DNA from: Escherichia phage vB_EcoM_Skers
Sequence record: MW748999.1
Reading direction: 5' to 3' (one strand)
Length of the DNA stretch: 64,000 nucleotides
Numbering within the stretch: position 1 is the first letter of the stretch; every line of letters starts with the position of its first letter. Positions 1 through 64,000 of the stretch are shown here, in pieces. Both the position numbers and the translations under genes were made by a program. A model generated the notes under the pieces. That model had not been told where the DNA came from, made no database searches, and was given only the letters and a program-made list of their open reading frames with translations.

Positions 1-140
1 ATCGTCTCTCTTTTCGCCTCGCTGTAAATCCTTAACCACTTTGAGTATACTACCGGATTATTCAGCGCCTCCCATTGCAACTTAGTCGCATCGATCTTCA
101 TGTCAGCTTCTAATTGTTCTTTCAAATCGTTTAGGTCCAT
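1..140 (-). CDS. uvsY: UvsY recombination mediator, N-terminal fragment; gene continues beyond window start
   Basis: ATG at 138-140 with SD AAGGGG; translation MDLNDLKEQLEADMKIDATKLQWEALNNPVVYSKWL matches recalled T4 UvsY N-terminus; lies downstream of gene 25 as in T4. Confidence 0.7.
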   Translation of the reverse strand, partial: MDLNDLKEQLEADMKIDATKLQWEALNNPVVYSKWLRIYSEAKRET

Positions 141-187
141 AATATCCCCTTATTCACACTAAGACCTATATCATATCACACACAAAA

Positions 188-586
188 TCACTTTGCAAGT
201 CTTATGCGTAGTTGTTCAAGATCATCTGGGTTATCTATTACTGAAAAGTAGATTGATACTATGATTGAGTTATCGTCGTACTGCGGAGTTACTTCTACTG
301 TCAGGTTTCGGACCCGTGGTTCATAGTTTCGGATCGCCTCATTGATGTTTTTTGATAAAGTGTCTACTGTCAGTGGGTTCATGTTCTCAAACAGTGATTT
401 ATTGAGATCGCATCCAAACAGTGGATCAAATGGACGAGATCCCTTGCGAGTAGTCACGATCAGTAGAATAGAATCCTTAACCGCTTTAATCCCTATGTTC
501 TTTTTAACGTCGTTATTCCACGATCTGGATATATTGAGATCCAAATCAGTATACATCTGATTAATAGTTGCCATGTTATACCTCAA
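188..586 (-). CDS. 25: Baseplate wedge subunit gp25
   Basis: 132 aa, same length as T4 gp25; motifs TRKGSRPFDPLFGCDL and IDNPDD match recalled gp25. Confidence 0.9.
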   Translation of the reverse strand: MRYNMATINQMYTDLDLNISRSWNNDVKKNIGIKAVKDSILLIVTTRKGSRPFDPLFGCDLNKSLFENMNPLTVDTLSKNINEAIRNYEPRVRNLTVEVTPQYDDNSIIVSIYFSVIDNPDDLEQLRIRLAK

Positions 587-1212
587 AGAATTTTAAGGAA
601 ACTGGATAGACCTGATAATGAATATACACCAGATTCCCCGCATTCGCACTTGATCGGTACTGCCAGCGTGATTTGATTTCTTGTTAGCTCGTCGATCACT
701 TCTTCCACTTTATCCGTGGTAAGCATATCCAGCACGCGGTCAAAGTCCTGTGCGTTCAGGTCGTCTATATTGAATTGCTGATCGCCGATCACGATATATT
801 CGATACATGCAATTACCATCTGCATAATATCAACATCTTCTGTAAATTTAGGTTGACGAAACTTGATTTTTACTTGTCCTAAGTCCAGAATATACGGTTC
901 AACTTCTGGTATCTGTGTGCGTGAAACATCAAGAGAGTATACTTTCTCTTTATTGCATACACCACACACCCAAGTAGCATCAATTTTCATCTTATTGAGG
1001 CTGTGACACCATAAGAGAAGAAAAATATATTCTGCTTCGCATTTCTCTAGCTCTAATGCATTGATCCCCGTACATTCATGTATGATCTCTATAACAACCT
1101 CTGACAGCTTGCCAGTCTCTTTTGCTGCTACCAGTTTTTGAAATTCGCCGAAGGTGAAAGCACGGGCGTGTATCAACTTTTCGCCTAATTGGATCTTGAA
1201 AAAGTATTGCAT
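583..1212 (-). CDS. 26: Baseplate hub subunit gp26
   Basis: 209 aa (T4 gp26 is 208 aa); position between gene 25 and divergent gene 51; CxxCNKE zinc-ribbon-like motif. Confidence 0.7.
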   Translation of the reverse strand: MQYFFKIQLGEKLIHARAFTFGEFQKLVAAKETGKLSEVVIEIIHECTGINALELEKCEAEYIFLLLWCHSLNKMKIDATWVCGVCNKEKVYSLDVSRTQIPEVEPYILDLGQVKIKFRQPKFTEDVDIMQMVIACIEYIVIGDQQFNIDDLNAQDFDRVLDMLTTDKVEEVIDELTRNQITLAVPIKCECGESGVYSLSGLSSFLKIL

Positions 1213-1254
1213 AATAAAACACCCTTTATAAACACATAGAATTATTTAGTATTT

Positions 1255-1262
1255 TATAAATA
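1255..1262 (+). promoter_or_regulatory. T4-type late promoter (TATAAATA)
   Basis: Exact TATAAATA about 20 nt upstream of the gene 51 ATG. Confidence 0.55.
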
Positions 1263-1282
1263 CCCGAAAGGGGGATTATACC

Positions 1283-2053
1283 ATGAATATTATCCGAATA
1301 AAACTACCGGAAGGTGTGCAGAGATTTAAACCATTCACGGTAAAAGATTATAGAGATTTCCTTCTGGTGTCAACTGAAATTAAGATGAATCCAGAAGAAG
1401 AACAAACGATTCTGGATGAGCTATTAGAAGAAATATATCCAGAAGTAGATCCGGCATTTCGTGAATATATTTTCCTGAATGTCTTTACTAGTTCAATCGG
1501 TAAAACTAAGATACCGCTTTGTTTTACTTGCCCGACTTGCAACAAAGAAAGAAAAATGTTGCTTAACTTACAGGTTGAAGCACTAAAACCAATCGTTCTA
1601 GAGGCCGCAGGGCTTAAAATAACTTTCCGGTATGTTAAACCATCAACCGACTATGCAAAAACGTTTCTGGATGCGATAGAGCGTGTATCTGATGGTATTA
1701 ATGATTATCTATGGACTGAATTACCGGAAGAAGTTAGAGAACAGGTTATCGATTCAATCTCATTTGCTGAATTTGAAGAAGTTGTTAAGCAGATGCACAC
1801 AATCAAGATCGAACAAAAGATATCTTGTTGTGAAAGTCATGACCTGAAATACATAGGTCTTCTTCCATTATTCAAATTGTTGTTGAATCCAGATGAGTTA
1901 TTCATCTTTTATCGAATAAACCATCTATTGGCAAAATCAAATTATTCTATCAGTGATCTTATGGATATGTTACCGATTGAGAGAAACATTGCACTGACAC
2001 TGGTCGAGAAAGACGTAAAAGAGGCAACTAATGCAAAGAACGGGGTTTCCTAA
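1283..2053 (+). CDS. 51: Baseplate hub assembly protein gp51
   Basis: 256 aa (T4 gp51 is 249 aa); divergent from 26 and upstream of 27 as in T4; paralogous to gp26 (EYIFL, CxxCNKE motifs). Confidence 0.65.
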   Translation: MNIIRIKLPEGVQRFKPFTVKDYRDFLLVSTEIKMNPEEEQTILDELLEEIYPEVDPAFREYIFLNVFTSSIGKTKIPLCFTCPTCNKERKMLLNLQVEALKPIVLEAAGLKITFRYVKPSTDYAKTFLDAIERVSDGINDYLWTELPEEVREQVIDSISFAEFEEVVKQMHTIKIEQKISCCESHDLKYIGLLPLFKLLLNPDELFIFYRINHLLAKSNYSISDLMDMLPIERNIALTLVEKDVKEATNAKNGVS

Positions 2054-3140
2054 TGTCTCAATAAAACTTTATCAGGATTATGAGGCATTTCTAAATCATC
2101 GCTTTATAGAGTTGGGTGCTACCTTTGTTACAATGACTCTGCGTGATTCGATTCGTGGGGTGAATGAAGGATTGTTGCAATTCTATGATAATAAGGCGAT
2201 GCATACAAAATTAAATGGGAGAGAGATCATTCAGATTTCGCTATCCACTGCTAATACAGATGAAGTGTTTAACCGAATCTATGGGATCTCTCATAGTAAT
2301 GTAACAATTGACCAAAAATCCGACAACATTTTAACATTCCAGTTAAAGAGCTATCACGAAACACTAAACCTTAAATTTTCTCGCTCATTAACAAATAACG
2401 CTGTTAATAACGTAACTAGCATGATTGATGCCATCTATAAGGAAGTTCCTTTATGGAAACCTACTATAAAGGGTGATAACGTTGTTATTCCTCGTTGTCC
2501 GTGGGTTAGTACCGTAAATGACTATATGGATTTTGTGAGGGCATACGGGCAAAGCGTAGAAACAGAGTCTTTCGTGTATTGCTGGGAAGATTTTGATGGT
2601 ATAACGATCGCTGGACACGATACATTATTAAAAAATGAGCCAATACCAGCTATAATCTGTGAGCCTAGACTCATGGGTCAATTTATTGATATGTCACCTA
2701 ATCTGATGGTTTTTAATTTCGAGTGGCAGACTAAGAGCAATGCTAAAGTCAAAAACTCGTTTAACAATGTGACATACACAGCTATTGATTTTGTTACTAA
2801 GCAGTATAATAAAATTGTTGTTGGTAATGGGGATAATATTGCACACTTTGCTCATGGTGGCGCTTATGGAGATTTAACTTATAAGAATGCGTTTTTGGAA
2901 GGTTCTAAACTTGCCACAATAGAACAATATGATTCGTATGCTACCGCCGTGTGTCACGGTAATTTTTCGTTGCGCCCCGGTATGGTTATTCGATTCTTTG
3001 ATGAGAAACAACAAGCACGCAATGATTTTATTGTTGACGAAGTTGTGCATGAAATTAGCCGAGAGCAATCATTAACTCACCTGTATATGATCGGTAACAG
3101 CGAAGAATTACAGGAAGTCAAATTTGAAGGTAAGATATAA
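2031..3140 (+). CDS. 27: Baseplate hub subunit gp27
   Basis: 369 aa; N-terminus MQRTGFPNVSIKLYQDY resembles recalled T4 gp27; gene order 51-27-28-29. Confidence 0.8.
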   Translation: MQRTGFPNVSIKLYQDYEAFLNHRFIELGATFVTMTLRDSIRGVNEGLLQFYDNKAMHTKLNGREIIQISLSTANTDEVFNRIYGISHSNVTIDQKSDNILTFQLKSYHETLNLKFSRSLTNNAVNNVTSMIDAIYKEVPLWKPTIKGDNVVIPRCPWVSTVNDYMDFVRAYGQSVETESFVYCWEDFDGITIAGHDTLLKNEPIPAIICEPRLMGQFIDMSPNLMVFNFEWQTKSNAKVKNSFNNVTYTAIDFVTKQYNKIVVGNGDNIAHFAHGGAYGDLTYKNAFLEGSKLATIEQYDSYATAVCHGNFSLRPGMVIRFFDEKQQARNDFIVDEVVHEISREQSLTHLYMIGNSEELQEVKFEGKI

Positions 3141-3658
3141 TGACAGAAACTAAACCTATGTTAAAATTTGTTGTTCCTGTAAAAAAATTAGAGATAAACG
3201 GGAAACATATTAAGATCCCAAAAATGGGGATTAAGCAACATCGATTATTAAAAGATGTTCGTAGCTGTGATGAAACATTAAAGATTCTTCTTGATTCAAT
3301 CTGTCCTGGGTTAAACGCTGCCGAGTCTGAATTGGTTATGCTTAACCTTTGTGCGTTTAATGGTAAGTGTCTGGAAGAAAAAGATGGTCTTAAGCTGTCT
3401 GATGTGTATATTTGTACAGAGACCGAATTTACTTTAAATGGTAAAGTCTTTAAATTTAAAAATCCAATGTATACTTCTGACCCCATTATCGATGACGCTG
3501 ATTTCTTGAGTCATCATTATCACGATCCTAGTGTAGACTTCCATGATTTCCCAGCTTTTATTATGGATTGGGCTACAGGATTAAGAAAAACTATTGCGCT
3601 GGATACGCCGGAAGGCACTATCTATGGTGGAATTAACATATTGGATCGCCTATCATGA
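3140..3658 (+). CDS. 28: Baseplate hub distal subunit gp28
   Basis: 172 aa (T4 gp28 is 177 aa); start overlaps gp27 stop; position. Confidence 0.75.
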   Translation: MTETKPMLKFVVPVKKLEINGKHIKIPKMGIKQHRLLKDVRSCDETLKILLDSICPGLNAAESELVMLNLCAFNGKCLEEKDGLKLSDVYICTETEFTLNGKVFKFKNPMYTSDPIIDDADFLSHHYHDPSVDFHDFPAFIMDWATGLRKTIALDTPEGTIYGGINILDRLS

Positions 3659-5388
3659 ATGACGCATTAACATCATTTCGCGGGATGCGCAAGGAAGCGG
3701 AAGAAAATCCGATTGATAAACTTAACAAGTTAGATAAACTTGATTCTATTGATAATTTGCAAGCCGCTACCGAATTGGTGGCGGAGACAGTAGAACAAAA
3801 ATCTAATGAAGTTGTTGGTGCGGTAGAGGATAACACCGCAGCCAATGAATTGACGGCAGAGAATACCCAATCTACCGCTGGCAATACCCAAAAAACTTAT
3901 GAAGAATTGCAAAAACTCAATAATTTCTCTTCTCAGATGAATGAGAAATTACGTGGTTTTGGTGTTATGATGGAACGTAGATTTGGTGTTGTCAGTAAAA
4001 TGGCTAGCGGTATTGGTGCGATTGAAGAAGCACTGAAAAAACCTGAACAACCGCAAACAATGCCATCACCTCAGCCAGTTTTGCCTACTGTACCGGAACA
4101 GCCTAATAATGACAACTATCAAGGTCTTCCAAAGAAAAAACCAGATGTTGAGGAACGGAAGAAAAAGAACGCCGCAGATAAGCGCAATGCGGATTCTATG
4201 GAAAATCTTCTTAAAGTTGTTCGTGGAGGATTTAAAGAAACCATAGGTATCTCTAATAAGGTCTTAGGGATGTTATTTAAGATCACCTTGACCGCTATGG
4301 CAGAAGCCGCAAAATGGGGCGCTATTTTGATGGGTATTGTTTTTGCCATCGACACCCTTATGATTCATTTCAGATATTGGAGTGATTTATTCGAAACAAA
4401 ATTCGATGAATTTATGGATAAGGCCGGAGAATGGGCTGGACCAATTAGTGATATTCTAACAACTATTCGTCAAGTTCGAGATTATTGGTCTAAAGGTGAA
4501 TATGGAGAATTAATTAAATCTCTTGTTATGGGTATTGGTGATGCATTCTATAAAACCTTTATCCAACTTGATCGAATTATCACTACTGGTATTGCTAAAA
4601 TTCTTCGCATGATCCCTGGTATGGGTGATTATGCCGATAAGTTAGAATATGGTGCTTTAAAATCTGCTGTCGCTCAAGGCTATACGCCAAATGAAAGAGA
4701 ACTCGAATTAATGGATAAGGTCGAGTCTGAACACGAAGAGGACAAATACGGGGAGCGTACTGGCTGGACCGGAAAAGCCCGTGATATTGGTGAGGCTATC
4801 GGTGACTCCATTAAAGATAAAGTTAACGAGGGTCTTGTTAGTCTGGGCTGGAGAGATCAAAAGGATGTTGACGCAGAGAAGCGACAAGAAGAATTAAAAC
4901 GCGGGGAATATGAGTCTGTTTCTGCTGAACAGCGATCTGCTAGTCGTAAACTTAGAATTAAAAGCGAGGGCGCGATCAATAATATTAATGAAGTTATGGA
5001 GAACTTGAGCGGTGACTATGACAAAGAAAAAATTGGAGAGTTGAAAAAGGATATTGATGTTTACCGTGAGCAAGTTCAAGATCCTACATTAGTTGAAAGT
5101 GATCGTTCTCAGTTAGAGCGTCTTATTGAAAAATTTGATGAGATGTATGCTGATAAAACTAAGGGTGTGGTTCCAGCTAAATCTGTTCCGGCAACTGAAA
5201 CGGAAACAGCAAAACAAGCGGAACGTACTGAACAAATGCAGAAACAAGCTGCAATCCAGCAACAAACGACAAATCAGACCTCAAACGTAAATAATACACA
5301 AATTGTAACAAACAATAGAACTATTAAACAGGGTGCACCAACAACTAGAATTGATGCACCAGGTACAATTAATATGGGGAACTTTTAA
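3655..5388 (+). CDS. 29: Baseplate hub / tail length determinator gp29
   Basis: 577 aa (T4 gp29 is 590 aa); charged coiled-coil-rich sequence; position. Confidence 0.8.
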   Translation: MNDALTSFRGMRKEAEENPIDKLNKLDKLDSIDNLQAATELVAETVEQKSNEVVGAVEDNTAANELTAENTQSTAGNTQKTYEELQKLNNFSSQMNEKLRGFGVMMERRFGVVSKMASGIGAIEEALKKPEQPQTMPSPQPVLPTVPEQPNNDNYQGLPKKKPDVEERKKKNAADKRNADSMENLLKVVRGGFKETIGISNKVLGMLFKITLTAMAEAAKWGAILMGIVFAIDTLMIHFRYWSDLFETKFDEFMDKAGEWAGPISDILTTIRQVRDYWSKGEYGELIKSLVMGIGDAFYKTFIQLDRIITTGIAKILRMIPGMGDYADKLEYGALKSAVAQGYTPNERELELMDKVESEHEEDKYGERTGWTGKARDIGEAIGDSIKDKVNEGLVSLGWRDQKDVDAEKRQEELKRGEYESVSAEQRSASRKLRIKSEGAINNINEVMENLSGDYDKEKIGELKKDIDVYREQVQDPTLVESDRSQLERLIEKFDEMYADKTKGVVPAKSVPATETETAKQAERTEQMQKQAAIQQQTTNQTSNVNNTQIVTNNRTIKQGAPTTRIDAPGTINMGNF

Positions 5389-6446
5389 TGAAAATTAGTG
5401 TTATCAATGATGCCGTTGATAGCTTTAAAGCGGGGGTTAAAACCTCCGCTGGTTTTACCTCAAAAAATAAAGGGAAAACATTAACCGCTCAATTCCCCGC
5501 TGAACGTGCTAGCGGTAATGATGCTAGCGGTTATTATATCAACGACTTATATAATAATGGTCTGTTATTCACTGCATACGATTACACATCTCGTACTACT
5601 GGATCGTTGCGTGATTTCAGGAAAAAGAAAAATGTTGCTAGCGGTTTTGGTGGTAGCGTTAATATCGCTGGTTTTGATTTAAATTTGGGTGGGAGAAATG
5701 CTGCATTTGACCGAGAGGCAATTGCTAATATTCTTCTTCCTCGTAGTCAATCTGACGTTGACGCTGCCAGCCATAAGTTTAATGATGTTGGTGAATCTGT
5801 TATTTCTCGCGGCGGTGGTACTTTAGGCGGTGCTCTTTCTAATATGGCATCTACGGCCGTTTTTGGTGGTATCGAAAGTATTACTGGTGGATACCTTGCC
5901 GATCACGGTGAACAGATTTATAATACTGCGCGAAGCATGTATGCGGGTGCTGACGCACGAACGAAAAACTACGTATGGCATCTAACCCCACGTAGTATTG
6001 AAGACCTTCGCAATATTCTGATCATATACGAAACGTTTTTAGAGTTGTCTTATGGTTCTAGTGGTATTTCCAGCACCGCAAAAGAATTAAAAGCGGAAGT
6101 TGATGCGTGGTATAAAAATACACTATTGAGCAAATCCACTCCAGCCGAGGCAAAGAGAAATGATACGCTGTTTGAAGGGATCACCGATTTTCTATCAAAC
6201 GTAATTACTGTATCTAACCCGACAATATGGATGATATCTAACTTCGGTAAGCGTACATCGTTTGAAGGGCGTAGCGATGCATTTGGTCCCGCTCAGATCT
6301 CAAGTGTACGTCTGGACAAGTCGCCTGATGGTAAGTTTAATGGCCTTGCTATTTCTCCTAACTTGCCGAGTACCTTTGTTCTGGAAGTATCATTTAGAGA
6401 GATCTTGACACTTTCCCGTGGTACTATATTTGGGAGTGCGGCATAA
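5388..6446 (+). CDS. 48: Baseplate tail-tube junction protein gp48
   Basis: 352 aa (T4 gp48 is 364 aa); ATGA overlap with gene 29; position. Confidence 0.8.
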   Translation: MKISVINDAVDSFKAGVKTSAGFTSKNKGKTLTAQFPAERASGNDASGYYINDLYNNGLLFTAYDYTSRTTGSLRDFRKKKNVASGFGGSVNIAGFDLNLGGRNAAFDREAIANILLPRSQSDVDAASHKFNDVGESVISRGGGTLGGALSNMASTAVFGGIESITGGYLADHGEQIYNTARSMYAGADARTKNYVWHLTPRSIEDLRNILIIYETFLELSYGSSGISSTAKELKAEVDAWYKNTLLSKSTPAEAKRNDTLFEGITDFLSNVITVSNPTIWMISNFGKRTSFEGRSDAFGPAQISSVRLDKSPDGKFNGLAISPNLPSTFVLEVSFREILTLSRGTIFGSAA

Positions 6447-7378
6447 TGTTTGATTTAAATGACTTTAACGAACAAGCCGCTAACCTTGACTTTCAGCGAT
6501 CGAACTTATTCAGTGTGGCATTTGCCACCACTCCAAGTAATAAGACACAAGCGATCCTAGAAAGTATGGGCGGTGCGGTATATGATATTATACCAAATGC
6601 ATTAAATGACTATTTCGGGATTACTCGTGGTGATTATACTGACGCATTAACAAATCTTGCTGTACAGGGTGTTAGGCGTGCTGTTGATTCATCCGGTGTC
6701 AAAAAGTATCTTTTAGGTGCAATGTCATCCCGCGTAGTTCAATCTCTTCTGGGGCAATTTGATGTTGGTACATATGCGCTTGACTGGTTCAATATGGCAT
6801 ATAAGACAAGCGGTCTTCTGGTGTATGCTGTTAAGGTTCCAGAAAACAGATTGAATTATGAAATGGACCGTAACCACAATGCGCCGAACATTCGAATTAC
6901 CGGACGTGATTTTGATCCGCTTGTATTGAGCTTTAGAATGGACTCTAGCGCATCAAACTATAGAGCAATGCAGGATTGGGTTAACTCAGTAGAAGACCCC
7001 GTTACAGGGCTTCGTGCGCTTCCTGTTGACGTTGAAGCAGATATTCAGGTCAACTTACATAACCGAATGGGAGTTCCTCACACGATCATGATGTTTAATG
7101 GTTGTGTTCCTGTTGGTGTGAGTGCACCGGAATTAAACTATGAAAACAACAACGAAATCACAACATTCGATGTTACTTTCGCATATCGTTCTATGCAAAC
7201 TGGTGCTGTAGGAGAGCAAGCCGCGCGAGAATGGATTGAGGATAAGGCAATAAACGCAATAACAAACACTTTCGGCAATAATTTACTTGATAGTGGGTTA
7301 TCTGCTGCTGGTAATGCTTTATCGCGTCTAAATGGCGTTGGTGGGCGTGTGGTGAATACTGTCACTAACTGGTTCTGA
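6446..7378 (+). CDS. 54: Baseplate tail-tube initiator gp54
   Basis: 310 aa (T4 gp54 is 320 aa); overlap-coupled to gene 48; followed by terminator. Confidence 0.8.
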   Translation: MFDLNDFNEQAANLDFQRSNLFSVAFATTPSNKTQAILESMGGAVYDIIPNALNDYFGITRGDYTDALTNLAVQGVRRAVDSSGVKKYLLGAMSSRVVQSLLGQFDVGTYALDWFNMAYKTSGLLVYAVKVPENRLNYEMDRNHNAPNIRITGRDFDPLVLSFRMDSSASNYRAMQDWVNSVEDPVTGLRALPVDVEADIQVNLHNRMGVPHTIMMFNGCVPVGVSAPELNYENNNEITTFDVTFAYRSMQTGAVGEQAAREWIEDKAINAITNTFGNNLLDSGLSAAGNALSRLNGVGGRVVNTVTNWF

Positions 7379-7384
7379 TAAGCG

Positions 7385-7412
7385 AAAGGCGGGGATTATC
7401 CCCCGCCTTTTT
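7385..7412. terminator. Bidirectional intrinsic terminator between convergent genes 54 and lipoprotein gene
   Basis: Hairpin GGCGGGGattatCCCCCGCC flanked by A-run and T-run. Confidence 0.7.
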
Positions 7413-7899
7413 ATTTTGCTAAATCATTGCAATATTTTAGTGCCTTAGTTTGAAATTCTGCGCTGTTAAGTTCTTCATAACGGTCATAATCACCGTTTAA
7501 TGCTGCCTTTCTTGCTTCTTGCTCTATCTGCATGTCAGACATGATAATACAGCGATCCCGTGCTTTCATCTTCTCAAGTTGTATAGACTCTTCTTTCTGT
7601 TTGCGCAATTCTTCTTGACGCTTCTTTTCTTCTCGTGCTTTCTCTTCCCGCGCTTCTTTGATTGCATCCTTGAACATCTGCGTTTGTGGTGCTAAACCAA
7701 CTTTAACGCGATCCACGTCTCGACGTTCCATTTTAGAAATAAAGCATGATTCGATCTGACCATCACTTGCATATGCTGCTTTACATTCACGAAGCAAGAA
7801 AACCGGATCTGATTTAGCCTTCATCATAGCTTCCATGTTAGCACAACCATTAAGCATAGCCACTAAAGCCGCAAGACCAATTAGTTTAATCATTTTCAT
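7411..7899 (-). CDS. Putative lipoprotein with Lys/Glu-rich coiled-coil
   Basis: N-terminal signal peptide with lipobox-like LNGC; KEAREEKAREEKKRQEELRK low-complexity helix. Confidence 0.55.
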   Translation of the reverse strand: MKMIKLIGLAALVAMLNGCANMEAMMKAKSDPVFLLRECKAAYASDGQIESCFISKMERRDVDRVKVGLAPQTQMFKDAIKEAREEKAREEKKRQEELRKQKEESIQLEKMKARDRCIIMSDMQIEQEARKAALNGDYDRYEELNSAEFQTKALKYCNDLAK

Positions 7900-8720
7900 T
7901 TAGTCACCTCACCGAAAATTGTAAATTGTCTACGATTCTCATCGCCGAAAGATTCTACTACGTCGTTTACCTTGACGCAAGTCCCGCGCGGTAAAATTAC
8001 TTCACATTCGCAAGGATTCCATGCAATCGACCCAACAACAAAACCTTTATGATCTTTTACGTCAATTACCCATGATACATTACAAGAATGTTGCATCTTT
8101 CCGGTCATCGATTCATATCGATTCTCACAATAAAGGCTAGTGCTATTTGAAAGCCAGCCTCCAAAGATGATTGGTGTCATGCTGGTTGATACAAAGTTTT
8201 TAAAGGTAAATTCCTTATCTTCAATAATACGCTCTATTGTTTGAATGTCAAGATGTTGACCACGATAAAGAGTACCGTTTAACTTTTCGGTTTTATCCAT
8301 GACGCAATCCATCAAATCAACAATTTCGGATATCTCGTCGGTCATGTCTTCTTCCCCTAAGAGAGCACCATTTACCCATTCGTATTGTTCAGACACATAA
8401 TCACAGATTGCATTATATTCTGCTGGGGTTATGTTGTTATGTTTGTAATGTTTGAATACATTATCTCCAAAATCTTCGGAGTGTACTTCATACATCACAT
8501 TAATGATTTTCTTGATAAATCCATAATCTTGTGTCTCACGCTCAAGGAAGCGGATAACCTTCACATAATCATCAAAGTTAATCTGATCACTGATCATCTC
8601 AGTGATCATGTAACCATTAATCCCCTCAATGTCATATGTTTCGATGTAATTATCCATACGTTCCATCATTGATTCGCGTGATTCTTCTGAAAGACGAAAA
8701 TCCTGTAATTTCTTGAACAT
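7896..8720 (-). CDS. Alt/Mod-family ADP-ribosyltransferase (small paralog)
   Basis: R-S-ExE catalytic triad: LYRGQ, FVSTSMT, ECEVILPRG; homologous to C-terminal domain of adjacent Alt. Confidence 0.8.
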   Translation of the reverse strand: MFKKLQDFRLSEESRESMMERMDNYIETYDIEGINGYMITEMISDQINFDDYVKVIRFLERETQDYGFIKKIINVMYEVHSEDFGDNVFKHYKHNNITPAEYNAICDYVSEQYEWVNGALLGEEDMTDEISEIVDLMDCVMDKTEKLNGTLYRGQHLDIQTIERIIEDKEFTFKNFVSTSMTPIIFGGWLSNSTSLYCENRYESMTGKMQHSCNVSWVIDVKDHKGFVVGSIAWNPCECEVILPRGTCVKVNDVVESFGDENRRQFTIFGEVTK

Positions 8721-8738
8721 TTTAAACCTCCCATATAA

Positions 8739-8773
8739 CAGAAAACGGGGCTAGTATAAAACTAGTCCCCGTT
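8739..8773 (-). terminator. Hairpin terminator downstream of alt
   Basis: Stem ACGGGGCTAGT/ACTAGTCCCCGT followed by T-rich tract on minus strand. Confidence 0.5.
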
Positions 8774-8797
8774 TGAGTCAACCATTATTTCTTAAAA

Positions 8798-10849
8798 TTA
8801 CATTTTAAATTTATCTGGCATTGCGTCTACAGATACCAGATCAGCGATAAGCTGACGTAGAGTTGCCTTATCTGCTTTCTTACGTTCGGTTTTAGCTTCG
8901 GTAATAAAGCTGGAGAAAGACAGGTCAGAAGCAGGTTTAATAACACCTTCACGGATGAATGCATCACCGTCAGCGATCATCTCGCCAGATTCTTGTAATG
9001 CTGCCAGTTCATTTTTGTTCATAATATGTGCCTCAATGTAATAAGTTTCTTGTGAATCCGTCGATGCCGTAGCACGAGTTACCGTATCAAAGGATAGCAC
9101 AACACCGCGAGGAAGTAAAATCTCGCATTCTTTGTAAGCAAATGCTTTGTTACCTACTGGCAATACAGGGATGTTTTCCGCGCCAGCAATGGAGAAAGCA
9201 ACATTAGCGCCACCTTCACCGCGAGAGCCAGCCATAGAATCAACACCAGCAACGGCACTAGCCACGTTTGCATTCCAGCCGCCAAAAATGTTAGGTGCAA
9301 GGGAAGTGCTCACATAGTTTTTAAAGTAAAACGCTTTTTGCTTACGTGCAGTTTCCCACATTTGCGAACGGAAGTCCATACCACGATACAGAATAGTACC
9401 CGGATCAAGTTTAACGCCATAGTTAGAGAAGGCATTATCCAGTGCATCGCACATCTTGACCAATTCTTCTGGATCTGCGATGCCGTCAAACTCTTCCAGC
9501 TTACGGTCGGTTAGGAAGTTGTTCATATTGATGTATGCTGCATCGGCATATTCGCTCAACACAAAACCTTCCGCGCCCGGCAGATCAAGATCAATATCTG
9601 CCATCATTTCACCCATGTTGCTAGCAATTGCTTCAAACATACCGGAAGCAACATTACGTAGGGCATCGGTTTTAATCTGTGTGATGTGACTACGCAACAT
9701 TTCAGCTTTTACATCTGCTGGCATAGACTGGTCTACTCGATCCATTGCTATGGCAGTGATCTTGTTTTCGAATACGTCCTCGCTCATGATTTCTTTTAAG
9801 CGTTTGATTGATGCTGCGATAACTTCCGCAGACAACGGATCATATTGATCCTGAACTTTTACCAGTTCGCTTACTGCGTATTTTGCATCGGCTTCGCTTT
9901 CAAAAATAGTACGCATGAAACCATAGCGAGTGATAATATCACTTGTCCAGTCATTCAGAGAACGAGCGGTTGAACGTTCTAAGGCTTGACGATCAATCAG
10001 AGTATTAAACTGTTTCTTAGGTTCTGCTTCGGTGATATCTTCTTCCGGTTTAAGATTAATTTTTTCTGGATGATTCACATAGTCGCTGTTATAGGTCGCT
10101 TGAGTTTTCAGCATTTCTTCTTTAGTCAAACGAGATTTAGCCGCTACGCGTTGTTCTGCTTCCGCGTTTCGTTCTTCTTCTGACACAAGACTAGCCGCAT
10201 ATGCCTCATCTTTAGTCAGAGATTCACCAGTAGCCTTAGATACCCAGCGATCACCTAAATCACTTTCTACTTTAGTGAACAAGGATTCATCAAGTTTAAT
10301 CCCTTTAATCTTATCAATCGCCATCCCGCGACGCTTGACAACAACTAAAGCGATCTTTTTGCTGGTCATTACTTCCTGCTGGAATACTTCAAACTTCGGT
10401 GTACGACGCACCAAACGCTCTATAACGCGCTTAACCAGTTCGGTCTTACCCTTCATACGGGATACGTTAAAACGGAACATAACAGCGTCTAATTGCGCTT
10501 TACGGGCTGTTTCCATAACCACATCAAAAGCACTTGCCATAACTGCAATCGGGTTATCGCCTAGACCATTTTTAAGCTGTACAATACGACCGCTTTTGTT
10601 CATTTCGCACAGTACAACATGTGCGGTCTTGTCACCCATACGAATGATTTTAGGTGTTTTGTTGGTGAAGTTACAAAGACGGACAATCACATCTTTATCG
10701 CGTGTCTGTACTGCAAAAAGCTGTTTAGGATTCTGCTTAGGCTTTAAGCACTGTACCGGAGCAATACTGCCAAAGTTTTCTTCCTCTTCCGTCAACAGCC
10801 ATTTCTCGAAAGATTCAATCATTAGATCGTCGATTTCTAAGTTAAACAT
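8798..10849 (-). CDS. alt: Alt ADP-ribosyltransferase (packaged RNA polymerase modifier)
   Basis: 683 aa (T4 Alt is 682 aa); C-terminal LYRGMD, YVSTSLAPNIFGG, ECEILLPRG triad. Confidence 0.9.
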   Translation of the reverse strand: MFNLEIDDLMIESFEKWLLTEEEENFGSIAPVQCLKPKQNPKQLFAVQTRDKDVIVRLCNFTNKTPKIIRMGDKTAHVVLCEMNKSGRIVQLKNGLGDNPIAVMASAFDVVMETARKAQLDAVMFRFNVSRMKGKTELVKRVIERLVRRTPKFEVFQQEVMTSKKIALVVVKRRGMAIDKIKGIKLDESLFTKVESDLGDRWVSKATGESLTKDEAYAASLVSEEERNAEAEQRVAAKSRLTKEEMLKTQATYNSDYVNHPEKINLKPEEDITEAEPKKQFNTLIDRQALERSTARSLNDWTSDIITRYGFMRTIFESEADAKYAVSELVKVQDQYDPLSAEVIAASIKRLKEIMSEDVFENKITAIAMDRVDQSMPADVKAEMLRSHITQIKTDALRNVASGMFEAIASNMGEMMADIDLDLPGAEGFVLSEYADAAYINMNNFLTDRKLEEFDGIADPEELVKMCDALDNAFSNYGVKLDPGTILYRGMDFRSQMWETARKQKAFYFKNYVSTSLAPNIFGGWNANVASAVAGVDSMAGSRGEGGANVAFSIAGAENIPVLPVGNKAFAYKECEILLPRGVVLSFDTVTRATASTDSQETYYIEAHIMNKNELAALQESGEMIADGDAFIREGVIKPASDLSFSSFITEAKTERKKADKATLRQLIADLVSVDAMPDKFKM

Positions 10850-10888
10850 TTTATATCCTCTAGTTGATAACCTATAAACCTATATTTA

Positions 10889-10911
10889 TGAAAAAGGGGC
10901 TTAACGCCCCA
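10889..10911 (-). terminator. Hairpin terminator
   Basis: GGGGCttaacGCCCC followed by TTTTT on minus strand, just downstream of 10916..11128. Confidence 0.5.
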
Positions 10912-10915
10912 TTTA

Positions 10916-11128
10916 TTATAATGCACCATCGAGCAATTGCTCTAAGGTGTATCCTGAATAGTCTTTTTCAATCAGGATATATTTTCCTACTCGTTTAATA
11001 CAACCACGCATTTCAACGTATTCTGCGTAGTTGATGGTACGAGTTGTTCCATCTTCCAGTAATGCAGTACCGATTTCGTTAATGCGGTCATAAGTTACGT
11101 CGGTAATGATGATTTCGATGTTAGCCAT
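10916..11128 (-). CDS. Hypothetical protein (70 aa)
   Basis: ORF with SD AAGGAG and PeSL promoter upstream. Confidence 0.6.
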   Translation of the reverse strand: MANIEIIITDVTYDRINEIGTALLEDGTTRTINYAEYVEMRGCIKRVGKYILIEKDYSGYTLEQLLDGAL

Positions 11129-11164
11129 TTGATACTCCTTAGTAGTTCGTTTCGGTATGGGTGT

Positions 11165-11193
11165 ATTATGATATACACCCTCTGTTATGTCAA
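11165..11193 (-). promoter_or_regulatory. PeSL-type early promoter cassette
   Basis: Minus strand TTGACA-N17-CATAAT; palindrome GGGTGTAT/ATACACCC spans the -10; followed by SD and ATG. Confidence 0.7.
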
Positions 11194-11199
11194 CAACTT

Positions 11200-11379
11200 T
11201 TAGAACATTTTTGAAATTAATTCTGCTTTGATTTCGCAGAGAACATCTAAAGATTTCTCGTCACCTGCTTTTGCGGCTTCTGCTTGCATTTTTGAAATGG
11301 CTTCAATGTCAGTGCAATTATAAGCCGCTTGAACTTTAGCGATTGCGATGATTGCCGATTCGATGGTTAAGTGTTTCAT
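11200..11379 (-). CDS. Hypothetical small protein (59 aa), not in ORF track
   Basis: ATG at 11377-11379 with SD GGAGAATCAAAC; PeSL promoter upstream; translation MKHLTIESAIIAIAK.... Confidence 0.45.
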   Translation of the reverse strand: MKHLTIESAIIAIAKVQAAYNCTDIEAISKMQAEAAKAGDEKSLDVLCEIKAELISKMF

Positions 11380-11411
11380 GTTTGATTCTCCTTTCGTTTC
11401 GGTATGTGTGT

Positions 11412-11440
11412 ATTATAGGGGATCGATGATCCCCTGTCAA
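11412..11440 (-). promoter_or_regulatory. PeSL-type early promoter cassette
   Basis: TTGACA-N17-TATAAT with 17-nt palindromic spacer GGGGATCatcGATCCCC. Confidence 0.75.
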
Positions 11441-11447
11441 CAACTTT

Positions 11448-11966
11448 TTAGTTATTTTTTAATTGCTCATCTTGCAATAGGGCAATCACATGCTGGCGAT
11501 GCTCTTCCGATTGAGGCACACCGAAAAAGTTTGTTTTGTAGAAATACTCTAATCGGTCTTCTCGTGTGCTCTCTTCCATCATGATCGCTGGTAGTCCGAG
11601 ATTTCGGAAACGTCGCTTTTCTGCTGGAGTAAAATCACTGTAATACAACATAGAATCATCATTACCAGCAATGCTAAACTCATCCTTCATAAAGGAGAAT
11701 ATTGCGTTTAAACGCTGTTTACCGTCCACGATTTCGATCTCATAGCGAGAGCCATCATCAATCTTAGCCATTGCGATAGCACCAACCGGAAAATCATTAA
11801 TAAGGTTTTCGATAAACATACGTTTGTTTTCTGTGTCCCATACTAAAGGACGCTGATAATCTGGGTTCATGTTGATATAGCCATCTTCTAACCATGCATC
11901 ATAAACAGAGATGACAAAGTTTTTAGTATTGGTATAGTAACGGCGTTTAGGCGTTAAACGGTTCAT
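11448..11966 (-). CDS. DUF262 (ParB-like / GmrS N-domain-like) protein
   Basis: DGKQRL (DGQQR-type) motif and PDYQRPLVW; start trimmed to ATG 11966 with SD AGGAG; last gene of five-gene operon. Confidence 0.6.
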   Translation of the reverse strand: MNRLTPKRRYYTNTKNFVISVYDAWLEDGYINMNPDYQRPLVWDTENKRMFIENLINDFPVGAIAMAKIDDGSRYEIEIVDGKQRLNAIFSFMKDEFSIAGNDDSMLYYSDFTPAEKRRFRNLGLPAIMMEESTREDRLEYFYKTNFFGVPQSEEHRQHVIALLQDEQLKNN

Positions 11967-11967
11967 G

Positions 11968-12300
11968 TTATAGTCTCCTGAATGGATCATCACGTAAATC
12001 AATATCTTTTAAGAACTCCTCCCATGAATGGCGGATATTGTTCTTAATTCTCCAGATAAGAGCAGGGATTGAACGCTCTCCCATCTGGAAGTATGGATCA
12101 TATGATCCATATGCCCAATATGCTACTACAATTCCACAATCAGCGCAATAATATTCTATTTCACTTGCTGGCGACCAAAGTCCATCAATATGATCGGTGA
12201 TCTTGCTTTCGATGTTATGGCTATGACAATCAGGGCAACGGATGCAATGACCTTGTTTATCGTAATTTGACGTTAGAGAATACTTAAACAATCTCATCAT
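11968..12300 (-). CDS. Zinc-ribbon protein (110 aa)
   Basis: CIRCPDCHSH ... YYCADCG (CxxC ... CxxC); ATGA overlap with upstream gene. Confidence 0.6.
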   Translation of the reverse strand: MMRLFKYSLTSNYDKQGHCIRCPDCHSHNIESKITDHIDGLWSPASEIEYYCADCGIVVAYWAYGSYDPYFQMGERSIPALIWRIKNNIRHSWEEFLKDIDLRDDPFRRL

Positions 12301-13013
12301 AGATCCTTATTTGCTTCAAATACTGCCTTTGCGAATCCTCGCGGGGTAAGTGACCTTATAGTCTTTGTTTTCGTTCCTTTCCCGCCTAGCTTAGAATGCT
12401 GTTTACTGTACCCTTTATTAATCTGCAAAGGTTTCTTTTCTGGCATTATAAAGCCTTGTCCGGTCCATAAGCAAGTCTTTTTCGGGTACATATCACGGGC
12501 GGCAATATACTCAGGAAACGTAGGATGCTTATCATCTTCCGGCAAATAACCGCCATATTCCCACGGATGGAACATATAATCAGGCTTACGCCACATGCTA
12601 GAGATAACGCTTACAGGATTCTCTATCATGTAGGGAACTCCTAGCCATTCACCCAAATACGCGGTTATTTTGGCTGCCCTTACATCATGAACTTGAATCA
12701 ATGGTCCTTGTTCTCGTTTCTTTCGTTCAAAGTGCGCAGCGCCACTAACAGCTAAATTGGTGCACGGTGGGAATGCAAAGATAATATCCGGTTTCCCCCA
12801 TTCAAGGTCCATTGCTCTTTCCAGCCAGTTCAAATCAATCCAGGTGTTTACATAGGTAATGTTTGGATGTTCAAATCGGGTATTATACTTTTTGTATGTG
12901 CCGTGGTCGGCGTCATCCGCATTAAAGCAGACTACCTTATGACCTGCTTTAGCCCATTCTAGCCCCATTATCCCCGATCCGTCAAAGTTGCAGAATATTA
13001 ATTTTTGTTTCAT
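12297..13013 (-). CDS. Minimal C5-cytosine methyltransferase-fold protein (no target recognition domain)
   Basis: Motif I FDGSGIMG (FxGxG), motif IV FPPCTNLAVSG (PC catalytic Cys), motif VI ENP (ENV-like), C-terminal RSLTPRGFAKAV (R.LTPRE-like). Confidence 0.6.
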   Translation of the reverse strand: MKQKLIFCNFDGSGIMGLEWAKAGHKVVCFNADDADHGTYKKYNTRFEHPNITYVNTWIDLNWLERAMDLEWGKPDIIFAFPPCTNLAVSGAAHFERKKREQGPLIQVHDVRAAKITAYLGEWLGVPYMIENPVSVISSMWRKPDYMFHPWEYGGYLPEDDKHPTFPEYIAARDMYPKKTCLWTGQGFIMPEKKPLQINKGYSKQHSKLGGKGTKTKTIRSLTPRGFAKAVFEANKDL

Positions 13014-13255
13014 ATACGCCCCTTTAATCCAACACAGATTTTAGAAGGTTCTTTGCCGTGCCACATTAAGTAAAGTCCGTTAATGCGGCCTTGTTTTGTA
13101 TATGATTCTTTTCTGATCTTCTTATAGTGTCGTGCTTCCTCAACCGATTGTTTAGAATACCAATCATAAAGGAAGAGGCACAAAGGCCAACCATTAGCGG
13201 CCTTAATGCAGTTATTAAGAAATTCCTTATTGCGTTTAATTAATTTTCTTTTCAC
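13010..13255 (-). CDS. Hypothetical protein (81 aa), GTG start
   Basis: GTG start with SD GGGGG; overlap-coupled in operon. Confidence 0.5.
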   Translation of the reverse strand: MKRKLIKRNKEFLNNCIKAANGWPLCLFLYDWYSKQSVEEARHYKKIRKESYTKQGRINGLYLMWHGKEPSKICVGLKGRI

Positions 13256-13503
13256 GCTGCCCCCATTGGTTTGATAGTAACAGAATCTAAAAGACCTTTG
13301 TTAGCCAGTTCGCGGCAAGTTTTCAGATCCGCAACTTCCCAGCCAGCCGCAATCAGGTTATCAATGAGGCTGTTAGCAACTTCTTCGCTCATGAAAGAGC
13401 ACTGTTTGCCGATGGTGTAGCGTACACGCTGTAATTTCAGTTTACGGAAGCCTTTAACGTTCAGGTCTTTAGCGATTTTCTTTGCGGTTTCGATGTTAGC
13501 CAT
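13252..13503 (-). CDS. Hypothetical protein (83 aa), first gene of operon
   Basis: ATG with SD AGGAG directly downstream of PeSL promoter. Confidence 0.6.
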   Translation of the reverse strand: MANIETAKKIAKDLNVKGFRKLKLQRVRYTIGKQCSFMSEEVANSLIDNLIAAGWEVADLKTCRELANKGLLDSVTIKPMGAA

Positions 13504-13543
13504 TGTTTGATTCTCCTAAGTGGTATCTCGTCTTGATGGTTGT

Positions 13544-13572
13544 ATTGTAGGGGAGTTATCCTCCCCTGTCAA
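13544..13572 (-). promoter_or_regulatory. PeSL-type early promoter cassette
   Basis: TTGACA-N17-TACAAT; spacer is the palindrome GGGGAGgataaCTCCCC. Confidence 0.75.
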
Positions 13573-13586
13573 CACTTTTTATAAAA

Positions 13587-13754
13587 TCATTTGTTAATTT
13601 CTGGTGCGTTGCTAGGATAGTAACCTTCTTTAACTCCGAGGTATTTCGCAACCATCCCTACAATCTTCTGTGCTACTACAATGTCAAATTTCAGATAATC
13701 TTCGCCGTGGGTTTCAATGATATATGCTTCACATGCTGCTTTCGTCTCGAACAT
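13587..13754 (-). CDS. Hypothetical small protein (55 aa); paralog of 16858..17025
   Basis: Start trimmed to ATG 13754 (MFETKAACEAY...); the ORF-track N-terminus runs into the promoter. Confidence 0.6.
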   Translation of the reverse strand: MFETKAACEAYIIETHGEDYLKFDIVVAQKIVGMVAKYLGVKEGYYPSNAPEINK

Positions 13755-13787
13755 TTTGATTCTCCTATATCTCGTTGGTATGTGTGT

Positions 13788-13815
13788 AGTATAGGGGATC
13801 ACCGATCCCCGTCAA
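13788..13815 (-). promoter_or_regulatory. PeSL-type early promoter cassette
   Basis: TTGACG-N16-TATACT with palindrome GGGATCggtGATCCC; almost identical to cassette at 17060..17088. Confidence 0.7.
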
Positions 13816-13829
13816 CAACTTTTTTAAAA

Positions 13830-14111
13830 TTATTCGTGATTAGTTTCGATGTTGTGCATTTTGCACCAGTTCAGCCAATCGCCCAGATCCTGATAGTTGA
13901 TGCTTTTATCTGCTGCCATCGTTTTTGTCTTGATACCCATATGTGCGTTATGAGTAAGCATTTTTACAGTGAACTCGATTTTATCGCCTTTAGCTTTAAC
14001 ATCAACCAGTTTGGTCCACTGGCTACCAGCGCCGCGAATGTTCATACCAACGATGTTTCCGATGTATGCTTCTTTGTTTTTCAGGATTTCGGTTGCTTTG
14101 ATGAATTTCAT
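13830..14111 (-). CDS. Hypothetical protein (93 aa)
   Basis: ORF with SD; PeSL promoter upstream. Confidence 0.6.
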   Translation of the reverse strand: MKFIKATEILKNKEAYIGNIVGMNIRGAGSQWTKLVDVKAKGDKIEFTVKMLTHNAHMGIKTKTMAADKSINYQDLGDWLNWCKMHNIETNHE

Positions 14112-14145
14112 TGTTTGATTCTCCAGTTCGTTTCGGTATGGGTGT

Positions 14146-14174
14146 ATTATGCTATGTTCTTACTTTGGTGTCAA
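14146..14174 (-). promoter_or_regulatory. PeSL-type early promoter (degenerate, no palindrome)
   Basis: TTGACA-N17-CATAAT; conserved UTR CGAAACGAACT. Confidence 0.65.
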
Positions 14175-14183
14175 CAACTTTTT

Positions 14184-14453
14184 TTAGATATTTTCAGAAA
14201 TAAATTTTAAAACTTGACGTAAATGTTTCTCATCTTTGATAGTCGCCGGAAGTTCTTCTTTTACTTCCTGTGCAAGATAGATATTTCCGTTCCAAGTGAA
14301 AGATCCGTCTTCGTTTACGCGATAGCTGAACATCCACTCGCAATCATTTTCGATTTCATATACACACAGAAGGGTGTAATCGTTAAAGCTATTGATTTCA
14401 AGGTCGAAGCCGTGGCGTTTTGCAAAGTTGGTAGTGGTTTTAGTCAGTGCCAT
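14184..14453 (-). CDS. Hypothetical protein (89 aa)
   Basis: ORF with SD AGGAG; promoter upstream. Confidence 0.6.
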   Translation of the reverse strand: MALTKTTTNFAKRHGFDLEINSFNDYTLLCVYEIENDCEWMFSYRVNEDGSFTWNGNIYLAQEVKEELPATIKDEKHLRQVLKFISENI

Positions 14454-14493
14454 TGTTTGATTCTCCTAAGTGGTATCTCGTTTCGATGTGTGT

Positions 14494-14522
14494 ATTATGC
14501 TATAGGCGTGATCTGGTGTCAA
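14494..14522 (-). promoter_or_regulatory. PeSL-type early promoter (degenerate)
   Basis: TTGACA-N17-CATAAT. Confidence 0.65.
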
Positions 14523-14540
14523 CAACTTTTTTAATTTTTT

Positions 14541-14573
14541 GGAAATAAAAAAAGCCGACACTAAGGTCGGCTA
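14541..14573 (-). terminator. Intrinsic terminator
   Basis: AGCCGAC-loop-GTCGGCT followed by TTTTTTTATTT on minus strand, after 14580..14891. Confidence 0.65.
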
Positions 14574-14579
14574 ATAAAA

Positions 14580-14891
14580 TCATTTAGACAAATAATCATT
14601 CTGTGCAATCCGGTCAGCATGTTCCGGCGTTACGTCAATTGCAATCACTTTAACGCGCGCTTTCTTGACTGAATTTTCTCGTAGCCAGTGCGTGTGAGCG
14701 TGCACATTTTTATATTTTGATGCTGATGCGGTTTCAAAGGTACGGATCGGACCAGGGTAATCAGCGTAAAGGATCTCTAGGTCATCGGTGATGTAAAAAT
14801 ATACATCATAATTACTGTTCTCTAGTTTAAGCAGAGACTTTCGGAACATTGGGAGATTTTCGCGGGTAAATTCAAAGATATTATCTTTCAT
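14580..14891 (-). CDS. HxHW-motif small protein family member (103 aa)
   Basis: Shared motifs YITDDL, HAHTHW, IAIDV. Confidence 0.6.
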   Translation of the reverse strand: MKDNIFEFTRENLPMFRKSLLKLENSNYDVYFYITDDLEILYADYPGPIRTFETASASKYKNVHAHTHWLRENSVKKARVKVIAIDVTPEHADRIAQNDYLSK

Positions 14892-14913
14892 AGTATTATC
14901 CTCAATAGTTGGA

Positions 14914-14936
14914 TGAAAAGGGGCGTTAACGCCCCC
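14914..14936 (-). terminator. Intrinsic terminator
   Basis: GGGGCGttaaCGCCCC followed by TTTTC on minus strand. Confidence 0.55.
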
Positions 14937-14941
14937 ATATA

Positions 14942-15229
14942 TTAAAACAGTCCTTCCTGTACACCGTAGTAGAGTTCATCGCTGATAATTTCATTAATGC
15001 GACGGTGTGCATATTCCTGATTTGCGAAGTTATCAGCAAGTTCTACTTTAGTTTCGCCGTCATGAGTCCATTTAGTGATAACTTTACCATCTGCAAATTT
15101 GAAGTTGAACTCTTTAGCTACCGCATCGCGTACCAGACGTGCAAACTTATTGTTGCGGATTGCATTGTCGGTTTCGTGTGCAGCGTGAGCGAATTTGTTA
15201 ACTTTCAGGGTGATAGTAATGTATGCCAT
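14942..15229 (-). CDS. Hypothetical protein (95 aa)
   Basis: ORF with SD; PeSL upstream. Confidence 0.6.
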   Translation of the reverse strand: MAYITITLKVNKFAHAAHETDNAIRNNKFARLVRDAVAKEFNFKFADGKVITKWTHDGETKVELADNFANQEYAHRRINEIISDELYYGVQEGLF

Positions 15230-15275
15230 AATTTGATTCTCCTAGTTAGAAAGTGTATCTCGTTTCGATGGGTGT

Positions 15276-15304
15276 ATTATGCTATACACCCGATCTTATG
15301 TCAA
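15276..15304 (-). promoter_or_regulatory. PeSL-type early promoter cassette
   Basis: TTGACA-N17-CATAAT; palindrome GGGTGTAT/ATACACCC. Confidence 0.7.
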
Positions 15305-15310
15305 CACTTT

Positions 15311-15589
15311 TTATAAAATAATTTTTTGATATTTTTCTATGATGTTCGTGTAAGTCACATCAACCGCTAGCACCGTTGCTTCGAATCCACCGTTTAGCCA
15401 ATGGCTATGATCATGATCGTGAAAGAAACCTAGACCAGTACGAAGACCTTCTTTATATTCTGCGCGTACATTCAGTTTGTCGTCGATAAACAGATAAAAC
15501 CATGAATTTTTACTAGGATTGATGATACAACCTTTCAGATTAGGGAGAATATCACGACTAAGAATAAACTTATCACCTACTTTGAACAT
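15311..15589 (-). CDS. HxHW-motif small protein family member (92 aa)
   Basis: FIDDKL, HDHSHW, LAVDV. Confidence 0.6.
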   Translation of the reverse strand: MFKVGDKFILSRDILPNLKGCIINPSKNSWFYLFIDDKLNVRAEYKEGLRTGLGFFHDHDHSHWLNGGFEATVLAVDVTYTNIIEKYQKIIL

Positions 15590-15603
15590 AATATTTTCCT
15601 CAC

Positions 15604-15912
15604 TTATAAAGTTTGACCGTTGTTTTTCGCATAATGCTTAATGCGTGCTTGATCTGCTTCCGCTGGTGATAGATTCCATGCAACCACTACAACTTCTGAC
15701 GCATCATGATCATTATCACTTACCCAATGATTATGATTCATACAATTGTTTGCTATCGCGTGAGTAAATGATCTCATTACCGGAGACGTATAATCATAGT
15801 AACGGATTTTCAGATTTTCATCAACGTACAAGTAGATCGTATACGGCTTATATTCAGTAACCAGTAACAGACAGTTACGCAATTCTGGGAAAATCTTTTT
15901 AGTTAATTTCAT
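15604..15912 (-). CDS. HxHW-motif small protein family member (103 aa)
   Basis: Start trimmed to ATG 15912 (SD GAGGA); YVDENL, NHNHW. Confidence 0.55.
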   Translation of the reverse strand: MKLTKKIFPELRNCLLLVTEYKPYTIYLYVDENLKIRYYDYTSPVMRSFTHAIANNCMNHNHWVSDNDHDASEVVVVAWNLSPAEADQARIKHYAKNNGQTL

Positions 15913-15913
15913 T

Positions 15914-16135
15914 TTATAATCCTCGGTCGCGGCTATAGTACACTGTACGCCATACAATTTCATGTTTCGTGTCGCTCCAGCACACGATCTCATTTACTCT
16001 TAAATCTTTGTTATCAACAAAAGATGAACATTGTGACGCTTCTTTCATCATTTTATCTGCTGTTTTCTCATCAAATACAGCACAGATTTCTTTATACACT
16101 CGATAATCTTTAAACTTGCTCATAATTAACACCAA
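15914..16135 (-). CDS. Hypothetical protein (73 aa); tandem paralog of 16126..16335
   Basis: Shared MSKFKDY...KMM.EAS.C.SF pattern with neighbouring gene. Confidence 0.55.
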   Translation of the reverse strand: MVLIMSKFKDYRVYKEICAVFDEKTADKMMKEASQCSSFVDNKDLRVNEIVCWSDTKHEIVWRTVYYSRDRGL

Positions 16136-16335
16136 TCAAGAGTTTTTGAAAACACATCTATCCATTGTTGAGTATATGCGGTTTCTTTCCATGACACAAT
16201 ACCAGTCGAATAATGGTTTTTGTTTCCAGAAAAGGACGGGCATTTTGATGCATCTTCCATCATCTTTTCGGCGAACTCTGGTGCGTATACTCGCAGGATC
16301 TGTTGATATGCTTTATAGTCTTTAAATTTGCTCAT
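16126..16335 (-). CDS. Hypothetical protein (69 aa); tandem paralog of 15914..16135
   Basis: See paralog. Confidence 0.55.
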   Translation of the reverse strand: MSKFKDYKAYQQILRVYAPEFAEKMMEDASKCPSFSGNKNHYSTGIVSWKETAYTQQWIDVFSKTLDWC

Positions 16336-16600
16336 AATCGTTAACTACCTTATCAGCTTCTTTTATTGTTTTTACATCAACTGCGATAATCCGTAAAGGT
16401 TCGTCGAAGGTCCACCAGTGGTCATGAATATCAGCTTGTGATTTATCACCAAAGGAATCACGAATATCATTTTTACATTTATAGCTAATGTGACCTTCAT
16501 AGTCAACATAAAGGTAATTATCGAAAATCGGCGTTTTTAAGATCATACCGAAAAATCTTTCTTTGTGTGTCTTATCCAGTGTTGCAGTAATTCGCATCAT
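16322..16600 (-). CDS. HxHW-motif small protein family member (92 aa)
   Basis: YVDYEG, HDHWW, IAVDV. Confidence 0.6.
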   Translation of the reverse strand: MMRITATLDKTHKERFFGMILKTPIFDNYLYVDYEGHISYKCKNDIRDSFGDKSQADIHDHWWTFDEPLRIIAVDVKTIKEADKVVNDYEQI

Positions 16601-16612
16601 AATATATTCCTC

Positions 16613-16792
16613 TTAGAAAGGGATGGTCATTTCTTGAGCTTGTACATTCTCGTTAGGATTAAACTTCATCCAACCGATATTGTCTACCAGCATATGCACA
16701 TTTTTATCATATCCTACGTGAGTAGTCAACACTAAATGTGCTTTACCTTCAACGATGATTTCCATGTACTTCTGAACTTCGATAGCTTTCAT
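16613..16792 (-). CDS. Hypothetical small protein (59 aa), not in ORF track
   Basis: ATG 16790-16792 after SD GGAGAATCAAAA and PeSL promoter; translation MKAIEVQKYMEIIVEGK.... Confidence 0.45.
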   Translation of the reverse strand: MKAIEVQKYMEIIVEGKAHLVLTTHVGYDKNVHMLVDNIGWMKFNPNENVQAQEMTIPF

Positions 16793-16825
16793 TTTTGATT
16801 CTCCGTTTGTTGTCTTGATGGGAGT

Positions 16826-16854
16826 ATATTACTACTCCCTTTAATCATTGTCAA
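16826..16854 (-). promoter_or_regulatory. PeSL-type early promoter cassette
   Basis: TTGACA -35; palindrome GGGAGTA/TACTCCC spans AT-rich -10. Confidence 0.65.
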
Positions 16855-16857
16855 CTA

Positions 16858-17025
16858 TTATTTGTTAATTTCCGGTGCGTTGCTCGGATAGTAACCTTCT
16901 TTAACACCCAGATATTTCGCAACCATTCCGGTGATCTTCTGTGCTACTACGATATCGAATTTCAGGTAGTCTTCACCGTGGTTTGCTACAATGTATGCTT
17001 CGCATTCTGCTTTAGTCTGGAACAT
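16858..17025 (-). CDS. Hypothetical small protein (55 aa); paralog of 13587..13754
   Basis: MFQTKAECEAYIVANHGEDYLKFDIVVAQK... near-identical to 13587..13754 product. Confidence 0.55.
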   Translation of the reverse strand: MFQTKAECEAYIVANHGEDYLKFDIVVAQKITGMVAKYLGVKEGYYPSNAPEINK

Positions 17026-17059
17026 TTTTGATTCTCCTATATCTCGTTGGTATGTGTGT

Positions 17060-17088
17060 AGTATAGGGGATCACCGATCCCCTGTCAA
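17060..17088 (-). promoter_or_regulatory. PeSL-type early promoter cassette
   Basis: TTGACA-N17-TATACT with palindromic spacer GGGGATCggtGATCCCC. Confidence 0.75.
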
Positions 17089-17096
17089 CAACTTTT

Positions 17097-17399
17097 TTAT
17101 TCTTCGTCTTTATCTTTATATGCGTATTTCATAAATTTGTCTGCTACTTCATCGGCATGTTCCGATTCTACGTCGGATTCGAGAACAATAGCAAGATCGG
17201 TTTCGTCGTTTCCGTCATACCAATGATTATGGGTATCGTTTTCTTCGATATAGAATGAGTCATTTGGAGTTGGACGACAATATACATCTAAATTCTCATC
17301 GATGTAAAAGATCCAATCTTCGTAAAGAATAACCGTATTAGCCAGATTTTTATTGCCTTCAACGAAAGGTTCAGCTACAAATAGCTTAGTTTGTTCCAT
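17097..17399 (-). CDS. HxHW-motif small protein family member (101 aa)
   Basis: Start trimmed to ATG 17399; YIDENL, THNHW. Confidence 0.55.
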   Translation of the reverse strand: MEQTKLFVAEPFVEGNKNLANTVILYEDWIFYIDENLDVYCRPTPNDSFYIEENDTHNHWYDGNDETDLAIVLESDVESEHADEVADKFMKYAYKDKDEE

Positions 17400-17415
17400 A
17401 ATATTTTCCTCAAAA

Positions 17416-17607
17416 TTATACAGCTTCGTAAACTTCCCAATGTTCAGCGCCAGCACGCTTAACGAAAAGGTTTTCTTTGATGTTATTCATAAACGTCTGG
17501 ATGGATTTAATGCGGTTGGAAGGTTTCCAGTCTTCGTTGGAATTGCGTCGATACATCATAACATTACCAGATCGCTTATATTCAGCAACCATTTTAAGAC
17601 CACACAT
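17416..17607 (-). CDS. Hypothetical protein (63 aa)
   Basis: ORF with SD GGAGG-like upstream. Confidence 0.5.
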   Translation of the reverse strand: MCGLKMVAEYKRSGNVMMYRRNSNEDWKPSNRIKSIQTFMNNIKENLFVKRAGAEHWEVYEAV

Positions 17608-17663
17608 AATATTATCCTCAATTTGTGGGAGAGTATTACCCTCCCGATTATTGTTATACTACA

Positions 17664-17966
17664 TTACGCAAAATGGCGTGTCAATGCTTCTTTTGCTGTT
17701 CCGCTAAGATTCTCGATCTCTCCTGGCATAACATCAACCGCCAGAACTTCTACAACATCCTCTGATCCTAACCAGTGAGTATGACCTTTGTAGAACTTGA
17801 TATCCCATTTATCGCTATCGCTAGCCCACCACACATCACCGTCGATAAAGTTGATGTAAAGCACACTACGACACATTGAATTAATTACTTTCAATACTGC
17901 GCCTTTCATATCTTCCACGGTATGGTCTTCCATTTTGAAGACCTCACCTACCTGAACTTTTGCCAT
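17664..17966 (-). CDS. HxHW-motif small protein family member (100 aa)
   Basis: GHTHW, LAVDV. Confidence 0.6.
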   Translation of the reverse strand: MAKVQVGEVFKMEDHTVEDMKGAVLKVINSMCRSVLYINFIDGDVWWASDSDKWDIKFYKGHTHWLGSEDVVEVLAVDVMPGEIENLSGTAKEALTRHFA

Positions 17967-17983
17967 TTAGTCACCTCTCTTTA

Positions 17984-18163
17984 TTACATAACAATCACGC
18001 CAGCCGTTGAAAGTTGATGTTTCAACTGAGCATTTTCTGCTACTGTCAAATCAATGATTTCTTGTGACGCTGCAATCATATAGCCATTGGTGATATTGTT
18101 TTTCATCAGTTCAATGGTTTCTTCGTTGTAGCGGATTTTAGCGATGATTTCGTTGAAGTTCAT
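17984..18163 (-). CDS. Hypothetical small protein (59 aa)
   Basis: Start trimmed to ATG 18163 downstream of PeSL promoter (MNFNEIIAKIRYN...). Confidence 0.5.
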   Translation of the reverse strand: MNFNEIIAKIRYNEETIELMKNNITNGYMIAASQEIIDLTVAENAQLKHQLSTAGVIVM

Positions 18164-18197
18164 GTTTGATTCTCCTAGTTCGTTTCGGTATGTGTGT

Positions 18198-18226
18198 AGT
18201 ATAGGGGATCGGTGATCCCCTGTCAA
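18198..18226 (-). promoter_or_regulatory. PeSL-type early promoter cassette
   Basis: TTGACA-N17-TATACT; spacer palindrome GGGGATCaccGATCCCC. Confidence 0.75.
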
Positions 18227-18239
18227 CAACTTTTTTGAA

Positions 18240-18716
18240 TTATTTTTCTTGATGCTCGCGCTCGTACTTTTCGAAATAAAATTCTACTGGCTGGTCGTGG
18301 ATTGACAGTAAGCCAAAGCGTTTAGCCGCTCGCAATCCCATATTGCGCTGAATGTACTTCTGGAAGTTCTCGCGTATACACTTACGCCAGTATTCTAAGC
18401 CCATACAGCTTTTATAAAGATTGCATTGCACACATGCCGGATTCATGTTATCAAGTATATCATGCTCCGGTTTATGCATTCCTACAACCTTATACTTCCA
18501 CGATCCATCATCATTACGGGCAATTCGTCCATTTTCATCATAGACTACCTTTGAGCGTCGCAATACTGGTTTGATGTGGTCTGCGTGCCAGCGATCCCCT
18601 AGTTCCTCGCCACAATAGGCACAACGTCCACCATATTTCATTTTCAGGATCTGGCGTTGCTCTTTCTTTGACAATTTTTTAGGTTTAGGGGCTTTCGCCC
18701 CTTCATTATCACACAT
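18240..18716 (-). CDS. HNH endonuclease
   Basis: CAYCGEEL ... WHADHIKPV ... NMNPACVQCNLYK (HNH / zinc-finger nuclease motif). Confidence 0.75.
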   Translation of the reverse strand: MCDNEGAKAPKPKKLSKKEQRQILKMKYGGRCAYCGEELGDRWHADHIKPVLRRSKVVYDENGRIARNDDGSWKYKVVGMHKPEHDILDNMNPACVQCNLYKSCMGLEYWRKCIRENFQKYIQRNMGLRAAKRFGLLSIHDQPVEFYFEKYEREHQEK

Positions 18717-20208
18717 CGAATACCTCTTTTACTGTATTTGCAGTGGTCTTGTCGTAGCGAATACGTTTGATGATCGGGAGAAATAAAGAGAACTCTGGTT
18801 CATCTTCTTTACGTGATTTGCTGCGGATATACCCGTTGCATGTCATCTCAATGACTTTTCCAATCAGGTTATGACGGTCAGCCCATAACATTTCTCGGTC
18901 AAGTTCATTTCTACGATCGAACGGAATCACACGTTCAATACCATCATCTTTTTCGGTTGTAGTGTCGGTCAATCCCGATCCGGTGTTGGTCATCATTCGT
19001 CCGCACGCACTACGGACAGTAAAACCGCCTACCTTATTAGGATCTTTACTATGCGGATATACATCAACAATTTCCGCGTCGAAGTCAATCACTTCTTTAA
19101 ATTTAACCTGATCTTTACTACGGCGATCTTCAAATACACCATGTAAATTTTTAAGGATAATACCTTCTAAGCCCATGTTTACATAGCGATGATATACTTC
19201 GCGAGCTTCATCTATATTGTTAACTACAGTGTTTTCGATTATCTGAACACGAGGATCGTTAAGTTCTTCAACAATCTGTTTTAGTTCTTCGAATCGATCT
19301 TTATATTGCTTCGTTGCTTTCTCGTTTCCGTAATACACATCACGGTCGATAACATCCCAGACAGTGTAAACAATACATTGGGCTTCTTCTTTTGGAATAG
19401 TTCCTTTCAGTGATTTGTTGAGGATACCATTTCCGGTCTGACGATCTGCAACAACGGATTCTTTTACTGCTTCCGCTACTGGCGTTAATGGCATTTCCTC
19501 TTCTTCAAATATCCATGACAGAGTACCATCATAAACGCTTTCAACGAAGTTCTGCGCTGGTGTTTGCGAAAGGGTAGGCATATATACCAATTCCCCATCT
19601 AGAACAATTCCACGGCCTCGTAGACGCTCTAAAACAGCAAACAAATCATCCAGCCCCTGATAGGTATTACCTGAACGGGTATAGATTGCTAATGTTTCCC
19701 CGTCAATATCAGCCATCCCACGAGCGCCATCGCTTTTAAGTTGTGCATACGCCGGATACTTGATATTAGCAATAGTCTTATCAGAACATGACGATGCAAG
19801 GTGGCACGGTTGCTGAGGGATCAGTTTCTTCCATACCTTGTTTGCAGTGGTAGCGGAACAACCGCATTCCAGATCACGATTCAGGACCATCATTGCAACT
19901 TTAGCATCATCTTCTGACAAGCAAGTCAGAGTATCGGTAACTAGCTGTAATGCTGCATTACCAGTTACTTGACGCGTGGCAAGTTTATTTTTAAAGACCT
20001 GTAATGCACCGGATAAAGACAATACAGACGAATAACGCGATGGTTTATCGTATTTCTTTACGCCAAACGTAACCTGTTTGCAATATGCCAGATAAAAACA
20101 TTCTTTCAGTGTTTCATTGCTTGCAGATTCTTTCAGGATCTTTTCTTTCAGCGATGTTTTGTCTGTTGCTGCAAGCTGGTTAATGATATTAAGAATTGAC
20201 ATTTTCAC
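18709..20208 (-). CDS. 30: ATP-dependent DNA ligase
   Basis: 499 aa; adenylation motif KSDGARG (KxDG); N-terminus resembles recalled T4 gp30. Confidence 0.9.
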   Translation of the reverse strand: MKMSILNIINQLAATDKTSLKEKILKESASNETLKECFYLAYCKQVTFGVKKYDKPSRYSSVLSLSGALQVFKNKLATRQVTGNAALQLVTDTLTCLSEDDAKVAMMVLNRDLECGCSATTANKVWKKLIPQQPCHLASSCSDKTIANIKYPAYAQLKSDGARGMADIDGETLAIYTRSGNTYQGLDDLFAVLERLRGRGIVLDGELVYMPTLSQTPAQNFVESVYDGTLSWIFEEEEMPLTPVAEAVKESVVADRQTGNGILNKSLKGTIPKEEAQCIVYTVWDVIDRDVYYGNEKATKQYKDRFEELKQIVEELNDPRVQIIENTVVNNIDEAREVYHRYVNMGLEGIILKNLHGVFEDRRSKDQVKFKEVIDFDAEIVDVYPHSKDPNKVGGFTVRSACGRMMTNTGSGLTDTTTEKDDGIERVIPFDRRNELDREMLWADRHNLIGKVIEMTCNGYIRSKSRKEDEPEFSLFLPIIKRIRYDKTTANTVKEVFDV

Positions 20209-20668
20209 CTCGTTTTGTTAAACGTTCACGAATATCATTGAGGATACTACAAAATTCCGATTCAGTCAATATAGTCTTTAACGGATCAGTTCCACCTATG
20301 CTATGTCGCAATTTCTTATTTCCGGTCGCGAGTAATGCTTTACAAAATTCTGGGTTATTCCGTGCCATCGTAACAAATGCCAGATGTACCAGTCTGTAAT
20401 AATGCTCACTCATTCGATGAATCGGGCGACCCTGAAAATATAACATGTGATTCTCAATCTTTTCAGTTCTTCCGGTTCTTTTTGCTTTGCCACCGTGCAT
20501 CAAAAAGATTTCTCTTTGTCTCTGAGGGTTCTTAAATCTTAGCCCCTGTAAAAATCCTTCTGTGCTGTTAATATCGCAACCAAATAGACGGAATGGTCTT
20601 TTATTGAAATTACTCAATTCACCCGATGGATAAGGTCCACCCGCATAGATATCAATTTCAGAAGTCAT
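20189..20668 (-). CDS. NADAR (YbiA-like, DUF1768) domain protein
   Basis: LSNF, STEGFLQGLRF, ALLATGNKKL and GG.DP segments match the NADAR pattern (FSNF ... SEHYFQ..KF ... LLAT). Confidence 0.55.
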   Translation of the reverse strand: MTSEIDIYAGGPYPSGELSNFNKRPFRLFGCDINSTEGFLQGLRFKNPQRQREIFLMHGGKAKRTGRTEKIENHMLYFQGRPIHRMSEHYYRLVHLAFVTMARNNPEFCKALLATGNKKLRHSIGGTDPLKTILTESEFCSILNDIRERLTKRGENVNS

Positions 20669-20822
20669 TGAAACTAATCTCGCTAATCAGAGAGAACGGA
20701 TCATAATCGTCATTAGGAATATCGATAGTAATCGAATGAGGATTTACCCATACACCAAACTGGTCTTCTTCGGTGAATACTTCGGTATGGATTTCGTGGA
20801 TGTTTACATTCATAGTTTTCAT
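20655..20822 (-). CDS. Hypothetical small protein (55 aa), not in ORF track
   Basis: ATG 20820-20822 with SD AAGGAA; stop overlaps NADAR start. Confidence 0.4.
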
Positions 20823-20861
20823 AATAAAATTCCTTAATAATCAATAACTTACAAAATCATA

Positions 20862-20894
20862 TAGCCAAAATATAGGCGGGATTATTTCCCGCCG
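20862..20894 (-). terminator. Intrinsic terminator downstream of gene 31
   Basis: GGCGGGaaataatCCCGCC followed by T-rich tract on minus strand. Confidence 0.55.
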
Positions 20895-20904
20895 TTTAAA
20901 ATCA

Positions 20905-21228
20905 TTAACCGTAAACTACCACAATATTCTGTTTGTGCGTTACAGTCCATTTCAGGTCGATCTCTTCTTCCTTCTTAACGCCGTTAATAACGTCTGGATG
21001 AGGAACTTTATTCATCTTTCCATGTGGCAGTAGAACAGTTTTACCCAGCAATTCTTTATCTACCGTTTCACCAATATCAATAATCTTACCTACCAGCGGA
21101 ATCTCGCCCATAGTGCGCTTTTGCTCAATAATGATCCCCATAGAGCTTTTTACTTCGGTCCCTGCGCTTTCTGCTTTAGCTTCGATAATTACATAATCAC
21201 CAAGTGCTTTAGGAGTTTTAACGGTCAT
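20905..21228 (-). CDS. 31: Co-chaperonin gp31 (GroES-like)
   Basis: 107 aa; GEYVI/VPHP pattern resembling recalled T4 gp31; position next to cd. Confidence 0.8.
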   Translation of the reverse strand: MTVKTPKALGDYVIIEAKAESAGTEVKSSMGIIIEQKRTMGEIPLVGKIIDIGETVDKELLGKTVLLPHGKMNKVPHPDVINGVKKEEEIDLKWTVTHKQNIVVVYG

Positions 21229-21270
21229 AATTTTTATTACCTCTTCAAATCAATACAGTTTAATGATGAA

Positions 21271-21591
21271 TTATTTATAAATTTCGACGATCTGCGCTGG
21301 AGTCAGCCCGTCTACATTAATCAGACTATCAAGCCCAAAACTACGGAAACCTTCAACTGCAATTTCATATACTGGCAAAGATGTTTCTGATTCTTTACGC
21401 GGTTTTTCAACATTAGGAACTAACCACTTTTCGTATGTTTCAAACGGCATCAGTGCCGGATCTCGCGTGGCGAACATCTCACGGACAGTACCATCTTTCT
21501 TAGTAAACTGTAAAGAGTGAGTACCTACAGCAAGCATTTTCTTTAGTGCTTCACGAAGTGCGATATTATCAATTTGTTCAGTCATTATCAA
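21271..21591 (-). CDS. Hypothetical protein (106 aa)
   Basis: ORF overlap-coupled to cd. Confidence 0.55.
   Translation of the reverse strand: MIMTEQIDNIALREALKKMLAVGTHSLQFTKKDGTVREMFATRDPALMPFETYEKWLVPNVEKPRKESETSLPVYEIAVEGFRSFGLDSLINVDGLTPAQIVEIYK
21272..21279 (-). promoter_or_regulatory. T4-type late promoter (TATAAATA) upstream of gene 31
   Basis: Minus-strand TATAAATA about 44 nt upstream of gene 31 ATG, overlapping the stop of the upstream ORF. Confidence 0.5.
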
Positions 21592-22084
21592 TACCCTTCA
21601 AATCAGTCAATAATGCTTTTGGAATACGCGTAACCGTAATGTCGGCTTTATCCAAAATATCAGCCCAATCACGCCCACCATTTCGGTCGTATGTATCGCA
21701 ATAGTATAGATGTTTAATACCACTGTTTGCAATTGCTTTAGCGCAATCTGGACACGGTGAAGCAGTACACCACATACTAGCGCCTTCAATCGATACACCG
21801 CTACGGGCAGCAAACAAAATAGCATTTAATTCAGCGTGGATCTCGTTTTTCTGTGACCATGCACTATGTTCTGGTCGTTTTTCTGGGATCATTTTACCGT
21901 CACCATCCAGCCAACCGCTTTTATGTGCATGACAGCTACAATTTACTTGCCCTGCTGGAGTGCCATTAAATCCAGTAGAAATGATTCGCCCGTCTTTTTC
22001 AATTAGTGCGCCTACCTTCCACGAAACACATTTAGAGTTCTTTGCGATTAGATAGGCGATCTGCATGTAAGTTTGTGACAACAT
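21578..22084 (-). CDS. cd: dCMP deaminase
   Basis: Zinc-binding motifs HAELNAI and PCPDCAKAI. Confidence 0.9.
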   Translation of the reverse strand: MLSQTYMQIAYLIAKNSKCVSWKVGALIEKDGRIISTGFNGTPAGQVNCSCHAHKSGWLDGDGKMIPEKRPEHSAWSQKNEIHAELNAILFAARSGVSIEGASMWCTASPCPDCAKAIANSGIKHLYYCDTYDRNGGRDWADILDKADITVTRIPKALLTDLKGIDND

Positions 22085-22105
22085 AATATAATCCTCACAT
22101 ATTAA

Positions 22106-22309
22106 TTAACCGTATACGCGAAAGTATTCTACTGATCCGTCGCTATATTGTTTTACATTGAATGTATTCACGCCATGATCATTGCTCATAATGACATACA
22201 CACTGCGACGCTCATCACTAAACGGGTTAACTGGTGCTGGTTCAATTTCAACATTAAAACCACGTTTAGCAAGTGCTTCGCCTAATTGCTTGAGTTTATC
22301 GGTAAACAT
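22106..22309 (-). CDS. Hypothetical protein (67 aa)
   Basis: ORF between pseT and cd. Confidence 0.5.
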   Translation of the reverse strand: MFTDKLKQLGEALAKRGFNVEIEPAPVNPFSDERRSVYVIMSNDHGVNTFNVKQYSDGSVEYFRVYG

Positions 22310-23187
22310 TAAAAGTCTCCGTAGTTAACCTGAAAACATTCTACACCAATTGAGCGGTACATGTCAACCACTTGATCACGGTCATCTACTGCCAAAACAA
22401 CATGATATCGCGGTGCAATTTCAGAGAAGAAAATCTCTTTCTTTACTTCATGATCAGGACGACGATCATTAGTTTCACGTTGAAAGTGATCACTAGGTTC
22501 AATACCCTGTTCACGCAACCATTGCAGAGTATCTTCTTCGCAAACATCCTCACGCCCTGAGCATGTAATGATACGATAGCCATTATCACGATACAGTTTA
22601 AGCATTTCGACCACTTGCTGACGTGGTTTATCTTCTTTGACCTTTGTCCAGTCAAACGGATGACGACCGCCCTTATCCGCTAATGTTCCATCAATATCAA
22701 AGATCACTGCCTTTGGCAGCATAGTATTCGGTTTGTATACTTCTTGACCCATATATTCCTGCATCAGATAAAATTGGTTACGCAAATGAGAAAGTGGAAT
22801 TGCTTTCTCGCCGCGATAGAAATTACGTTTCTTTAGTGTCTCAAACGGTTCATTGAACACTTGTTCAGTATACACCGCGTTAAATTCTTTTGCAAGTTCT
22901 TTGTAGAATACACGATGTTTTTCTTTCAGGTTGGTATCAGAGATAATGATACTCAATCCGCGTGATAGAGTCTCGCGAGCAATCATTCTCTGAATAGACT
23001 CTACCAGCTTTTCCTTTTCCTTAGTATATTTGTATTTCAAAAGTGAGTCAACACCAAACAACATAAGACGAAGGTCATCACGATTCACATTACGATAATT
23101 ACTAAACCTTTTACATGTTTCCATAGCCCATGTAGTTTTACCGGACCCAGAACAACCAACGGTTAAAATCACTTCACATTTCGGCAT
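22309..23187 (-). CDS. pseT: Polynucleotide kinase / 3'-phosphatase
   Basis: Walker A GCSGSGKTT; HAD phosphatase motif VIFDIDGTL; start trimmed to MPKCEVIL by comparison with recalled T4 Pnk. Confidence 0.85.
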   Translation of the reverse strand: MPKCEVILTVGCSGSGKTTWAMETCKRFSNYRNVNRDDLRLMLFGVDSLLKYKYTKEKEKLVESIQRMIARETLSRGLSIIISDTNLKEKHRVFYKELAKEFNAVYTEQVFNEPFETLKKRNFYRGEKAIPLSHLRNQFYLMQEYMGQEVYKPNTMLPKAVIFDIDGTLADKGGRHPFDWTKVKEDKPRQQVVEMLKLYRDNGYRIITCSGREDVCEEDTLQWLREQGIEPSDHFQRETNDRRPDHEVKKEIFFSEIAPRYHVVLAVDDRDQVVDMYRSIGVECFQVNYGDF

Positions 23188-23639
23188 TATTTCTCCTTCG
23201 GTTTGCACCGTTCCTCATTAAGTTCTTTTCGATAATAACACATGATCAACTTACTTTCAAGTGTATATCTCTTAATATCCGCAAGCCAGACTCTGAATTT
23301 TTGGGAGTCCTCCCACGACATAGAAACTCTAGGTTTACCGTCTATTGTATCCACTTTCAGGTCAATGTCAACTTTTTCTATTGGTGCTGGTAGTGGAGGA
23401 TGTAATTTCGGTTCCTGTGAATAATGGTCCATTGTACACGAAGAAAGAGCAAATACAATAGGTACAGCGCAGACATGGATTATGGCGGTCTGAAAATTCT
23501 TATGTGCTTTCTTAAACATCCAGTGTATCACGAAAATTGAAAACACCATCAGGATAATAATGCTTGCACCTATCCCCAGATAATCAACAAGATTAAAATT
23601 GTTTATCTGCTCTTGCGTAGACAATATTTCTATGCTCAT
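23187..23639 (-). CDS. Putative o-spanin-like membrane lipoprotein (Rz1-like) with N-terminal extension
   Basis: Internal signal/lipobox-like FALSSC then proline-rich segment PPLPAPIEK; adjacent to i-spanin and pseT, as T4 pseT.2/pseT.3. Confidence 0.45.
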   Translation of the reverse strand: MSIEILSTQEQINNFNLVDYLGIGASIIILMVFSIFVIHWMFKKAHKNFQTAIIHVCAVPIVFALSSCTMDHYSQEPKLHPPLPAPIEKVDIDLKVDTIDGKPRVSMSWEDSQKFRVWLADIKRYTLESKLIMCYYRKELNEERCKPKEK

Positions 23640-23959
23640 TTAGTCGCCTCCTTTAATTCTTCGGTAAACTCCTTAAATGAATCATTAAGCTGTTTCTCTA
23701 CCAACTTGGGTTTTTGTGCTACTACATAGCCTCGTGTAGCGTCTTTCATTGCTTTGTTTTGTTCTTCTGCAAACTTAGTTCTTATTCCGTACATCTCCTT
23801 TTGTAGTGAGTCTACGACCTTCATCTTTTCATCTGTCTTTTTCTTATATTCTGTAAATTCCTGATTCAGTCGATCTACCTCTTTTTTATTTTCCCACCAC
23901 ATATTGCCACCCACCCCCAGCAATACAGATATGATAACAATGTATATCAGCTTTGACAT
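23636..23959 (-). CDS. Putative i-spanin (Rz-like)
   Basis: Start trimmed to ATG 23959 (SD GGGGG); N-terminal TM helix then coiled-coil periplasmic domain. Confidence 0.55.
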   Translation of the reverse strand: MSKLIYIVIISVLLGVGGNMWWENKKEVDRLNQEFTEYKKKTDEKMKVVDSLQKEMYGIRTKFAEEQNKAMKDATRGYVVAQKPKLVEKQLNDSFKEFTEELKEATK

Positions 23960-23969
23960 ATTACCCCCA

Positions 23970-23999
23970 ACGACAAAAGGCGGGGAACTAGCCCCGCTT
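23970..23999 (-). terminator. Intrinsic terminator downstream of rnlA
   Basis: AAGCGGGGctagttCCCCGCCTT followed by TTTTG on minus strand. Confidence 0.55.
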
Positions 24000-24003
24000 A
24001 TTA

Positions 24004-25173
24004 TTACCAATCAATCTTATCAGCCGGAATAAGTTTCTTATAATTCCGTAGATAGTAAGTTTTCATTGAATCCATAATACGGTCATAATCAAGACCATCA
24101 AATGCAATCATCAGACACATGAAAATATATGCTTGTGCATCACCGTGTTTACGTGATTCGATAGTCGCATTTGATGCATATGTCTTTCTGTCTTCTCCCG
24201 CGTGTGCGTTATAAAATTCTGTTGCTGTCGTGAAGGCATTGCGAAGAATAGACCTGAATGCTTCCTCGAATAGCTCGATTCGTTCCATTGCTTCCGGTTC
24301 GCCTTCATATGCAGCACGCAAATCATCGGTTTCGCTTTCTACGACATAGTAGATCAGGTTATTAGGAAACATCGATGTGTTTTTAATGTTGTGCACACCA
24401 ATATACCATTCACTCTTCACTTTGAACATTTGACCGTCTTTAGTGCGGGCAACAATTCCTTCGATACCTTCTGCGATCCTAACTTCATCAAGAATATTGC
24501 TAAAACGCGCTGAATCAACCTGTAACGCATTTACCAGATGAGGACGTAGGATTGCGTCAGCAAATAGCATTTGATGCGGTACGTACTCTCCTGTGACGTT
24601 ATGGCGTACATTCAGAAGTGTTAGCGACGGTTCAGAATATTCTACAACAATTCGGTTGCTGGGTGCTGTATATTCAAAGTTGAAAGTATAATCAGACCCA
24701 ATATCAGCAATCTTAGCGCGTAGATCCGCATACTTCTCTGAATACAGAAGACCGTTTGCTCTCTCTGCCTGGCTTGAGTACAAGGCCGCTTTAGACTTCA
24801 ACTGAACATAGCCGTTATCAATGTATGTGCTTACTAGACTACCGTCCATTTTGTCCATGACCATTTCCACATCTTCCGGCTTAAAGCGAGCGCGATCATT
24901 CTCGCCCAAATTAAAAAACTTCTCCATAGGACGAGATGCGATGCGGACCGGACGACCTTTATCGTCAATTTCAAACATGATCCCGCGACACTCTAACGCA
25001 TCTGGTTTATTCCACATTTCCGGTTTGCTCAAGTACAGATAGCTAAAAATGCGCATACGGGTTTGCATCGCCGTAATTTCATCTTTGTAATAGAACGTAT
25101 CAGATCCGTCACATAGTGCCATCAGATTTTTGAACAATGCTAAAACTTTTTTGTTGTTTTCTTTTGTTGACAT
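24004..25173 (-). CDS. rnlA: RNA ligase 1
   Basis: 389 aa; nucleotidyltransferase motif KMDGSL; N-terminal LFKNLMALC resembles recalled T4 Rnl1. Confidence 0.85.
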   Translation of the reverse strand: MSTKENNKKVLALFKNLMALCDGSDTFYYKDEITAMQTRMRIFSYLYLSKPEMWNKPDALECRGIMFEIDDKGRPVRIASRPMEKFFNLGENDRARFKPEDVEMVMDKMDGSLVSTYIDNGYVQLKSKAALYSSQAERANGLLYSEKYADLRAKIADIGSDYTFNFEYTAPSNRIVVEYSEPSLTLLNVRHNVTGEYVPHQMLFADAILRPHLVNALQVDSARFSNILDEVRIAEGIEGIVARTKDGQMFKVKSEWYIGVHNIKNTSMFPNNLIYYVVESETDDLRAAYEGEPEAMERIELFEEAFRSILRNAFTTATEFYNAHAGEDRKTYASNATIESRKHGDAQAYIFMCLMIAFDGLDYDRIMDSMKTYYLRNYKKLIPADKIDW

Positions 25174-25570
25174 AATTTGTGTTCCATTCTGGTTTAAATT
25201 TGGTGATCAAAACAGGTTCTTCGATATCGGCAGTGCTTATAATATCTTTACCCGTTGGATTCTCAATATATAACTCAAAGCACTGGCGGTAATAGAATGT
25301 TACTGTCTTCCCTTCCTCTAGCGCCTTATGAATATTCTTACTCTTGCGAGTATCCGCCGTTGGTGTCTGTCTGTTAATGCTAGTCCGGTAATAATTGATC
25401 CGCTTTCTGAGATTAACAGTCTGACCAATATATACCAGTTCATCATCAACCACAATAGCGTAAAGAACATTTAAACGGTTCTTCTGAGGCGGTAGAATCA
25501 CATCACCATCTTTACACTCTAAACATGAATATTTAACGAATCCATAGTTTTCTATTAGCTCATTAATCAT
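25109..25570 (-). CDS. denA: Endonuclease II (GIY-YIG family)
   Basis: VLYAIVVDDELVYIGQTVNLRKRINYYRT closely matches recalled T4 EndoII; 3' end overlaps rnlA start by about 65 nt. Confidence 0.8.
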   Translation of the reverse strand: MINELIENYGFVKYSCLECKDGDVILPPQKNRLNVLYAIVVDDELVYIGQTVNLRKRINYYRTSINRQTPTADTRKSKNIHKALEEGKTVTFYYRQCFELYIENPTGKDIISTADIEEPVLITKFKPEWNTNYVNKRKQQKSFSIVQKSDGTM

Positions 25571-25587
25571 TATCCTTTCCTCACGTC

Positions 25588-25614
25588 ACAACAAAGGCGG
25601 GATTTCTCCCGCCC
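25588..25614 (-). terminator. Possible hairpin terminator
   Basis: GGCGGGAgaaaTCCCGCC; weak T-tract. Confidence 0.35.
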
Positions 25615-25620
25615 ACCTTA

Positions 25621-26019
25621 TTAACTTTCCAGAATATCGCGAGCTTCGTTACGCTCCTTGATGATTTTCAGGACAAATTCCAGTTTTTCTTTGTTCAGTG
25701 TTCCGTTTTCCATTGCTTCTTTGACGGTAAACACTCCGCCACCTTGCCCGTATACAGTGACAGTGATTTCACCTAACATCGTGGTATGAAAACCGCCAAT
25801 TTTCGGTGATTCGAAAGAAACAATTACCTCGCGGACATTATTACCGTCGTTGATTTCTGAGAGGGTAATGTCGTTTTTGTAGGCGGTTGCTTTAACCATA
25901 CGGATCAGCATAGTCTGATCTGGGGAGATGGTCATTTTGTCCATTGCATGTTGCAATGCAGCGTAACCGAAAACTTTAACGAAGTCCAGAACGTCTTTGC
26001 GAGTTTGAAATTTAATCAT
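25621..26019 (-). CDS. Hypothetical protein (132 aa)
   Basis: ORF with SD AGGAG downstream of PeSL. Confidence 0.6.
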   Translation of the reverse strand: MIKFQTRKDVLDFVKVFGYAALQHAMDKMTISPDQTMLIRMVKATAYKNDITLSEINDGNNVREVIVSFESPKIGGFHTTMLGEITVTVYGQGGGVFTVKEAMENGTLNKEKLEFVLKIIKERNEARDILES

Positions 26020-26060
26020 CTTGATACTCCTTAGTAAGTTAGTTTCGTTTCGATGGGGGT

Positions 26061-26089
26061 ATATTACTACCCCCGTTTCATGCTGTCAA
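26061..26089 (-). promoter_or_regulatory. PeSL-type early promoter cassette
   Basis: TTGACA -35; palindrome GGGGGTA/TACCCCC; -10 TAATAT. Confidence 0.65.
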
Positions 26090-26308
26090 CTACTTTTTAA
26101 TGACAAGTTCGAATTTTGCTACCTTGCGTCCTCGTTTATTGAAAGCAACCCACGGACGGTTTTCAATGTAGAACAATTCTTCACCAATAATGAATACTGG
26201 CTGATTGTAAAGGCGACCCATCAGGTCACGCTGGCGAATGGTAGTAGATTCGTATACTTCTCCTACTACAAAGTGTTTGCTGATAGAGTCGGTGCAAGTA
26301 AATTTCAT
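26090..26308 (-). CDS. Hypothetical protein (72 aa)
   Basis: ORF with SD after PeSL. Confidence 0.55.
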   Translation of the reverse strand: MKFTCTDSISKHFVVGEVYESTTIRQRDLMGRLYNQPVFIIGEELFYIENRPWVAFNKRGRKVAKFELVIKK

Positions 26309-26341
26309 TTTGATTCTCCTTTGTTTCGTTTCGATGGGGGT

Positions 26342-26370
26342 ATATTACTACCCCCGTTATTCAGTGTCAA
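26342..26370 (-). promoter_or_regulatory. PeSL-type early promoter cassette
   Basis: TTGACA; palindrome GGGGGTA/TACCCCC; near-duplicate of 26061..26089. Confidence 0.65.
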
Positions 26371-26377
26371 CTACTTT

Positions 26378-26596
26378 TTACTTGTTGTATTCATTCCACC
26401 ATTGAGTGAGCTTATCAATTATTTTTGTGTTTCTATCCAACTTATCCCACCGTTTTCGAGGGTTTATCAACCGGAATAGGTAAGGTGTACTTGTTAAGTG
26501 GACTCGGTCAATATAGTGATTGATGTACTGTTTTTCGATTCTAAGTTTCATCTTTTTACGATGAAAATATGCAATGACTTGTTCTTCTGTTTCCAT
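26378..26596 (-). CDS. Hypothetical protein (72 aa)
   Basis: ORF with SD GGAGGAA. Confidence 0.55.
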   Translation of the reverse strand: METEEQVIAYFHRKKMKLRIEKQYINHYIDRVHLTSTPYLFRLINPRKRWDKLDRNTKIIDKLTQWWNEYNK

Positions 26597-26620
26597 ATGT
26601 TCCTCCGTTTCGATGTGCGT

Positions 26621-26649
26621 ATTATGCTATGGCAAGATCCGATTATCAA
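26621..26649 (-). promoter_or_regulatory. PeSL-type early promoter (degenerate)
   Basis: TTGATA-N17-CATAAT. Confidence 0.55.
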
Positions 26650-26656
26650 CACCCAA

Positions 26657-26686
26657 TAACAAAAAAGTCGCCACTATGGGCGACTT
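26657..26686 (-). terminator. Intrinsic terminator downstream of HAD gene
   Basis: GTCGCCcatagtGGCGAC followed by TTTTTTGTT on minus strand. Confidence 0.6.
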
Positions 26687-26696
26687 TGAACAAACA

Positions 26697-27173
26697 TTAA
26701 TCATGACCGTGATTTGCAATATCCGCTCGCGTCTTATCTTTGTGATTTCCTACGTCAAAGACACGATAACCATTTTCACGCAAAACTTTAATCACTTCTG
26801 GGTTATCCTCAAAGACTCCGACAACTTCATCTTTATCAAAGGATTTAATTACCTCTAATTTGATGTGATAATCTTTACGGGAATCGGTACGGCCTCTCAT
26901 AAAGATTTTATCAAAACACACCCCGTTAGAAATTAACCAATCAATTGTTTCCATGTAAGCATGTGAACTTCGTCCGGTGAGGATGTAAATCAAATGCCCG
27001 TTGTCGGAAAGAGCATTAATAACACGAATTACATCGTAAATGGGGGAATCTCCCCCACATGCCTTGTTATATTCGATCCATGACTCGACTTTATCAAGAT
27101 TTTCGGTTGGCATCTTTGCTAGTCGATGTGTTGGATCTGTGATCGTAAAATCTAAATCGACAAAATATATCAT
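26697..27173 (-). CDS. HAD-superfamily phosphatase (putative nucleotidase)
   Basis: N-terminal DxDxT motif (VDLDFTIT); ATGA overlap with nrdB. Confidence 0.65.
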   Translation of the reverse strand: MIYFVDLDFTITDPTHRLAKMPTENLDKVESWIEYNKACGGDSPIYDVIRVINALSDNGHLIYILTGRSSHAYMETIDWLISNGVCFDKIFMRGRTDSRKDYHIKLEVIKSFDKDEVVGVFEDNPEVIKVLRENGYRVFDVGNHKDKTRADIANHGHD

Positions 27174-28357
27174 AGATATTTACCGAATCGGTTGTAGTCA
27201 TCGTCTGTTAAATCGGTATTAACCTGAGACACCAGATACATAATCTCTACTTCTTGCGCCGCGTTTTGAACTTCGTCAGAGTTTAACCACTTACGCATCC
27301 ACGGTAACGGATGACGACGAACACTAAACGGGCTTTTCAGTCCGACAGCACGCATACGGGAATCTGCCAGGTATTCTACATAGGTTTTCAGAATTTCCGG
27401 TGACAGGTTAGGAATTGCCCCCATTGCGAATAGGTGGTCTACCCATTCTTTTTCTTGCTCGACAACATCCAGAAAGATTTTCGTTGCTTCGCCTTCAAGT
27501 TCTTCCGCAATCTGTTTCCACTCATCACCATCACCCCCCGTTTGCCATTGACGAATAATGTATTGTGTGCCTTTTAAATGAAGTTGTTCATCACGCGCAA
27601 TAAATTTCATGATCTTCGCGTTACCTTCCAGTAAACCACGTTCGGCAAAGCTGAAAGTACATGCAAAGGACACATAAAAACGGATTGCTTCCAGTGCATT
27701 GACGCAGTGTGCACACAGATAAATCGAAGCCATCAGATCTCGTTTTGTATCTTCAAAAAATCTTCTTGCATCATCTAATTCTGTCTGATCGTCTCGTTCT
27801 TCCCAATAGTGGTGGAGAACTTCTTCTTCCCAATAGCGGAGATCTTCTTTTGCATTCTCATACTTACGAATCCAATAAAGAACATCATCATAATATTTCC
27901 CGATAGATTCCGCTCGCTTCATGATAGCAGGGTTATCGATGATCTGGTCGAACTCACTAGCCGGATCAATGAAACAGTTACGCATAATGTGTGTATAGCT
28001 TCGGCTATGAATCGTTTCGCTGAATGTCCATGTTTGCAACCATGTATCGAGAGTTGGATCAGATACAATTGGACCAAATGCTGCGGACGGTGCGCGACCT
28101 TGAATAGAATCAAGTAATGTCTGATACTTCAAGTTTTCGGTAAAGAAACGCTTTTCAACGTCACCCATATTAAGATATTGTATGCGGTCGGTTGCAAGTG
28201 AAATCTCTTCGGGACGCCAGAAAAATGACAATTGCTTTTCGATCAGTTCTTCAAATACTTGATGACGCTGAATATCATAGCGAGCGATACCCAACCCACT
28301 ACCCAGAAACATCGGTTCGTTCATAATATCAACATGTTCGCGGTTAAATACGCTCAT
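27170..28357 (-). CDS. nrdB: Ribonucleotide reductase small subunit (class Ia beta)
   Basis: 395 aa; ferritin-like R2 sequence (FACTFSFAERG, EQLHL); uninterrupted. Confidence 0.9.
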   Translation of the reverse strand: MSVFNREHVDIMNEPMFLGSGLGIARYDIQRHQVFEELIEKQLSFFWRPEEISLATDRIQYLNMGDVEKRFFTENLKYQTLLDSIQGRAPSAAFGPIVSDPTLDTWLQTWTFSETIHSRSYTHIMRNCFIDPASEFDQIIDNPAIMKRAESIGKYYDDVLYWIRKYENAKEDLRYWEEEVLHHYWEERDDQTELDDARRFFEDTKRDLMASIYLCAHCVNALEAIRFYVSFACTFSFAERGLLEGNAKIMKFIARDEQLHLKGTQYIIRQWQTGGDGDEWKQIAEELEGEATKIFLDVVEQEKEWVDHLFAMGAIPNLSPEILKTYVEYLADSRMRAVGLKSPFSVRRHPLPWMRKWLNSDEVQNAAQEVEIMYLVSQVNTDLTDDDYNRFGKYL

Positions 28358-28372
28358 TAATTCACCTCACTA

Positions 28373-28540
28373 TCACTTTTTAACACAAAAGAACTTAGTA
28401 TTTCTGTTTATTTCGTTATCCTGTTGCAATTCCTGCACGGCTTCAAAACAGCTTTGATGTGATGAAAACTCCACGCTGGTAACAGTTCCTTTATTATATG
28501 ATCCTACGCTAACGGAAAGCAATAACCATAATGTAGCCAT
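28373..28540 (-). CDS. Hypothetical small protein (55 aa), hydrophobic N-terminus; not in ORF track
   Basis: MATLWLLLSVS...; start overlaps upstream stop as TAATG. Confidence 0.45.
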   Translation of the reverse strand: MATLWLLLSVSVGSYNKGTVTSVEFSSHQSCFEAVQELQQDNEINRNTKFFCVKK

Positions 28541-28713
28541 TAGTTCACCTTTTGTTTTTCAACGCAATATAGATTCATAAAGCGTTTATTGTCTTCACGG
28601 ATAATCTCGCGAGCTTTAACGCAATCCTGCTTTGTTGCAAACTCAATGCTTGACATATTTCCGTAATTATACATTGAATTGCTTATTGCAATCAATAACC
28701 ATACAGTAGCCAT
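28540..28713 (-). CDS. Hypothetical small protein (57 aa), paralog of 28373..28540; not in ORF track
   Basis: MATVWLLIAIS...CVEK; TAATG coupling on both sides. Confidence 0.45.
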   Translation of the reverse strand: MATVWLLIAISNSMYNYGNMSSIEFATKQDCVKAREIIREDNKRFMNLYCVEKQKVN

Positions 28714-28880
28714 TATCCTACAACCTCAAAACATTTATCATCGGGAAGAATAGCCCATTCTACGCCGTATTCATCCTCAACGTAGTAGCAAGTCCCATCA
28801 TATCGAGCCTCATATACATCACCGACAACAAAGCTATCAGCTAGCTCAAAATCTACAGCAACACATTTTAATTTGGTCAT
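28713..28880 (-). CDS. Hypothetical small protein (55 aa)
   Basis: Start trimmed to ATG 28880 (SD GAGGA) downstream of PeSL promoter. Confidence 0.5.
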   Translation of the reverse strand: MTKLKCVAVDFELADSFVVGDVYEARYDGTCYYVEDEYGVEWAILPDDKCFEVVG

Positions 28881-28911
28881 AATAAAATCCTCACTTGTTT
28901 TTGATGGTTGT

Positions 28912-28940
28912 ATTATAGCGGGGATTTCTCCCCGCGTCAA
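28912..28940 (-). promoter_or_regulatory. PeSL-type early promoter cassette
   Basis: TTGACG-N17-TATAAT; spacer palindrome CGGGGAgaaaTCCCCG. Confidence 0.75.
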
Positions 28941-28948
28941 CACTTATT

Positions 28949-31192
28949 TTACAGCTTGCAAGATGAGCACTCGCTAGCGTCTTCCGTACCATCTGCACCG
29001 TCGCGAACGTTCGCATAATACAGGGTTTTCAGACCGTAATGTTGAGCGAACAACATATCATCTAACACATCAGCAATATCGACTTTACCAGTCTTATAAG
29101 TGCTTGGATCATAGGATGTATTGGAACTAATCGCCTGATCTACAAACTTCTGCATGATCGCTGCCAGTGTCAGATAGGGCTTGTTACCTTTCTTGATCAG
29201 TGTCCAAAGCAGGTCAATAACATCAGCATTATTCTCTACGTTCGGAATAACCTGATTAAATTGCCCTTCTTTCGATCCTTTAACCGATACAATCCCGCGA
29301 GGCGGTTCAATACCGTTTGTGCTGTTAGATACCTGAGAAGACGACTCACAAGGCATCAGAGCCGAAAGCGTACTATTACGAATGCCATATTTTTTCAGGT
29401 CTTCGCGCAGTTCTTCCCAATCCATCTCATACACAGGATCAACCAGTTCATCTACTGTCTTTTTGTACCAGTCGATAGGCAGTTCACCGCGTCCATAACG
29501 TGTTTCGTGCATCAGTTCGCAAGCACCCTTCTCTTTAGCCAGTTGCACACTAGCCTTAATCAGAGCATATTGCAAGCGTTCAAACGTTTTATGCGTAAAC
29601 TCGTTAGCGTCTTCATATGTGAAGAAATTATCCGCTAGATATGACGCAAAGTTAGTAACACCAACACCCAGAGAGCGACGTTTTTTGGCTGTCAGAGCTT
29701 GTTCTACAGGATAATCCTGATAATCTAACAGGTTGTCAAGTGCACGCACCATAACCATAGCAATGCGTTCTACTTCTTCCATGTTTTCGATATCGAAATT
29801 ACCTAAAACATATGCTGCCAAAGTACATAGGCTGATCTCTGAATCATCACGCCCCATCGGTTTAGTAGGCAGAGCAATTTCACAACACAGGTTAGATTGT
29901 TTAATTGGTGCTACATTACGAATAAACGCCCCGTGATTGTTCATGTTGTCTGTGAATGTTGGGTAGATTCGACCAGTGTTAAAACGTTCAATTGCCACCG
30001 CTAAAAACAGGTCTTCGGCTTTAACACGAGTTTTACGAACACTCGGATCTTTTTCCAGTTTTTCGTAAAGCTGGCGGAAACCTTCCTCATCTCGGAAGTA
30101 CAGATCCCACAACAAGCCACCTGCAACATCTGGACTAAACAGAGTAATGTAATCCCGTTTAAGGAATCGCTCTACCATCAGGTTATTAATCTGTACGCCG
30201 TAGTCAAGATGGCGAATGCGGTTATCTTCCACGCCCTTATTGTTCTTTAACACAATCAGACTTTCAAACTCTAAATGCCACATTGGGTAATAGAGAGTCG
30301 CCGCCCCGCCACGAATACCGCCTTGTGAGCATGACTTAACGGCAGTCTGAAAATGTTTCCAGAATGGGATAACGCCAGTATGACGAACTTCACCATGCCC
30401 GATCTTAGATCCTTCCGCGCGAATCATGCCAGCGTTGATACCGATACCAGCACGCTTGCTAATATACTTGATGATTGCATTTGCTGTTTCGTTGATGCCC
30501 TGCAATGAGTCATCACTTTCAATCACCACACACGAACTAAATTGTCGTGTTGGAGTACGCACACCCGCCATAATCGGAGTAGGCAGAGAGATTTGCTTAT
30601 TCGCAACAGCATTATAAAAATCAATCACATGTTCAAGTCGATTTTCTGTCTCTTCTTGATGCAAACACATACCAATCAGCATATACGCAAATTGCGGTGT
30701 TTCGATGATTTTCTTAGTGCTGCGATCCTGAACAAGATATTTCTCTTTTAACTGCATCGCACCAGCATAGGTCATTTTAAAATCAAGTTTATGGTCGATG
30801 AATTTCTCCAGATATTCCACTTCTTCACGGGAATATTTTTGCAGAATTTCGCGATCATATTTTCCGGTTGCAATATTACGCTCAATATGGCTATAAAAAT
30901 CAATAGGTTGGAATTGACCGTATACTGATTTACGAAGCGCGAACATTGCAAGGTTACTTGCTACATATTGATAATCAGGCGTTTCTACAGTAATGTTATC
31001 TGCGGCGACCTTAATCAATACTTTCTGGATATCATTGGTAGACATACCTTCTGTCAGAAGTGGTTCAACCATATCAAACAATTCATATGGATCAACGTTA
31101 TGACCTTCGGCTGCCGCTTCCAGAATTTTCATTACTTTTTCTTTTTCAAACGGAACAGTCAGACCGGAAGACTTAACAACATTTTTAATCAT
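28949..31192 (-). CDS. nrdA: Ribonucleotide reductase large subunit (class Ia alpha)
   Basis: 747 aa; ATP-cone N-terminus; C-terminal CSSCKL redox pair. Confidence 0.9.
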   Translation of the reverse strand: MIKNVVKSSGLTVPFEKEKVMKILEAAAEGHNVDPYELFDMVEPLLTEGMSTNDIQKVLIKVAADNITVETPDYQYVASNLAMFALRKSVYGQFQPIDFYSHIERNIATGKYDREILQKYSREEVEYLEKFIDHKLDFKMTYAGAMQLKEKYLVQDRSTKKIIETPQFAYMLIGMCLHQEETENRLEHVIDFYNAVANKQISLPTPIMAGVRTPTRQFSSCVVIESDDSLQGINETANAIIKYISKRAGIGINAGMIRAEGSKIGHGEVRHTGVIPFWKHFQTAVKSCSQGGIRGGAATLYYPMWHLEFESLIVLKNNKGVEDNRIRHLDYGVQINNLMVERFLKRDYITLFSPDVAGGLLWDLYFRDEEGFRQLYEKLEKDPSVRKTRVKAEDLFLAVAIERFNTGRIYPTFTDNMNNHGAFIRNVAPIKQSNLCCEIALPTKPMGRDDSEISLCTLAAYVLGNFDIENMEEVERIAMVMVRALDNLLDYQDYPVEQALTAKKRRSLGVGVTNFASYLADNFFTYEDANEFTHKTFERLQYALIKASVQLAKEKGACELMHETRYGRGELPIDWYKKTVDELVDPVYEMDWEELREDLKKYGIRNSTLSALMPCESSSQVSNSTNGIEPPRGIVSVKGSKEGQFNQVIPNVENNADVIDLLWTLIKKGNKPYLTLAAIMQKFVDQAISSNTSYDPSTYKTGKVDIADVLDDMLFAQHYGLKTLYYANVRDGADGTEDASECSSCKL

Positions 31193-31261
31193 ATTACCTC
31201 ACTTCATATTTTAGCAGGAACAAGTTTATCCTCCATATTGGGGGCTTTCGCCCCCTTTTGT

Positions 31262-32497
31262 TTATACTGCCATTTGAGCGGTGATTGCTGGATGGCTTTG
31301 ATAGTTGTGAATTTTAAAGTCTTTCGGAGTCTTTGTCAATACCTCATCTAAAGACTTAAATTCCGGCAACTCAATTGTTGGTTTATCAAACGGAACACGG
31401 CTTAACTGTTCCATAACTTGATCAAAATGGTTTTTGTAAATGTGGCAATCCCCACACTGATAAACCAGTTCGCCAACTTCTAACCCGCAAATCTTCGCGA
31501 TGATATGCGTTAACAGTGCATAGCTCGCTACGTTGAACGGATTCCCTAAAAAGAGATCATTCGAACGCATGAAAAATAAACAACTCAATTTGTTGTCGTT
31601 GGAAACATAAAACTGTACCATCGGATGACATACACCTAACACAGCATTATGCGTTTCCTGTACGTTCCATGAATCAATGATAATACGACGACTATACGGA
31701 TCATTCTTGATCATGTCAATAACTTTTTGTAACTGGTCTTCCCAAATCTTCGGGCGATAGACATATTCTTCATCGTCTTTAGTGCTTGATGTGTCTACGT
31801 CCATACTAGCAAAGATCGTGGTATCTGGTGCTAAAATATCCCCACCCAGATAATCACTATCAAGCAGATAACCGAAATAACCATCATCTACCCATTCCTG
31901 GAATCCCCACAAGCAATATGCATCATTAACAAAATTAGATTGAGTCTTCCAGTGATCGGCTACTAAGAATTGATTATATTCAGAATCAAACTCTTCATAA
32001 CGCATACCACGCCAGATAGCACATAAACGGTCTTCTGTTTCATTGGTTGGCGTAAAGTCTTCTACCCACGGGTGCTTAAATGTATGTGCATATTTGCTCT
32101 TAACTCGCTTAATTTTGATTTCACCGTGTGGATGAATCGGTTTGCGTCGCCACGCCATACCATACATATTGCCGACATTATAACCATTGAATCGCAAGGG
32201 ATTCTTTTCTTTCATATCAAGACAGTTGCCGCGCCAAATATCAAAGGCTTCCTCGTCAAACTTGCCGCGTGTAATTTCCTGTAAGCGACGGCGGTCAAGT
32301 GATCCCTCCATAAACCATAGCAATTCGCCAATTACAGAGGCTGTAGCCATCTTTTTAGTGGTCAGTAAGGGGAAACCCTTGCTTAAATCAATTCGCATCT
32401 CTGCGCCGAATTTAGAGAGCGTACCTACCCCCGTTCGGTCGTCACGAGGCCAACCATTATCAAGAACATCACGCAATAGTTTCAAATATTCTTTCAT
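31262..32497 (-). CDS. td: Thymidylate synthase with about 115-aa in-frame insertion
   Basis: RDDRTGVGT, catalytic CHPMVQFYV, LGNPFNVASYALL (Asn, dUMP-type); 411 aa versus about 286 aa for T4 Td. Confidence 0.85.
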   Translation of the reverse strand: MKEYLKLLRDVLDNGWPRDDRTGVGTLSKFGAEMRIDLSKGFPLLTTKKMATASVIGELLWFMEGSLDRRRLQEITRGKFDEEAFDIWRGNCLDMKEKNPLRFNGYNVGNMYGMAWRRKPIHPHGEIKIKRVKSKYAHTFKHPWVEDFTPTNETEDRLCAIWRGMRYEEFDSEYNQFLVADHWKTQSNFVNDAYCLWGFQEWVDDGYFGYLLDSDYLGGDILAPDTTIFASMDVDTSSTKDDEEYVYRPKIWEDQLQKVIDMIKNDPYSRRIIIDSWNVQETHNAVLGVCHPMVQFYVSNDNKLSCLFFMRSNDLFLGNPFNVASYALLTHIIAKICGLEVGELVYQCGDCHIYKNHFDQVMEQLSRVPFDKPTIELPEFKSLDEVLTKTPKDFKIHNYQSHPAITAQMAV

Positions 32498-32738
32498 CCC
32501 ACATCACCTTTTTCTTATTGATTGCTTTCTTACGCAGTTTTGCTACTGTCTCGTCAATGTCTATAAAGATAACACCACGGTCGAATACAGTAACAGGTCT
32601 TGAAATGTCGCTATTTTCCTGTACTGGAAGCCATGACGCTTGAGCTTCATCATAGAGATATTGTAAACCGTAATAATCTACGGCTACTGCGTAGTTTTCA
32701 CTGGTAGCTGACCATAATTGAATAATACCGACTTTCAT
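32469..32738 (-). CDS. Hypothetical protein (89 aa)
   Basis: Start trimmed to ATG 32738; TAATG-coupled to a 30-codon CxxC...CxxC micro-ORF (32738..32830). Confidence 0.45.
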   Translation of the reverse strand: MKVGIIQLWSATSENYAVAVDYYGLQYLYDEAQASWLPVQENSDISRPVTVFDRGVIFIDIDETVAKLRKKAINKKKVMWDERIFETIA

Positions 32739-32831
32739 TATTGTTCCCGTCCGCAATGTAAACACCGACTACCAGCAAACATCAAAGATTCACCACAATG
32801 TTTGCACTCATAATCTGTCAGAATTTTCATG

Positions 32832-33401
32832 TTACGCCTTCTTACGTTCTAAAATTTGTTCGCTGATCAGGTAATCATCAAGGAAGTAATTATGTTCTTC
32901 TTTTGTTGCAAAGTCAAAATATAATTCCTGAATCATTTCCTTAGAGATACCAACATCATATTCGAACGGATCATTAATTCCTGCTCGTTGAACATACGTT
33001 AATACAATACGGTCCGCAAAGTCAACCGCTTTTTCAATCAGGGAAGGTCCGCCGATAACACTTACCAAACCTTGCGTTTTCTCTAGGGCTTTTAACAGAT
33101 CCTTCAATTCAATTCCAGTATACACATCAGGTTGGTCGCCGTTTTTAGCTTTCGGTTCTGGCTTGTTGGTATCGGTGCTAACAACCACATTCAAACGTCC
33201 CCAAAGTGCTTTAGGCAGACTTTCAAAGGTATTGCGTCCCATTACTACCGCAGAAAAATCAACCTCACCAATAGTGCGGATTTGAAAGTTTTCCATATCT
33301 TTTTTGATTGGACGACCCCACGGTAAGCCACCTTTAAAACCAAAAGCCCAATTTTCATCCGACATTTTAGTGTTACCAATCGCAAATACACATTGAATCA
33401 T
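32832..33401 (-). CDS. frd: Dihydrofolate reductase
   Basis: GLPWG motif; start trimmed to ATG 33401 with SD AGGAG (track used upstream TTG). Confidence 0.85.
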   Translation of the reverse strand: MIQCVFAIGNTKMSDENWAFGFKGGLPWGRPIKKDMENFQIRTIGEVDFSAVVMGRNTFESLPKALWGRLNVVVSTDTNKPEPKAKNGDQPDVYTGIELKDLLKALEKTQGLVSVIGGPSLIEKAVDFADRIVLTYVQRAGINDPFEYDVGISKEMIQELYFDFATKEEHNYFLDDYLISEQILERKKA

Positions 33402-33415
33402 AATATAATCTCCTG

Positions 33416-33745
33416 TCAAATCAGTTTAAAGAAGTTTTCGTTTACATTTTCTTCTGTGATCTCGGTTTTAAATTCATTACCATCATCGGGAGAAACATAA
33501 TAGCGTTCGGAATAATCACGCCACATTTTCAGTAAGCTGACACCAACATTAACACCGTTTTCCCAGAAACGGAATACAATTTTATGTGCGGTGTAACGAT
33601 AATCACTTTGAATTAAGCTGCCATCCCCGCGACGAGATTCATAAACCGTAATACAATCGCGGTTAGCGGCGTTAAGACATTCTTCAATAGTCCCGCATGA
33701 GACAATTTCGGTTGATTCGTCTACGATTTTTTCTACTGTCCACAT
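33416..33745 (-). CDS. Hypothetical protein (109 aa)
   Basis: ORF with SD GAGGA downstream of PeSL. Confidence 0.55.
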   Translation of the reverse strand: MWTVEKIVDESTEIVSCGTIEECLNAANRDCITVYESRRGDGSLIQSDYRYTAHKIVFRFWENGVNVGVSLLKMWRDYSERYYVSPDDGNEFKTEITEENVNENFFKLI

Positions 33746-33776
33746 AATATAATCCTCTCTTTGTTTCGATGTTTGT

Positions 33777-33804
33777 ATTATACACTGTTGCGTTACGCTG
33801 TCAA
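33777..33804 (-). promoter_or_regulatory. PeSL-type early promoter (no palindrome)
   Basis: TTGACA-N16-TATAAT. Confidence 0.6.
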
Positions 33805-34971
33805 CTCTTTTTCAAAAGATTTTACGATATACATGATAGTGCTCAATTCAGACGGCGCTACTGTCTCTGTCCAGCCATCCGGCATATCTTCTTTCGAGAT
33901 ATAGGAAGTTTTACCTTTCATCGCTTCCTTGATTTTGTTTTCTAATTCTAAGATCTTTTGACCATCTTGTAAAGTCAATTCATAAAAGATCTCGTGATCG
34001 AACTTTGAAACACGAGATTGGTTTCTCATGCGCTCATGTGTTTCTTTGTTTGTTATTCCAAATTTCACGCCAACAAAGGAATCATTGTTGGTTAATTTCT
34101 GTATATAAAGAGTTCCTGTCTTTAATGCCTGATAACCATGCTTAGAACACAACGGGCAGCGTGTTCCGCGATTAACAAAATTATCAATAGTTACAACCCA
34201 TTCATGGTTACGTTCGCATGTCAGAAGTATTCTTGTTAATGCACCTTTCCACTTTCCTGAAATCCCAATAAATTTTAGTCTGTTGGTTTCGCATATTTTT
34301 TCAATTTGTTTTAATCGGTCACTTTTTGTTATTGGTGCTGTTCCGCTACATTTGTGACACCGACGACCTAGTTTGAACTTATCATAACTTTGTTCGTAAA
34401 TGTGATTATTAGGACACTCAAATTTAAGTTTAGTTTTTGTTCCTTTCCATTCCCCAATTATACCCAAAAATTTATAATCTCCTTTATTTTCATTTATATA
34501 AGATAAGGAATCTTCTTTATCATACATCTTGCCACCGTTACATAAAGGACATCTTGTTTTTTGATGAATGAAATCTGTATATGTTGGTTGGTATGTGTGT
34601 CCGTTTGCACAGTTCATAATGAGTCTTGTTCTGCTATTTTTATACTCCCCACCAACAAAACCAACAAATACATCGTTTGTTTCTTGTTTTATTCTTTCTA
34701 TCACATGGTTTAGGTTTAATCTTTGAGAATCAACCACACATTTCTTACACGAAACTTTTTTCCTGATATTTGCTAGAGTTGATGTGTATTCATGCTTGTT
34801 ATTACATAATATAAGAGCTTTTGTTTTGAGACCAGACCATTCTCCAACAAACCCCATGAAAGAATAACCAACTTCCAAACATGAATTTTTTACAACATTT
34901 TCCCAATAGAAGGGAGTTTTCGTGTTTCCTTTTATTTCTATACGAATCTCATGTGCTTGACGTACTAACAT
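33793..34971 (-). CDS. Repeat protein: four zinc-ribbon-like repeats plus C-terminal GIY-YIG-like (T5orf172-type) domain
   Basis: Four ~60-aa repeats F.G..GEW.G..T...C.N.H...(x)...RC..C; C-terminal GTLYIQ...VKFGITNKETHERM...HEIFYEL...GWTE; start trimmed to ATG 34971. Confidence 0.5.
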   Translation of the reverse strand: MLVRQAHEIRIEIKGNTKTPFYWENVVKNSCLEVGYSFMGFVGEWSGLKTKALILCNNKHEYTSTLANIRKKVSCKKCVVDSQRLNLNHVIERIKQETNDVFVGFVGGEYKNSRTRLIMNCANGHTYQPTYTDFIHQKTRCPLCNGGKMYDKEDSLSYINENKGDYKFLGIIGEWKGTKTKLKFECPNNHIYEQSYDKFKLGRRCHKCSGTAPITKSDRLKQIEKICETNRLKFIGISGKWKGALTRILLTCERNHEWVVTIDNFVNRGTRCPLCSKHGYQALKTGTLYIQKLTNNDSFVGVKFGITNKETHERMRNQSRVSKFDHEIFYELTLQDGQKILELENKIKEAMKGKTSYISKEDMPDGWTETVAPSELSTIMYIVKSFEKELTA

Positions 34972-35001
34972 AATTTTATCCTCCTTTGTTTCGATGTTTG
35001 T

Positions 35002-35029
35002 ATTATACATCCTAACATCAGCATGTCAA
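35002..35029 (-). promoter_or_regulatory. PeSL-type early promoter (no palindrome)
   Basis: TTGACA-N16-TATAAT. Confidence 0.6.
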
Positions 35030-35049
35030 CACCTTTTTCATAAAAATTT

Positions 35050-35081
35050 AGGCAATAAAAAAGCCTCCCCGAAGGGAGGCT
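35050..35081 (-). terminator. Intrinsic terminator downstream of gene 32
   Basis: AGCCTCCCttcgGGGAGGCT followed by TTTTTTATTGCC on minus strand. Confidence 0.7.
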
Positions 35082-35091
35082 GTAAAATTCA

Positions 35092-36066
35092 TTACATCGC
35101 TAACAGAGAATCCAGGTCATCCAGATCAGAAGCGGAGGAAGTACCGCCACCCAGATCCAGAGATGCCATCAGGTCATCAGCGGAAGAATCTAACGCCGTG
35201 CTAGCTGCGTTAATACCAACTACAGTGCTAGCTGCGGTCATACCAGAATCGAATGCATTCATCTGTGCGTCAAAATCGTCAAGCTGGCTGTTAATCGCTG
35301 CCGCAGCACTGGAAGCCGCAGCACCAGCTACCATAGAAACGCCCATAGTTTTCTTAAATTTGGTTTCCAGTTCATCGAACGGTTTAAACTGGCTAGGCGC
35401 TACAATCTCACTCAGATCAACCATGTTTTCCATCAGATATTTCTGATATGCTTCGTCTTCAATTTTCGGAAGCTGTGATTGCTGCATGAAACGAGAATCA
35501 TCATAGTTCTGGTGTTTATCAACCTTCTTAGCTTTCAGGAGGAAGTTAGCACCAGAGAACACACAAGTTACATCGACCGGAACTTCGCCCATATCGGTAT
35601 TCACGTTCACCATTGCAACGATCTTATCATAAATTTTCTGACCGAAGCGGAATTTGAATACCTTACCTTCATTTTCTGGTGCTTGAGGATCTTTCAGTAC
35701 CAGAATGTTTGCGTAGTAAGACGCTTTACGCTTAATCAGTTGCCATTCGGTTTTATCGGTATTGTACAAGTCTTTTTCGTTAATATATTTGCACACAGGG
35801 CAAGAATCAAAATCACCGTGGGTGCTGGAGCAGTTTTCCCAATACCATTTGCCATTAACTTTGAAGGAATGGTTTACCAGTTTCACAATCGGCAGACCGT
35901 CTTCTGTCTTAGACGGCAGGAAGCGAATCAGGGCTTCACCGTTACCTGCTGCATCAGTCTTAATCTTCCACTCTTTCGGATCTTCTTTGGAGAAACCGTT
36001 GCCACCTTTCAGTGCGGCCAGTTGAGCTTGCAATTTGGAGCTATCTTGACGACGAAACATGTTCAT
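35092..36066 (-). CDS. 32: Single-stranded DNA-binding protein gp32
   Basis: Strong match to recalled T4 gp32 (LPSK, NGKWY, CSSTHGD.DSCPVC zinc site, acidic C-tail). Confidence 0.92.
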
Positions 36067-36126
36067 AATTATACCTCTTTATACATTAACTATTGATTAA
36101 TTTACGTTTTATACTATATCAGATAC

Positions 36127-36723
36127 TTAATTGCTTGTCAATACTTTATCAATTATATCTAACAGTTTTGGCTTTCTATTTTCAAATTCTAACATCTCTT
36201 CGGGAGAAATGTCAACTACTTCTGTTTTGTTGAAAAAGTTTGGGTCTATAGCATCAGCAACAAAGTTTCTCGCAAGTGCTGCCGCTTTCTCATGAACATA
36301 TATTCCCAAATATATCAACTTCTTTCTTTCGACCTGAATATTGGCAACATATTTACCATCTCGTTTATAAAGACTAACACCGATATATTCAGACGATCGA
36401 CCTTTCTGTTTACCCATATTTCTTGAGTTTTGTTGCTCGTTCGCATCTCTCAAGTTTTCAATCCGATTATCTGTTATAATTCGGTTAACATGGTCAACGT
36501 ATTTTGGCATGTATCCATGATGCATAAAGAAAATTATTCTATGCTCTTTATGATGTTTACCATCGATACACACCAATCTGTATCCATGACTAGGATTAAC
36601 TCCACCCGCTCTAGATCCGACTTTATGCTTTCGGTTTGTCGATATCTTGCGAATCAGCTTACCGTTATCATATTTAAAGAGTTCATGACAACGAGCATAC
36701 AATTCAGGATCATATGTTTTCAC
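36127..36723 (-). CDS. HNH homing endonuclease with AP2 DNA-binding domain
   Basis: HNH motif HHGYMPKYVDHVNRIITDNRIENLR; AP2-like SEYIGVSLYKRDGKYVANIQV; inserted between genes 59 and 32. Confidence 0.75.
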   Translation of the reverse strand: MKTYDPELYARCHELFKYDNGKLIRKISTNRKHKVGSRAGGVNPSHGYRLVCIDGKHHKEHRIIFFMHHGYMPKYVDHVNRIITDNRIENLRDANEQQNSRNMGKQKGRSSEYIGVSLYKRDGKYVANIQVERKKLIYLGIYVHEKAAALARNFVADAIDPNFFNKTEVVDISPEEMLEFENRKPKLLDIIDKVLTSN

Positions 36724-37387
36724 CTTTTAACCTCGATATTTCTTTACACTCTTTAACTACTTTAACAAATAATGCTCTTGCTTTTGCGGCGTCAATAACA
36801 AGTAGTTTCTTGTACGCCTTCATTTTAACACTATAAGTTTGCCAAATCAAGTCTTTGGCTACCTTGTCGTGTTCGTCGATTATATTTAGAAAGCTATCTA
36901 ACAACATAAACGACTCAAACGATATAATCCGATTTTGCAGTAGTTTAAAAATACCGCTTGTTTCGGTTGCGGGATTATATGTAATTAGCTCTTTAAGAGT
37001 AACCCCGCGTTTCTCGGAGAAGTATACCAGACTTTTAATGTCATCGTCAAATCTTGTTGCTGCATCGGTTATCTTTCCTATGTATTCCATATAAAAGCCG
37101 TATGCGTCAACATCAGTGATTTCACCTACCCATGCATCGGTATTGGCTACCAGATTGCTTAGGAATAGGAAGTATAATTCTCTTAGATTGTATTTTTCCG
37201 CTAATTTCGCGAAATAATACTTATCTCTGCGTTTATTGAATGCGGCATCAGATAACCGCATCCTCCAATTATATTTTACGCAATCATAACGCCCGTTCAT
37301 ATGAGCTTTCATCATGCAATATAACATATACACAGATTTAGCATTAATTCGCATATCTGGATCTGGAGGAAGACGGTTTCTGATCAT
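36710..37387 (-). CDS. 59: Helicase loader gp59
   Basis: KSVYMLYCMMKAHMNGRYDCVKYNWRMRLSDAAFNKRRDKYYF matches recalled T4 gp59. Confidence 0.9.
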   Translation of the reverse strand: MIRNRLPPDPDMRINAKSVYMLYCMMKAHMNGRYDCVKYNWRMRLSDAAFNKRRDKYYFAKLAEKYNLRELYFLFLSNLVANTDAWVGEITDVDAYGFYMEYIGKITDAATRFDDDIKSLVYFSEKRGVTLKELITYNPATETSGIFKLLQNRIISFESFMLLDSFLNIIDEHDKVAKDLIWQTYSVKMKAYKKLLVIDAAKARALFVKVVKECKEISRLKGENI

Positions 37388-37396
37388 ACATACCCC

Positions 37397-37666
37397 TTAA
37401 ATATCGAGAGTGTTGGTCGGTTCGTCGATCACTCCCTTCCTGAGTGTTCTATTTACTATACATTCTTGTGTGATCTTGTCAATAATGGACACCGGAATAT
37501 ACTTCTGATAGTGACCATATTCTATAGAGTTTTCCTCTACAAACTGAGTGGTCGCTTCAAGATAAGTCAATCCCTCTTCAACAACCAGTTTTTCGATTGC
37601 AAGACCGTTTGCTGTTTTGTTCGCGGCTTTTACCGCATGTTCATTAAGCATTGAACACCCGATCAT
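37397..37666 (-). CDS. 33: Late transcription co-activator gp33
   Basis: IEKLVVEEGLTYLEATTQFVEENSI matches recalled T4 gp33. Confidence 0.85.
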   Translation of the reverse strand: MIGCSMLNEHAVKAANKTANGLAIEKLVVEEGLTYLEATTQFVEENSIEYGHYQKYIPVSIIDKITQECIVNRTLRKGVIDEPTNTLDI

Positions 37667-37919
37667 AGAGTTCTACCGCTTCATCGCGTTCTGCTTCGAA
37701 GGTTTCGCGCTGTTGCTGGTGATACAGTTTAAACAGAATGCCCCACATTTTACCATCTACGCCTAATTCTTCTTTAGCACGCTGTTTGATCTCTTTGATC
37801 TTATCGCCATATGCTTCTTGAATGGTTTTCTGATCGCTGGCTTCTTTAATCAGTTGTGCCAGGGTATTTCCGTGTACATTTTCATCGAATACTACTTTTT
37901 CTTTTTTCTGTTCAGTCAT
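37644..37919 (-). CDS. dsbA: dsDNA-binding protein DsbA
   Basis: FDENVHGNTLAQLIKEASD ... ELGVDGKM ... ELYDRVF matches recalled T4 DsbA. Confidence 0.85.
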   Translation of the reverse strand: MTEQKKEKVVFDENVHGNTLAQLIKEASDQKTIQEAYGDKIKEIKQRAKEELGVDGKMWGILFKLYHQQQRETFEAERDEAVELYDRVFNA

Positions 37920-37924
37920 AATAT

Positions 37925-38524
37925 TTAACCCTCTTTCGTCATTAATTGAAAACCACGTTCAGCTTTTGAAATTTCGCTAGGACTTAAATCGTCACCAACA
38001 TATCCTAGCATCATTTCTCGGATAATGTCAAGTGCTTTTTCATCACCTGATTTTAACTCGAACTCAAGTTCATAATTCGCGCTTGTGTTGATATATCTAC
38101 CTATTCCTGCATAATTAAATGCATCGGTGCATATTTCAACTACGCCTATACCAGTATCAATTGTTCGAGCTACTCTAGCTGTCATAACATAAAATTGCGG
38201 TCTAAGTTGTGTTAAGTTAACACCCAAACAATTAACAAATTCAGAAAAATCTTGATAACTACAAAACACTATTTCTTCTCGGTTAAATAAACCGCTTTCG
38301 TGACTTCCATGTTTTATTAGAAATTTATTTGTCTTTTTGTCAAGACGTGCATACACTCCCTGTTTATGTAAAATATATTCTTCGTCATCATAATACGATT
38401 CTAGCTTATTATAGATTTTTCTGTCTACAATACTATAACAATCATATAACTTAGAACATGCGTCAAAAATAGACTTAAGCCCTTTGTTTGACCTTGCATA
38501 GTATTTTAATTCAAGTTCTTTCAT
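37925..38524 (-). CDS. CYTH-like (triphosphate tunnel metalloenzyme) domain protein
   Basis: N-terminal ELELKY (ExExK) and C-terminal ELEFEL acidic strand motif; about 199 aa, typical CYTH size. Confidence 0.45.
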   Translation of the reverse strand: MKELELKYYARSNKGLKSIFDACSKLYDCYSIVDRKIYNKLESYYDDEEYILHKQGVYARLDKKTNKFLIKHGSHESGLFNREEIVFCSYQDFSEFVNCLGVNLTQLRPQFYVMTARVARTIDTGIGVVEICTDAFNYAGIGRYINTSANYELEFELKSGDEKALDIIREMMLGYVGDDLSPSEISKAERGFQLMTKEG

Positions 38525-38534
38525 ATGTCAACCC

Positions 38535-39482
38535 TTAGAACTCACCAATTTTCTGCAACATTTTAACTAACGCATTTGTTACAAAATAGTTATAAATCTT
38601 ACCGCGTGGTGCTGGTTTAGATTTCTCCCATGACTCCAGGATCTGATTCTGGATATTGTCTGGGATCTCGTCAAAGTCAATCAACTGACGGTTTTCATCA
38701 AATCGACGTGCTTCTTCCTCTGTCATCAAAGACTTTGGATCTTCGGCATCGAAAATTTGCTCTAACCATTTGGTTGCAATTGGTTTAGCTCGTTCTCCTT
38801 CCAGTCGTGAGATAATGAAATCACTACGGCACTTGATCGAAGCTACACCGTCTTTTGCGTCACCCTTAACACATTTTACCATAAGGTCTTTGTAAGGGCT
38901 ACCATATTTGCATTTCTTCCATGCTTTCTGTACTGGCGCCCACTGTTTCACGTTTTTGTATTTGTGCAACTGTGTGTAGTCACCATCGCCGGAGTTGATT
39001 AGCACCTGGCGACCTTCTACAGAAAACTTTTTAGTTAACACAGCGATTATATCATCCGCTTCAACTTTGTCAACCTTAATAACGTGATAAGGCATGTTCT
39101 CTTTAAACTCTTCGGTGATCTTATTGATCGCAGCAAAGATCATCTCCCAATCACGCGGATCTGCGTCTCGTTTTTCCTTACGGTTGCGTTTATAGTAAGG
39201 GGCGATATCACGTCGCCAGTAACCTTTGCTTGAATCAAAGGCAAGTACCGTAATTGGGTATTGCTCTTTGAATTTTGTCATATTATAACGCATGGTGTCA
39301 AGAATAAGATGACGGATCATGCCTTCACTAATAGGGTCTTCCGGTTTAAAGGTATGCGAGATAGTAGCAATCATAAGCTGCGACATATCAATCAAATGCA
39401 CACCTTCCGGCAGTTTATCTTCTGGAGCATCGAAGAAATCATTAAGTGTAGCGGTAGTTTTTGTAAACGGGTTATACGTCAT
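38535..39482 (-). CDS. rnh: RNase H (5'-3' exonuclease / flap endonuclease)
   Basis: YWRRD.APYYKRNR, KYPNVKQW-like, DFIISRLEGER and PRGKIYNYF match recalled T4 RNase H. Confidence 0.9.
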   Translation of the reverse strand: MTYNPFTKTTATLNDFFDAPEDKLPEGVHLIDMSQLMIATISHTFKPEDPISEGMIRHLILDTMRYNMTKFKEQYPITVLAFDSSKGYWRRDIAPYYKRNRKEKRDADPRDWEMIFAAINKITEEFKENMPYHVIKVDKVEADDIIAVLTKKFSVEGRQVLINSGDGDYTQLHKYKNVKQWAPVQKAWKKCKYGSPYKDLMVKCVKGDAKDGVASIKCRSDFIISRLEGERAKPIATKWLEQIFDAEDPKSLMTEEEARRFDENRQLIDFDEIPDNIQNQILESWEKSKPAPRGKIYNYFVTNALVKMLQKIGEF

Positions 39483-39484
39483 AA

Positions 39485-39670
39485 TTAAGTTCTCTCCACT
39501 CTCACAACAACAGACTCATCAAACGAGCTAGATACTTCACGATCATACCCGTATTTCTCCATAACTCGCAGAATTGCATTGTTTAATTCGGCACGGAAAT
39601 AATTGTAATCCTTATCTGGGATTCTGTCAACTACCCATTTTGCACCATCTGACAAATCAAATTTAACCAT
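39485..39670 (-). CDS. Hypothetical protein (61 aa)
   Basis: ORF between rnh and gene 34. Confidence 0.5.
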   Translation of the reverse strand: MVKFDLSDGAKWVVDRIPDKDYNYFRAELNNAILRVMEKYGYDREVSSSFDESVVVRVERT

Positions 39671-39708
39671 AATATATCATCCTCTTTTGTTTCTATCAAG
39701 CCTTATTT

Positions 39709-39716
39709 TATAAATA
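39709..39716 (+). promoter_or_regulatory. T4-type late promoter (TATAAATA) for gene 34
   Basis: Exact TATAAATA about 28 nt upstream of gene 34 ATG. Confidence 0.6.
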
Positions 39717-39744
39717 TGAACATACTATAAAAGGAGACCCAATA

Positions 39745-42700
39745 ATGGCAGATTTTTCTCAACATTTCAAGGCCACATTTGGCTTTGATGCTGGTAATGA
39801 AAAGGTCGTCAATGTAGCATTGGCTGATAAGAATGTCAACACCGATGCGGTCAACGTTGAATTTTTCAATTACCATAATGGTATTACTCAGTATGACACA
39901 ACTCGCGGTTATGATCAATACGGAACTACAATCTATCAAAACCGCCCGTATTATGCAAAAGAAGATATCGCAAAACCAGCAGGTGACTTTGACCCGACTA
40001 AATGGCAAGCACTGCGCACGGACCCACGTTGGGATTATGTTGCAGCAACTTCCGGCGATACTCCTTTAAAGTCCGGTGATTATATCGCAGCGGACTGTCA
40101 GTTTGCAAACTTGACATTCTCAATGCCTACTAATCCGGCAGAGGGCGACACTATAACAGTAAAAGATATCGGTGGCAAGTGCGGTGTTAATGAGTTATCG
40201 TTCCTTGCGGCTGGTCATGAGTTCTATCATAACGGTGTGGTAAACAACCGCAAATGGTATTGTACTACCCCTTATGCAATGAACTACTTCATTTTTGCTC
40301 GCAATCGCTGGCACGTTTACCAGACGGGAACGGAGCCACGCGGGGTATATGCACAGCCATCTATTGATCCGATCCAGATGCAAAACGGTGATCAGGTATT
40401 CCGCCGTAGTTCTTTGGGTAACATTGTTTTGATGCTTCCTAAGTTTGCTAATAACGGTGATATGATCCAGACTACCGATCTTGACGGATTGACTGCAACC
40501 AACCATGTTACGGTAAAAGTGCATGAAGGTGCGCAAGAACAATCGATCGGTACTTTCGGGGTAAAAGAAATTGTTGGTAAGCGTAGCGGTCATGGTGTAT
40601 TCATCTTTGACAAACCGGAAAACTTATGGCGTTTGTGGGATGGCGATCAGTCTGTTCGCTTGAATCCTATCATTAGTGATACTCGCTTATCCCCTAATAG
40701 CTATGTTGCTGTATTTGGTGATCGTGATGTTACCTTGACTTTACCGACCAATGTCGAGCCGGGTGATCGTATTCAAGTTTCTATGCAGTATATGCACGGA
40801 AACCAGACTTGCCGAATCATTACCTCAGAAGAGGATACAAAAATCCTTATGCAGAAAAACATGGTTCAGTTTCCTAAGCGTAGCGAGTACCCATTCAATG
40901 GGACCGATACATGGACGGGAGTGTCTGAATTGTCTTTCAACGCTGCAAATGATTATGTACCTTATCTGGAGTTCTCTTATTCAGAAGGTGATGATGGTAA
41001 GAAATACTGGTTGGTGGCACATGCTCACCCGATTGTAGAACGAGTAGATCCGACTCGTAAAGATCGTGTTGGTGTAATTGCACTGGCTACCCAGGATGAA
41101 ACAAACAAAAACCATGAAGATAATCCTAGCGACGAAGTTGCGGTGACTCCAAAGGTTCTGGCTAACAAAACAGCCAACGAAACTCGACGCGGTATTGCTC
41201 GCATTGCAACTCAAGCGGAAACGCATCAAGATACTGGTTCCAGCTTCCTGGATGATGTTATCGTTACACCTAAAAAGTTAAATGACTGTGTTGCTACCGA
41301 AGACCGTCGTGGTGTGATGGAAATTGCAACTCAACATGAAACAAACGAAGGTTTAGACGATACCCGCGCAATCACTCCTAAGAAGTTAGAAGAACGTCGC
41401 GCGTCCGAGGATCTTGCTGGTATCGCTGAAATTGTTCAGGTAGGCGGTAATGCTGCCGCTCTAAGGGGTGAAGCTGGTACAGGGATCTATAATATCAATG
41501 ACCATGCTAAAATTGTTACACCGCAAAACATCAACGAAGTTAAGGCGACCGAAACTTCCCGTGGTGTTGGGTATCTGGCGACGGATGAGGAAGTTCAAGG
41601 GGCGACTGAATCAACCCCACAAGATGCATTGCTTATCACTACTCGCACGTTAACCAAGCGTACTGCCACCGAATCCCGTACTGGTATCGCTGAAATTGCT
41701 ACGCAGGAAGAAACTAACTTAGGCCAAAGTGACAACCATATCATCACGCCTAAAAAGCTACATACTCGCCGCGCAACGGAAACTTTACACGGTTTAGCAG
41801 AAATTGCAACTCAGTCTGAATTTGACGCAGGTCGTGACGATGCTCGCATTTCTACCCCATTGAAGATTAAAACCTTCTTTGAGAATGCACAGCGTTTGAA
41901 AGTAGATCCGACTCAGGGGCTTAACCTTACTGGTGATTTGTGGCAAGGTATCATGATCAGCGGTCTTGATGCAACCGAAGATACAAAAGGTGTCGCGAAA
42001 GTTGCAACTACTCAGCTTACAGACGCAGGAGAAGATGACGCTACGATCATTACTCCTAAAAAGCTGCAAGGCAAAAAGGCCACCGAAGGTAAAGAAGGTA
42101 TTATCCGAGTTGGTACTCAAGACGAAACCGTAGCTGGTACTATGGACAATGTAGCAATTTCTCCGAAGAACTTCAAATATGTTGTTCAGACAGAGGATAC
42201 ATGGAAAGCAACCGAATCGCGTCGCGGATTCCTGAAAGTAGCAACACAAGAAAACTGTTTTGTTGGTGACAATCTGCAAGGTTCTACTCAAGATCTTGAT
42301 AACTATCAGCATGACGGGATTGCGGTAACTCCGAAAGGATTAAACTACGCACTTGCTAATTTCTTACCTAAGATGGCAACCGCTCAGAATAGTTTGAAAT
42401 TGGGTAACGTAGAGGCCGCTAAATGGGCGCGTAGAGACATTGACCAGACCATAGAGAGCAATTACACGTTTAATAAAAACGTTAACGTGAAGGGCGATTT
42501 AGAGTGCTTAAAATCAGGTTCCTTTGAAACTCTGTCTGTGACTAAGAACTCTACTGATGATCCGAGTAATGGTCATCTGGTGTTGGGTGAGCGTGGAGTT
42601 GACGGTCACACCGGAATTACTCTGCATGGCACAACCGCATCGGAAGGCATGGAAAACTCATGGTCTATTATCGTTGGTGGCACTGGAACATCTCAAGTTG

Positions 42701-43485
42701 TTGATAGTAATGCTATCGCTTTCGGTAAAATCAATGATGGTGGAGTCGTCGAGCATTACGCCTTTGCTATGGAACACAATGGCGACGCGACAGCATATAG
42801 AGACTTTATTGCAGGTCGTAACCTGTATGCGAAACAAGGCGGTTTATACATTGTTGATCAGTCTAATCCGGCGATGACTCGCTCAGAAGACGGTATGTTG
42901 AATATCGGGCACGGTGGAAGTGTTAACATCAAAGCAGGTTATCAGACGCTTACTACAGAGATTGCCGGACAGAAATATCAGATCGTCCACGCAGGAAACG
43001 CAGACGAAGTTCTTAATCGTCAGTTTGTTAAGAATGCTGGCGATACGATGACCGGAAAGCTGATGATGGATAATGCGTCTATTGTATCAGTTAAGCATGA
43101 AGCGATCGCTACTACTGCGCCAGCAATTGGTAACATTGGCTTCTGGAACATGCGAGTAACTACCCAAAACATCAAAGAAACCTACCCAGAAAAGAAAAAT
43201 GGTACATTGATGCAATGGGGTACTGATGAAAACGGCCTTACCCAAATCTGGTCGCCTGATGGTACTCATAAGCATTATATCCGTTCTGGTACAGATGGTC
43301 AATGGACCGCATGGGGCGAAATTTACACCAAACAGAACAAGCCTACCGCTCAGGAAATCGGGGCAGTGGTTGCCGAAGGTGGTTTGATGAACTCTATGAC
43401 GGTTCGTGATTGGATCAAAGTTGGTAATGTTAAAATCATCGCCAATAATCTGACTCGTACCGTAGACTTTATCTGGGAAGACTAA
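39745..43485 (+). CDS. 34: Long tail fibre proximal subunit gp34
   Basis: 1246 aa; N-terminus and repeated ATQ.ETN.G..D...I(T/S)PKKL units match recalled T4 gp34. Confidence 0.92.
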   Translation: MADFSQHFKATFGFDAGNEKVVNVALADKNVNTDAVNVEFFNYHNGITQYDTTRGYDQYGTTIYQNRPYYAKEDIAKPAGDFDPTKWQALRTDPRWDYVAATSGDTPLKSGDYIAADCQFANLTFSMPTNPAEGDTITVKDIGGKCGVNELSFLAAGHEFYHNGVVNNRKWYCTTPYAMNYFIFARNRWHVYQTGTEPRGVYAQPSIDPIQMQNGDQVFRRSSLGNIVLMLPKFANNGDMIQTTDLDGLTATNHVTVKVHEGAQEQSIGTFGVKEIVGKRSGHGVFIFDKPENLWRLWDGDQSVRLNPIISDTRLSPNSYVAVFGDRDVTLTLPTNVEPGDRIQVSMQYMHGNQTCRIITSEEDTKILMQKNMVQFPKRSEYPFNGTDTWTGVSELSFNAANDYVPYLEFSYSEGDDGKKYWLVAHAHPIVERVDPTRKDRVGVIALATQDETNKNHEDNPSDEVAVTPKVLANKTANETRRGIARIATQAETHQDTGSSFLDDVIVTPKKLNDCVATEDRRGVMEIATQHETNEGLDDTRAITPKKLEERRASEDLAGIAEIVQVGGNAAALRGEAGTGIYNINDHAKIVTPQNINEVKATETSRGVGYLATDEEVQGATESTPQDALLITTRTLTKRTATESRTGIAEIATQEETNLGQSDNHIITPKKLHTRRATETLHGLAEIATQSEFDAGRDDARISTPLKIKTFFENAQRLKVDPTQGLNLTGDLWQGIMISGLDATEDTKGVAKVATTQLTDAGEDDATIITPKKLQGKKATEGKEGIIRVGTQDETVAGTMDNVAISPKNFKYVVQTEDTWKATESRRGFLKVATQENCFVGDNLQGSTQDLDNYQHDGIAVTPKGLNYALANFLPKMATAQNSLKLGNVEAAKWARRDIDQTIESNYTFNKNVNVKGDLECLKSGSFETLSVTKNSTDDPSNGHLVLGERGVDGHTGITLHGTTASEGMENSWSIIVGGTGTSQVVDSNAIAFGKINDGGVVEHYAFAMEHNGDATAYRDFIAGRNLYAKQGGLYIVDQSNPAMTRSEDGMLNIGHGGSVNIKAGYQTLTTEIAGQKYQIVHAGNADEVLNRQFVKNAGDTMTGKLMMDNASIVSVKHEAIATTAPAIGNIGFWNMRVTTQNIKETYPEKKNGTLMQWGTDENGLTQIWSPDGTHKHYIRSGTDGQWTAWGEIYTKQNKPTAQEIGAVVAEGGLMNSMTVRDWIKVGNVKIIANNLTRTVDFIWED

Positions 43486-43518
43486 TTAAAGGGGGCTAAA
43501 GCCCCCTATGGGGTTATT

Positions 43519-44658
43519 ATGACACAAGAGATAGAATTACGCAATACTGGAATTAAGTTTGCGCATTTCGACGAAGACTCCGCGACATTTACAAGCATTT
43601 CAGAAAACAACTCTGTGATGTATAAGCTGGAAGTGCGCGGATCTAATGCAGATTCTACCAAACCAGCAAGGATTAGATTTAATGGAGCGGAGATCGTTGG
43701 TACTGGCTATGAAAATGGCCTAAATTTTAAAGTTCTTACTCCAACTGGACAACTACACGAAGAAAAGGTATTCTATGGTCGCGGTGCTGTTTTGGCAATG
43801 CGTGATTATCTTTCTTTGCTGAAAGGTGACTATATCATTGCGATGGCAACGCATGGAGAATTGTTTGCAGATCCGATAAGTGATGTTGTATTTTCTAAGA
43901 TGGGATCTGTATCATTCCCGAATCACATTTTGTTACAGCAAATGCCTCGTGTATCCTATGCAGCAATTTATTCTACTAAAATGGGTAAAATTGTGTGTGA
44001 AGGGATGCAAGCAACGAACGGGGAAGGTCAAGATTCGTCTATACAGATCGAGAAAGTTTATGATACTATAGACGATCTTGCAATAACAGGAACACCACAA
44101 CGATTTTTAGATTATCCGGTTGAGTATGTTAGCGAAGATGCCGAACATTTCGAGCTAATACAATGGCCTCATGATGAGATCAGCGCACCACTTGAATATT
44201 TTAACATAAAGGCAGGTGACAAACTATCAATATCCTTTGAATTGTTCCGTGATAGTGCCGCAGCCGCAGCCAACGTAACAGCGCGTTTCTATCACAACTA
44301 CTTCACTGATGGACAATATCAAACTGGCGTTCGTTATAATGCCAGCCAGAAAGATCAATGGGAAAAGTTTGAAGCCGTCTATACCGTACCGGAAGGAGTT
44401 GATAGTGTTACCACTGGTTGTATCAGATATCCAACCAACTCAAATGAAGGTATTGTTAAAATTAGAAACATACTAATAACGCCGATCAGTGGAGTCGTCA
44501 AAACTACTGGTCCTACTTCATTTGGTGTTAATGGTGTTAGAACAACTCATATTCAGGATAACGGTGATTTTACTAACCCTGTAATGAGTCTTCTTAAACT
44601 ACCAAGAGACAATAAACATATCACATCCAACAACTTTAAAGAGTTTGATGTTGATTAA
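43519..44658 (+). CDS. 35: Long tail fibre hinge protein gp35
   Basis: 379 aa (T4 gp35 is 372 aa); position between 34 and 36. Confidence 0.75.
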   Translation: MTQEIELRNTGIKFAHFDEDSATFTSISENNSVMYKLEVRGSNADSTKPARIRFNGAEIVGTGYENGLNFKVLTPTGQLHEEKVFYGRGAVLAMRDYLSLLKGDYIIAMATHGELFADPISDVVFSKMGSVSFPNHILLQQMPRVSYAAIYSTKMGKIVCEGMQATNGEGQDSSIQIEKVYDTIDDLAITGTPQRFLDYPVEYVSEDAEHFELIQWPHDEISAPLEYFNIKAGDKLSISFELFRDSAAAAANVTARFYHNYFTDGQYQTGVRYNASQKDQWEKFEAVYTVPEGVDSVTTGCIRYPTNSNEGIVKIRNILITPISGVVKTTGPTSFGVNGVRTTHIQDNGDFTNPVMSLLKLPRDNKHITSNNFKEFDVD

Positions 44659-44668
44659 CATTTTTAAC

Positions 44669-44699
44669 AAGCCGATCCTCGTGGTCGGCTTTATTTTTA
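44669..44699 (+). terminator. Intrinsic terminator after gene 35
   Basis: AAGCCGATCCtcgtGGTCGGCTT followed by TATTTTTAT. Confidence 0.7.
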
Positions 44700-44819
44700 T
44701 ACAGTTGGTTAAAACATAACCAAAACGAAGAAAGATCTTTAGAATAATAGAAAATTTGTTTCGGTTAAAAAGTAGTCAGTGCCTCCGGCACGTCGCAAAG
44801 CGATATTTTGTTAACATTC

Positions 44820-44827
44820 TATAAATA
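44820..44827 (+). promoter_or_regulatory. T4-type late promoter (TATAAATA) for gene 36
   Basis: Exact TATAAATA about 33 nt upstream of gene 36 ATG. Confidence 0.6.
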
Positions 44828-44860
44828 CTCGGAACTATAACTAATTTTTGAGGTTACTTT

Positions 44861-46351
44861 ATGGCAGATTTGAAACATGGATCTACTGTAGGCGGATCTC
44901 CCATTTGGACGCAAGGAAACTTGACGATCCAGCCAGCGGGTGATCAGCTTTTCTACAAAGGTCATAAAATCTATACCGCTTTTGATAAACCTTCGGCTGC
45001 CGATTTTGATGCTGTTAGTGCATCCGAAGGTGGTACATTTCAGAAACTGGTCCATTTTGAGGAAGGTTTAAGCGTAGGTAGCGCATCCGGTGGAGAAACC
45101 AAAAAGAACGGGATCTTTAAAGGAAATAGTGATGCGGCTAACTTTGATGGTGTAAGTTGGGGTTTGCATTCGTGGAAATCTATTGGTTTTGTTAATGCTC
45201 GTGATGATGTTATCATGGCTTATATTGACACTACCACAGGTGATTTTAAAACTAAAGGGACTATCGAAGGGACAACCATTAAAGACACAGGTCAACGCGT
45301 CTATAGCCCTGTTAATAAACCAACGAATAATGATTTAGATTTGGTGTCTCGTCGCGGTGATACCCTCACAGGAACATATAATTTAAACACTGTCACTGTT
45401 AAACTATCGGTTGATTCTAAATTAATTGCAAGGGAACGTGATTTAATTAATTTTGATGCGACTAAGATCTATTATGGTAACGTTCTTGATACGTTGGTCT
45501 TCCGAAGTAAAGATGAGCCTACCATTTTTGTTAATGGCAGAGAAGGTCGTTTTTATCACACCAACAATAAACCAACTAAAGCCGATGTTGGGCTAGGCAA
45601 TGTCACCAATGATGCACAGGTTAAACGTGCTGGTGATATTATGGAAGGTAACTTGCAAGCGCCTAGAATGTTGGCGACAAACGATCCTGCTGGTCCTAAT
45701 GAATTGGTTCGTTTGAGCTACTTTGAGAGAAAATCAATGGTAGCAAATCCAACCATCATTGGAAACGTTGATTGGAACACTCTTATTAATCGCGGTATCT
45801 ATCGTGTGGAAAATGCTGGGTCAGGTACTAATAAACCGTCTGATAGCTATTATAACGGCGTTTTGATGGTATATCGCCCAGAAGATGCGGTCGGTACTCG
45901 TCGAATTGTTCAGGTGTATTATCCTGAATCTATTGACCATCCGATGTGCTGGCGTTCGTGTTCTAATGAATCATGGACTGCATGGAACTATGTAGATCAC
46001 CGTAAATTGGCTGATATTCGCTATGTTAACGTCACTGGCGATACCATGACAGGACCGTTAACTGTTCCGGCTGCAAACGGTGTTCATACCGCAGAAGCTA
46101 ACTATAATGGTGATAATTGCTACGCTGGACTTAATAGCTTAAATGGTACAGCAATGATTTATCGTGTTAGCGATATTAAAGCGCACGAGAAACTAGGAAT
46201 CACACATGATTCTAAAATTATTTTCGTTAAATCTCGTGACAATACTCAGGACACCGATACCTTTGAATTATACCACGAAGGACATAAACCAACTCCTGAT
46301 GAGGTTGGCGCGGTTCCGCTCAATGCGGTAATTGATTTTGGTACTTTCTAA
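44861..46351 (+). CDS. 36: Long tail fibre distal connector gp36 (enlarged)
   Basis: N-terminus MADLKHGSTVGGSPIWTQGN...PAGD...YKGHKIY matches recalled T4 gp36; 496 aa versus 221 aa in T4. Confidence 0.8.
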   Translation: MADLKHGSTVGGSPIWTQGNLTIQPAGDQLFYKGHKIYTAFDKPSAADFDAVSASEGGTFQKLVHFEEGLSVGSASGGETKKNGIFKGNSDAANFDGVSWGLHSWKSIGFVNARDDVIMAYIDTTTGDFKTKGTIEGTTIKDTGQRVYSPVNKPTNNDLDLVSRRGDTLTGTYNLNTVTVKLSVDSKLIARERDLINFDATKIYYGNVLDTLVFRSKDEPTIFVNGREGRFYHTNNKPTKADVGLGNVTNDAQVKRAGDIMEGNLQAPRMLATNDPAGPNELVRLSYFERKSMVANPTIIGNVDWNTLINRGIYRVENAGSGTNKPSDSYYNGVLMVYRPEDAVGTRRIVQVYYPESIDHPMCWRSCSNESWTAWNYVDHRKLADIRYVNVTGDTMTGPLTVPAANGVHTAEANYNGDNCYAGLNSLNGTAMIYRVSDIKAHEKLGITHDSKIIFVKSRDNTQDTDTFELYHEGHKPTPDEVGAVPLNAVIDFGTF

Positions 46352-46356
46352 TATTA

Positions 46357-46378
46357 GCGGGGATTTCCCCCGCTTTTC
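46357..46378 (+). terminator. Hairpin terminator/attenuator after gene 36
   Basis: AGCGGGGatttcCCCCGCT followed by TTTT. Confidence 0.6.
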
Positions 46379-46419
46379 TAAATAATATTATTCTAATAAC
46401 CGTTTAAGGATTTTATAAA

Positions 46420-49400
46420 ATGGCAGATTTAAACAGAATCCAGTTTAAACGCACTAGCGCAGCCGGACGTAAACCGGATGCTGGTACGATGAATCCGGGA
46501 GAGTTGGCAATTAACTTAGCAGACCAATATCTGCTTACAAAAAATGATGGTGGGCAAATTGTTAATTTAAGTTGCCCGCCAGTTTATGACAAGAGCGTAG
46601 ATCGGAAGAGCACACCGTCTGAACTCCAGTCACCGGCTATGATCTCGTTGACCGCCGTGGTCTACACGGCCCTGAACACTCTTTCCTACACGACGCTCTT
46701 CCGATCTGCAGATTTAAACAGAATCCAGTTTAAACGCACTAGCGCAGCCGGACGTAAACCGGATGCTGGTACGATGAATCCGGGAGAGTTGGCAATTAAC
46801 TTAGCAGACCAATATCTGCTTACAAAAAATGATGGTGGGCAAATTGTTAATTTAAGTTGCCCGCCAGTTTATGACAAGAGCGTTAATGTAAAAGGTCGTG
46901 TGGTTGCAGATGACCTTATGTGGAGTAATACCGCAAACTATTTCGATGACCCAACCGCACGGAATCTTGATAAATTCGGTGCATTTCGTACTAATGATAT
47001 GGATGGTCATCTAGCATTGGCTTTGCATATTCCTCATCCTAGCGGTATAAACCATGCTCGTGGGTTGGATTTTACTTATGGTTCTAACGTTGTTCCTACT
47101 GTAAAAACCTATGGTTATAACGCTGATGGTGCATTGGCATATTCATATCGCATGTATCACGAAGGTGATAAGCCTAGTCCGTCAGAATTAAATGTATACA
47201 GCAAACAAGAAGTAGATCGGATGTTCCAGAAGACCATCAACTTTGGTGTAGAAACTGGATGGTTTAAAATTGCTACAGCATTTATTCCGCAAAATGATGG
47301 ACGTAGCTTGAAAATTAGATTGGTTGGTGGAAATGGGTGGAACGTAGGCCAAACGGGACAATGTAATATTATTGAACTTGTTATAAGGACTAGCAACGGT
47401 TCCCCTAAAGGAATTAACTTTGTTGCATATCATCATGTTTCTGGTTACGAAAATCAATTTTGTGCCATTAATACAGGTGATGACACTTATGATATCTATG
47501 CATATTACTACGAATTTACTAATATGGTATTGGCTGAATATCAAGCGTCCAGCGATGTTAATTTAACTGTATTTGATCGACCTGAATATGTAGGCGAAAA
47601 ACCTGTAGCTGATCATATCTATGATGCATATACAATACGCTCCTTTAACAGTTTCAGTAACCGTGGAACATTAAATTTTGCTGGCAACCATCAAGGCCAA
47701 TATGACATTGAGCATATGAACGAACAACCGACAAATGCTAAAAAGATGTTGCGTCGGTTTCGAAGCTCTGCCAGCGCGACAATCTGGCATGAAACCGTTG
47801 ATGACCAGAATTATCGTCTTGCCGCTGGAAGTACAGACTCAAGTCAACAATTATTGTTGTCTACTGGGACTGGTTTGCATATTCGTAGATTGACCATCGA
47901 TGGTGGCTTAGGTTCCGGTTCTAATGCTGGTATTGATATTCGTCGAGGACCAAACGAATCAAGCCATTTTAATTTTATGGATTATCGCACTGGTCAAGAT
48001 GTTCGTAATGGTTGGTTTGGTTTTGGTGATTTGACGACCAAAGATTTTATTTGGTGGAACGATAACGGTCAAAACTCGATAAACTTGATCGAAAACGGTG
48101 AATTACATATTACTGGTGGTAAAGGCCAGAAAATTGTAATGAATAGCGAAGTTGCATTATCTGAAAATGCTCGTTTGGCTGTTAAAGGTGGTAATTATGG
48201 TTTGTTGTTCCGTAATGATGGTGTTAGTTTCCATATACTGACTACTAATTTAAAGGATTCTTTTGGAAATTGGAATAATCGTAGACCATTTAGTTATGAT
48301 TTTGCCGAAGGTGGATTGGATCTAGGTGGTACTGAAACTGCTCGTTGTTTGCATCTGGGGATCGATGGTAGTACCCGCATCGAAGATAACTTAGTTTTCC
48401 GATCTGGGTCGCGTCAATCAATGGACTATATTGAAATGATCCATTGGGGTAACAGTAATACAGGACGCAACAACGTTTTGAGTATGAAAGACTCGAAAGG
48501 ATTCTTGGCTGAATTTGAGCGCACCGGAACCAATAGCATTAAAACTAGATTCTTTGGTGAAACATTCACTGATGGTACATTATACCTAAATCAGATGAAT
48601 AATAGCTCTGAACGATTCTCTATCAATAATTGGGGAAATTCAGAAGTTGGTCGCGCGGCAGTCTTAGAAGTTGGTGATTCTAAAGGTTATCACTTTTATG
48701 CTGAACGCAGGACTGATAATAGTTCTTTGTTCTCTGTTGGTGGTGCTTTGTTTGTGCAGGGACCTTCCGGGATTATTATCAAAAACTCTGCTGGTGCTCG
48801 CCATGTTTGGTTTAAAGATGACGGTGATAATGAAAAGGCTGTTATTTGGGCGACCGATGAAGGTATATTACATCTACGAAATAATCATGATGGTGCATTT
48901 AGTCATCACTTCCAGGGCGCAATGATTAAACTGCAAGGGCGTGTTCCTTATGATGCAGCAAAGGGAATTGTTCGTGGTGAAGTTTCTGGTGGTGCATATG
49001 TTGCATGGAGAGACCGCCCTGCTGGTTTGTTAGTTGACTGCCAGCAAAGTGTTGATAGTGCTCATGCTGTTTGGAAAGCGGTTGATTGGGGGCGTCAATA
49101 TATCGCTGCTATGGACGTTCACTGTCCTGGTGATGGTAATAATACCGCAGCCGCTGTTCTTCATGTTCAGGCTGCTGATTATCAATTCCATGCAAGCGGA
49201 GAATTTCATGCCAGTGGCAACGGAAACTTTAACGATGTGTATATTCGTTCTGACCGTCGCCTTAAAGACAATATAGAAGATTATACTGGAAATGCGTTAA
49301 GTTTGATTGGTAAACTGAAAGTGAAAACTTACGATAAAGTTAAATCTCTTAAGGACCGTGAAATTATCGGTCACGAGATCGGCATTATCGCACAGGATTT

Positions 49401-49602
49401 ACAAGAAATATTACCGGAAGCTGTAAAATCTTCAAAAATTGGCAATCTTGATAATCCAGATGAAATTCTGACAATTTCTAACTCTGCCGTGAATGCTCTT
49501 TTAATTAAGGCTATTCAGGAAATGAGTGAAGAAATTAAAGAATTGAAAACACCTCTCTTTACTAAAATTGCTCGCAAAATTAGTAAATATTTTAAATTCT
49601 AA
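46420..49602 (+). CDS. 37: Long tail fibre distal subunit gp37 with C-terminal intramolecular chaperone domain; reading frame includes a 285-bp probable assembly artefact
   Basis: N-terminus MADLNRIQFKRTSAAGRKP...GELAINL matches gp37; C-terminal SDRRLKDNIEDY chaperone-type motif; codons 60-154 derive from adapter plus duplication. Confidence 0.85.
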   Translation: MADLNRIQFKRTSAAGRKPDAGTMNPGELAINLADQYLLTKNDGGQIVNLSCPPVYDKSVDRKSTPSELQSPAMISLTAVVYTALNTLSYTTLFRSADLNRIQFKRTSAAGRKPDAGTMNPGELAINLADQYLLTKNDGGQIVNLSCPPVYDKSVNVKGRVVADDLMWSNTANYFDDPTARNLDKFGAFRTNDMDGHLALALHIPHPSGINHARGLDFTYGSNVVPTVKTYGYNADGALAYSYRMYHEGDKPSPSELNVYSKQEVDRMFQKTINFGVETGWFKIATAFIPQNDGRSLKIRLVGGNGWNVGQTGQCNIIELVIRTSNGSPKGINFVAYHHVSGYENQFCAINTGDDTYDIYAYYYEFTNMVLAEYQASSDVNLTVFDRPEYVGEKPVADHIYDAYTIRSFNSFSNRGTLNFAGNHQGQYDIEHMNEQPTNAKKMLRRFRSSASATIWHETVDDQNYRLAAGSTDSSQQLLLSTGTGLHIRRLTIDGGLGSGSNAGIDIRRGPNESSHFNFMDYRTGQDVRNGWFGFGDLTTKDFIWWNDNGQNSINLIENGELHITGGKGQKIVMNSEVALSENARLAVKGGNYGLLFRNDGVSFHILTTNLKDSFGNWNNRRPFSYDFAEGGLDLGGTETARCLHLGIDGSTRIEDNLVFRSGSRQSMDYIEMIHWGNSNTGRNNVLSMKDSKGFLAEFERTGTNSIKTRFFGETFTDGTLYLNQMNNSSERFSINNWGNSEVGRAAVLEVGDSKGYHFYAERRTDNSSLFSVGGALFVQGPSGIIIKNSAGARHVWFKDDGDNEKAVIWATDEGILHLRNNHDGAFSHHFQGAMIKLQGRVPYDAAKGIVRGEVSGGAYVAWRDRPAGLLVDCQQSVDSAHAVWKAVDWGRQYIAAMDVHCPGDGNNTAAAVLHVQAADYQFHASGEFHASGNGNFNDVYIRSDRRLKDNIEDYTGNALSLIGKLKVKTYDKVKSLKDREIIGHEIGIIAQDLQEILPEAVKSSKIGNLDNPDEILTISNSAVNALLIKAIQEMSEEIKELKTPLFTKIARKISKYFKF
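46423..46598 (+). repeat. Direct repeat copy 1 (176 bp) flanking adapter-derived insert
   Basis: Identical to 46708..46883. Confidence 0.9.
46599..46707. other. Illumina adapter-derived sequence (sequencing/assembly artefact)
   Basis: Contains AGATCGGAAGAGCACAC(C)GTCTGAACTCCAGTCAC and ACACTCTTTCC(-)TACACGACGCTCTTCCGATCT, near-exact TruSeq adapter sequences. Confidence 0.9.
46708..46883 (+). repeat. Direct repeat copy 2 (176 bp)
   Basis: Identical to 46423..46598; offset 285 bp keeps gp37 frame. Confidence 0.9.
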
Positions 49603-49606
49603 CAAC

Positions 49607-49626
49607 AAGGGGGCGTTGCCCCCTTT
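49607..49626 (+). terminator. Hairpin (weak terminator/attenuator) between genes 37 and 38
   Basis: AAGGGGGcgttgCCCCCTT followed by a short T-run. Confidence 0.4.
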
Positions 49627-49638
49627 GGAGTATAAATT

Positions 49639-50418
49639 ATGGCAGTAGTTGGTGTTCCTGGTTGGATTGGAAGTTCAGCCGCAAATGAAACAGGACAACG
49701 TTGGATGAGTCAAGCGGCTGGACAATTAAGATTGGGTGTTCCCTGCTGGATGAGTCAATTTGCAGGTCGCTCGCGAGAAATTATTCATACTGTAGGAGCA
49801 AACCACAATTTTAATGGCCAGTGGTTCCGTGATAGATGCTTTGAAGCTGGCGGTGCACCTATTGTATTCAATATTGTCGGTGATATCGTTTCTTATTCTA
49901 AAGATGTACCACTTTTCTTTATGTATGGAGATACACCTAATGAATATGTGGTTCTTAATATTCATGGCGGAGTTCATATGTGGGGACGAGGTGGTAACGG
50001 TACTGTAAACGGAAACCCGGGCACAAATGGCGGCGATGTAATCCAAAATGATATCGGCGGAAGACTTCGTATTTGGAACTATGGCGTTATTGCATCAGGC
50101 GGCGGCGGTGGTGGTGCAGTGTCATTACAGAATAGCTGGGCGCCAAATGCTACAGCAGGTGGCGGTGGTGGTAGACCATTTGGCATCGGCGGAGGCGGCG
50201 TTAATTGGCCGGGTGGTAATGCTAGTTATGACGCACCGGGCGGAGCCGGTTACACTTCCCAATTCGGCGGAGGCAATGGCGGTGATGCTGGAGGTTGGGG
50301 TGGAGATGGATGGGGTAATCACTTATCTAGATCCGGCGGTGGTGCTCCAGGTAGAGCGGTATTCGGTTCTTCACCATCATGGGGTGCTGTAGGGACAATT
50401 TATGGATCTTACATTTAA
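49639..50418 (+). CDS. 38: Tail fibre adhesin gp38 (T2-type, glycine-rich motifs)
   Basis: N-terminus [28 protein letters not shown] matches T2-type gp38 as recalled; C-terminal half has multiple poly-Gly runs (GGGGGG) separating short variable segments. Confidence 0.85.
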
Positions 50419-50478
50419 CCGTTAAAAAAGAATTAAGGAAAACTCCCACGGAAGGGAACTTACTAAGGAGAAACGGCT

Positions 50479-50718
50479 ATGGTCTATAATATCGTCATTG
50501 GTGCTTTGTCTAATTTCGGAATGAAACTATTATCAAAGTTAATTAGTGAAAAGATGCTCACTAAAATTTTCTTCTACTGCGCTCGTCGTCTTGCGGCTTA
50601 TACCAATACGCCAATTGATGATCGTTTTGTGGAAGAACTTTATAAGGAGTTTAATAAAGATCAGTCAGAAGATAGTAACGAGCAAGATAAACCTAGTGAT
50701 AGTCAAGTACCTAAATAA
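50479..50718 (+). CDS. Hypothetical protein (79 aa), hydrophobic N-terminus
   Basis: ORF between gene 38 and t with SD AAGGAG. Confidence 0.5.
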   Translation: MVYNIVIGALSNFGMKLLSKLISEKMLTKIFFYCARRLAAYTNTPIDDRFVEELYKEFNKDQSEDSNEQDKPSDSQVPK

Positions 50719-50751
50719 GAGTACACTGTCATAGTTATTTTAGGGCATTAT

Positions 50752-51408
50752 ATGCAAGTTTCTGAAAAAGAGAAAGACTTTGCTATCTCAAATGTCCTGC
50801 GCGCTATTTTCACAACTAAAAGCACGGAGTTGCTCGTACTTCGTGTTTTTGCTGCCGTCGTGTTGTCCATATTAGCATTTGTCGTTTATAGTAAAAACGA
50901 GTTATTTGCCTTGTATAAAGAGACTCGTTATGAGACTTATGCTCACGTTCTCCAGGTAGAGAAAGACCGCAATTTTGATAATGCAGCACAGGAGCAGTTA
51001 CAGATAGTTCATGTGTCGGCTGATGCCGATTTTTCTGCTGTTTTTAGTTTTCGTCCGAAAAACCTAAACTATTTTGTTGATTTGGTGGCATATGAAGGAA
51101 AGCTACCACATACAATCGATGAAAAGAATTTAGGCGGATTCCCTATCAATAAAACGAGTGAAGAATATCGTAGGCATCTTTTAGGTAAATCATATTTTAC
51201 CGATAAAGATTTCCAGTATATTCCATCGAGGGAGAAAAAATTAGAGAATATCGATATAGGGTTTATGTATTCTTGTCCTATATTCAATCTCGATAATGTC
51301 TATTCTGGTAGTATTGCCATTGCATGGAAGAATAAACCAGATATTGACATTGAGAATTTAGATACTCTTTGTAATCAATCTGCCAGAATCCTCGGAAGGA
51401 TTAGATAA
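50752..51408 (+). CDS. t: Holin
   Basis: 218 aa, same as T4 T; LEQLQIVHVSADADFSAVFSFRPKNLNYFVDLVAYEGKLP and CNQSARILGR match recalled T4 holin. Confidence 0.92.
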   Translation: MQVSEKEKDFAISNVLRAIFTTKSTELLVLRVFAAVVLSILAFVVYSKNELFALYKETRYETYAHVLQVEKDRNFDNAAQEQLQIVHVSADADFSAVFSFRPKNLNYFVDLVAYEGKLPHTIDEKNLGGFPINKTSEEYRRHLLGKSYFTDKDFQYIPSREKKLENIDIGFMYSCPIFNLDNVYSGSIAIAWKNKPDIDIENLDTLCNQSARILGRIR

Positions 51409-51412
51409 AATT

Positions 51413-51448
51413 AAAGGGGAAGCCTTTCGGCTTCCCCTTCTTTTTTTA
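51413..51448. terminator. Bidirectional intrinsic terminator between convergent genes
   Basis: GGGGAAGCCtttcGGCTTCCCC flanked by A-run and T-run. Confidence 0.75.
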
Positions 51449-51694
51449 TTGACGCATAGACGCGCCTGAATCGCATTTTGACGCTGTGTGATGAAAACAG
51501 GTAGCGTACCAGTCATCGGCTTGTTTGTCTTCGTCAGAAAACGCGTAATTTCGTTGTACGCCGTTTTCTACTTTGACCAGTGCAATAGCTGTTTCTGGAA
51601 GATCAATCAATCGGACAAAATCGCCATCTTCCCATTCTACACGAGCAATATCATAGCCCATCTCAAAGTATACAATCGCTTGTTCTAATTTCAT
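51446..51694 (-). CDS. Hypothetical protein (82 aa)
   Basis: ORF; overlap-coupled to upstream gene. Confidence 0.5.
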   Translation of the reverse strand: MKLEQAIVYFEMGYDIARVEWEDGDFVRLIDLPETAIALVKVENGVQRNYAFSDEDKQADDWYATCFHHTASKCDSGASMRQ

Positions 51695-52023
51695 TCTGGA
51701 AACTTCCCGTAAATGTTCTCTGCCAACATACGCGCATCGCTAATGATATCTTTCATGCTATGACCGTAGTGTTCAGCCATTGAGTTGACACAATCAACAA
51801 AGAAATTATAACGGCGACGGTTTAAGATTTCTTCTCTGTTATAGTTTTCATATTTGACGGTCGAGTGTGCTTTCTCGATTGCCTTGATCGCTATATTGAC
51901 TTCATTGATAATGGTTTTAGCATTGTATGCGCCACGACGGATCAGGATATTTGTCAATTCTCTTGCAATATCTTGCAATTCTTCATATTCATGTTCAAAC
52001 ATAATCAACCTCTCAAAATACAA
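51691..52023 (-). CDS. Hypothetical protein (110 aa)
   Basis: ORF with SD GAGGTTGA. Confidence 0.5.
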   Translation of the reverse strand: MYFERLIMFEHEYEELQDIARELTNILIRRGAYNAKTIINEVNIAIKAIEKAHSTVKYENYNREEILNRRRYNFFVDCVNSMAEHYGHSMKDIISDARMLAENIYGKFPE

Positions 52024-52026
52024 TCC

Positions 52027-52359
52027 TTACAGATGAAAACCTGTTACAATTACCGCATCGATCGTACCGCTAGGAATAAACGGTTCACCCTCTTTTATTT
52101 CAACTTTGAATTGATGCCATTTCGCTAATACTTCTTCCGGTACACCCAGCGATTCGGCGTCTGCTTTAGTTTCATCCATAATCCAACTAGGCTGCATGAG
52201 AGCATAGTTTACATAGTCCATTTCTGGGGTCATGTCATCAATGTTAATATATTTGCAGTTGACGCGTTTCAGAATTTCAAATTCTTTATTATCAACCTGT
52301 ACCATGTATAATTCAGTAGTTTCTGGAATCAGTTCCCACACAATCAGTACATTTTTCAT
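52027..52359 (-). CDS. Hypothetical protein (110 aa)
   Basis: ORF with SD-like upstream. Confidence 0.5.
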   Translation of the reverse strand: MKNVLIVWELIPETTELYMVQVDNKEFEILKRVNCKYINIDDMTPEMDYVNYALMQPSWIMDETKADAESLGVPEEVLAKWHQFKVEIKEGEPFIPSGTIDAVIVTGFHL

Positions 52360-52367
52360 AGTTCACC

Positions 52368-52736
52368 TCACTTAACAAAGATTTTCTTTAATGCTTTCAG
52401 GATCGTTGCTTCCGGTGCTTCTTCCGGTGGAGGAAGCAATTCTACCACTTCCTCTTCCAACTCGATATAGTCTACCAGATATTCTACATAGAATGCAAGT
52501 GCTTCCATGAAATTAGATGCTACATCCGATTCACCACAAGCGCCTACATGCATTGTATAAACATCACTGCGATCAAGTTTGTGGATGCTTCCCAGATAGT
52601 TCCGGTTATACCAGACTTCCCACACTTTCAGCTTTCCGGTTTTGGTTGATGTTTTATAATCGGTTTCGTAATGATGCAATTGACGTTGCAAATCATTGAT
52701 AATAACACATTTTTCGTAATTGTTTTGAATTTCCAT
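52368..52736 (-). CDS. Hypothetical protein (122 aa)
   Basis: ORF with SD GAGGA. Confidence 0.5.
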   Translation of the reverse strand: MEIQNNYEKCVIINDLQRQLHHYETDYKTSTKTGKLKVWEVWYNRNYLGSIHKLDRSDVYTMHVGACGESDVASNFMEALAFYVEYLVDYIELEEEVVELLPPPEEAPEATILKALKKIFVK

Positions 52737-52746
52737 GATGTAATCC

Positions 52747-52938
52747 TCACTTATCGTTAAGAAGTTCTAAAACTTTCTGTCGTACTTTGTCAATATTAGT
52801 TGATTCAAAAACTGTACGGTATCCCCAGCTTTGACCGTATGAGCGGTTGCAATCTCCATATCCCCATTGTTCAACCTGATAGTATTCAAGGAATGGATGC
52901 TGCCGAACTATGATACCATCGCGATTAAAAATTACCAT
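52747..52938 (-). CDS. Hypothetical protein (63 aa)
   Basis: ORF with SD GAGGA; truncated -35-like CGTCAACA motif immediately upstream. Confidence 0.5.
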   Translation of the reverse strand: MVIFNRDGIIVRQHPFLEYYQVEQWGYGDCNRSYGQSWGYRTVFESTNIDKVRQKVLELLNDK

Positions 52939-52961
52939 AATATAATCCTCACGTCAACAAC

Positions 52962-53249
52962 TTATTTTCGGTTGTGGTCACGATATGTTTTAAAATATCC
53001 CTCGTACCACGGTAAAACATCTGGATTTTTACCACTATACAGACCTTTAACCATCATGTCAATAAGACCGTCCGGTGTTTGATAATTACCAGCTTTTATA
53101 AGCTCTCTGATTAAAATTTCCCTGTATATGTCTTTCGGATCTTCGTAATCAACTTGTATCGTTGTTGTGGTCTCATTCAATTTGGTTTCTGGAGTATCTT
53201 GCATCGCCTTCCACCAATCTTTTGTGATCTTCATGTTATTGAATTGCAT
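52962..53249 (-). CDS. Hypothetical protein (95 aa)
   Basis: ORF with SD GAGG. Confidence 0.5.
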   Translation of the reverse strand: MQFNNMKITKDWWKAMQDTPETKLNETTTTIQVDYEDPKDIYREILIRELIKAGNYQTPDGLIDMMVKGLYSGKNPDVLPWYEGYFKTYRDHNRK

Positions 53250-53260
53250 AATTTAACCTC

Positions 53261-54019
53261 TTACTTGCAAACGTATTGATCTACATCAATTGCGCCACCG
53301 AATGTAGGATGACGTTTTTCAAATCGAATAGTTCCGTCGTTTGGTTCGAAAACGGAGTATTCATATAGATCTTTCTTACCAACATTCTTATAAAACCCGC
53401 CTTTAGTCATAACGGTTTCTTGTACGTTTGCTTTGTGTACGTTGTATTCATCAATGTATACAAAATCAACCATCTTCCCATTTTTAATGGTTACTTTAAG
53501 ATCCCCTGGCTGGTTTCCATATTTTGCATACAGTGGAGCCTCTTTAATTTTGGTGGAAATTCCATCTTTCATACTCCACTCATAACGAACGGTGCATTGA
53601 TAGGTAAAAGTTTCGTCCTTCGGTTCTTCCACCACTTTTTCTTCCTGTTTCGGTTGTTCTTCGTCAACCTTTGCAGAAGTCTCTGAATCGCTTTCTGACG
53701 CGGTTTCTTCTTTAGGTAATACATTCATCAAGTTTTGGATTTGAGCGTTGTATACAGCCTCCAGTGGCTGAATCTGCCCGATATTGATCATTGTATCACG
53801 AACAGTTTTATTCCAGTTACGTTGTTCTTGTTTCAGAGATGGATCAATCTTAACAGCCTTAACATATACTTCATGAAGTTTCGAATCCAGTGCGGAAATT
53901 GACTCATTAGCACAAATAAACTTCTCTGATTTGGTAGTGGCTTTAGCGCAATCGAAGGACGCAGCATTAGCACCGAATGCAGTAGCAGAAAGAACGATAG
54001 CAGCGATAATGTTTTTCAT
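53261..54019 (-). CDS. Secreted protein with DUF1311 (LprI-like) N-terminal domain
   Basis: Signal peptide MKNIIAAIVLSATAFGANA; pattern C...T..E..IC...LD..L..Y...QR.W...RD. Confidence 0.55.
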   Translation of the reverse strand: MKNIIAAIVLSATAFGANAASFDCAKATTKSEKFICANESISALDSKLHEVYVKAVKIDPSLKQEQRNWNKTVRDTMINIGQIQPLEAVYNAQIQNLMNVLPKEETASESDSETSAKVDEEQPKQEEKVVEEPKDETFTYQCTVRYEWSMKDGISTKIKEAPLYAKYGNQPGDLKVTIKNGKMVDFVYIDEYNVHKANVQETVMTKGGFYKNVGKKDLYEYSVFEPNDGTIRFEKRHPTFGGAIDVDQYVCK

Positions 54020-54053
54020 AATATATTCCTCAGTGTTTTGTCTTGATGGGAGT

Positions 54054-54082
54054 ATATTACTACTCCCTTAATCCGGTGTCAA
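54054..54082 (-). promoter_or_regulatory. PeSL-type early promoter cassette
   Basis: TTGACA; palindrome GGGAGTA/TACTCCC; -10 TAATAT. Confidence 0.65.
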
Positions 54083-54089
54083 CTACTTT

Positions 54090-54245
54090 TTAAATTTCTT
54101 CTACAGTAAAGTCTTCAATGTTGTTGTGCTCGGAGAACGTTGCCAAACCAGCATCCCATGCATCATCCTCAGAGAAGAATACACCGTAACGTTCATATCC
54201 CTTAGCGCCTTCAAATTTAACCATTAATTTGTGAGTATGTTTCAT
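54090..54245 (-). CDS. Hypothetical small protein (51 aa)
   Basis: Start trimmed to ATG 54245 downstream of PeSL promoter. Confidence 0.45.
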   Translation of the reverse strand: MKHTHKLMVKFEGAKGYERYGVFFSEDDAWDAGLATFSEHNNIEDFTVEEI

Positions 54246-54276
54246 TTTGATTCTCCTTCGTTGTCTTGATGAGTTT

Positions 54277-54305
54277 AGTATAGGGGATCGCCGATCCCCT
54301 GTCAA
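54277..54305 (-). promoter_or_regulatory. PeSL-type early promoter cassette
   Basis: TTGACA-N17-TATACT; spacer palindrome GGGGATCggcGATCCCC. Confidence 0.75.
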
Positions 54306-54319
54306 CCAGTTTTTAGAAA

Positions 54320-54580
54320 TTATTTTCGCCATTCACCGGAAACAATGAAGTTTGTAAAGTGATTGTGGTCCGTGATAATGTCATTAAGTACCATATGCGG
54401 ATATGCTTTAGTGTAATCACGTTTACGATCAGTCATCCAACCAACGAAAGTCGGTGCAAAGTACGGCACACCGTCAGATGATGCCATATTAAACCCTTTA
54501 TCAGCCATAAATGCAGCCGCCCTAAGATTTTTAATTGAAGTAGTGCGACTAATTTCAAAAACTTTATCAGTAAAATTCAT
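54320..54580 (-). CDS. Hypothetical protein (86 aa)
   Basis: ORF after PeSL promoter. Confidence 0.5.
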   Translation of the reverse strand: MNFTDKVFEISRTTSIKNLRAAAFMADKGFNMASSDGVPYFAPTFVGWMTDRKRDYTKAYPHMVLNDIITDHNHFTNFIVSGEWRK

Positions 54581-54792
54581 TTTAAGCCCCCCGCTCGTGC
54601 ATTAATACGCATTTTCTGAATAGCCATGATCTGGCTTACTGCTTCTTCTTTACGTTCTTGCGTGATAACGTGACCAGATTCCGCAAACTCTCCAGCAACT
54701 TCTTCTACGATCTCGCGAACTTGAGAACGTCCAAAGATGCGGTTTCCTTCGTAGCTCATAAACTCTGTTACTACTTGCTCGATAGATTTCAT
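54577..54792 (-). CDS. Hypothetical protein (71 aa)
   Basis: ORF with SD AGGAG after PeSL. Confidence 0.55.
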   Translation of the reverse strand: MKSIEQVVTEFMSYEGNRIFGRSQVREIVEEVAGEFAESGHVITQERKEEAVSQIMAIQKMRINARAGGLK

Positions 54793-54821
54793 GTGATTCT
54801 CCTTTTGTTTGGTATGGGAGT

Positions 54822-54850
54822 ATGTTACTACTCCCTTATCTTTACGTCAA
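54822..54850 (-). promoter_or_regulatory. PeSL-type early promoter cassette
   Basis: TTGACG -35; palindrome GGGAGTA/TACTCCC. Confidence 0.6.
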
Positions 54851-54857
54851 CTAGTTT

Positions 54858-55100
54858 TTAGAAATTTTTCGCTTCTTCTTCGGTCATCATCACCGCGCAT
54901 TCGTGCATAACTTTGAAAACCGGGTCAATCATATCGAATGCTTCGCGAGACAATTTACGAGAAGCGATTTTGATTGCTTCAACGTCTTCTACTACAGGAA
55001 CAAAAACAGTTTTCAGTTCATCGAGAACGGCAGCTTCTTTTTCATTCAGGAAGATTCCAGCGTCGTACAATGCAACTTCGATAACATTAACTTTAACCAT
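54858..55100 (-). CDS. Hypothetical protein (80 aa)
   Basis: Start trimmed to ATG 55100 (SD GGAGGAAATAAAA) after PeSL. Confidence 0.5.
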   Translation of the reverse strand: MVKVNVIEVALYDAGIFLNEKEAAVLDELKTVFVPVVEDVEAIKIASRKLSREAFDMIDPVFKVMHECAVMMTEEEAKNF

Positions 55101-55134
55101 TTTTATTTCCTCCAGTTCGTTTCGGTATGGGAGT

Positions 55135-55163
55135 ATAATACTACCGATGACCTTTGGCGTCAA
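55135..55163 (-). promoter_or_regulatory. PeSL-type early promoter (degenerate)
   Basis: TTGACG-N17-TATTAT. Confidence 0.5.
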
Positions 55164-55365
55164 CTAGTTTTTTGTTATTTTCGTGAAATTTTTTCGTCGC
55201 CTCATGTGCTTTTCGCTGGGCTTCTAGTTGTGCTTTCTGGCGTGCTGCCTCTTGTGAAGCCATAACGGAAGCATTTGCAGCAGTTACAGCCGCGACCATC
55301 GCTGCGGTATTAGCATTTACCGTACATGCACTAGCCAGCAAAGCAATCGCAATCATTTTCTTCAT
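55141..55365 (-). CDS. Small secreted protein (74 aa)
   Basis: N-terminal signal peptide MKKMIAIALLASACTVNA; Ala/Lys-rich mature region. Coordinates overlap the predicted promoter, so one of the two calls may be wrong. Confidence 0.45.
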   Translation of the reverse strand: MKKMIAIALLASACTVNANTAAMVAAVTAANASVMASQEAARQKAQLEAQRKAHEATKKFHENNKKLVDAKGHR

Positions 55366-55532
55366 AGTTTCCCCTTTAGGTTATCTTCGACCTTCACCCA
55401 TTCCGCGTATTCTTGCGCGGCTACTTTCGGATTTAGTCCGTCTTCGTACATTGCTTCAAGTAATTCTTCGTCGGTGGGCTTATACCCTAGATAAGCCTCC
55501 ACCTGATTTTTCCAAATTTTATACCAGTTCAT
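55362..55532 (-). CDS. Hypothetical small protein (56 aa)
   Basis: Start trimmed to ATG 55532. Confidence 0.4.
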   Translation of the reverse strand: MNWYKIWKNQVEAYLGYKPTDEELLEAMYEDGLNPKVAAQEYAEWVKVEDNLKGKL

Positions 55533-55536
55533 ATTA

Positions 55537-55809
55537 TCACCAATCAAGAGCGCGTGTCTCTGCGTCTTCCCATGCTTGATCCATAACAGCCTTGAAAACA
55601 TATTCTAGAGTATCATCTTTAGAGAATCCGAAGACTTTAGACGGAATATCTTCAATTGCTACTCCCGCAACTTCTGCATTACGCGCTTGGCAATAATGCA
55701 ACTCTAAGTTATCGAGATAGCGACCGCCTAATTTCTCCATATCATCCCAACATTTCCAGTAACCTACTTTATCTGCAATTGCCAACACTTTGCTGTTTTC
55801 GTTGTTCAT
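55537..55809 (-). CDS. Hypothetical protein (90 aa)
   Basis: Start trimmed to ATG 55809 (SD GGAGAATCAAAG) after PeSL. Confidence 0.5.
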   Translation of the reverse strand: MNNENSKVLAIADKVGYWKCWDDMEKLGGRYLDNLELHYCQARNAEVAGVAIEDIPSKVFGFSKDDTLEYVFKAVMDQAWEDAETRALDW

Positions 55810-55840
55810 CTTTGATTCTCCTTTTGTTTGGTATGGGTGT

Positions 55841-55869
55841 ATTATGCAATGCTGGATTATGGAAGTCAA
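55841..55869 (-). promoter_or_regulatory. PeSL-type early promoter (degenerate)
   Basis: TTGACT-N17-CATAAT. Confidence 0.55.
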
Positions 55870-55878
55870 ACAACTTTT

Positions 55879-55912
55879 CAAATAAAAAAAAGCCGACCAC
55901 AAGGATCGGCTT
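55879..55912 (-). terminator. Intrinsic terminator
   Basis: AAGCCGATCCttgtGGTCGGCTT followed by TTTTTTTATTT on minus strand; same hairpin as 44669..44699 in opposite orientation. Confidence 0.7.
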
Positions 55913-55921
55913 AATAGTCAG

Positions 55922-56293
55922 TTACTTACTAAATTTCTTTTTGGCTTCGTCTACTGCATGAGATGCTAGTACCGCTGCCGCATGTGCACTTTTATCTGTG
56001 TTGCAGAGAACACCCAGATAAACATCACGCCAAAGTTTAATCATCTCGTAGATCATATCAATATCATTTTCTTGTTTGTTGGCGATGCTATTCATCGTTA
56101 TCTGGTAAGGCAACGGCTTGATCTGTACTGGTTCCGCCATCGGGCTAATCGGTTTCGGATCAGTCATAATAGGTGCTGTTGTTGGTGGTGTTTTCCATAC
56201 ACCATTATTCCACGGTTTAATCGTTGTATCGTAAAGTTTATAAGGATTTTTGTCTGGATTAACCATCCAGGCATGATGAAGTACCCAAACCAT
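55922..56293 (-). CDS. Hypothetical protein (123 aa)
   Basis: ORF followed by terminator. Confidence 0.5.
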   Translation of the reverse strand: MVWVLHHAWMVNPDKNPYKLYDTTIKPWNNGVWKTPPTTAPIMTDPKPISPMAEPVQIKPLPYQITMNSIANKQENDIDMIYEMIKLWRDVYLGVLCNTDKSAHAAAVLASHAVDEAKKKFSK

Positions 56294-56310
56294 TTGAAGT
56301 AATGCGTCGT

Positions 56311-56520
56311 TCAGTCATACTTTCCCTCCAAAAATTCTTTCATCAAATAGTCTATCGTTGCTCTGTGTTCTGGTGTGTTTGTTATCTCTGCTAACTTGTT
56401 CAGAGATTCAATAGTGATCCGGTTGGCTTCTTCCATAGTCTCAACGACCATCGGTACAATCTTTTTATTGTTGTACACGAAAGCCACATAACCGCCTTCT
56501 GGATATTCTTTCATAATCAA
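56311..56520 (-). CDS. Hypothetical protein (69 aa)
   Basis: ORF overlap-coupled to gene 52. Confidence 0.5.
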   Translation of the reverse strand: MIMKEYPEGGYVAFVYNNKKIVPMVVETMEEANRITIESLNKLAEITNTPEHRATIDYLMKEFLEGKYD

Positions 56521-57878
56521 CCCTTCTTAAGTTCTTTAAGATCTTTCTTATATTCCTTCATTGCGGTCGTCTTTGTCCAATACTCATATTCACTATGATG
56601 TTTATCGGCATCTTTGACCAGTCGATCATACTCTTCTTGAGTAACGCTATACAATGGCATAGAAACGAGCTTATCGGCATATGGGCGAAGTTTTTCATGT
56701 TCATTGATGGATTGCATTACCTCGGCCTTTTTCTTGCCCTGTAGCTCGATTTCGCCCTTAATTACGCGGTCGATAAATTCGGCTTTAGCCATTGCATAAT
56801 TGTATGCTTCCAGCGTTTCCGCTTGCATCAATTCAATGCGTTTATCGACATAGCCTAATCGGATTTCGACGAATCGACGGATCAGATCGCTCGCTTTCTC
56901 GAATACTTCTACTAAACCACGTTCGTTAACTACTACGATATTCTGGGCTACTAACTGCGTTAGTTTAAAATCCTTCATGATTTGCTCATGTCGAGCGGAT
57001 TCATCTTCGCTTTTGAAATAATCGCGTTTCAGTGTTACCTCAAATCTGAATCCGTCCTTAGAGCAACGGTCATTATACGATACAATCAGATCTTTTTCTT
57101 CCAGTGCATCCAGTACCGCTACATATTCTTCACGGTCGAACTTATAAGGAACTTCTGATATTGTCAGTTTAGTCTTGCCGTTTAGTTCATATGTACCCTC
57201 AAGAATCACACCATCGCGATCATCTCGCGGGATAACTTTACCCGTGAATTTCGGGAATTGAACACTAGGTTCTTTATCCAGTTTTCCGGCAAGTGCTAGC
57301 TCTGTGCATTCAATAAGGCTTTCCAATGAATGCGGTAAAATGTCAGTTTTATACCCTGTAGCAATACCACTAATACCATTAGCCAATACCATTGGCACAA
57401 CTGGCAAGTAGAACGCTGGCGGGATGTGTTCCAGATCTTCGTGCTTAGGTGCGCAATTCATATCTTTATAGATTTTAAAGAAGTTTTCATGCACACGAGC
57501 AAAGATATAACGTGCCGCACCTGCTTTCTGGACTAAACGCGATCCGAAGTTACCTTGACCGTCAAGCAGTGGAGTATTATTGCTCCATGTATTCGCCATA
57601 AGTGATCCGGCTTCTACGGCATTAGTTTCCCCGTGGTGATAACCCAACTCAGCAACACCAGATCCAATATCTGCCATCTTACGGAATTTCTTACGGTCGC
57701 CTTTACTCTTTTGAAGTGCGCACTCCATAACAAAGCGTTGTACTGGTTTAAGCCCATCTACCAATTGAGGAATCCCGCGTTCCTCGGCAGAATAGATCGC
57801 ATATTCCTTAGCTTCATTATGTACAATGCTTTCAAGGCTGCGGTAAGTAACTGATTTATTCATCTTCACCTCATACAC
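56517..57878 (-). CDS. 52: DNA topoisomerase II medium subunit (GyrA-like cleavage domain)
   Basis: 453 aa (T4 gp52 is 442 aa); GIPQLVDGLKPVQRFV and active-site AARYIFARV. Confidence 0.88.
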   Translation of the reverse strand: MYEVKMNKSVTYRSLESIVHNEAKEYAIYSAEERGIPQLVDGLKPVQRFVMECALQKSKGDRKKFRKMADIGSGVAELGYHHGETNAVEAGSLMANTWSNNTPLLDGQGNFGSRLVQKAGAARYIFARVHENFFKIYKDMNCAPKHEDLEHIPPAFYLPVVPMVLANGISGIATGYKTDILPHSLESLIECTELALAGKLDKEPSVQFPKFTGKVIPRDDRDGVILEGTYELNGKTKLTISEVPYKFDREEYVAVLDALEEKDLIVSYNDRCSKDGFRFEVTLKRDYFKSEDESARHEQIMKDFKLTQLVAQNIVVVNERGLVEVFEKASDLIRRFVEIRLGYVDKRIELMQAETLEAYNYAMAKAEFIDRVIKGEIELQGKKKAEVMQSINEHEKLRPYADKLVSMPLYSVTQEEYDRLVKDADKHHSEYEYWTKTTAMKEYKKDLKELKKG

Positions 57879-58233
57879 GCTTACAAATCACATTCTTTAC
57901 TTTATCAGATTTATCCGCCCAATCCAATAGCCATTTTAACGGAAGGATTGAAACAATAAACGGGGCAGCAATCAAAGCAAACATGATACACCGGATAATC
58001 AGAAAAACGCAAGTAACAAAACTAGCGATAGTGATCCCGACAAAACAAAATACCATAGAAAACAGAGTAATGATATAGAAAGGCCAGAATACCCACTCCC
58101 GCATCTTAACGCCTTTGTATTCCCTGAATTGCTTAAAATCTACAAACAATTCTCGGATAGACGCGTACAGGACCGAAAAATCATCTTTCATTGCTCTGAA
58201 TGAGCAATCTTCTATTTTAGAATGATCTAGCAT
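57871..58233 (-). CDS. Membrane protein (120 aa)
   Basis: Two predicted TM helices (IITLFSMVFCFVGITIASFV, ALIAAPFIVSILPL). Confidence 0.5.
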   Translation of the reverse strand: MLDHSKIEDCSFRAMKDDFSVLYASIRELFVDFKQFREYKGVKMREWVFWPFYIITLFSMVFCFVGITIASFVTCVFLIIRCIMFALIAAPFIVSILPLKWLLDWADKSDKVKNVICKRV

Positions 58234-58235
58234 TA

Positions 58236-58529
58236 TTAACCGCCTTTAACCATTGATACCGGAATTGTTTTCTGATTTGTGTATAAGTGGCCTACTTCAA
58301 ATTTTTCCTGAATCACCACAACGTTACAATATCCACTGTCTTTAAGTTTTCTGATAATGTCTCGCTTTTGTTCGTCGGTGATAGGATTGACTGTTCTCAC
58401 CAATTCATCGCAAATAATAGCACCATCTTTACAATTACCAGTAACTTTCATGCTACGACCGTGAACAACAACCACATCACCGTAAATCACATTTTTGTCT
58501 TCGTATTTGGTAATAATCGTGACCGTCAT
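58236..58529 (-). CDS. Hypothetical protein (97 aa)
   Basis: ORF with SD. Confidence 0.5.
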   Translation of the reverse strand: MTVTIITKYEDKNVIYGDVVVVHGRSMKVTGNCKDGAIICDELVRTVNPITDEQKRDIIRKLKDSGYCNVVVIQEKFEVGHLYTNQKTIPVSMVKGG

Positions 58530-58544
58530 AATGTATTCCCTCTA

Positions 58545-58568
58545 AGAAAGGCCGCGCAAAGCGGCCTA
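58545..58568 (-). terminator. Hairpin terminator
   Basis: AGGCCGCtttgcGCGGCCT followed by TTCTT on minus strand. Confidence 0.45.
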
Positions 58569-58574
58569 TGTTGA

Positions 58575-58892
58575 TTATTGTTCTACAGTATAACCGTTGT
58601 TTTCAAGCCATGCAATAACAATCTTTTCACCAATTTCATCGAGCATTTCATCAGCGCCATATTCTTTAATGAAAGTCGATGGATCATTATTGCTTACTAC
58701 GTGCTGGATCACAACATGTTCAGGGATTGCATCTAGCAGTTCGCTATGATCATACTCATTAACGATATCTTCAACGGTAACATTATTAGCCAGATCCACA
58801 TCGTCTAAAGTCACCGTAACGCGTCGAGATGGATATGCTACCTGTTCTACTTCAACATGTGCACTTTCGCAAGTAACCTTCATATCAATCAT
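58575..58892 (-). CDS. Hypothetical protein (105 aa)
   Basis: ORF with SD GAGGAA. Confidence 0.5.
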   Translation of the reverse strand: MIDMKVTCESAHVEVEQVAYPSRRVTVTLDDVDLANNVTVEDIVNEYDHSELLDAIPEHVVIQHVVSNNDPSTFIKEYGADEMLDEIGEKIVIAWLENNGYTVEQ

Positions 58893-58906
58893 AATTAATT
58901 CCTCTA

Positions 58907-59908
58907 TTAGTAATGGCTAAAACCTTCGGTTACATCTTCAACCACATAGTAACGATGACAGCGCATTTTGGCATTCGCATAATCTTTCGGGATACTTACA
59001 ACGTGACGCGGATCAACTTTGCATTTAATGATTCGGCCTCGCCCACCGCCATAGTGCGGAATATAGTGTTTCGCTGCAACGTGGAGGCCATTAGAGCAAG
59101 TACGATCATCATCTGGGTCCACGTCTTTACGCTTCATTTTAACCGTTCGCCCTGGGCTATTATCAAACGTATGCGTAAAGAAATCTTTATAATCAACATC
59201 AACACGTTTCCATGCATAGAAACAACCGTCTTCCCCGATCTCAATGTCGTTGTGCTCTAAGAAGTCAAACAGACGATCTACGGCCTTACGGCTAGGGTTT
59301 TTCTTGCACTTCTCAAAGAAGTTCAGATAGTGCGTATATGGCTTATTCTCTTTAATAGACTCCACAACTCGACGAGTCAGATTATTATCAAGAACAATAT
59401 TATGATAATACACAATACCATTTTCGATACGGAAAGCGCCGTGATAATATACTTCAACCGCTTTCTTAATGTCAATCAGCGTAATTGCTTTAATGAAATC
59501 ATTCTGCTTAACTGCTTCCAGTGCTTCATTAAAGTTAACATGTGATGGATCAGCAGTATAAACAATGTCACCACATGTAATAGTAATAAACTTAGTTGAG
59601 GCTATGGCTACGATTTTTGAGGAAGTAGTCACGGGCTTTTTTGCGCGTTCACCGCCTTTTCCTTTACTGGTTTTACGGCGTGCTTTACGTTTTTCTAGTG
59701 CCTTGCGACCTTCCGCTACTGCGTCTTTCTGAATCAGTAATACACGGGAGGCAGTACGACGAGATACCCCAAATGCTGCCGCAAGTGCTTCGCGGGTAGT
59801 AAACTTACCTTCGCCCCACTGTTTAGCCAGTTTGATTTGTTTTTCAGAATCCAGGCATTGAACGTTACGGTCAGAGACGGTGATTTTTGCTTTAGTCATA
59901 GTATTCAT
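58907..59908 (-). CDS. rIIB: rIIB protein
   Basis: C-terminal RLFDFLEHNDIEIGEDGCFYAWK ... FDNSPGRTVKM ... CSNGLHV ... HVVSIPKDYANAKMRC ... VVEDVTE matches recalled T4 rIIB. Confidence 0.85.
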   Translation of the reverse strand: MNTMTKAKITVSDRNVQCLDSEKQIKLAKQWGEGKFTTREALAAAFGVSRRTASRVLLIQKDAVAEGRKALEKRKARRKTSKGKGGERAKKPVTTSSKIVAIASTKFITITCGDIVYTADPSHVNFNEALEAVKQNDFIKAITLIDIKKAVEVYYHGAFRIENGIVYYHNIVLDNNLTRRVVESIKENKPYTHYLNFFEKCKKNPSRKAVDRLFDFLEHNDIEIGEDGCFYAWKRVDVDYKDFFTHTFDNSPGRTVKMKRKDVDPDDDRTCSNGLHVAAKHYIPHYGGGRGRIIKCKVDPRHVVSIPKDYANAKMRCHRYYVVEDVTEGFSHY

Positions 59909-59962
59909 TCCTCTATTAGTTGGGCGACTATCGCCGCCCGATTCACATCATTATACCAGAAT

Positions 59963-60093
59963 TATTTTGCTTCGACAACCTTGCGGATTGTGCGGTCTGA
60001 TACATTATAGATTCGTGCCAGTTCGCCTTTAGTCAAGCCGCGAGCGTATTGTTTACGGATGGTTTCTTTCTGGATAGCGGTCAGTTTAGTCAT
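59963..60093 (-). CDS. Small HTH protein (43 aa), not in ORF track
   Basis: MTKLTAIQKETIRKQYARGLTKGELARIYNVSDRTIRKV; resembles rIIB N-terminal HTH. Confidence 0.35.
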
Positions 60094-60104
60094 AATATCA
60101 CCTC

Positions 60105-62213
60105 TTAAAATTTAACATTCTTAACCAGTTTCATAAAGTCTTGTGCGCGTTTGTCGTTATGCAGAATACGATACCAGTTATCTACAATATCATACAGTAA
60201 CGGGCTATTCTCTTTAAACTTCGCACAAACTGCTTTAATTCGTTCGTTTGCTGCCGTGAATTTTTCATCACAAATCTTTTTAGTTTCTTCGTCCATAATC
60301 CAACGAGTATGAAGGAGTAACTTGGAAACCTCTTTATTATAATGACGACCGTACAGTCTGTCAATAAATTCTGGAACACAGCGTTCTAGTTCATCGTCAT
60401 GAAACAACATAGTGATCACACCCAGATATTCGCCATACCCCAGATGATTGGTCTTAACCTTCTTAGCCAGACCAGCCAGCTTACCGCAAACAAATTCTAG
60501 CGCACATTCCAATTGTTCGTCAACGAGATATTTTTGTGTCTCGTTTCGAGTAATAATATACTTTGTTACCCCGAAGTAGTCAAGCGCCGTGTGTAATGTA
60601 TTTTCACTATGGATCGATTTACGACTACGGCTTTCGAATGCATCACCTACGCGGAACATGTGCAAGCCTGATAACTCGCGAATCTCTGCCGCTTTCATGT
60701 GATGGCTGGTTTTATGCCAATTGTCACCAATCTTTTCCATAATATACACGTTAGGCAGCTTGGGAGTAGCTTCACGTTGTGTACGCTCGGTCTTTTCCGG
60801 TTTAACTGCTTTAGCACGCAGATCATCGGCCTCAGACACCTTAATCACGGTCATTTCAGAATCATCATAATACTGTTTGATGTACTCGAAAGTCTCCATA
60901 TGTTTTTCGTTGCGCTGACGGAACACAAGTACCTTTTTATTGATGCCGTATTCCTGGACCATACCGTTAAGAGTCAGTGCACGCAGTTTCGGTTTATCGG
61001 TATCATCAATAAGACACGTAATATCTTCTTTATGCATCCATACAAAATGCGTAATGTTGTATTGACTGCTAACGAAAGCAGGGCGCAATTTGCTGATCGT
61101 GTGTCGATGATGATACAGAGTATACACTTGACCTTCTACGTCATTAGGCGAATCTTTACCCGCATTCACAAACTTATTATAGATTGCTACCGGATCGTCC
61201 CATTGTCCGATCTTACCCATCTTGCTAATAATATTGCGTTGAGTCGATGAATACTCGCTCATAAATTGCGCAAGTTTACGCTCTGTTTTAATGTTGGCGA
61301 TCTTTTCTTTAACCTTTTCCAACATCATTTCATTGATTTCTGCAATGCGTTTTTCGATGTTCGCTTTAGTCTCAATTGACAAGTGAACTTCTTCACGCGA
61401 TGGCATCAGGTCCAGATCACCCAACTCAAAATTAATGTAAATGGTCTGGTGCTGGCGGTTTACAGCTTCTAACCATGTTCCGCGAACATATTCATACGGG
61501 ATCGGATACTGGATCTTACCCATGATTGCATATACTACATAGGAATCGTTATCACGCCCATTACAAACATAATAATTATCAAAGCTAGGGAAATAATTAA
61601 TTTCGATTGCATTGATATTAGGTTTGTGTTCCCCAAAATGACGAAGTACAAATTGTGCTTCTCGATGCCATGTTTGAATGTCTTTTTCTTTCACCGGAAT
61701 AGTGATTTTCAGACCATTGTCTTCATAGGTCGGTTCGTCGAAAATCTGCACCATTTTCGGCATAGAGTTTTGCACAAATGCAGTAAAGCCATAAGCGCGA
61801 CCATTGTAGTAGTTTACGATTGTAAAGGTGTCGGTATAGCTATAAGCAGACTTCGCACCCAAACCAAAAGACCCGATATAGTCATTAGTCTGGTCTTTTG
61901 TTGATTCAAAGTAAACCGTAAACAGTTGTTCTAATTCTTTCTTAGACGGAATACCAGTACCATAATCACGCACAGAAAAATACGGTTCGATTGCAGTCGG
62001 TAAATGAATATCAAACGGACGATCTAAGGTTCCGGCTTCTTTGTGAGTGTCGGTAGCATTGCACGAATACTCACGGACGCAAGCGCGTTCACAATATTGA
62101 TAAGTGTTCTTAGAAAGCACCATAAAAGCCTTGCTACTTGCTTTCAGTGAAAAATCAACCGCACCGCTCAAGTCACTGCCAAATACTTCTTCATTATCAA
62201 TATGCATTTTCAT
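60105..62213 (-). CDS. rIIA: rIIA protein (GHKL-type ATPase N-terminal domain)
   Basis: 702 aa (T4 rIIA is 725 aa); Bergerat-fold motifs RDYGTGI and GSFGLGAKS; adjacent to rIIB. Confidence 0.85.
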   Translation of the reverse strand: MKMHIDNEEVFGSDLSGAVDFSLKASSKAFMVLSKNTYQYCERACVREYSCNATDTHKEAGTLDRPFDIHLPTAIEPYFSVRDYGTGIPSKKELEQLFTVYFESTKDQTNDYIGSFGLGAKSAYSYTDTFTIVNYYNGRAYGFTAFVQNSMPKMVQIFDEPTYEDNGLKITIPVKEKDIQTWHREAQFVLRHFGEHKPNINAIEINYFPSFDNYYVCNGRDNDSYVVYAIMGKIQYPIPYEYVRGTWLEAVNRQHQTIYINFELGDLDLMPSREEVHLSIETKANIEKRIAEINEMMLEKVKEKIANIKTERKLAQFMSEYSSTQRNIISKMGKIGQWDDPVAIYNKFVNAGKDSPNDVEGQVYTLYHHRHTISKLRPAFVSSQYNITHFVWMHKEDITCLIDDTDKPKLRALTLNGMVQEYGINKKVLVFRQRNEKHMETFEYIKQYYDDSEMTVIKVSEADDLRAKAVKPEKTERTQREATPKLPNVYIMEKIGDNWHKTSHHMKAAEIRELSGLHMFRVGDAFESRSRKSIHSENTLHTALDYFGVTKYIITRNETQKYLVDEQLECALEFVCGKLAGLAKKVKTNHLGYGEYLGVITMLFHDDELERCVPEFIDRLYGRHYNKEVSKLLLHTRWIMDEETKKICDEKFTAANERIKAVCAKFKENSPLLYDIVDNWYRILHNDKRAQDFMKLVKNVKF

Positions 62214-62227
62214 AATATAATCCTCAC

Positions 62228-62485
62228 TTAATTAAAATCTTCTTTGTCCATCTCTGCGTAAATTACATCCCACGCCCATAAATCAATAAACGCATTATAT
62301 GTCACGGTGCAATCGTTGTCAATCACTTCTTTCGCATATTTCTTGATGTTTTCGTAGGAAACTTGCGGATCAATTTTGTGTTTACGAAGATGCGCATATT
62401 CATACCTCAAACACTCCATAAACAGGTCCATCGATTTCTTTTCTCGATGACACTTGGCGATCATAAAATCAAAACTTCGACTCAT
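62228..62485 (-). CDS. Hypothetical protein (85 aa)
   Basis: ORF with SD GGAG. Confidence 0.5.
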   Translation of the reverse strand: MSRSFDFMIAKCHREKKSMDLFMECLRYEYAHLRKHKIDPQVSYENIKKYAKEVIDNDCTVTYNAFIDLWAWDVIYAEMDKEDFN

Positions 62486-62495
62486 TTTCTACTCC

Positions 62496-62690
62496 TTATA
62501 CATTTTCAATCACCCATTGCAGATGGGCTTCTGCGTCAACCAGTTCAGCGCGGCTTTTCTCTAAGCACTTGCTGTATTCTTTACGTTCCCACTCGGCAAT
62601 TTCGTTTTTCAGGACTTCTTCATAGTAAGCAATTACGCCTTTCAGATCGGAAACTTTACGGCTTGCCAGTTCGATGTAATGGTTACGCAT
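62496..62690 (-). CDS. Hypothetical protein (64 aa)
   Basis: ORF with SD AGGAG. Confidence 0.5.
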   Translation of the reverse strand: MRNHYIELASRKVSDLKGVIAYYEEVLKNEIAEWERKEYSKCLEKSRAELVDAEAHLQWVIENV

Positions 62691-62877
62691 TTTGATTCTC
62701 CTTTGTTACTAGATAACGAATTTGGTCTTGCATTGCAATCAGTTCCCAGCGTGCTACTTTCATCATAGAAACCGACTCTTTGAACATAATATTAGCTTTT
62801 TCCTTATCCCCTGTCAAGTAGATTTCTGCAATTTTTTCACAAAATTTTTGAGTTTCTTCATTCTTAAACGGTTTCAT
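62683..62877 (-). CDS. Hypothetical protein (64 aa)
   Basis: Start trimmed to ATG 62877 (track used upstream TTG); PeSL upstream. Confidence 0.5.
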   Translation of the reverse strand: MKPFKNEETQKFCEKIAEIYLTGDKEKANIMFKESVSMMKVARWELIAMQDQIRYLVTKENQNA

Positions 62878-62907
62878 ATAAGTCAACCTTTTGTTTTCGA
62901 TGGGGAT

Positions 62908-62936
62908 ATTATGATATATCCCCGATCCGGTGTCAA
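62908..62936 (-). promoter_or_regulatory. PeSL-type early promoter cassette
   Basis: TTGACA-N17-CATAAT; palindrome GGGGATAT/ATATCCCC. Confidence 0.7.
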
Positions 62937-62943
62937 CAGATTT

Positions 62944-63243
62944 TTAATCTTTTTTCAGTGCATCCATTACTCGCTCTGCGATCAGTTCTCTTAAGCACTG
63001 ATAACCATGATATTTGATGGCAATGTCACGCAGATCATTAACCAGTTCCCGTACTTCATGGTCTTTCAGATCGTCTCTGTATTTCGATTTAATCGTATCT
63101 TTAGGTGGATTGCGGATAACCTGAAAACCTTGTTCTGCAATCACTGCGGCTTCTCGCTGGCGTTCATGCTGTACTGTATTTTTGATCAGGTCTGCTTCCA
63201 TGAACTTTGCCACACTCATCATCATGTTATTCTTTTTGCTCAT
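62944..63243 (-). CDS. Hypothetical protein (about 99 aa)
   Basis: Start trimmed to ATG 63243 (SD GAGGA) after promoter. Confidence 0.5.
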   Translation of the reverse strand: MSKKNNMMMSVAKFMEADLIKNTVQHERQREAAVIAEQGFQVIRNPPKDTIKSKYRDDLKDHEVRELVNDLRDIAIKYHGYQCLRELIAERVMDALKKD

Positions 63244-63277
63244 CGTTAAATCCTCATAAAAGAAAAGGGAGACTCCC

Positions 63278-63305
63278 ATTATAGAGAATCTCCCTTGTAT
63301 GTCAA
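63278..63305 (-). promoter_or_regulatory. PeSL-type early promoter cassette
   Basis: TTGACA-N16-TATAAT with GGGAG/CTCCC palindrome, immediately after gene 39 stop. Confidence 0.65.
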
Positions 63306-63308
63306 GTG

Positions 63309-64000
63309 TTATGATTGCATCCAAATTTTGCGTTGATCTGCATCTTCACTATAGAGCAAATCGAATAGCTCTTTATAGTTTTCCGGTAACGTGATGATCT
63401 CCATTACAGGATCGTTGATCACGCGATGATAATCTGATTCTGTAAGCGATGCTAACCCTTTGATATATCGAATGTTGTAACCTTTGATATTATCTCGGTC
63501 GTTCTCGAAATCTTCTAGGTCATAATACCATCGAACATCATCACCTTTCTTTGGTTCCGCAATGATAATAGGTGTTTTGATAAACCGGATTCGACCATCT
63601 TCGAACAATTCAGGCCAACGAGCAAAGAAAGAGATCAGACTAGGCTTAATAGACCCGATCCCGTCGGTATCAGCGTCTGTCATAATCGCAATATTTTTGT
63701 ATTGCATAACTTCCAATGCATCAACACCAAATTGCAAACCAGTGATCGCCATGATGTTAAAAATTTCAGCGTTCTTAACGATCTTTGCCTCCGGTTGTTC
63801 CCACGTTGTAAGAGTTTTGCCTCGCAACGGGAAACCGCCATGTAAATCTTGATCACGTACAGAGATCAGATAGTTGATCGCGGAATCACCTTCCGTCAAA
63901 AACAGGGTAGTTTCTGCGTCAGTTCCAATAAGGTTAGCTTTAACGTGCTTTGCTACCTTAGCCCGTTTTGCTGCCTTTGCTGCCTTAGTCGCTGCCGCTT
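63309..64000 (-). CDS. 39: DNA topoisomerase II large subunit (GyrB-like), C-terminal part; 5' end beyond window
   Basis: Toprim motifs EGDSA and IMTDADTDG; frame stays open to window edge (the track M is a TTG inside the ORF). Confidence 0.85.
   Translation of the reverse strand, partial: AAATKAAKAAKRAKVAKHVKANLIGTDAETTLFLTEGDSAINYLISVRDQDLHGGFPLRGKTLTTWEQPEAKIVKNAEIFNIMAITGLQFGVDALEVMQYKNIAIMTDADTDGIGSIKPSLISFFARWPELFEDGRIRFIKTPIIIAEPKKGDDVRWYYDLEDFENDRDNIKGYNIRYIKGLASLTESDYHRVINDPVMEIITLPENYKELFDLLYSEDADQRKIWMQS

Follow-up and report, generated by a model that had tools for sequence, protein, structure and literature searches.

The window contains an orthologue of gene 30.3 (adfN) of phage T4, which in our reading encodes a minimal NADAR-superfamily enzyme of one domain that would do the same job against DarTG1 as its T4 counterpart, and we put the probability of this reading at roughly 80%. 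By the window we mean the whole stretch of DNA that was analysed, namely 64,000 nucleotides of Escherichia phage vB_EcoM_Skers (record MW748999.1). Family membership, the predicted fold, conservation of the active site, an intact C-terminal helix and the gene context were observed on this stretch. The gene as such is already known, as it is the RB49-type orthologue of a characterised counter-defence gene, and gp30.3 has been annotated in the RB49-like lineage since 2003. It was picked here from raw sequence while its function was established only in 2024-2025, so the result is mainly a confirmation. The novelty that remains is a natural lysine-to-arginine variant in a phage outside the Tevenvirinae, which is no discovery by itself.

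Family assignment of the gene 30.3 product

The initial annotation, made from the letters alone, had described an open reading frame for a NADAR-like protein with three signature segments. The frame is present and starts with ATG, and the segments are all found in its product, LSNF at residues 18-21, STEGFLQGLRF at 35-45 and ALLATGNKKL at 111-120.

20189..20668, minus strand: gene 30.3 / adfN orthologue, a 159-aa single-domain phage NADAR, predicted guanine-ADP-ribose DNA glycohydrolase

The key residues of the protein are E37, R44, K63/G66/R67 and H122, followed by a C-terminal helix. A search against the NADAR/DUF1768 profile, proposed earlier as a check, had a divided outcome: the Pfam NADAR family PF08719 scored 15.5 bits (E=0.021) and thus missed its gathering score of 35.1, whereas PF08010 (Phage_30_3, 'Bacteriophage protein GP30.3') was clearly matched with E=1.2e-38 and 132.5 bits versus a cut-off of 36. 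The latter match covers the whole domain, with window residues 13-148 corresponding to profile positions 2-138 of 138. PHROG 652 was also matched (E=2.5e-45), as was, weakly, an NCBIfam model for anti-phage NADARs (E=0.023), while the PADLOC models gave no match to the protein. Judged by sequence, the protein is therefore a superfamily relative and not a member of the PF08719 family model, with His122 standing where the YbiA subfamily has Glu. The label NADAR-like holds at the superfamily level, since the fold matches solved NADARs and 'phage NADARs' is the literature term for the gp30.3 proteins (PMC11125620, Toxins 2024; PMC11543638).

The window protein is 100% identical to RB49 gp30.3 and shares 38% identity end to end with T4 gp30.3 (E=2e-30). 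Homologues were found by tblastn in 1509 phage records, the hosts including Escherichia, Klebsiella, Aeromonas, Acinetobacter, Vibrio and others, and a HMMER search of 1.84 billion representative proteins gave a gp30.3 family of 973 clusters (50% identity) at E<=1e-3. Given the family match and these homologue counts, a chance ORF can be dismissed. Over the 2.6 kb surrounding the gene, the DNA is 98-99% identical in nucleotides to JSE, RB49 and 57 other records, which places the phage in Krischvirus (RB49/JSE-like, T4-type phages of E. coli). Gene 30.3 is intact in 59/59 Krischvirus records, with copies at least 95% identical.

The family also has larger architectures, read from the related proteins P0019, P0117, P0021, P0058 and P0061. 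Some members of about 290 aa are tandem double domains, which accounts for the 296 positions of the PHROG 652 profile. Fusions to a calcineurin-like metallophosphatase or to BspA-type leucine-rich repeats also occur, and a recurrent architecture of about 470 aa has the 30.3 domain at the C-terminus, preceded by about 320 residues without a Pfam match.

Predicted fold and structural comparison

An AlphaFold2 model of the window protein was built from 12 homologues (pLDDT 94.3, pTM 0.89). Its significant structural neighbours are three solved NADAR proteins only, the best being YbiA, so that the comparison with YbiA-type folds suggested in the initial annotation yields the NADAR (YbiA) fold and no unrelated one. 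In the model, H122 comes directly after the strand 119-121, and the C-terminal helix lies at 136-157, where the segment LTESEFCSILNDIRERL aligns with the T4 C-terminus without a frameshift.

Profile comparison reached less far than the model. When compared with the solved NADARs, a family profile of 12 sequences found YbiA with E=0.12 and one of 74 sequences found it with E=7.4e-4, while 8bau and 8bat were reached by neither; P0059, a family member nearer to NADAR, gave noise only when used as the query. Because the profiles fail to reach 8bau and 8bat, the equivalence of K63/G66/R67 with K75/G78/R79 of PnNADAR is one of motif spacing alone.

Published function of the family and the proposed mechanism

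A bioinformatic study by de Souza and Aravind (2012) defined the NADAR superfamily together with its phage branch, as cited in PMC11543638, and the reversal of guanine ADP-ribosylation by NADARs was reported by Schuller et al. in 2023 (PMC11543638). In DarT1-associated NADARs the last strand has Asp in place of the catalytic Glu, and in phage NADARs it has His (PMC11543638; the criterion is also found in PMC11125620). The T4 gp30.3 protein removes guanine-ADPr in vitro and leaves thymine-ADPr, and it cannot rescue uninfected cells from DarT1; in the same work, NADARs of equal in-vitro activity had a strongly different protection range in vivo (PMC11125620). The methods of that paper give the T4 gp30.3 construct as 'residues 1-208', versus 152 aa for the RefSeq T4 gene 30.3.

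The resistance of T2 and T4 to DarTG1 has been mapped to gene 30.3, which was renamed adfN for anti-DarT factor NADAR and whose product strips ADP-ribose from DNA (Johannesman et al., Nat Commun 2025; PMC11825919). In T-even infection the T4 adfN gene is necessary and sufficient against DarTG1, and its deletion in T4 leads to DarTG1 sensitivity (PMC11825919). The E36A and K43A forms of AdfN are weaker, E36A impairing the counter-defence, and the RB69 allele, which is 15 residues shorter and without the last helix, is defective (PMC11825919). According to the same study, the three phage AdfN proteins assayed are all specific for guanine-modified DNA, the anti-DarT factors of T-even phages are layered and allele-specific, and full activity of T4 AdfN is seen only during Tevenvirinae infection, for which some T-even factor is apparently needed (PMC11825919). 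Cytidine-ADPr is not removed by the T4 enzyme (PMC12945103, 2026).

It had been suggested in the initial annotation that the phage protein could act against ADP-ribosylating defence toxins of the host. This has been demonstrated for AdfN, its T4 orthologue, against DarTG1 (PMC11825919), and as that role is already published, the suggestion was right but is not new. A literature search for Krischvirus together with DarT or DarTG returned nothing.

Both the chemistry and the action against DarTG1 are transferred to the window protein by analogy with the T4 orthologue. On infection of an E. coli cell with a DarTG1-type toxin-antitoxin system, DarT1 would ADP-ribosylate guanines (N2) of the phage DNA and replication would be blocked. 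The phage enzyme would then bind the ADP-ribose and cut the N-glycosidic bond between ribose and guanine, by which the DNA would be restored unmodified and replication could go on. In this mechanism Arg44 and Arg67 would act on the adenine and the pyrophosphate, while the distal ribose would be flanked by Glu37 and His122. For the RB49-type protein, whose catalytic Lys is replaced by Arg, we infer the same function as for T4 AdfN. Against a simple transfer of the role stand this Arg, the sub-threshold match to Pfam NADAR, and the finding that T4 AdfN works fully only in Tevenvirinae, outside which Krischvirus lies. The T4 genes 30.1 and 30.2 were considered as the T-even helper; neither has a homologue in the window, and T4 30.2 is without a Pfam family.

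Active-site residues and the Arg44 variant

The conservation of residues was counted over 161 gp30.3-family sequences, with the following results for the window protein.

E37: equals T4 E36, the catalytic Glu (E43 of PnNADAR); kept in 158/161
H122: the phage-specific His; kept in 159/161
R85: kept in 159/161
N20: kept in 157/161

The residue at position 44 is different. Arg44 occupies the position of the catalytic Lys, which is K43 in T4, K95 in E. coli C7 DarG1 and K50 in PnNADAR, whereas the other active-site residues are as in T4. Of the 161 family sequences, 147 have Lys here, 10 have Arg and 4 have some other residue. Arg44 is common to all 4 Krischvirus sequences aligned (the window, RB49, ECD7 and SSG23) and also occurs in a metagenomic relative of 69% identity, with Lys in a relative of 61% identity and in T4. 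The Lys at the K50 position of PnNADAR contacts the adenine and the pyrophosphate, and the engineered K95R form of E. coli C7 DarG1 keeps hydrolysis in vitro while cells are no longer rescued from DarT1 (PMC11543638). Taken with this K95R phenotype, the natural Arg44 means that the window enzyme may differ from T4 AdfN in efficiency or specificity. By analogy, Arg44 might lower the efficiency or alter the specificity; equally, it may be compensated in the Krischvirus background.

Position 63 is Lys in the window protein and in 133/161 family sequences, Arg in 16/161, and Gln in T4. From the spacing of the motif (AKxxGR, compared with K75..G78-R79 of PnNADAR), Lys63 might be the counterpart of a Lys in DarG1 that is required in vivo and dispensable for catalysis. 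T4 AdfN, the sole member studied experimentally, is thus atypical at this position (Gln; L002:7308-7766). As a speculation, again by motif spacing only, this Gln might be linked to the failed protection outside T-even infection.

Joining the two positions, the Krischvirus AdfN could be a naturally re-tuned enzyme, with Arg at the catalytic Lys position and the family-typical Lys63 that was lost in T4; we give this a small chance. If it were so, its target range or its dependence on a T-even helper could differ from those of T4 AdfN, and a comparison of the T4 and Krischvirus proteins could expose determinants of NADAR specificity in vivo. Arg44 together with the non-Tevenvirinae background could also help explain the context-limited protection by phage NADARs that share the same chemistry.

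A further reading of the Arg44 variant is that the enzyme is an active NADAR whose target has shifted away from E. coli C7 DarTG1, to another DarT1 allele, to guanine-ADPr on RNA, or to a pierisin/ScARP-like or YarT-like guanine toxin. The natural replacement of Lys by Arg at a residue contacting phosphate and adenine speaks for such a shift, as do the K95R form of DarG1, in which activity in vitro is uncoupled from rescue in vivo, and the identity of only 38% to T4 AdfN. So do the different protection in vivo by NADARs of the same activity (PMC11125620) and the layered, allele-specific nature of the anti-DarT factors in T-even phages. However, the remaining active-site residues match T4, all 3 of the phage AdfN proteins assayed are specific for guanine-modified DNA, and the T4 enzyme leaves cytidine-ADPr (PMC12945103), so we hold a shifted target to be improbable and keep to the anti-DarTG1 role.

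ADP-ribosyltransferases of the phage and a metabolic alternative

The initial annotation had also pointed to two ADP-ribosyltransferases in the window. Both are borne out by matches to PF03496 and, in tblastn, to T4 Alt.

7896..8720: Alt-like transferase, PF03496 E=4e-16; 'similar to C-terminal part of T4 Alt' in RB49
8798..10849: alt, PF03496 E=3e-9; 'alt' in RB49

The presence of two PF03496 transferases within the window is what favours the idea, raised at the same time, that the 30.3 enzyme reverses or tunes the phage's own ADP-ribosylation, that is, the marks set by Alt and the Alt-like protein on host proteins. This idea found no support. The activities of T4 gp30.3 in PMC11125620, PMC11825919 and PMC12945103 are all on guanine-linked ADP-ribose of nucleic acid, and in none of the three is removal of protein-linked ADP-ribose by a NADAR reported, whereas the annotation of T4 Alt describes a transferase whose target, host RNA polymerase, is a protein. 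The alt genes also lie about 9 kb away from 30.3 with more than 20 ORFs between, and the reported outcome of deleting adfN in T4 is DarTG1 sensitivity. The occurrence of alt and 30.3 in one genome need mean no more than that both are genes of T4-like genomes; a functional tie between 30.3 and Alt was rejected as being without support, and own-mark reversal is in our estimate very unlikely. A YbiA-like metabolic N-glycosidase acting on riboflavin-pathway intermediates, or a decayed inactive remnant, is just as hard to believe: YbiA is the best structural match, but the last-strand Glu that defines YbiA is His here, and in Krischvirus 59/59 copies are intact, share at least 95% identity and keep the active-site residues.

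Two more frames of the window were noted.

11448..12002, minus strand: 184-aa ORF with TTG start and a GmrSD-type N-terminal domain, PF03235 / DUF262 E=6e-20; RB49p187, hypothetical
12297..13013, minus strand: 238-aa counterpart of RB49p189, 'DNA methyltransferase' in RB49; no Pfam family at E<=0.01

The former represents a modified-DNA restriction enzyme by one half only, which is odd for a phage.

The overlapping block of gp31.-1, 30.3 and ligase

The gene order on the minus strand is pseT, cd.2, cd, 31.1, 31, a terminator-like hairpin, gp31.-1, 30.3, 30 and an HNH endonuclease gene, and the features next to 30.3 are as follows.

21279..21272, minus strand: late-promoter motif TATAAATA, just upstream of gene 31
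20875..20893, minus strand: terminator-like hairpin GGCGGGAAATAATCCCGCC with strong GC, followed by a T-run, between gene 31 and gp31.-1
20658..20822, minus strand: gp31.-1, 54-aa ORF with an AAGGA Shine-Dalgarno before its own ATG
18709..20202, minus strand: gene 30, ATP-dependent DNA ligase, PF01068 E=2.7e-22, 41% identity to T4 ligase
18240..18716, minus strand: HNH endonuclease, PF01844, overlapping the ligase stop by 8 nt

Gene 30.3 had been described as overlapping the ligase start and as preceded by a coupled micro-ORF, and both features are real. The overlap with the ligase is 14 nt, from the ligase ATG (20202..20200) to the 30.3 stop TAA (20191..20189), as is also annotated in RB49. 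The 3' end of 30.3 also contains the ligase Shine-Dalgarno GAGGTGA (20211..20205); the ORF list has the ligase start at a GTG at 20208, which is a mechanical call only. The micro-ORF, named gp31.-1 in RB49, has 54 codons for amino acids and its stop overlaps the 30.3 ATG by 11 nt (ATGACTTCTGA), an arrangement which suggests translational coupling. It is kept at 90-100% in 59/59 Krischvirus records and was seen in no other records, and it matches no Pfam family. That it might be a diverged T4 30.4 was rejected, as there is no similarity between them and its distribution is Krischvirus-only.

From these overlaps, 30.3 is probably translated together with gp31.-1 and ligase. Of the proposed co-expression with ligase, then, the overlaps stand and co-translation is plausible, but the arrangement is special to Krischvirus and not a trait of the family, because in T4 the genes 30.1 and 30.2 intervene between 30.3 and ligase. 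Nothing was seen in the gene context that ties 30.3 functionally to ligation. The hairpin at 20875..20893 forms the upstream edge of the 31.-1/30.3/30 block, and as gene 31 is bracketed by the late-promoter motif and this downstream hairpin, the block would stand behind a terminator. A search for its promoter in the 52-nt gap after the terminator gave neither a sigma-70 consensus nor a late-promoter motif. At the other end of the block, the HNH frame appears to be a mobile-type nuclease inserted right after gene 30, where T4 has alt.1.

Among the T4 genes between ligase and 31, matches in the window were obtained for 30.3 and 31.1 only, and none for 30.1, 30.2, 30.4-30.9 or rIII. That 30.3 is kept intact while the other small genes of this T4 interval are unmatched fits sustained selection. 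An orphan antitoxin of AdfN type that is intact in 59/59 RB49-like phages likewise fits a strong and lasting pressure from DarT-type DNA ADP-ribosylation.

Comparison with known systems

The nearest known system is T4 gp30.3/AdfN. Both proteins belong to PF08010 and are minimal NADAR cores of about 155 aa with the Glu E36/E37, the last-strand His and the C-terminal helix, and both genes lie in the interval from 30 to 31 in a T4-like genome. They differ in that T4 has Lys43 and Gln where the window protein has Arg44 and Lys63. In T4, 30.1 and 30.2 separate 30.3 from ligase and the upstream neighbour is 30.4, whereas the window 30.3 overlaps ligase. The host phage of T4 AdfN is in Tevenvirinae, and the window phage is outside.

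A second related system is the NADAR antitoxin DarG1, which belongs to DarTG1 (E. coli C7; G. lovleyi structure 8bat). It has Asp in the last strand where the window protein has His122, and its N-terminal extensions make up a basic channel (PMC12945103), whereas the window protein of 159 aa is the core domain only. The DarG1 gene adjoins that of the toxin darT1, while the window 30.3 is an orphan with ligase and gp31.-1 as neighbours.

In E. coli YbiA (2b3w), the Phytophthora NADAR (8bau) and PF08719, the last-strand residue is Glu, in contrast to the His of the window protein. Enzymes of the YbiA type remove cytidine-ADPr and act on riboflavin intermediates, whereas cytidine-ADPr is left in place by the phage NADAR of T4 (PMC12945103).

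Follow-up and report, generated by a model that had tools for sequence, protein, structure and literature searches.

Promoter-early stem-loops (PeSLs) were named in the phages RB49 and phi1 by Arbiol, Comeau, Kutateladze, Adamia and Krisch (Arbiol et al. 2010; PMC2839356). In lacZ reporters, PeSLs 206/205 and 211/210 gave around 13,000 Miller units of promoter activity together with termination comparable with that of rrnB T1 (PMC2839356), and the PeSL consensus and an extension of the cassette description are given in PMC4122927. A second system that bears on the locus described here is the gap between nrdA and nrdB of phage T4, the genes of the two ribonucleotide reductase subunits. This gap holds the HNH homing endonuclease gene mobE, which overlaps nrdA as UAAUGA and has a terminator inside it, and a middle promoter lies before nrdB (PMC2988022). 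Small phage proteins provide two further points of reference. Gp54 of phage Bas11 (PDB 9axb), a small, non-essential protein without an assigned function, triggers CapRel-SJ46 (PMC11578894), and phrog_5579 and phrog_3766 comprise small phage proteins of unknown function.

Here we describe the nrdA-nrdB junction of Escherichia phage vB_EcoM_Skers (record MW748999.1), for which the whole stretch of 64,000 nt, referred to below as the window, was analysed. Over this region, identity is 99.3% with Shigella phage Sf20 and 96-98% with RB49, Phi1, ECD7 and around 50 other Krischvirus genomes; by its sequence, the window belongs to Krischvirus, the RB49-like T4-type phages. The reading that we favour, and hold to be probable, is that the junction carries an accessory-gene cassette of a kind ordinary for RB49-like phages (Krischvirus), at a plastic position between the two reductase genes, expressed by the mechanism set out in the next section.

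Layout of the nrdA-nrdB junction and its promoter

The features of the cassette, all of which lie on the minus strand, are the following.

nrdA: 31192..28949, minus strand; large subunit of class Ia ribonucleotide reductase, 747 aa, forming the upstream border of the cassette (ORF list and nrdA annotation in RB49, Sf20 and JSE)
Early promoter, assigned to the PeSL type: 28912..28940, minus strand; -35 box TTGACG at 28940-28935, 17-nt spacer, -10 box TATAAT at 28917-28912 (promoter scan)
Stem-loop, assigned to the PeSL type: 28918..28935, minus strand; GCGGGGA-GAAA-TCCCCGC, filling the promoter spacer, 13 nt past the nrdA stop
ORF1: 28880..28713, minus strand; 55 aa, ATG start, orthologue of RB49p233, with GAGGA 7 nt before the ATG
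ORF2: 28713..28540, minus strand; 57 aa, orthologue of RB49p232, of a two-cysteine mini-protein family, with AGGA 2 nt before the ATG
ORF3: 28540..28373, minus strand; 55 aa, orthologue of RB49p231 and tandem paralogue of ORF2, with its own AAGGTGA 4 nt upstream
nrdB: 28357..27170, minus strand; small subunit of ribonucleotide reductase, 395 aa, with its own GAGGTGA (ORF list and annotations)
HAD_PNKP-type phosphatase: 26697..27173, minus strand; 158 aa, Pfam HAD_PNKP at E=3e-13, annotated as polynucleotide kinase/phosphatase in relatives

The gap between nrdA and nrdB measures 591 nt and is occupied by three abutting ORFs of 55, 57 and 55 aa, confirming a preliminary description that had placed here three ORFs of about 55 aa with TAATG overlaps. 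Both the ORF1/ORF2 and the ORF2/ORF3 junctions read TAATG, with one base common to the stop and the start. The nrdB start lies 15 nt past the end of ORF3, and the start of the phosphatase gene and the stop of nrdB overlap by 4 nt. In a mechanical ORF list, ORF1 begins further upstream, with a GTG at 28943, a start that was rejected as this codon lies inside the promoter, which leaves the ATG at 28880 as the usable one. The TAATG style of overlap is ordinary for the vB_EcoM_Skers genome, and the 114 crude minus-strand ORFs in the window show 4 one-base and 7 four-base stop/start overlaps.

The spacing of the translation signals bears on how the frames would be read. A UAAUG overlap is present at both ORF junctions, and the AGGA of ORF2 stands just 2 nt from its AUG, which argues that translation of ORF2 is probably coupled to that of ORF1. 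When the stretch from ORF1 to nrdB was scanned, no promoter with at least 11 of 12 matches and no terminator-like site was found; because no such terminator intervenes and the gap to nrdB is so short, co-transcription of ORF1-3 with nrdB is likely. In such a unit the PeSL transcript probably has nrdB as its chief cargo, and the HAD_PNKP-type phosphatase is likely to be the last gene.

The promoter upstream of ORF1, TTGACG-17-TATAAT, agrees with the sigma-70 consensus TTGACA-N17-TATAAT at 11 of 12 positions; its sequence and place are those given in the preliminary description, while the word perfect used there should read near-perfect. It starts 8 nt past the nrdA stop, the inferred transcription start falls at about 28905, and the GAGGA and ATG of ORF1 follow about 25 nt past the -10 box. 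The promoter is nearly invariant in 13 relatives, and only Makalu_003 alters the -10 box, to TATACT. The hairpin in its spacer folds at -19 kcal/mol (z = -4.4 against shuffles) and is not followed by a U-tract. The site has been annotated as a promoter in GEC-3S and as a terminator in Makalu_003. Aligned to five other PeSLs in the window, the element shows 76% mean column identity, and at least 9 PeSL elements are found on the minus strand of the window. We thus have a near-consensus sigma-70 promoter, a stable Gn-loop-Cn stem-loop within it, an intergenic placement and similarity to other copies in the genome, features that identify the element, on sequence criteria, as a PeSL composite promoter/terminator, a type already described. 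No mention of the copy between nrdA and nrdB was found in the accessible PeSL literature, including PMC2839356 and PMC4122927.

By analogy with the published tests of other PeSLs, the G-rich hairpin after the nrdA stop would attenuate or terminate the nrdA transcripts that arrive from td-nrdA, and the near-consensus sigma-70 promoter around the hairpin would start a new early transcript. RB49 has neither MotA nor middle promoters (PMC1524935), and it is for this reason that early promoters of the PeSL kind must drive such genes. The new transcript would carry ORF1, ORF2, ORF3, nrdB and the HAD phosphatase, in the order in which they are laid out in the DNA. ORF1 would be translated from its own Shine-Dalgarno sequence, ORF2 mainly by termination-reinitiation at UAAUG and ORF3 through both the overlap and its own Shine-Dalgarno sequence; the arrangement of these signals is observed and the coupling is what we infer from it. 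The three proteins would be dispensable both for the core cycle of the phage and for the function of ribonucleotide reductase.

Coding potential of the three frames and the decay of ORF1

When the 591-nt gap was shuffled 20,000 times with dinucleotide composition preserved, only 2 shuffles contained, on a single strand, three or more ORFs that began with ATG and reached 50 aa, and the observed ORF coverage of 86% was reached in none of the 20,000. The locus was also aligned from 13 relatives and Nei-Gojobori statistics were calculated. These gave a dN/dS of 0.22 for ORF1, with 8, 4 and 13 variable sites at the first, second and third codon positions, 0.067 for ORF2 (3, 2 and 10 sites) and 0.19 for ORF3 (9, 5 and 21 sites). 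The values for the flanking genes were 0.015 for the 3' end of nrdA (297 nt; 3, 0 and 29 sites) and 0.069 for the 5' end of nrdB (10, 8 and 49 sites). Judged by these statistics, ORF2 and ORF3 are clearly under in-frame purifying selection, and ORF1 is constrained too, though it is broken in some relatives. In addition, the three ORFs have PHROG matches with E-values from 9e-41 to 1e-24, and AlphaFold returned confident models for both protein families, with a pLDDT of 91.8 for ORF3 and of 88.8 for ORF1. All three ORFs look like real protein-coding genes, beyond what chance would produce.

An alternative is that ORF1-3 are untranslated, the gap of about 590 nt being a long regulatory leader of nrdB in which the open frames are incidental. 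Such a leader would fit with the disruption of ORF1 in four relatives, with the poor spacing of the ORF2 Shine-Dalgarno sequence and with the absence of expression data for ORF1-3: a literature search for transcript ends, ribosome profiling or peptides from Krischvirus found none, its RNA-seq query matching unrelated papers only, and a search with the locus tags and accessions of the ORFs matched no papers. Yet three ORFs covering 86% of the gap occur in only about 1e-4 of shuffles, substitutions are in excess at third codon positions with dN/dS values of 0.07-0.22, and homologues of ORF2/3 that share conserved residues and a confidently predicted fold are annotated in unrelated phages. No Rfam family matches the region either (search of positions 27000-31500). 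Taken together, these data make an untranslated leader extremely improbable.

The coding reading therefore stands, and the genes themselves are already known. ORF1, ORF2 and ORF3 correspond to RB49p233, RB49p232 and RB49p231, each a "hypothetical protein" in RB49 and likewise in Sf20, and more than 50 genomes annotate them; the exact ORF1 and ORF3 proteins have been deposited for phage vB_EcoM_Skers and others, and the exact ORF2 protein is present on 186 contigs. A search for related loci with a single protein returned only two near-identical loci. Conservation of the trio in related phages, which the preliminary description had named as a check, is borne out by frames that are conserved and under purifying selection across the 13 relatives and annotated in RB49, Sf20 and others. 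Its core reading of three small coupled genes, two of them paralogues, downstream of a strong promoter and upstream of nrdB, is supported. As the genes are deposited as hypothetical proteins and the promoter type is published, the value of the locus for genome annotation is small; what is modestly new is the size of the ORF2/3 family with its two invariant cysteines, and the view of the nrdA-nrdB gap as a place where homing endonucleases land.

ORF1 was found only in Krischvirus. The protein is acidic, with 13 Asp and Glu against 4 Lys and Arg and a net charge of -9, and is predicted to form an acidic five-stranded SH3-like barrel; the five strands are those of the best AlphaFold model (pLDDT 88.8), and three of the five models score much lower. 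Compared with DUF7244 (Pfam PF23896), ORF1 reaches 18.4 bits against a cutoff of 27 (E=0.0023), which is below the gathering threshold. Kinship of ORF1 with a neighbouring 72-aa ORF at 26090-26308 was considered and rejected as too weak, the two having only a 28-residue motif in common.

The ORF1 gene is inactivated in 4 of the 13 relatives, by two nonsense alleles (codon 12 GAG>TAG in G37-3 and codon 41 GAA>TAA in JEP8) and two frameshift alleles (+1 in kaaroe and -2 in FL37), while GEC-3S carries a 21-nt in-frame duplication and truncated ORF1 products are present in the protein database. The two frameshift alleles could be sequencing errors, which is less likely for the two nonsense substitutions. 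That ORF1 is broken in close to a third of the relatives argues that it is dispensable and appears to be decaying in some lineages. In size and lifestyle this protein resembles Bas11 Gp54: both are non-essential phage proteins of 55-66 aa and, if the ORF1 model is right, both would be beta-barrels with kinship to the SH3 fold. Gp54 differs in having six strands against the five modelled for ORF1, and no sequence similarity between the two could be detected. The resemblance thus appears to be one of fold and lifestyle and not of family membership, and on this structural comparison the triggering of CapRel-SJ46 should not be transferred to ORF1.

The two-cysteine family of ORF2 and ORF3

ORF2 and ORF3 share 40% identity from end to end (E=1e-16), and both match phrog_5579 along its whole length (E=7e-24 for ORF2 and 1e-24 for ORF3), so that their description as paralogues is upheld by sequence identity and by common PHROG family alike. 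Homologues are found in unrelated phages, namely in Tempevirinae (pSf-1, Motto, PHB17), in an Erwinia jumbo phage and in Vibrio phages. A profile search of 1.84 billion representative proteins returned 283 clusters at E<=1e-3, nearly all of them stand-alone proteins of 45-65 aa; with clusters defined at 50% identity, the family comprises at least 283. Alignment of 102 diverse members showed two residues, C31 and C52, to be invariant and three more, W5, L7 and F25, to be conserved at 90% or above; ORF2 and ORF3 have all five. The single conserved Cys near the C-terminus reported in the preliminary description is indeed there, at position 50 or 52 depending on the protein, and is one of two, the other being C31. 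Among these 102 wider family members, 95 match phrog_5579 and 35 also match phrog_3766; within the contexts examined, the tandem duplication that gave ORF2 and ORF3 is specific to Krischvirus.

A Pfam search of the three ORFs and the 102 family members found no family, the sole match being the sub-threshold DUF7244 for ORF1, and profile searches of PDB sequences gave no significant match, the ORF2/3 family included. The best PDB match, to a YegP/UPF0339-like motif at E=0.55, was treated as noise. Searching for further homologues with the 102-sequence profile brought in no new names or domains. The AlphaFold model of ORF3, built from a 26-sequence alignment, has a beta-beta-alpha-alpha-beta topology (pLDDT 91.8) with beta1 at residues 5-11, beta2 at 20-25, an alpha helix at 28-39, a short alpha helix at 42-47 and beta3 at 48-54. 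The domain of about 55 aa that ORF2/3 represent is found widely among unrelated phages, in their early and replication regions. With its dN/dS of 0.067 and an identical protein on so many contigs, ORF2 is under real selection, though JSE lives without it.

Whether the family is tied to a membrane turns on the N-terminus of ORF2 and ORF3, which the preliminary description had called hydrophobic, with membrane localisation to be checked. A run of 11-15 uncharged, mostly hydrophobic residues is present in both. The maximum 19-residue Kyte-Doolittle mean is 0.61 and 0.81 for ORF2 and ORF3, where the usual value for a membrane helix is about 1.6. No Lys or Arg stands before the run, and in several family members Asp or Glu is found there. 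Residues 5-11 are modelled as a strand of the three-stranded sheet with a pLDDT of about 89, so that the run is predicted to be a buried core beta-strand and not a membrane segment. ORF2/3 might instead be membrane-anchored or exported micro-proteins in which the N-terminus serves as signal or anchor and the cysteines form a periplasmic disulfide, as the uncharged run and an invariant Cys pair typical of an oxidised extracytoplasmic mini-domain would allow. The hydropathy values are far below what a membrane helix would give, a basic n-region is absent and acidic residues precede the run in several members, and in the model the strand is integral to the sheet such that its removal would destroy the domain. 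The short run, the low Kyte-Doolittle mean and the beta-strand model do not support a membrane anchor or signal peptide, and we consider anchoring or export very improbable. The three proteins, as modelled, would be small, soluble and single-domain, and the hydrophobic N-terminus of ORF2/3 should not be taken for a membrane anchor.

Genes of the family lie between DnaB and PolA, after AAA_24 genes and in a region resembling the lambdoid nin region. The PHB17 and Motto members come immediately after a HAD_PNKP-type phosphatase gene, which they overlap by 4 nt, and this phosphatase shares 39% identity (E=8e-38) with the one encoded after nrdB in the window. The adjacency to a HAD phosphatase holds for Tempevirinae and Krischvirus only, and is absent from six other family contexts.

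The position of ORF2/3 between nrdA and nrdB, their probable co-transcription with nrdB and the two family-wide invariant cysteines could point to dedicated accessory factors of ribonucleotide reductase (RNR), either a minimal redox partner or a NrdB maturation or assembly factor that uses the two cysteines, placed here for stoichiometric co-expression. Several family members in other phages also lie near genes of nucleotide metabolism: PHB17 and Motto have a HAD_PNKP phosphatase and a dNMP kinase there, and L020 has a DNMK-like gene. Against such a role, JSE has nrdA and nrdB and is without ORF2/3, only 54 of the 58 Krischvirus records have a close copy, and PHB17 has a family member and yet neither NrdA nor NrdB (by annotation, and with no tblastn match at E<=1). 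At 19-21 residues from each other, the cysteines are too far apart for a CxxC motif; neither the Pfam search nor the predicted fold points to a thioredoxin, glutaredoxin, ferredoxin or flavodoxin; and other members of the family adjoin helicase, polymerase or unrelated small genes. In motif, fold and co-occurrence with nrd genes, ORF2/3 thus differ from partners of the NrdH/glutaredoxin/thioredoxin, YfaE ferredoxin and NrdI flavodoxin types. A dedicated RNR role is unlikely, indeed improbable by a wide measure, and the ORF2/ORF3 pair should not be regarded as an accessory of ribonucleotide reductase.

Members of the family are found in modules for replication and for nucleotide metabolism of unrelated phages. 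In two unrelated phage groups, Krischvirus and Tempevirinae, a family member is located within one gene of a homologous stand-alone HAD_PNKP-type phosphatase. It is conceivable, though doubtful, that the ORF2/3 family is an undescribed, Pfam-less, redox- or metal-dependent small regulator of an enzyme of nucleotide metabolism or replication, and not a generic host-takeover protein. A better candidate, which we still put forward only tentatively, is that ORF1-3 are made early and bind or modulate some protein of the host or the phage, acting in host takeover or counter-defence; the grounds for this are that they are small, dispensable and placed in an early context. Given its size, the two-cysteine family merits a domain-family entry and a functional test.

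The junction compared with those of T4 and RB49

Close copies of the ORF2/3 pair are present in about 54 of 58 Krischvirus records, and the exceptions and variants show how the junction changes. JSE, like AV108, has the ORF1 stop abutting TAGTGAGGTGAATTA, which in the window comes after ORF3 and serves as the nrdB leader; with the stop fused to this sequence, ORF2-ORF3 are exactly absent from JSE and AV108, and in JSE a 215-aa NUMOD3-type homing endonuclease follows instead of ORF2/3. G2494 and G37-3 have a 179-aa HNH-AP2 endonuclease between ORF3 and nrdB. A single ORF2/ORF3 chimera occurs in G37-3 and in the metagenomic protein P0033, and such a chimera is the product expected of unequal recombination between the paralogues.

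These arrangements resemble the nrdA-mobE-nrdB region of T4 in several respects. Non-core cargo sits at the same intergenic position, a UAAUG(A) overlap suggests translational coupling, an attenuating terminator would be followed by a fresh promoter for nrdB, and homing endonucleases fill the same gap in Krischvirus relatives. The two differ in that T4 nrdB is expressed from a MotA-dependent middle promoter whereas an early sigma-70-type PeSL takes this place here, and in that the cargo of the vB_EcoM_Skers junction is three tiny non-nuclease proteins. In its behaviour the RB49-like nrdA-nrdB junction matches its T4 counterpart: dispensable cargo and homing endonucleases settle in it, and a device made of terminator and promoter would keep nrdB expressed.

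The junction can also be compared with the PeSL and ORFan cassettes of RB49 and phi1. In both, the element fits tightly between an upstream stop codon and the Shine-Dalgarno sequence and ATG of a small gene, one genome contains many similar copies, and the neighbourhood differs between close relatives. Unlike those cassettes, the vB_EcoM_Skers copy is inside the conserved metabolic pair nrdA/nrdB and not in a hyperplastic region, and it must also feed the core gene nrdB. Furthermore, at this junction the indels fall past the end of ORF1 and are connected with homing endonucleases and with recombination between paralogues, in contrast to the PeSL-PeSL exchange of the RB49 and phi1 cassettes.

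Recombination and mobile elements between nrdA and nrdB

Unequal recombination between tandem paralogues is expected to yield chimeras that join an ORF2-like N-terminus to an ORF3-like remainder. Single-copy chimeras of ORF2 and ORF3, the paralogous small genes between nrdA and nrdB, were found in the Krischvirus phage G37-3 (L008, 1733-1900) and as the metagenomic protein P0033, and in these the N-terminus resembles ORF2 and the rest ORF3. The same gap holds homing endonucleases in relatives, their type differing from phage to phage (NUMOD3 versus HNH-AP2), within these stretches:

L007 (JSE), 2734-3463: NUMOD3-type homing endonuclease
L014 (G2494), 1884-2423: HNH-AP2-type homing endonuclease
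L008 (G37-3), 1733-2450: HNH-AP2-type homing endonuclease

Over the first 300 nt of nrdB, identity falls to ~85% in G2494 and G37-3 and to ~93% in JSE. This lowered 5' identity in endonuclease-bearing relatives would be consistent with co-conversion of the flanking sequence.

Further into nrdB, a 27-nt in-frame insertion (window 27809-27835, minus strand) encodes YWEEEVLHH, a partial repeat of the YWEE that follows it. RB49 and Sf20 lack the insertion, their nrdB products being 386 aa versus 395 aa in the window; that of G2494 is likewise 395 aa.

The phosphatase neighbourhood

After nrdB lies a stand-alone HAD_PNKP-type phosphatase gene, whose product is 39% identical (E=8e-38) to the phosphatase of the Tempevirinae phages PHB17 and Motto.

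Window 26697-27173, minus strand: HAD_PNKP-type phosphatase
L021 (PHB17), 2465-3156: Tempevirinae phosphatase locus
L003 (Motto), 1971-2650: Tempevirinae phosphatase locus

In both PHB17 and Motto this gene stands directly upstream of the ORF2/3 homologue, with a 4-nt overlap. A neighbourhood of phosphatase and ORF2/3-family member may be conserved across two unrelated phage groups, Krischvirus and Tempevirinae; this arrangement did not appear in the six other contexts examined.

Promoter-like elements

A second promoter-like site lies inside ORF2 and could provide an internal start for nrdB.

28666-28695, minus strand: TTGATT-18-TATAAT, 10/12 match

Across the window, the minus strand carries at least nine PeSL-type elements (promoter plus hairpin), which have in common an A-rich tract upstream and TACACACATACCGAAA or ACAACCATCAAGAC downstream. 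Hyperplastic regions of the vB_EcoM_Skers genome are marked by elements of this type.

-35 boxes at 11440, 13572, 17088, 18226 and 54305, minus strand: PeSL, hairpin within the spacer
-35 boxes at 11193, 15304 and 62936, minus strand: PeSL, hairpin across the -10 box

Other reading frames nearby

Two further genes flank this region:

26090-26308, minus strand: 72-aa ORF at the RB49p227 position
31262-32497, minus strand: td, thymidylate synthase, 411 aa

The 72-aa ORF and ORF1 have a short N-terminal motif in common, K-x-x-C ... FVVG[DE]VYE (12/28 identical), a match too weak for homology to be called; its product may be another small SH3-like protein. The td product is similar in length to that of RB49 (410 aa). 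It exceeds a typical ThyA, for instance that of T4, by roughly 120 residues and appears to contain a large internal insertion, acidic or aromatic in character.

What the first reader, a model, noticed from the sequence alone, without database searches (positions are those of the whole stretch)
31262..32497. Thymidylate synthase with a ~115-residue in-frame insertion, no intron
The ORF has all thymidylate synthase core motifs and a C-terminus like recalled T4 Td, but is 411 aa. The extra residues (about KPIHPHGEIK...YRPKIWE) lie between the YG.AWRR segment and the DQLQKVI helix, the same surface region where some bacterial enzymes carry a shorter insert. The junctions lack intein hallmarks (no Cys/Ser at the N-junction, no His-Asn plus Cys/Ser/Thr at the C-junction). 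Unlike T4 td there is no group I intron; the reading frame is continuous. The insert may be an added domain.
Basis: partly seen in the sequence, partly recalled or inferred. Interest (0 to 1): 0.45.

Follow-up and report, generated by a model that had tools for sequence, protein, structure and literature searches.

The report
Thymidylate synthase with relic endonuclease-like domain
This phage thymidylate synthase gene carries, in frame and unspliced, a shrunken remnant of a homing-endonuclease-like element that has entered the same loop of thymidylate synthase in many phage lineages and that, in some giant phages, has clearly moved recently between genomes.

Summary
ORF 31262..32497 on the minus strand encodes a 411-aa thymidylate synthase (TS) with all catalytic residues and 135 extra residues (119-253) between the YGMAWRR motif and the DQLQKVI helix. 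There is no intron, no intein and no assembly error: 58 Krischvirus (RB49-like) genomes carry the same gene.

The insert is a confidently predicted folded domain (pLDDT above 90) under purifying selection (dN/dS about 0.1-0.3). It is homologous to a very large phage family annotated only as 'HNH/homing endonuclease', with no Pfam model and no solved structure. At least 76 other TS clusters carry longer versions (about 245-280 aa) at exactly this site. These longer versions add an N-terminal beta module and an I-HmuI NUMOD-like helix-turn-helix.

The window's copy has lost both accessory modules and the family's conserved Arg-Cys, Gly-rich, Lys, Cys and Asn positions, and it is acidic. It is most likely an inactive relic.

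In Asteriusvirus jumbo phages, two of about 40 genomes hold different inserts flanked by foreign TS sequence inside otherwise about 90-97% identical DNA. That is the pattern expected from homing. An unspliced in-frame mobile insertion in an essential enzyme appears to be undescribed.

The parts
31262..32497 (-). td/thyA gene: 411-aa thymidylate synthase including stop codon
   Evidence: Lies in a frd - small ORF - td - nrdA cluster.
32144..32497 (-). N-terminal TS core, residues 1-118 (DRTG phosphate-binding Arg21, Glu58, Trp88, Tyr112, ending YGMAWRR)
   Evidence: Aligns to solved TS structures over residues 3-88. Invariant columns in A2.
31739..32143 (-). In-frame insert, residues 119-253: a reduced homologue of the phage 'HNH/homing endonuclease'-annotated module
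   Evidence: tblastn to the KP13-7 ThyA insert at 4e-12. An HMM built from 64 non-TS proteins scores 33-36 bits, against 9.3 bits for the best of 2000 shuffles. AF2 pLDDT is above 90. dN/dS about 0.1-0.3.
32108..32122 (-). Outgoing stalk strand EIKIK (residues 126-130)
   Evidence: Predicted strand 126-130. The P.G....(K/R)R motif is conserved only in insert-bearing TSs. Its pairing with strand 245-249 is inferred.
31988..32035 (-). Long helix EDRLCAIWRGMRYEEF (155-170). It keeps the family's W162 and M165, but the family's R-C-Y is E168-E169-F170.
31811..31867 (-). Degenerate two-strand motif: LLDSD (family L-D-K-D) ... LAPDTTIF (family Y-S-P-x-T-C-x-F). The following family Asn is Asp235.
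   Evidence: Strands 210-213 and 228-231 in the model.
31751..31765 (-). Returning stalk strand YVYRP (245-249), leading into KIWE-DQL
   Evidence: Predicted strand 245-249. The (V/I)xRPxI motif is conserved in insert-bearing TSs.
31265..31738 (-). C-terminal TS core, residues 254-411 (Arg270-Arg271, catalytic Cys290-His291, Arg311-Ser312-x-Asp314, Asn322, Asp350-x-His352-x-Tyr354)
   Evidence: Aligns to solved TS structures over 254-411. Invariant columns.
31448..31732 (-). Mosaic patch (codons ~256-350) starting just after the insert: 50-80% nt identity to RB49 while the rest of the gene is 93-100% identical

Best explanation
The gene encodes a working thymidylate synthase. One surface hairpin (E. 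coli loop WRAW-PTPDGRHI-DQ) has been opened by an in-frame insertion that stays in the mature protein as a separate folded domain on a two-strand stalk.

The insert descends from a homing-endonuclease-like phage module. In full form this module has an N-terminal beta module, a central W..M..RCY / LDKD / YSP.TC / N domain, and a NUMOD-like helix-turn-helix. It enters this exact TS site and spreads between phage genomes by gene conversion, carrying a few hundred bases of flanking TS sequence with it.

In the Krischvirus lineage the element is fixed and has decayed. Both accessory modules and the conserved polar, Cys and Gly positions are gone, and the domain has turned acidic. Only the hydrophobic core of the central domain remains. 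It therefore most likely no longer binds or cuts DNA. It is probably kept because it is now part of the fold of an essential enzyme, or has a secondary structural role.

Shown: the anatomy, the homology, the fold confidence, the purifying selection, the sporadic distribution and the chimeric alleles in relatives.

Inferred: that spread was endonuclease-driven, that the window copy is inactive, and why it is retained.
For: TS identity and intact catalytic residues.

Same site, graded sizes (126-283 aa) in 29 insert-bearing TSs.

Homology to the module:
- KP13-7 ThyA insert at 4e-12 and D69 at 1e-5.
- The KP13-7 and D69 inserts hit PHROG 2081/953/374 'HNH endonuclease' at 1e-32 to 1e-13.
- A non-circular HMM from 64 non-TS proteins scores the window at 33-36 bits, against at most 9.3 bits for 2000 shuffles.
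- BFVD structural matches to other inserted viral TSs and to proteins named homing endonuclease.
- The P0052 insert contains PF22083 I-HmuI NUMOD-like above its cutoff.

Family size: 30,565 representative clusters. 76 of the top 147 are complete TSs with the insert.

Folded domain: pLDDT 95.3 and pTM 0.93 for the whole protein, 92.2 for the insert alone.

Selection: dN/dS about 0.1-0.3.

Decay: conserved R-C-Y, G.G..G, K of D-K-D, Y-S..T-C and N are replaced, while W162, M165, V179, W183, F189, D192, L212 and F229 are kept. Net charge is -11 and pI 4.8, against pI 8.3-9.5 for most long inserts.

Mobility in relatives:
- UE-S1 TS is 97% identical to 121Q over nt 1-274 and 91% over the last 251 nt, but its middle is KP13-7-like.
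- ph0011 has a different insert with foreign flanks inside DNA 86-91% identical to 121Q.
- About 40 related jumbo phages lack any insert.
- The P0047 core is 81% identical to an uninserted TS but at most 66% to any other inserted one.
Against: - The window insert's direct hit to PHROG 2081 is weak (E 0.1).
- The AF2 alignments included the long homologues, which may inflate confidence.
- In Krischvirus the insert is present in all 58 genomes, so there is no mobility signal in this lineage itself.
- Purifying selection fits a gained function as well as a structural constraint.
- The chimeric alleles in jumbo phages show recombination but do not show which enzyme, if any, made the break.
Confidence: 0.68

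Rival explanations
1. The insert is a domesticated domain with a new function in Krischvirus. Examples would be a docking surface for partners of the dNTP-synthesis complex (DHFR, RNR, dCMP deaminase), a regulator of TS, or an acidic nucleic-acid mimic. On this reading it is kept by selection for that function rather than as a structural relic.
For: - Purifying selection on the insert: dN/dS about 0.1-0.3 across 8 Krischvirus genes.
- Fixed in all 58 genomes.
- Rigid, confident placement on the core: pTM 0.93.
- A marked shift to acidic charge, net -11, which could be adaptive.
- Independent lineages have all reduced the element to the same central domain instead of deleting it: P0007/13, P0017/18, P0003-6, Krischvirus.
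Against: - No partner, motif or ligand site can be named.
- Selection on the insert is weaker than on the core, which shows 0.01-0.07 within an allele group.
- A 4-codon indel is tolerated inside the insert.
- Retention of only the hydrophobic core residues is what pure fold maintenance predicts.
Confidence: 0.22
2. The window's insert is still an active site-specific endonuclease or DNA-binding module. It is expressed as part of TS and drives its own spread or excludes competing phages.
For: - It belongs to a family whose members are named homing endonucleases.
- Free-standing members sit in typical homing contexts. For example, alia gp039 lies directly after a CDS annotated DNA polymerase 'part I'.
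- A divergent recombination patch starts within about 10 nt of the insert's 3' junction in Krischvirus alleles.
Against: - It lacks the N-terminal beta module and the NUMOD-like HTH of the long forms.
- Nearly all family-conserved polar, Cys and Gly positions are replaced.
- The domain is strongly acidic.
- There is no presence/absence polymorphism in Krischvirus.
Confidence: 0.05
3. The extra segment is removed before the enzyme is made, by RNA splicing (group I intron as in T4 td), protein splicing (intein) or ribosomal bypass. Alternatively, it is a sequencing or assembly artefact.
For: T4 td has a group I intron, and phage nucleotide-metabolism genes often hold introns and inteins (PMC2988022). 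Nothing in this sequence supports it.
Against: - No Rfam intron match.
- The frame stays open for 135 codons (P about 1e-4) with a codon-level excess of synonymous change.
- No Hint or intein domain, no Cys/Ser/Thr at either junction.
- The model shows a continuous stalk into and out of the domain.
- 58 independently sequenced genomes agree.
Confidence: 0.02

Closest known systems
Thymidylate synthase ThyA/Td (Pfam PF00303, TIGR03284), including T4 Td
   Same: Full catalytic core with all invariant residues, the same frd-td-nrdA gene neighbourhood as T4-like phages, and the C-terminal ...MAV.
   Different: 411 aa instead of about 264-320. A 135-residue foreign domain sits in the loop after the YG.QWR motif. 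There is no intron, unlike T4 td.
Long bacterial TS (L. casei, S. aureus, E. faecalis type) with a ~50-residue small-domain insert; eukaryotic TS loop inserts
   Same: Tolerated surface insertions in the same general face of the enzyme.
   Different: The bacterial insert lies upstream of the YG.QWR motif: S. aureus has only 8 residues between QWRDW and DQL. It is helical filler with no relation to mobile elements. The eukaryotic insert at the present site is only about 8 residues (my knowledge).
PHROG families 2081, 953 and 374 ('HNH endonuclease'): free-standing phage proteins such as Escherichia phage alia gp039 and Vibrio phage 466E53-1 P0077
   Same: They share the central domain W..M..RCY ... 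V.VC..W..F.NF..D ... LDKD ... YSP.TC.F ... N. Predicted structures are similar.
   Different: Those proteins are stand-alone genes, often with AP2-like or HTH tails, and keep the conserved polar and Cys residues. The window copy is embedded in an enzyme, truncated and degenerate. None has been tested experimentally, and there is no Pfam or NCBIfam model.
Homing-endonuclease elements of phage nucleotide-metabolism genes: the T4 td intron with I-TevI, HNH inteins, and free-standing mobE (the literature also describes a mobE homologue that splits nrdA in Aeromonas phage Aeh1)
   Same: The same class of target genes. Related phages differ in whether they carry the element. Flanking host-gene sequence is transferred along with it (PMC2988022, PMC2790892).
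   Different: Known elements avoid harming the host gene by RNA splicing, protein splicing, lying between genes, or splitting the gene into two subunits. Here the element is translated through and kept as a domain of the enzyme.
PacI restriction endonuclease (PDB 3M7K), a minimal HNH enzyme
   Different: The score is weak and identity is 10%. Foldseek finds no PDB match. The window lacks any plausible catalytic or zinc ligands.

Membership tests
Thymidylate synthase (ThyA/Td) | Whole-protein match to curated family models above their thresholds | tested here: met
   PF00303 at 280.9 bits (cutoff 24.3). TIGR03284 at 276.5 bits (cutoff 108.35).
Thymidylate synthase (ThyA/Td) | Catalytic and substrate-binding residues (Arg21, Glu58, Tyr112, Arg270-Arg271, Cys290-His291, Arg311-Ser312, Asp314, Asn322, His352, Tyr354) | tested here: met
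   All are invariant or nearly invariant columns (90% or more) of the 62-sequence alignment and all are present in the window protein.
Thymidylate synthase (ThyA/Td) | dUMP to dTMP activity | not testable with these tools
   Needs a thyA complementation or an enzyme assay.
Intein | Cys/Ser at the N-junction, His-Asn plus Cys/Ser/Thr at the C-junction, Hint fold | tested here: not met
   The junctions are R118|K119 and E253|D254. No Hint or intein Pfam hit in the window or in the long homologues. The junction residues of all 29 inserted TSs lack these hallmarks.
Group I intron (as in T4 td) | Ribozyme structure; interruption of the reading frame | tested here: not met
   No Rfam intron at E up to 1 in 30500-33500. 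The ORF is continuous, with a synonymous excess.
Phage 'HNH/homing endonuclease'-annotated module (PHROG 2081/953/374) | Significant sequence similarity to family members outside TS | tested here: met
   An HMM from 64 non-TS proteins scores 32.7-35.8 bits over residues 128-245, against a shuffle maximum of 9.3 bits. The direct PHROG 2081 hit is only E 0.1. The transitive link through KP13-7 is 4e-12 then 1e-32.
Phage 'HNH/homing endonuclease'-annotated module (PHROG 2081/953/374) | Family-conserved polar positions: R-C-Y, G.G..G, D-K-D, Y-S..T-C, N | tested here: not met
   The window has E-E-F, K.P..E, D-S-D, L-A..T-T, D. It is a member by descent but a degenerate one.
HNH (beta-beta-alpha-metal) nuclease superfamily | Beta-beta-alpha-metal fold with catalytic His and Asn/His metal ligands | tested here: inconclusive
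Homing (mobile) element | Sporadic presence among close relatives, with co-transferred flanking sequence | tested here: met
   Met for the long relatives. UE-S1 and ph0011 carry inserts while about 40 Asteriusvirus-like genomes do not, and the chimeric tracts can be mapped. P0047, P0048 and P0052 are nested among uninserted TSs. Not seen in Krischvirus, where all 58 genomes carry the insert.
Homing (mobile) element | Element-encoded site-specific endonuclease that cleaves the empty site | not testable with these tools
   Needs cleavage assays and mixed infections.

The most novel reading that the evidence does not exclude
The long TS inserts (KP13-7, UE-S1, ph0011, D69 and dozens of metagenomic clusters) are a so far undescribed way of life for a homing element. 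On this reading, an endonuclease-like gene has no intron, intein or intergenic refuge. It lives as a permanently translated domain inside a permissive loop of an essential enzyme, yields a bifunctional TS-endonuclease, and spreads by break-induced gene conversion. The Krischvirus insert is its fossil, and shows the end state of such an invasion when precise excision is not available.
Probability: 0.4. Interest if true: 0.8.

Novelty: new variant of a known kind. Interest (0 to 1): 0.62.

Why it matters
Homing elements are thought to persist in essential genes only because splicing (RNA or protein), gene splitting or an intergenic position hides them from selection. These TS alleles suggest a further solution: insertion as a tolerated extra domain.

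If confirmed, three things would follow.
- It would add a category to the catalogue of selfish elements.
- It would explain a widespread annotation oddity: inserted TSs are labelled 'hypothetical protein' or 'HNH endonuclease'.
- It would give a natural series, from about 280 aa down to about 126 aa, that shows how an invading gene is whittled into a harmless or useful protein domain.

For enzymology, it identifies a TS loop that accepts insertions of up to about 280 residues.

Tried and rejected
- The word-indexed protein search with the insert alone found nothing, which is a limit of the index.
- Pfam, NCBIfam and PDB sequence searches of the insert and of free-standing relatives found nothing.
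- Foldseek against the PDB found nothing. The afdb50 library was unavailable.
- The large non-TS proteins carrying the module were scanned to see whether other enzymes host it. No host family was recognisable.
- I looked for insert-free close relatives of Vibrio phage D69. None are in the collection.
- Literature searches with terms for RB49 td, inserted TS, and in-frame or unspliced homing endonucleases found no description of this feature. The RB49 genome paper (PMC135041) is not held.
- Intron, intein, artefact and ribosomal-bypass readings were considered and rejected (see rivals).
- The idea that the insert occupies the L. casei-type insert site was rejected from the S. aureus alignment.

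Full report
**1. What is there**

The ORF at 31262..32497 lies on the minus strand and encodes 411 residues from an ATG. The plus-strand reading is full of stops.

It sits in a T4-like nucleotide-metabolism cluster. DHFR is at 32832..33419, a small ORF overlaps the td start, and nrdA is at 28949..31192, all on the minus strand.

The protein matches Pfam Thymidylat_synt over residues 2-411 (1e-83). It also passes the NCBIfam equivalog TIGR03284 (276 bits, cutoff 108).

Solved TS structures align only to residues 3-88 and 254-411. In alignments with 61 relatives, the extra segment is residues 119-253 (nt 31739-32143), between YGMAWRR and DQLQKVI. All residues known to be needed for catalysis are present and sit in invariant or nearly invariant columns.

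The window is a Krischvirus (RB49/JSE/Phi1-like coliphage). 58 phage records carry the same 407-411-aa gene at 92-98% identity. An assembly error or frameshift is therefore excluded.

**2. It is translated and not spliced out**

- No RNA family or intron is detected in 30500-33500.
- A stop-free run of 135 codons has a chance of about 1e-4 at this composition.
- Comparison of eight Krischvirus td genes gives dN/dS of about 0.1-0.3 in the insert for most pairs. This is purifying selection, though weaker than in the core (0.01-0.07 within an allele group).
- The junctions (R118|K119, E253|D254) lack intein residues. No Hint domain is found here or in longer homologues.

**3. It is a folded domain**

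AlphaFold2 with a 62-sequence alignment gives mean pLDDT 95.3 and pTM 0.93 for the whole protein. The insert itself is above 90 almost throughout. The one dip, to 78, is at residues 171-180, where Krischvirus genes differ by a 4-codon indel. The insert modelled alone gives pLDDT 92.2.

The predicted order of elements is:
- a strand at 126-130
- a long helix at 153-170
- three short helices
- two strands at 210-213 and 228-231
- a strand at 245-249 just before the DQL helix

I read strands 126-130 and 245-249 as a stalk; this is an inference from sequence order. A caveat is that the alignments contained the longer homologues.

**4. What the insert is**

A tblastn search with the insert alone hits the thymidylate synthase of Klebsiella jumbo phage KP13-7 (E 4e-12) and a Vibrio phage D69 protein annotated 'HNH endonuclease' (E 1e-5). 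It also gives weak hits to free-standing 'HNH endonuclease' or 'DNA-binding' genes.

Translation shows that the KP13-7 (517 aa) and D69 (477 aa) proteins are themselves TS or TS-like, with larger inserts at the same place. Those inserts match PHROG families 2081, 953 and 374 ('HNH endonuclease') at 1e-32 to 1e-13. Two free-standing proteins (alia gp039 and Vibrio 466E53-1 P0077) belong to PHROG 953 at e-74 and e-63. Alia gp039 lies directly after a CDS annotated DNA polymerase 'part I'.

A search with the whole Td returned 26 further insert-bearing TSs of 401-554 aa. In the alignment of 28 sequences, all inserts occupy one site and form a size series of about 126-145, 175-200 and 244-283 residues.

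The full form has three parts:
- an N-terminal beta-rich module
- a central domain with the motifs Y..W..M..RCY, V.VC..W..F.NF..D, LDKD, YSP.TC.F and N
- a C-terminal segment that in P0052 matches Pfam PF22083, the I-HmuI NUMOD-like domain, above its cutoff

To avoid circularity, I built an HMM only from 64 non-TS proteins. It matches window residues 128-245 with 33-36 bits, whereas the best of 2,000 shuffles of the insert scores 9.3 bits.

Predicted viral structures similar to the insert model include other inserted TSs and proteins named homing endonuclease.

The family is very large. It has 30,565 representative clusters at E of 1e-3 or better, and 76 of the top 147 are complete TSs carrying the insert.

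**5. The window copy is a decayed version**

Relative to the full form, it lacks the N-terminal module and the NUMOD-like segment.

Among 180 family domains, the strongly conserved positions R-C-Y, G.G..G, the Lys of D-K-D, Y-S..T-C and N are E168-E169-F170, K.P..E, S214, L222-A223..T226-T227 and D235 in the window. The hydrophobic positions W162, M165, V179, W183, F189, D192, L212 and F229 are kept.

The insert has net charge -11 (pI 4.8). Most long inserts are basic, with pI 8.3-9.5.

This pattern, with fold-keeping residues retained and candidate ligand or DNA-contact residues lost, is what an inactive relic looks like.

Reduction to the same central domain happened in several branches of the TS tree: Krischvirus with P0003-6, P0007/13 next to the KP13-7 group, and P0017/18.

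**6. Evidence that the element moves**

In a neighbour-joining tree of TS cores, the window's clade consists only of inserted TSs. Its nearest uninserted core is 56-57% identical.

Other inserted TSs are nested among uninserted ones. The P0047 core is 81% identical to an uninserted TS and at most 66% to any other inserted one. P0048 shows 75% against 64%.

The clearest cases are in Asteriusvirus jumbo phages.

- The TS gene of UE-S1 is 97% identical to that of 121Q over nt 1-274 and 91% over its last 251 nt. The 1,030 nt between are foreign and resemble the Klebsiella phage KP13-7 gene. They comprise the insert plus about 80 nt of upstream and about 230 nt of downstream TS sequence.
- Phage ph0011 has a different insert, again with foreign TS flanks (codons 56 to about 466), inside DNA that is 86-91% identical to 121Q and fully syntenic.
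- About 40 related genomes have no insert.

Two independent arrivals, each with a limited tract of donor flank, is the pattern produced by break-induced gene conversion in homing (general principle: PMC2988022, PMC2790892). Which nuclease made the break is not shown.

**7. Comparison with known things**

The host protein is an ordinary ThyA/Td.

The insert is not the 50-residue insert of the long bacterial enzymes. That insert lies before the YG.QWR motif: S. aureus TS has only 8 residues between QWRDW and DQL.

The closest concept is a homing element in a phage nucleotide-metabolism gene. The known forms are introns, inteins, free-standing genes and gene-splitting insertions. I found no description of a translated, unspliced, internal in-frame form in the searchable literature, which is incomplete.

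**8. Verdict**

Best explanation, confidence about 0.68: an active TS carrying a fixed, degenerate, probably inactive remnant of a homing-endonuclease-like element that targets this TS loop.

The main rival, about 0.22, is that the remnant has acquired a function of its own.

The feature in the window is a new variant of a known kind. The wider phenomenon it points to could be a new mode of residence for selfish elements.

Noticed in passing
window 31448-31732 (td codons ~256-350): There is a mosaic patch. Against RB49, the td gene is 93-100% identical in 60-nt windows, except for about 290 nt starting within about 10 nt of the insert's 3' junction, where identity falls to 50-80% (about 45 amino-acid changes). 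KFS-EC and JSE share the window's version. RB49, ECD7, Phi1, JK32 and SFHK24 share the other. The window version (FFMRSNDLFLGNPFN, GDCHIY) resembles the TS flanks that travel with inserts in other phages. The RB49 version looks like ordinary TS (QRSVD, GGDTHIY). The donor is not in my set (best 73-78%).
   Followed up: partly
window 31973-31984 (td codons 172-175, SEYN): A four-codon indel lies inside the insert. It is present in the window, KFS-EC, RB49, ECD7 and SFHK24, and absent in JSE, Phi1 and JK32. It coincides with the only dip in model confidence within the insert (pLDDT 78).
   Followed up: partly
window 33793-35010 (-): A 405-aa ORF two ORFs beyond frd on the minus strand has four CapR homology domains (treble-clef zinc fingers; Pfam PF21817 at 2.7e-29, and PF14311). 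Its RB49 counterpart may be the ORF listed in 2006 only as a weak DUF723 match; I did not check that correspondence. The C-terminal third has no Pfam hit. It could be another mobile or defence-related gene.
   Followed up: partly
window 32469-32765 (-): A 98-aa ORF with no family match overlaps the td start by 29 nt. It is conserved as a 'hypothetical protein' upstream of td in all Krischvirus records inspected.
   Followed up: no
L014 3001-4641 (Escherichia phage ph0011) and L002 2638-4071 (Vibrio phage D69): Inserted TS genes are mis-annotated in public records: ph0011's is labelled 'hypothetical protein' and D69's 'HNH endonuclease'. The D69 protein also departs from TS consensus at several core positions (TRSG for DRTG, SRY for SRR, KDAH for GDAH), so it may not be a canonical TS.
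   Followed up: partly
L003 2372-2968 (Escherichia phage alia gp039): A free-standing member of the module family lies immediately after a CDS annotated DNA polymerase 'part I'. That suggests a polymerase gene split by a homing-type insertion. Its C-terminal part looks AP2-like by eye.
   Followed up: no
P0122, P0131, P0133, P0140, P0159, P0180, P0241 (metagenomic proteins of 565-724 aa): These large proteins carry one or two copies of the module but have no Pfam domain at all. What they are is unknown.
   Followed up: partly

Follow-up and report, generated by a model that had tools for sequence, protein, structure and literature searches.

The gene 32-frd interval and its signals

The locus described here belongs to a Krischvirus, that is, an RB49-like, T4-type coliphage, and lies in a 64-kb stretch of its genome (the window). 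Enterobacteria phage GEC-3S matches the 2-kb segment around the gene of interest at 93.6% identity, and every record with a match to this segment (58/58) is from Krischvirus. On the minus strand the genes run in the order 59, an HNH gene, 32, the gene of interest, an ORF of 109 aa, frd, a small ORF and td (Table 1). An earlier note, made from the sequence alone, had placed an ORF of 392 aa between frd and gene 32, and its coordinates and length are right, with the gene on the minus strand. A longer reading of 405 aa, starting from an ATG at 35010, was considered and rejected: this ATG falls within the promoter's -10 box and differs from the start annotated in GEC-3S, whereas the start at 34971 is the annotated one and has a strong Shine-Dalgarno sequence.

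The gene has a GC content of 34.3%, against 40.2% for the window. We found 55 homologues of its product, and PHROGs assigns the whole 392-aa protein to phrog_681, "endonuclease" (E 3e-100); most Krischvirus records label the gene "hypothetical protein" or, generically, "endonuclease". As NCBIfam and PADLOC returned no match for the 392-aa protein, it is not a named defence protein. Neither a second copy in the 64-kb window nor a paralogue in the first 50 kb of phi1 was found, and the several places per record recovered by tblastn are probably repeat-on-repeat matches inside one gene.

Upstream of the gene, the stop codon of gene 32 is followed by a terminator hairpin and then by a sigma-70 promoter that agrees with the consensus at every position, bearing out the earlier claim that the gene has a promoter of its own. 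Since this promoter is of the early type, the gene is likely to be transcribed early. The pattern of promoter plus leader matches the window at only two places, the two copies of a direct repeat on either side of the gene, and in the gene-free phages KMB43 and L009 one such copy directly drives the 109-aa ORF. An association of terminator and early promoter is termed PeSL (promoter-early stem-loop); in RB49 and phi1 such elements have been shown to bring about insertions, deletions and the formation of mini-circles (PMC2839356). Judged by this architecture, the upstream side of the present cassette has both hairpin and promoter, and the downstream side has promoter and leader only, in part within coding sequence.

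Table 1. Features of the locus, with positions in the 64-kb window
Feature	Position	Strand	Basis or remark
Gene 59	36710..37387	-	local gene order
HNH gene	36127..36723	-	local gene order
Gene 32	35092..36066	-	local gene order
Gene 32 terminator hairpin	35062..35081	-	sequence; with promoter, PeSL-type cassette
84-bp direct repeat, upstream copy (promoter, leader and RBS)	34968..35050	-	repeat comparison
Perfect sigma-70 (early-type) promoter of the nuclease gene, TTGACA-16-TATAAT, 12/12 consensus	35002..35029	-	sequence; annotated in GEC-3S
Shine-Dalgarno AAGGAGG	34980-34986	-	8 nt upstream of the nuclease gene start (34971)
CDS, 392 aa plus stop: four CapR repeats and T5orf172-like nuclease; putative free-standing homing endonuclease	33793..34971	-	ORF, Pfam, PHROGs, annotation of relatives
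CapR zinc-finger repeat 1 (putative), aa 17-82, C56 H60 C75 C78	34726..34923	-	Pfam, repeat alignment, AF2 unit
CapR zinc-finger repeat 2 (putative), aa 83-148, C121 H125 C141 C144	34528..34725	-	Pfam, repeat alignment, AF2 unit
CapR zinc-finger repeat 3 (putative), aa 149-213, C186 H190 C205 C208	34333..34527	-	Pfam, repeat alignment, AF2 unit
CapR zinc-finger repeat 4 (putative), aa 214-280, C252 H256 C272 C275	34132..34332	-	Pfam, repeat alignment, AF2 unit
T5orf172/MUG113-like GIY-YIG-fold domain, aa 281-392	33796..34131	-	alignment, Pfam on relatives, AF2, BFVD
Conserved 3' segment, aa ~322-392, 93-98% nt identity in all alleles	33796..34008	-	sliding identity
84-bp direct repeat, downstream copy, 78.6% identical	33742..33824	-	single copy in empty-site phages
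Second perfect sigma-70 promoter, for the 109-aa ORF	33777..33804	-	-35 box inside last codons (..ELTA*) of the nuclease gene
109-aa ORF, between nuclease gene and frd	33416..33745	-	local gene order

A finger array joined to a GIY-YIG-like domain

The N-terminal part of the protein is made up of four tandem repeats with the approximate bounds given in Table 1, each unit comprising a helix, an F-x-G-x-x-G-E-W-x-G motif, a C-x3-H and then a C-x2-C. Their period is ~65 aa, a little above the ~60 aa of the earlier note, whose claim of four Cys/His repeats is otherwise well sustained: the pairwise local alignment scores sum to 549, compared with 135 +/- 11 in 500 shuffles (z = 37), and the CapR homology domain of Pfam (PF21817) matches in four stretches with 98.7 bits (cut-off 24.2; E 2e-28). 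Pfam further recovers PF14311 (DUF4379, "probable treble clef zinc finger") with 44.3 bits against a cut-off of 24.5. Pairwise identity among the four repeats is 24-36%, and in this region the Cys ligands are almost the sole invariant positions of 21 aligned homologues, with eleven Cys invariant or nearly so and most other positions variable. The AlphaFold model of the full-length protein (mean pLDDT 85.5, pTM 0.34) displays four confident, independently folded alpha-beta-beta-beta-alpha units joined by flexible linkers of low confidence, in the manner of "beads on a string". By these sequence characters the repeats are CapR-type putative zinc-finger DNA-binding units.

CapR, the capsid repressor encoded by the PLE satellite of Vibrio cholerae, is a zinc-finger DNA-binding protein that represses the capsid genes of ICP1 and requires its conserved metal-ligand Cys pairs to bind DNA (Netter et al. 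2021, PMC8096241). In the same work it was found to be related to domains at the N-termini of certain ICP1 proteins, which end in a T5orf172 domain and are similar to T5 Orf141. The present protein has in common with CapR, after which PF21817 is named, the homologous Cys-rich zinc-finger DNA-binding domain; however, CapR is a stand-alone repressor with no nuclease domain, whereas here four fingers are joined to an apparently intact one.

At the C-terminus, the motifs GTLYIQ, VKFGITN, ERM, HEIFYEL and GWTE that had been picked out previously are all there, and the residues invariant in the family are Y289, K303, G305, R314, E344, D365, G366, T368, E369 and T370, among which Y289, R314, E344 and E369 do not vary in any of the 21 to 28 relatives aligned. 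The earlier assignment of this region to a T5orf172/GIY-YIG-like pattern stands on the Pfam matches of relatives, the predicted fold and BLAST; the protein itself, on the other hand, scores below threshold with MUG113 (13.8 bits, cut-off 22.3, E 0.09) and is not matched by the T5orf172 profile of Pfam. Among 28 aligned relatives of the domain, MUG113 matches 19 (best E 1e-6), T5orf172 matches 13 and GIY-YIG matches two. Two full-length homologues exceed the curated Pfam cut-offs: P0036, with 35% full-length identity, reaches 23.2 bits with T5orf172 (cut-off 20), and P0032 reaches 26.5 bits with MUG113 (cut-off 22.3). Orf141 of phage T5 (T5.141) is 34% identical to the 392-aa protein over 249 aa and carries the GenBank note "similar to RB49ORF239C", and tblastn matched "putative homing endonuclease" genes of ICP1 (E 3e-7) as well as a record annotated "T5orf172 domain-containing protein". 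Membership in the T5orf172/GIY-YIG group hence rests on relatives, on fold and on the BLAST links to T5.141 and the ICP1 genes.

The structure prediction that the earlier note had recommended yields a nuclease fold for the C-terminus. In the AlphaFold model of aa 277-392 (pLDDT 95.2) the elements follow the order beta-beta-alpha-beta-alpha-alpha (E10-19, E22-31, H35-45, E49-58, H61-74), and contain the three-stranded sheet with the succession beta1-beta2-alpha1-beta3-alpha2 by which we defined the GIY-YIG fold. Support for the fold is only moderate because a Foldseek search against the PDB gave nothing significant; a sequence profile of the C-terminal family likewise retrieved a single spurious match (E 1.8) from PDB sequences. 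Among predicted viral structures (BFVD) there were 103 matches with E <= 1e-3, and the names of the matched proteins include GIY-YIG, T5 Orf172, homing endonuclease and CapR-homology. We infer that the invariant residues are equivalent to the Tyr of the GIY motif, the YIG motif (here K-F-G), the Arg and the acidic residues after beta3. R314 lies ten residues past F304 of the K-F-G (303-305), a spacing that we take, mapping by position, to match that of Y17 to R27 in I-TevI.

The earlier note had also drawn attention to the order of the domains, with DNA-binding repeats preceding the nuclease, as the reverse of the classical arrangement. That is true when I-TevI and the Seg proteins are the standard; the order is, however, not novel, because it is already the standard one in the described CapR/T5orf172 class (PMC8096241, PMC10448857), with N-terminal CapR fingers followed by a C-terminal T5orf172 domain in ICP1 Gp53/121/130/165/174 and in T5 Orf141. 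Barth, Dunham & Seed (2023, PMC10448857) surveyed 229 T5orf172 putative homing endonucleases and found that 87% have CapR, DUF723 or DUF4397 zinc fingers, in many cases more than one copy; they likened the arrangement to beads on a string, and recorded in-frame deletions mediated by the repeats as well as swapping of domains. Neither the main text of this survey nor that of PMC8096241 mentions RB49 or Krischvirus. The present gene belongs to this already described class, to which it is tied by direct sequence homology, placement by essential genes, in-frame repeat deletions and domain shuffling, and Krischvirus extends the class; it is set apart from the ICP1 and T5 members by its Krischvirus host, its four repeats, a nuclease domain under the Pfam threshold and, at one fixed locus, a large series of alleles that are constant in the 3' third and hypervariable in the 5' two-thirds. 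A family and a likely function can accordingly be given to a gene mostly annotated as hypothetical or as a generic endonuclease, and the class now reaches from ICP1 and T5-like phages to the RB49-type coliphages used in phage therapy.

Occupancy and allelic variation of the slot

We then examined the slot across the 58 Krischvirus records. About 28 contain the CapR-T5orf172 gene, ~24 (~40%) have an unrelated small ORF of 109 aa in its place and ~6 (~10%) are empty, among them KMB43, JSE, FL20, LF73P4 and PHB13, so that the gene is indeed absent from some relatives, a point on which the earlier note had asked for a check. The insertion junctions are precise and the flanking genes intact; close relatives thus differ by presence or absence of the gene at a precise site between conserved genes. 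The divergent homologues that we traced (404, 400 and 338 aa; 46-53% identical) occupy the identical slot in 3/3 cases, RB49 has a 485-aa version there, and more distant homologues reside at other conserved-gene junctions, such as gp8/gp9. Protein identity of 95-99% to the window allele is confined to seven records, those of the GEC-3S group. Copies of the neighbouring HNH gene are near-identical in all phages that have one, whereas the CapR-T5orf172 gene forms an allelic series.

Between the window and GEC-3S, the 109-aa ORF is only 74% identical and the nuclease gene 97.7%, which places a recombination breakpoint at the 3' end of the latter, in line with the theme of Barth et al. that nuclease genes mark boundaries of exchange. 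A viral_contigs search with the 109-aa ORF returned only two loci, both lacking the nuclease gene. A cleavage site was sought in flank polymorphisms between empty and occupied genomes, and no consistent difference emerged.

Sliding identity to the window delimits the variable part of the gene. Across gene 32 identity is 96-100%, in the 5' ~900 nt of the nuclease gene it falls to ~40-58%, and over the last ~210-250 nt it is again 93-98%, so that flanks and gene end taken together are 93-100% identical between phages; the first ~30 nt, encoding MLVRQAHEI, are common to most alleles. At the sequence level the 3' segment (aa ~322-392) behaves as if it belonged to the conserved backbone. Clustering at the 90% identity level gives at least 33 groups of proteins that share a tail of the last 70 aa that is at least 93% identical, and the clusters with this common tail have 2, 3, 4, 5 or 6 repeats in finger arrays that are unalignable with one another. 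Certain short alleles differ from longer ones by the clean loss of whole units, as in P0011 (four units) and P0028 (two units), and likewise in P0005 and P0023. Within several alleles the units are 55-78% identical, against an average of 32% across alleles, which indicates duplication in place. Given flanks that are 98% identical, we infer that the variable part cannot have diverged in place by point mutation and must instead have been swapped through crossovers in the conserved ends of the gene. What our observations add to the published literature is this combination of a constant nuclease tail with a finger array that is hypervariable and differs in length, and such an allelic series, at the level of a population, is the one feature of wider interest.

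Proposed homing, cassette exchange and other possible roles

We propose, as a probable though by no means secure reading, that the product is a site-specific DNA endonuclease belonging to the CapR/T5orf172 class, and that its gene is a free-standing selfish cassette of homing type, lodged between gene 32 and the 109-aa ORF. Following early transcription from the sigma-70 promoter, the finger array would recognise a long, asymmetric stretch of DNA, close to which the tethered nuclease would cut. In a mixed infection the enzyme might then cut, near the junction on the 32/frd side, those genomes in which the site is empty or otherwise occupied, and recombination-dependent repair would copy the gene, together with some flank, from the carrier genome, the result being homing or marker exclusion as for the Seg and Mob genes of T4. 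The upstream promoter with the first codons and the last stretch of the gene, both conserved, could act as homology arms, between which the finger array would be replaced, expanded or contracted by recombination, and the promoter of the downstream gene, lying inside the last nuclease codons, would disfavour clean deletion.

Counting for homing are several signatures of mobility, namely the polymorphic locus, the precise insertion, the low GC content, the placement of distant homologues at other junctions and the embedded promoter. The earlier note called the frd to 32 interval a known hotspot for such genes in T-even phages; what our comparison shows is that the interval on the 32/frd side is polymorphic within Krischvirus. 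In T4, the endonuclease gene that adjoins gene 32 is segG, which lies between 32 and 59 and whose product cuts gene 32; furthermore, free-standing endonuclease genes of T4 have promoters of downstream genes embedded in their coding regions (PMC2988022). The present gene resembles T4 SegA-G, being a free-standing gene of the GIY-YIG superfamily between conserved genes beside gene 32 (like SegG), with the downstream promoter in its coding region and with presence/absence polymorphism among relatives. It differs in its position on the 32/frd side and in its domains, as the Seg proteins have an N-terminal nuclease and a C-terminal DNA-binding part of helix-turn-helix type, the order of which is here reversed with a zinc-finger array. 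It differs also in having a consensus sigma-70 promoter, since the endonuclease-specific promoters of T4 are middle or late, never early (PMC2988022), and this early promoter counts against homing. So does the allelic series, since recently spreading homing genes are near-identical wherever they are present, and so does the duplicated promoter and leader that bounds the cassette: homing by double-strand breaks creates no such duplication, and PeSL recombination fits it better. Homing by genes of the T5orf172 class is without experimental verification according to Barth et al. (PMC10448857); as E. coli and these phages are tractable, it is open here to direct test by crosses. If the enzyme homes or excludes rivals, the locus would offer a natural series for studying DNA recognition by CapR fingers and the turnover of endonuclease specificity.

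The main rival to homing, with which it can coexist, is that the gene is a PeSL-type shuffled cassette, which is gained, lost and replaced through ordinary homologous recombination of the promoter/terminator repeats and not through its own nuclease; the latter would be used in conflicts with competing phages, satellites or host elements, with an arms race behind the finger variability. We consider this rather unlikely. The promoter and leader are duplicated around the cassette and single in empty-site phages; the upstream terminator and consensus early promoter reproduce the architecture active in RB49 and phi1 (PMC2839356); the slot is taken by the unrelated 109-aa ORF in ~24 records; and extreme divergence with two to six repeats is set against flanks of 96-100% identity. 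There is also a precedent for T5orf172 nucleases outside homing in Odn of ICP1 (PMC10448857). The likeness to the PeSL cassettes described in the same phage group (Arbiol et al. 2010, PMC2839356) thus takes in the hairpin and early promoter upstream, the repeated promoter sequence at the bounds and the insertion, deletion and replacement at the locus. Nevertheless, the downstream repeat is partly coding and lacks the stem-loop half of a PeSL, PADLOC offers no match that would speak for conflict, and the cargo of PeSL cassettes is mostly small ORFans, whereas the present cargo is a nuclease gene, which may promote its own inheritance; nuclease-driven inheritance and PeSL shuffling are compatible with each other.

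Quite improbable, in our estimate, is a domesticated, sequence-specific DNA-binding regulator like CapR, with a C-terminal domain that is catalytically dead or acts as a module for DNA binding or oligomerisation. CapR is after all a repressor derived from the same finger domain, and the ICP1 T5orf172 genes are without a canonical GIY-YIG motif according to Netter et al. (PMC8096241); T5orf172 was first annotated as DNA-binding, and early expression would suit such a role. Yet CapR has no C-terminal domain, whereas one is retained here, and the gene is dispensable, given the many records with an empty or otherwise occupied site. A purely regulatory role is unlikely because the nuclease motifs, including the four residues shared by all aligned relatives, are invariant. 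That the repeats and the resemblance to a nuclease might be a chance or compositional artefact of a non-coding or mis-called ORF has a negligible probability and is refuted by the repeat score over shuffles, the Pfam match, the 55 homologues, the confident AF2 models and the annotation of the gene in relatives.

Beyond homing as such, we put forward as a speculative and, on balance, unlikely extension that the slot is a fast-evolving targeting cassette, in which the constant nuclease half would repeatedly be re-armed with new finger arrays of 2 to 6 units by duplication, deletion and swap, following an arms race where alleles cut one another or competing phages. Were this so, CapR fingers would be expected to read DNA modularly, with a few base pairs per unit, and their arrays might be read and re-engineered like zinc-finger or TALE arrays.

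Endonuclease genes on both sides of gene 32

Genes 32 and 59 of the window are separated by the HNH_3 + AP2 gene (see table), in the interval that in T4 is the site of segG (PMC2988022), and therefore gene 32 is here flanked on its two sides by differing endonuclease genes, an arrangement that is similar to what Barth et al. 2023 (PMC10448857) conceive of as an "HEG island". This gene was found in 11 of the 58 Krischvirus records compared, with 99.5-99.8% identity in eight of these, and was absent from GEC-3S and RB49, which carry alleles of the nuclease gene, and from the empty-site phage KMB43. On the frd side of gene 32, an unrelated ORF of 109 aa (MFLNATLSQKSDK...) replaces the nuclease gene in about 24 of the 58 records, and the gene 32-proximal promoter also drives this replacing ORF.

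Features at and around the gene 32 intervals and in related contigs
Feature	Location	Strand	Basis or source
Thymidylate synthase, 411 aa	window 31262..32497	-	Pfam
109-aa ORF directly downstream of the nuclease gene	window 33416..33745	-	Pfam search, no family matched
Free-standing HNH_3 + AP2 endonuclease gene, 198 aa	window 36127..36723	-	Pfam
Unrelated 109-aa ORF in the slot equivalent to window 33793..34971	L008 3116..3445		phage ECD7-like contig
P0036, 35%-identical homologue of the nuclease gene product	L013 2412..3590		contig of another T4-type phage

Recombination and finger-unit turnover at the nuclease gene

The nuclease gene displays 97.7% identity to its GEC-3S allele, but the 109-aa ORF directly downstream of it shows only 74% identity to the GEC-3S counterpart versus 89% to that of KMB43. 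This discordance places a recombination breakpoint at the 3' end of the nuclease gene or in the promoter embedded there. Alleles at this locus also differ in their CapR finger units: in the pairs P0005/P0023, P0011/P0028 and P0021/P0030 the difference is a clean in-frame loss of whole units, as in one pair with four versus two units, the outer ones being 98-100% identical. In some alleles (P0002, P0007 and P0012) the units of a single protein share 55-78% identity, which suggests that they were duplicated in tandem recently.

Relatives at other junctions and with other C-terminal domains

The homologue P0036, which scores above the Pfam T5orf172 threshold, is bordered by gp9 on one side and on the other by a DNA methyltransferase-like gene adjoining gp8; hence, the family occurs at differing conserved-gene junctions across T4-type lineages. 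More distant CapR-repeat proteins (P0042-P0044, P0051-P0053 and P0055) possess, in place of the T5orf172-like domain, a different C-terminal domain with the motif GE..I...L......DF...IEY.G..H, which, judged by eye, resembles PD-(D/E)XK/Vsr-type nucleases. PHROG 559, annotated as "HNH endonuclease", likewise matches the CapR repeat region, and the finger array thus appears to have been combined with several nuclease types.

In the thymidylate synthase of the window, the 266-position Pfam profile is stretched over residues 2-411, and therefore about 125-145 extra residues lie within the domain; the enzyme has the same length in other Krischviruses, RB49 (410 aa) among them.
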